A DNA stretch of 5,171 nucleotides, taken from IMG/VR virus record IMGVR_UViG_2690316278_000004; one strand, 5' to 3'. The notes under the pieces are model-generated. The model saw only the letters and a list, made by a program, of their open reading frames with translations, did no database searches and was not told the origin of the DNA. Both the position numbers and the translations under genes were made by a program. Positions 1 to 5,171 of the stretch are shown here, piece after piece. Position 1 is the first letter of the stretch, and each line of letters starts with the position of its first letter. The stretch is from a virus (lineage: Duplodnaviria > Heunggongvirae > Uroviricota > Caudoviricetes).

Positions 1-11
1 TCAACTGATCC

Positions 12-1170
12 TTAACTGATCGGCATTACACCACCGGGACGCGGATTCATATCTTCCAGGTCGCGGCAGTCATTGGAAGAGTAAATTCCCCAGTTGATCC
101 CGGTGGCGTAGGCTTCAAAACGGGACTTCATATCCCCGCGCAGTAACGCCCCGGCGTTAAATTTGGCGTAATAAACGCCCTGCTTACTTTTTCGTACCAG
201 TCCGGTGTTGATCCGCTGTTCGATGCGGGTCAGATACGGCACCAGTGAATAGTTGATAAATCCCAGCCCCAGCTCTTCGATATTGTTGAAGGTGGCGCGA
301 TCGGTGTTCTGCACCATGTGCAACGGCACCCGGAACAGACGACAGATTTCTTCCAGCTGAAACTTGCGGGTTTCCAGGAACTGACTGTCCTCGGCGTTCA
401 GCGCCATCGACTTCCAGTCCAGCCCCATTTCCAGAATCATCGGGCGGTGAGCATTGCCAAGCCCCGTGTGACACTCCTCAAAATCTTTCTTCAGACGCTC
501 GTAAGCATCCGGCGTGAGCTTTTGTTCCGTACGCAACACACCGGATGTCACCGCACCATTACTAAACAACCTGGCACCGTGCTCCTCGGTTGCCGCTGCC
601 AGTGAAATGGCCTCACGCGCATACGCAATGGGATTCAGCCCGACAAGTCCATCCAGCGTCAGGGTGCGCACATGCCAGATTTCATTCTGGGTCAACACAT
701 CCACGGAACCATCCGGAAACGTCACCTGATAAACCGGCTGCCACTGGCTGTTCAGCTTCGGTTCCACACAGCCCGGATCTATCGGAAGAAGCTCCACCAC
801 TTCTCCCAGTGCCTTTACCTTGTAGGCGTAAAAATTCCCCCGTAGACACAGGCAGACAATAACCAGCTCCCAGAATTCCTGCGGTGTCATGTAGCCATTA
901 GGTTTTGCCGAAACCAACTTATGCAGTCGTTCATCCACCGCCCGTGTTTTCAGGGTACCGCTGATTTTGTAGAGACTGCAGGGCAGCATACCAACAGACT
1001 CTGCCAGCACCCTGACGCAAGAATAGACCGCCGTCAGGCGCATGGCCCGCTGGCTACTGATCCGCTTTCCGGTATAGGTGTCGTATGACAGCCCGATAGC
1101 ATCAGCAGTTCTGCTGGCGTGGTCACCGGCACATCGCTTTTTCGTTGAAATAATCCCGAAAAGAACACTA
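12..1170 (-). CDS. Phage portal protein, HK97 family; 5' end (start codon) lies in or beyond the N gap, stop TAA at 12-14
   Basis: 385 aa of uninterrupted minus-strand ORF after the gap (SVLFGIISTKKR...NPRPGGVMPIS). Overall similarity by recall to HK97-type portals, length about right (~400 aa), and position immediately downstream of the large terminase. The track's 450-aa ORF (12..1364) reads through the N run and is an artefact upstream of 1170. Confidence 0.85.
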
Positions 1171-1277
1171 NNNNNNNNNNNNNNNNNNNNNNNNNNNNNN
1201 NNNNNNNNNNNNNNNNNNNNNNNNNNNNNNNNNNNNNNNNNNNNNNNNNNNNNNNNNNNNNNNNNNNNNNNNNNNNN
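1171..1277. other. Run of 107 N (assembly gap or masked sequence)
   Basis: Directly visible. Length is not a multiple of 3, so any reading frame carried across it is unreliable. Confidence 0.99.
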
Positions 1278-1455
1278 TACCTCCGCCGACAGACTGCCGT
1301 GTACGGTCGAGATATCGCGCCACCAGCCACGACCAGAACAGGCACAGCGCCCCGGCAACAACAAAACCCGCCGGGGGATAAATCAGCCAGGCACCATACG
1401 CCAGCAAAAGCGCACCCAGCACGCCCACCAGAGGCGCGAGAATCAGCATGATCAT
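1278..1455 (-). CDS. Small hypothetical membrane protein with two predicted TM helices; 3' end runs into the N gap, so true length is unknown (59 aa visible)
   Basis: ATG at 1455-1453 preceded by TGAGGT about 6 nt upstream and only 11 nt after the large terminase stop. Visible translation [59 protein letters not shown] is two hydrophobic stretches followed by a basic tail. CTG/GCG-rich codon usage matches the neighbouring genes. No family recognised. Confidence 0.5.
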
Positions 1456-1466
1456 AATTACCTCAG

Positions 1467-3200
1467 TTAAAGCGAGCGGATCCCGTAGGACTCAATGTGG
1501 TCAGACAGCGTGTCTTCTTTCTCGTACAGCATGGCTCTGCCAACCGCCATAATCAGCGCAACTGCACCATCGATTTTGTTTTCCGCCTGCTCTTTGACGG
1601 GTTTCACCACATCATCGTTACCCGGCATGTTTTTGCCGACCACGTTGCCGATACACCAGGTCATGATGGGATTGCCGTCATGATGAAAACGTCCCGATTC
1701 AATCGCTGCTTCCAGCTCTTTCATCGGATCGGACATATTGGTGAAGTTCTGGACGATAGTGACGGGATTCAGGTCTTCATCAGCAAGGTCATGTGACAAC
1801 CCGGTCGCCCCGAAGGGGTCGATGGGTGACTCACTGACCGGGCTGATTTTGTTCGCCGCTTTGGCCTCCTCGAGGATGTAGCGATAATCCACCTCCGCAC
1901 CATCGGTAACGGTCAGAACGCCCATTTCCACCCATTTCTGAAAGCGTTCGGCTGTCCGTCGATCTTCATTTTTCTCGACGCTGTACACCGTGTCATACGG
2001 TACCCAGAAACGCGGGGCCACACTGTAGTAATGCGTTTTACCGTCAATCTCGCGGGTATAAAGTCGCGCCATGCTGTTCATATCCAGCTTACGCGCCAGG
2101 TCAAAGGCCAGAATGCACGGCTGCCCCTCGAACTGCTCAAGGGTCAGTGATTTATCCTCGCAGCTCTGCCAGCTCACCAAGTTGAAATACGCCGAACGCG
2201 CCGACACCCAGATATTGAGGTGTTTTGTTTTAAAGACGTTTGCCAGACGGGCGTTATTTTTCGCACGCTGCTGCTGACTTAACAAAAATTCGCGATAAAC
2301 CGACACGCCAATATTTGGATTGGCTTTTTCCAGCACCTGCGGGCCGGTCCAGTCGTCACCTTCATCAACGGTATAGATGATCCCGAACAGTTCATCGTTA
2401 GGCACCGAGCCGTTGAGCATCTCGATGACTTCCCGCCGCTTGTCGTAGCACGGCCCCTCAATGTTGTACCCGGCGGTGGTGATGGCCCACATCAGTGGCT
2501 GACGTCGCGCCCCCATCCCGGTAAGCATTGTGGTATAAAGCGCATCGGTGGCATGCTCGTGATATTCATCAACCACGGCACAGTGGGGTGATGAACCATC
2601 ACCTGGGTTGCCGATCAGCGGTTCAAACCGCGCGCCATCCTCCGGACGGTTCATGTTTGAGGCGTTAACCTCAATCCCGAACGCTTCCGTCAGCATGGGT
2701 GTGCGTTTACACATCAGTCGCGCCGGGCGAAAGACTTCCCACGCCTGTTTCTCTGTCGTGGCACCGGAATACACTTCCGCGCCAAACTCGTTATCACAGG
2801 CAAAACAATACAGGGCAACACCGGCAGAGATTGCTGATTTGCCGTTCTTACGGGGGATTTCGGTGTACACCTCCCGGAAGCGGCGCAACCGGGTGCCTTT
2901 ATTGACCCAGCCAAACGCACAGCAGATCACAAATAGCTGCCACGGCTCCAGCGTGATGGGCATCCGTTTGAATGCCCACTCCCCCTTGGTGTGCGGCAAC
3001 AGCTGAATAAATTTCGCGGCCCGTTCAGCCAGGTCCTTGTCGAAGCGGTAACGAAACGACTTACTTTTTTCCGCCATCAGGTCATCAAGATGGCGCTGGC
3101 AGGCCTGAATCACAAACTGGCAGGCAACAATCTTTCCGCGCACGACATCCCGGGCATACTGATTTGCAGCATTTACGTTGGGGTAAGATTTCCGGCTCAT
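1467..3200 (-). CDS. Phage terminase large subunit (ATPase plus nuclease)
   Basis: 577-aa ORF. Walker A-like IPRKNGKS at aa 115-122 (nt 2835-2858), Walker B-like AVVDEYHE, and C-terminal acidic nuclease-like motifs ([18 protein letters not shown]). Start ATG at 3200-3198 overlaps the upstream gene's stop as ATGA. Overall similarity by recall to HK97-type large terminases. Confidence 0.93.
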
Positions 3201-3691
3201 GATTCGATAATTTTCAGAAACGGGTTAGTGGCTTTCTTCTGCCCCGCCAGGCCAATCAGACGCTGGCGGCTGCTGGGGTCGAGTCCGAGCATTGCCCCCG
3301 TGCTGCTCATCTCGGACTCCTGTTCTTTTTTGGCGGTCAGCTCCGGATTTTTGACCCTGCCGCCCATTGCACCGGTGATGGTGTTGCCCTGTATGGCAAT
3401 ATTTTTCACGGCACGTCGCCAGAACTCATAGGCCACGCACCACCGCTCAAGTACCGCCAGGTCAGTCACGCACAGCAGGCCCTGACCGCAGAGTTCTTTG
3501 GTTGTCAGTTGCCACATGATCGTGGCGAGAGGGAGATCTTCTTCAGCGAACCACTCTGGTGGCTCAACACCTTTGATGGGCGTAAAAACAGGTTCATCTT
3601 TGTTCAGGGCTCGCTTGCCGGGGTTTCCGGCCAGCGCCTTGCGCGCCGTTGGCTTGGGGCGACGCCCGGAACGCCCCGCCGTTCCAGCCAT
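3197..3691 (-). CDS. Phage terminase small subunit, P27 family
   Basis: N-terminus [34 protein letters not shown] is characteristic of P27-family small terminases as I recall them. ATG at 3691-3689 is preceded by AGGAG with 8-nt spacing. The track's longer start at 3700 is a GTG with no better RBS. Stop TGA at 3199-3197 overlaps the large terminase start. Confidence 0.85.
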
Positions 3692-3700
3692 ATGCGGCAC

Positions 3701-3812
3701 TCCTGGTTAAATTTCATTTTTCGCGGGTATAAAAAAACGATGGGGCGGGCAGTCCGGAAGACGTCAGGTCACAGGGATTTGCCCCGCCCCTCCCTACAAG
3801 TGAGAATAATTA
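3701..3812. other. Non-coding spacer between HNH endonuclease and small terminase; candidate cos / packaging-initiation region
   Basis: The only sizeable non-coding stretch in the window, lying exactly between the HNH gene and the small terminase gene, which is where cos lies in HK97-type phages. Contains the GC-rich inverted repeat and A7 tract listed separately. No cos sequence was recognised by identity. Confidence 0.35.
3742..3790. repeat. GC-rich imperfect inverted repeat, GGGGCGGGC (3742-3750) and GCCCCGCCCC (3781-3790), with a 30-bp spacer that carries palindromic TCCGGA and GACGTC hexamers; A7 tract at 3731-3737 alongside
   Basis: Read directly from the sequence. The reverse complement of 3742-3750 is GCCCGCCCC, matching 3781-3790 apart from one extra C. 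Confidence 0.6.
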
Positions 3813-4163
3813 TCACCGGATTCGTTCGCGCGCTGTTTTCGCTTTATGGCAGGGCCAGCACAGACTCTGCAGGTTGCTGTCTGCGTCTGTTCCGCCATGC
3901 GCTTTCGGGATGATGTGGTCGACGGTTTTCGCCTCGCTCACCACACCGACACGCAGACACAACTGACACAGACCTTTATCGCGCTTCAGAATACGGGCAC
4001 GAATCACCGTCCATTTTGAGCCATAGCCACGCTGGTGGCGGCTCAGTCCGCGCTGGTGCTGCACCCAGCCTTCACCGCGATGTTTATCGCAGTAACCCGA
4101 ACTGTCTGTGGTTGTACCTGCACATCCACGCTTACGGCAGGCACGTGGGATTAGTGATGGCAT
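3813..4163 (-). CDS. HNH endonuclease, phage packaging-associated type
   Basis: 116-aa ORF with an HNH core (DHIIPKAHGGTDADSNLQSLCWPCHKAKT) and Cys pairs (CRKRGC, CQLC, CWPCH) consistent with a zinc-binding HNH fold. ATG at 4163-4161 with GAGGT about 6 nt upstream. Sits immediately upstream of the terminase genes. Confidence 0.9.
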   Translation of the reverse strand: MPSLIPRACRKRGCAGTTTDSSGYCDKHRGEGWVQHQRGLSRHQRGYGSKWTVIRARILKRDKGLCQLCLRVGVVSEAKTVDHIIPKAHGGTDADSNLQSLCWPCHKAKTARERIR

Positions 4164-4205
4164 AAATACCTCATACCCTGCGAAATGTTTACCACGATAA
4201 AAAGG

Positions 4206-4655
4206 CTACTTAATGCACTGAGTGCGGATATACTCCTGTGCCCCTTCCAGTTGCATCTGCATCGTCATCAGCCGCTCTCTGAGGGTGAAATAATCCCGTT
4301 CAGCGGTGTCTGCCAGTCGGGGGCTGGTTGCATTATCCACGCCGGAGGCGGTGGTGGCTTCACGCACTGACTGACAGACTGCTTTGATGTGCAACCGACG
4401 ACGACCAGCGGCAACATCAGCGCGCAGAGTTTCATTTTCAGCTTTCGCATCAGCTAACTCCTTCGTGTATTTAGCATCGAGTGCATNCTGCTGCATGTCA
4501 GTAATGGTTGCGTTCGCCAGCTTCAGTTCTCTTGCGTTTTTGTCGCGCTGCTCTTTGTAGGTAATGGCGTTATCACGGTAATGATTAACAGCCCATGACA
4601 GGCGGACGATGATGCAGATAACCAGAGCGGAGATAATCGCGGTGACTCTGCTCAT
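4206..4655 (-). CDS. Rz: Rz i-spanin (inner-membrane spanin), lambda type
   Basis: Translation from [17 protein letters not shown]... to ...RTQCIK is near-identical by recall to phage lambda Rz, with an N-terminal TM helix and coiled-coil-like periplasmic part; about 4 aa shorter than lambda Rz. True start is probably the ATG at 4655-4653 (the track's extra MGAA comes from an upstream GTG). One ambiguous base (n at 4487) gives one X residue. Confidence 0.9.
4268..4450 (-). CDS. Rz1: Rz1 o-spanin (outer-membrane lipoprotein), embedded in the +1 frame of Rz
   Basis: 60-aa [27 protein letters not shown]...PPPPP... with a lipobox-like LVVVGC and a proline-rich mature part. Near-identical by recall to lambda Rz1. 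Lies wholly inside Rz in a different frame. Confidence 0.85.
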   Translation of the reverse strand: MRKLKMKLCALMLPLVVVGCTSKQSVSQCVKPPPPPAWIMQPAPDWQTPLNGIISPSESG

Positions 4656-5149
4656 TGCTGCCCCCACAAACAGACTTCACGCTCAATCTCACGACGGGTC
4701 ATCAGCCCTTTCCATTGCTTACCGCCAGCATATGTCCAGCGACGTAGCTGGTCACATGCGCCTTTGATATCGCCCTGGTTTATTTTGCGAAGAAGCGTCG
4801 ATGTTCTGAAATTGCCAGCGCCCACGTTGTAAACGAACGAGTAAAGAGCGCCGCGCGTTGTTTCCGGTATATCGACTTTGATGTACGGGTTAATTTGTCT
4901 GGCGACAGTGGCAAGGTCTTTATTCAGGAGAGCTTTGCATTCTGCTTCGGTATACGTTTTACCAGGCATGATGTCTTTTCCGGTGTGTCCGTGACATACA
5001 GTCCATACACCAATGATATCTTTGTATGGTATGTAGCTGACACCTTCCAGACCATCGTTACCACCTGGGCCAGTGATTAACACAGATGCTATAGCAACAG
5101 CCCCGCCACCAATAGCAACTGCAACAGCCTTGCGTAATGATGGCGACAT
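4652..5149 (-). CDS. R: SAR endolysin (T4-lysozyme-like muramidase, phage 21 R type)
   Basis: 165-aa ORF. N-terminal Gly/Ala-rich weakly hydrophobic segment [20 protein letters not shown] (aa 8-27, nt about 5066-5128) typical of a signal-anchor-release domain. Putative catalytic E35, D44 and T50 in [18 protein letters not shown]. Near-identical by recall to the phage 21 endolysin. GAGAGGTG RBS 6-7 nt upstream of the ATG at 5149-5147. Confidence 0.9.
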
Positions 5150-5171
5150 TATTCACCTCTCGCAGCCTTAC
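5149..5171 (-). CDS. S: 3' end of a holin gene (pinholin-like, phage 21 S type); only the last 6 codons plus stop are in the window
   Basis: Minus-strand reading AAG GCT GCG AGA GGT GAA TAA gives KAARGE-stop, matching my recollection of the phage 21 pinholin C-terminus (...RKAARGE). The stop overlaps the endolysin start as TAATG. The short visible length limits confidence. Confidence 0.5.

Follow-up and report, generated by a model that had tools for sequence, protein, structure and literature searches.

ymfR, a conserved membrane-hairpin gene between the large terminase and portal genes of a decaying prophage: identity and possible role

The window analyzed here is a 5,171-nucleotide stretch of tailed-phage DNA in which a small open reading frame separates the gene for the large terminase (TerL) from that for the portal. 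This reading frame is almost certainly ymfR, a short gene that begins just after the TerL stop and whose own stop overlaps the portal start. The gene is not a novelty but an already known, long-annotated and conserved phage gene, and its product is an inner-membrane helical hairpin composed of a first transmembrane helix, a conserved turn, a second transmembrane helix and a short, variable cytoplasmic tail. Judged from profile searches, YmfR represents a large phage family of proteins of about 50-65 aa encoded between TerL and an HK97-family portal, and the family is fixed directly upstream of the portal in hundreds of lineages of phages that infect Beta- and Gammaproteobacteria. The part of the window that the initial annotation had called its least explained element is a named and widespread phage gene, and its hidden end amounts to one codon and a stop. 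As to function, we tentatively favor a role as a membrane accessory linked to the portal or head module, a reading that draws on analogy with T4 and to which we give somewhat less than even confidence.

Identity of the gene and its junction with the portal

The protein read from 1278-1455 on the minus strand shares 58 of its 60 residues with YmfR (b1150) of the Escherichia coli K-12 prophage e14, the two substitutions (RQ versus QS) lying in the variable tail, and its residues 1-55 are matched by the PHROG 502 "membrane protein" profile with an E value of 2.8e-28. RefSeq names the gene "protein YmfR", and in K-12 MG1655 it is b1150 of the cryptic prophage e14, annotated as "IPR020297 domain-containing protein YmfR". 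A megablast search found the small gene together with its junction in 1604 of 5426 complete E. coli genomes, annotated "ymfR: protein YmfR". Phage counterparts include L37 of phiP27 ("putative integral membrane protein"), Sb3 of ST64B and a product labelled "membrane protein" in both SfI and SfII; SfIV and PY54 carry the gene without an annotation. The phiP27, ST64B, SfI and SfII proteins and that of Salmonella phage 118970_sal3 (PHROG 502) are orthologues, with 94-100% identity over the aligned part, and the L37/Sb3 group shows the same order of TerS (P27)-TerL-YmfR-portal-protease-capsid with no difference of substance. The initial annotation had listed the reading frame as unassigned, which no longer holds, as it is already YmfR in RefSeq and K-12, falls under IPR020297 and PHROG 502, and is called an integral membrane protein in phiP27. 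Scans of the 60-aa protein against Pfam, NCBIfam and PADLOC returned nothing, or sub-threshold matches to unrelated membrane families. The literature on ymfR, on small membrane proteins near the terminase or portal, and on phiP27 and ST64B yielded gene lists and one expression table, and no functional study was found there.

Several GenBank records name ymfR "head-tail joining protein W", which appears to be a positional mislabel. The soluble protein gpW of phage lambda, encoded between terminase A and portal B, is a positional analogue with a length similar to that of YmfR, and this shared position and length probably explain the label. A role for YmfR as a gpW head-tail joining protein was rejected, as gpW is not among the Pfam matches at E values up to 1 and residues 1-46 of YmfR are hydrophobic throughout. 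Genes of the YmfR family are often unannotated or mislabelled as gpW, and a simple annotation rule may be offered: a two-helix reading frame of 50-65 aa that carries the YGAW..PAGFIVGG motif and overlaps the portal start is a YmfR-family gene.

All genes in the window lie on the minus strand, and their coordinates are collected in Table 1. The ymfR start codon ATG occupies 1455-1453, and an intergenic spacer of 11 nt separates the gene from the TerL stop TAA at 1469-1467. The TAACTGAGGTAATT-ATG context is common to the close E. coli, Shigella and Salmonella-type relatives and is variant in more distant enterobacterial homologues. K-12 e14 shares with the window the upstream spacer, the ribosome binding site and the TAGTG junction, which in e14 leads into the portal remnant beeE.

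Table 1. Features of the 5,171-nucleotide window, listed from the 5' end of the minus strand
Feature	Position	Strand	Remarks
Phage lysozyme	4652-5149	-	
Rz, with embedded Rz1	4206-4667; Rz1 4268-4450	-	
HNH endonuclease	3813-4163	-	
Small terminase, P27-type	3197-3700	-	Terminase_4
Large terminase TerL, 577 aa	1467-3200	-	TerL_ATPase and TerL_nuclease domains; upstream neighbor of ymfR
ymfR Shine-Dalgarno GAGG	1461-1464	-	5 nt 5' of the ATG; read from sequence
ymfR, visible part	1278-1455	-	Codons 1-59 and first base of codon 60; read from sequence
Portal Shine-Dalgarno GGAGG	1280-1284	-	Inside ymfR codons 57-59
Run of 107 N	1171-1277		Flanks only 2 nt apart (AA, completing codon 60 as Lys) in identical and related sequences
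ymfR stop TAG	1168-1170	-	Shares its G with the ancestral portal start GTG (1168-1166); TAGTG, 1-nt overlap
HK97-family portal, pseudogene here	31-1168	-	PF04860; downstream partner of ymfR
IS4 element end, inserted in portal 3' end	1-30		Two or three junction bases uncertain

The 3' end of ymfR is hidden by the run of N, and it can be read from four public IMG/VR contigs (L017-L020) that show 100% identity to the window throughout TerL, ymfR and the portal and carry AA in place of the N run. Read in this way, the full gene has 60 codons and its predicted product ends in ...GGGK. The length including the stop is 180-186 nt in all enterobacterial homologues except L012, a frameshifted copy from Shigella. 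Scaffold spacing is the most likely origin of the 107 N; an in-frame insertion of 105 nt beneath them was considered as well, is present in none of the homologues and is the less likely reading for this particular assembly. The initial annotation had named, as signs against its reading, termination of the frame after a few more codons combined with no conservation in related phages: the frame does end after one more codon, but it is strongly conserved among relatives. One further sequence returned by the genome scan as a ymfR homologue, L016, was a false positive, being a fragment of an ABC transporter gene. An ungapped comparison of L017-L020 with the window further upstream showed mismatches.

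In relatives, the portal start annotated by RefSeq sits at the G of the ymfR TAG, and the resulting TAGTG overlap of 1 nt implies that translation of ymfR and the portal is coupled. The Shine-Dalgarno sequence of the portal is encoded in the 3' end of ymfR, which explains the invariant C-terminal Gly-Gly of the protein. The earlier description of a real, well-signalled reading frame between TerL and the portal holds, given the GAGG, the 11-nt spacer, the purifying selection and the hundreds of homologues described below. That the frame might instead be no gene at all, arising by chance or as a shadow of the portal or terminase frames, could be argued from its shortness, its high G+C (0.62) and the end hidden by N. 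The shadow reading, which the initial annotation had raised with respect to the portal, fails because the portal is overlapped by one base only and TerL not at all, and chance would not account for purifying selection or for hundreds of homologues of fixed length and fixed position. Together, the dN/dS values, a family of 416 clusters and synteny with the portal in 88 of 90 contigs refute a chance or shadow frame, to which we attach next to no probability.

The prophage in the window is decaying, and ymfR itself is intact. Relative to phiP27, e14 and the related sequence L001, the portal gene carries a 1-nt deletion between 1107 and 1106, such that the frame opened by the GTG stops after 44 codons and the body matched by Pfam lies in another frame. 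Homology to intact portals ends at position 31, so that about the last 34 codons after ...NPRPGG are lost, and identical contigs continue from base 1 of the window into sequence 100% identical to the insG transposase region of IS4. L017-L020 show 100% identity to the window in the first 150 nt of the portal, where the deletion lies, as well as in the portal body, and as the deletion and the IS4 junction are common to these contigs, the two lesions are unlikely to be errors of a single assembly. The e14 prophage has decayed differently: its TerL survives as a chimeric remnant and its portal as a fragment, whereas the window has an intact TerL and a portal that carries both the frameshift and the IS4 insertion.

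The junction also stands out in comparisons with more distant phages. Even where TerL is only 74-77% identical to that of the window, ymfR retains 98-99% nucleotide identity and the first 150 nt of the portal 91-92%, and mid-portal sequence is about 77% identical in most of these phages. High identity of ymfR and the portal start beside divergent TerL and mid-portal sequence indicates that the packaging and head modules have been joined by recombination at this junction. The assembly may have broken at the N gap because co-resident prophages share this island.

A membrane hairpin under purifying selection

The two hydrophobic helices and basic tail noted by the initial annotation are recovered both by hydropathy and by structure prediction. 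Residues 2-23 have a mean Kyte-Doolittle value of 2.19 and residues 29-46 one of 1.99, the turn between them reads LIYPPAG, and the C-terminal tail has a mean hydropathy of -1.46 and a net charge of +3. AlphaFold2, run with an alignment of 25 homologues, models YmfR as a helical hairpin (H2-25 and H27-57) with a mean pLDDT of 74.6. Basic residues just after the second transmembrane helix suggest, by the positive-inside rule, that both termini face the cytoplasm (N-in/C-in). Fold searches of BFVD and the PDB with the AlphaFold2 hairpin gave no match at E <= 0.001, a two-helix hairpin being too simple for fold search. The top-ranked BFVD matches were small uncharacterised viral proteins.

A first search returned 166 homologues of about 60 aa, and a profile search of 1.84 billion cluster representatives (clustered at 50% identity) matched 416 clusters at E <= 0.001. 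The best 150 of these 416 matches have a median length of 61 aa, with 128 of them in the range of 45-80 aa. Homologue alignments contain three invariant glycines and a YGAW..PAG core, and core and glycines alike are found in a sample of the family clusters. For codons 1-47, pairwise dN/dS among six enterobacterial homologues is 0.07-0.32, with dS of 0.5-1.7 and synonymous sites nearly saturated; the tail codons 48-58 evolve near-neutrally (pN ~ pS). These substitution patterns indicate that the membrane hairpin is under purifying selection and that nothing in the tail is constrained except the portal Shine-Dalgarno sequence embedded there.

Size and predicted topology, with two helices, a basic tail and an orientation drawn from the positive-inside rule, would also fit a holin-like or lysis-timing protein, as class II holins and pinholins have two transmembrane segments, an N-in/C-in arrangement and a charged C-terminal tail. 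The N-terminus of the endolysin in the window is Gly/Ala-rich and hydrophobic, and may mark a signal-anchor-release lysozyme of the type that works with pinholins. A lysis role is nevertheless very improbable. The gene lies outside the lysis cassette, with lysozyme, Rz and Rz1 located 3 kb upstream beyond the HNH, TerS and TerL genes, and family members are always found at the portal and never beside an endolysin. Further, the Met1/Met3 pair is not conserved, as homologues start with MILM, MFLI or MILT, so that there is no dual-start motif, and no holin family is among the Pfam matches.

Position beside the portal across phages

Conservation of position was assessed in 90 diverse viral contigs that had been fetched by similarity to two distant small-protein queries alone, with the portal counts resting on six portal queries. 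A portal homologue starts directly downstream of the small reading frame in 88 of the 90 contigs. At least 67 have the end of a TerL homologue directly upstream, and in 10 more the TerL match overlaps an over-extended call of the small frame. After removal of redundancy 68 loci remain: in 56 of them the stop of the small gene and the start of the portal overlap (TGATG in 38, ATGA in 18), in 9 more the two lie within 15 nt of each other, and in 58 a Shine-Dalgarno-like motif is found no more than 16 nt before the portal start. The same arrangement is present in Burkholderia phi644-2 (gp3), Vibrio VaK, PhiPS02, K312, Yersinia PY54 and an Alcaligenaceae prophage, and it is kept in Ralstonia YO151_1 and Klebsiella Kp4873-4 despite a TerL only 34-36% identical to that of the window. 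Some family loci carry a TerL of the HK97 type (46-52% identity).

Phage phi644-2 gp3 and the unnamed 53-67-aa reading frames of Ralstonia YO151_1, Kp4873-4, PhiPS02 and K312 resemble YmfR in position, size and two-helix pattern, with only weak sequence similarity; matches through the family profile make it likely that they are homologous to YmfR. All five overlap the TerL stop, and the Ralstonia, Kp4873-4, PhiPS02 and K312 frames overlap the portal start as well, whereas phi644-2 gp3 ends 4 nt before the portal. Related prophages do, then, carry a reading frame at the TerL-portal junction, as the initial annotation had proposed to check, and in this lineage the small gene is the rule rather than an insertion. 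The canonical HK97-type order cited there, in which the portal directly follows TerL, is correct for HK97 itself, where the two genes overlap. No such small gene was found at the TerL-portal site of HK97, Caulobacter TMCBR2 or Serratia BUCT805. The corresponding site in Moraxella Mcat23 holds two reading frames that, by eye, resemble fragments of a DNA methyltransferase, and no gene of the YmfR type.

Across 16 enterobacterial triples, which are not independent of one another, YmfR follows the portal in degree of identity (Spearman 0.91) but does not follow TerL (0.36). The 88 of 90 synteny, the overlaps and this correlation together point to the portal as the constant partner of ymfR.

These features bear on the suggestion in the initial annotation that the gene could be a moron, such as a superinfection-exclusion or membrane-targeting factor. 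A moron forms a transcription unit by itself, with a promoter and a terminator of its own, and its GC content deviates from that of the flanking genes (PMC3594210). No promoter-like site was found within about 500 nt upstream of ymfR and no terminator on the minus strand, and the GC3 of ymfR is 0.68 against 0.65 for TerL and TerS; its higher total G+C arises because the protein is rich in Gly, Ala, Leu and Pro. The gene is spaced by 11 nt from TerL and by -1 nt from the portal, and its distribution is lineage-wide rather than sporadic, since it is present in relatives down to 34% TerL identity and missing only from some distant lineages. Lacking transcription signals of its own and a GC3 shift, ymfR is a gene fixed in the late operon rather than a classic moron, and a stop codon that overlaps the portal start likewise speaks against the moron proposal. 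The initial annotation had offered a packaging accessory protein as its other idea, and a putative packaging or head accessory function is the better of the two.

Candidate roles for YmfR

In the role that we tentatively favor, YmfR would be made late in infection and would insert into the inner membrane with both termini inside. With the portal Shine-Dalgarno sequence in the last ymfR codons and the stop overlapping the start, ribosomes finishing YmfR would re-initiate on the portal start, and the protein would serve the portal or head module as an accessory in the membrane and would not be a lysogenic-conversion moron. One form of this proposal takes its cue from T4, in which gene 40 is not adjacent to gene 20. 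The T4 portal initiator gp20 is membrane-bound and depends on its chaperone gp40 (PMC9958956), and if the favored explanation holds, YmfR would resemble gp40 in serving as a membrane factor for a portal initiator, a likeness of functional analogy only. YmfR might then localize or chaperone the first step of portal-ring or procapsid initiation at the inner membrane. The more specific proposal that the family is an overlooked head-morphogenesis component, whose hairpin would seed or anchor the start of portal-ring or procapsid assembly at the inner membrane, is rather unlikely on present evidence. Were it true, membrane-initiated head assembly, documented so far for T4, would be common in temperate HK97-like phages of Proteobacteria.

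Several observations count against a link to the portal. The conserved part of YmfR is the membrane hairpin with its periplasmic-side turn, and the cytoplasmic tail, the sole part able to reach a cytoplasmic portal, is almost neutral. HK97, Caulobacter TMCBR2, Serratia BUCT805 and Moraxella Mcat23 build heads without such a gene. Also, ymfR is intact where the portal is dead, both in K-12 e14, which retains only the beeE fragment, and in this window; this could reflect a role independent of the portal, or merely a small mutational target. Co-inheritance with the portal could likewise come from adjacency and coupling alone, with no functional link.

Some of these observations lend weight to an envelope-directed effector, which would act on a target in the host inner membrane or periplasm, for example by blocking DNA entry of superinfecting phages, and for which the site before the portal would be a stable genomic address. 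The best-conserved residues face the membrane and the periplasmic turn rather than the cytoplasm, PHROG 502 belongs to the category "moron, auxiliary metabolic gene and host takeover", and the gene persists intact in decayed prophages with a dead portal. There is also a precedent in HK97 gp15, a YebO-like superinfection exclusion moron that blocks such DNA entry and, like YmfR, is a small inner-membrane protein encoded inside an operon of virion structure genes (PMC3594210). However, gp15 is an independent transcription unit of different GC content, is expressed from the prophage and occurs sporadically (PMC3594210), whereas ymfR has no promoter or terminator of its own, shows no GC3 shift and is found lineage-wide. 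Without such signals, and sharing bases with the portal start and, in many phages, with the TerL stop as well, ymfR is unlikely to be expressed from a repressed prophage. Synteny with the portal in 88 of 90 contigs, from phages of Beta- and Gammaproteobacteria, is unlike the distribution of a moron, and no PADLOC defense model matches YmfR (0 families in PADLOC-DB at E values up to 1). We therefore consider an effector role unlikely, although it is the strongest competitor of the membrane accessory reading.

The coupling itself raises the question of whether the reading frame matters mainly in cis. In such a device the small frame would set a low rate of portal translation by termination-reinitiation, with little function of the protein in trans; its co-translational insertion may, in addition, bring the polycistronic mRNA, and hence the nascent portal, to the membrane. 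The stop/start overlap in 56 of 68 loci and the portal Shine-Dalgarno sequence within the last ymfR codons are in keeping with this arrangement, as is a tail that is free to vary except for the Gly-Gly encoding that sequence, and in HK97 an overlap of this kind couples TerL and the portal directly. Generic hydrophobicity would suffice for a cis device, yet a specific motif and three invariant glycines are kept across the 416 clusters, and dN/dS is well below 1. We thus regard a mainly cis-acting role as improbable, and continue to prefer, with the reserve expressed above, a protein that serves the portal or head module from the membrane. An Rfam scan of the whole window gave only a chance mir-200 match far below the gathering score, and no known RNA element at the junction. 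As for expression, the only datum found is that e14 ymfR was induced along with other listed e14 genes in an SOS-inducing condition (PMC10012262).

A mosaic joint and a disrupted portal gene

Comparison of the ymfR-portal region (window 1020-1455) with its counterparts in related phages (comparison loci L002 and L021-L096) shows uneven conservation. Nucleotide identity is 98-99% across the ymfR gene, which encodes a small two-helix membrane protein between TerL and the HK97-family portal, and 91-92% over the opening 150 nt of the portal gene. In contrast, TerL of the same phages is only 74-77% identical to that of the window, and in most of them the middle of the portal gene is at ~77%. High identity of ymfR and the portal start between diverged TerL and mid-portal sequences marks this region as a mosaic recombination joint between the packaging module and the head module. 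Such a joint may also be the reason that the assembly broke at exactly this site.

The window portal gene is a pseudogene. A 1-nt deletion lies near its start, and the reading frame that opens at the ancestral GTG start codon (1168-1166) stops after 44 codons, while the portal body matching Pfam is found in a different frame. A T>C change near the deletion abolishes a stop that relatives carry in the Pfam-matching frame. The 3' end of the gene is interrupted by the terminal part of an IS4 element, and beyond the window start, identical contigs run into DNA that matches the insG transposase region of IS4 at 100%. This IS4-portal junction was found in none of the 5426 complete E. coli genomes searched.

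Lysis genes and an RNA match in the window

The window also encodes Rz, an Rz1-like lipoprotein and a lysozyme. The hydrophobic, Gly/Ala-rich N-terminus of the lysozyme is reminiscent, from its composition, of a signal-anchor-release endolysin, and its partner holin would be expected past the window end. An Rfam match to mir-200 within TerL (1602-1676, minus strand; E 0.047), whose 25 bits fall far short of the gathering score of 86, was rejected as a chance match.

Other features of the window
Feature	Position	Strand	Remarks
IS4 element, terminal part	1-30		inserted in portal 3' end, after ...NPRPGG
1-nt deletion in portal gene	1106-1107	minus	codon ~22; relative to phiP27, K-12 e14 and L001
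Rz	4206-4667	minus	one N inside gene, at 4487
Rz1-like lipoprotein ORF	4268-4450	minus	nested in Rz, other frame
Lysozyme (PF00959)	4652-5149	minus	hydrophobic Gly/Ala-rich N-terminus

Overlooked and probably misnamed ymfR copies

Copies of ymfR have been missed in existing records. In Yersinia phage PY54 (L097, NC_005069), a clear YmfR homologue (MKILIITGFLIGLIGAGLVSYGAWLWTPAAGFIVAGVICLFWSW...) at 2300-2491 lacks annotation and occupies the 190-nt "intergenic" gap from TerL to portal; the SfIV copy (KC814930, NC_022749) likewise lacks any feature. Four GenBank hits, ON470584 (H23), ON470603 (H34), ON470580 (H39) and PQ793804 (H28), name the YmfR orthologue "head-tail joining protein W", which is probably a positional mislabel inherited from lambda. 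YmfR is a hydrophobic hairpin and has no match to the gpW family.

Unusual loci among the relatives

Shigella flexneri SFBU0723 (CP182557, L012) carries a frameshifted ymfR at ~3500-3680, in the second prophage copy of the genome, with the N-terminal half out of frame. TerL-ymfR-portal DNA was also found under three non-Escherichia labels: a "Bacillota bacterium" MAG (L004, JAEWTL010000102), Edwardsiella hoshinae NBRC 105699 (L006) and the 1764-bp "Enterococcus phage Efm 3-10" (H38, OR844959). Identity of 95-98% to E. coli/Shigella prophage in each suggests contamination or a wrong organism label. At the TerL-portal junction of Moraxella phage Mcat23 (L102, 4273-5035), two ORFs replace the YmfR-type gene; identified by eye only, these read like DNA methyltransferase fragments, with a DPPY motif.
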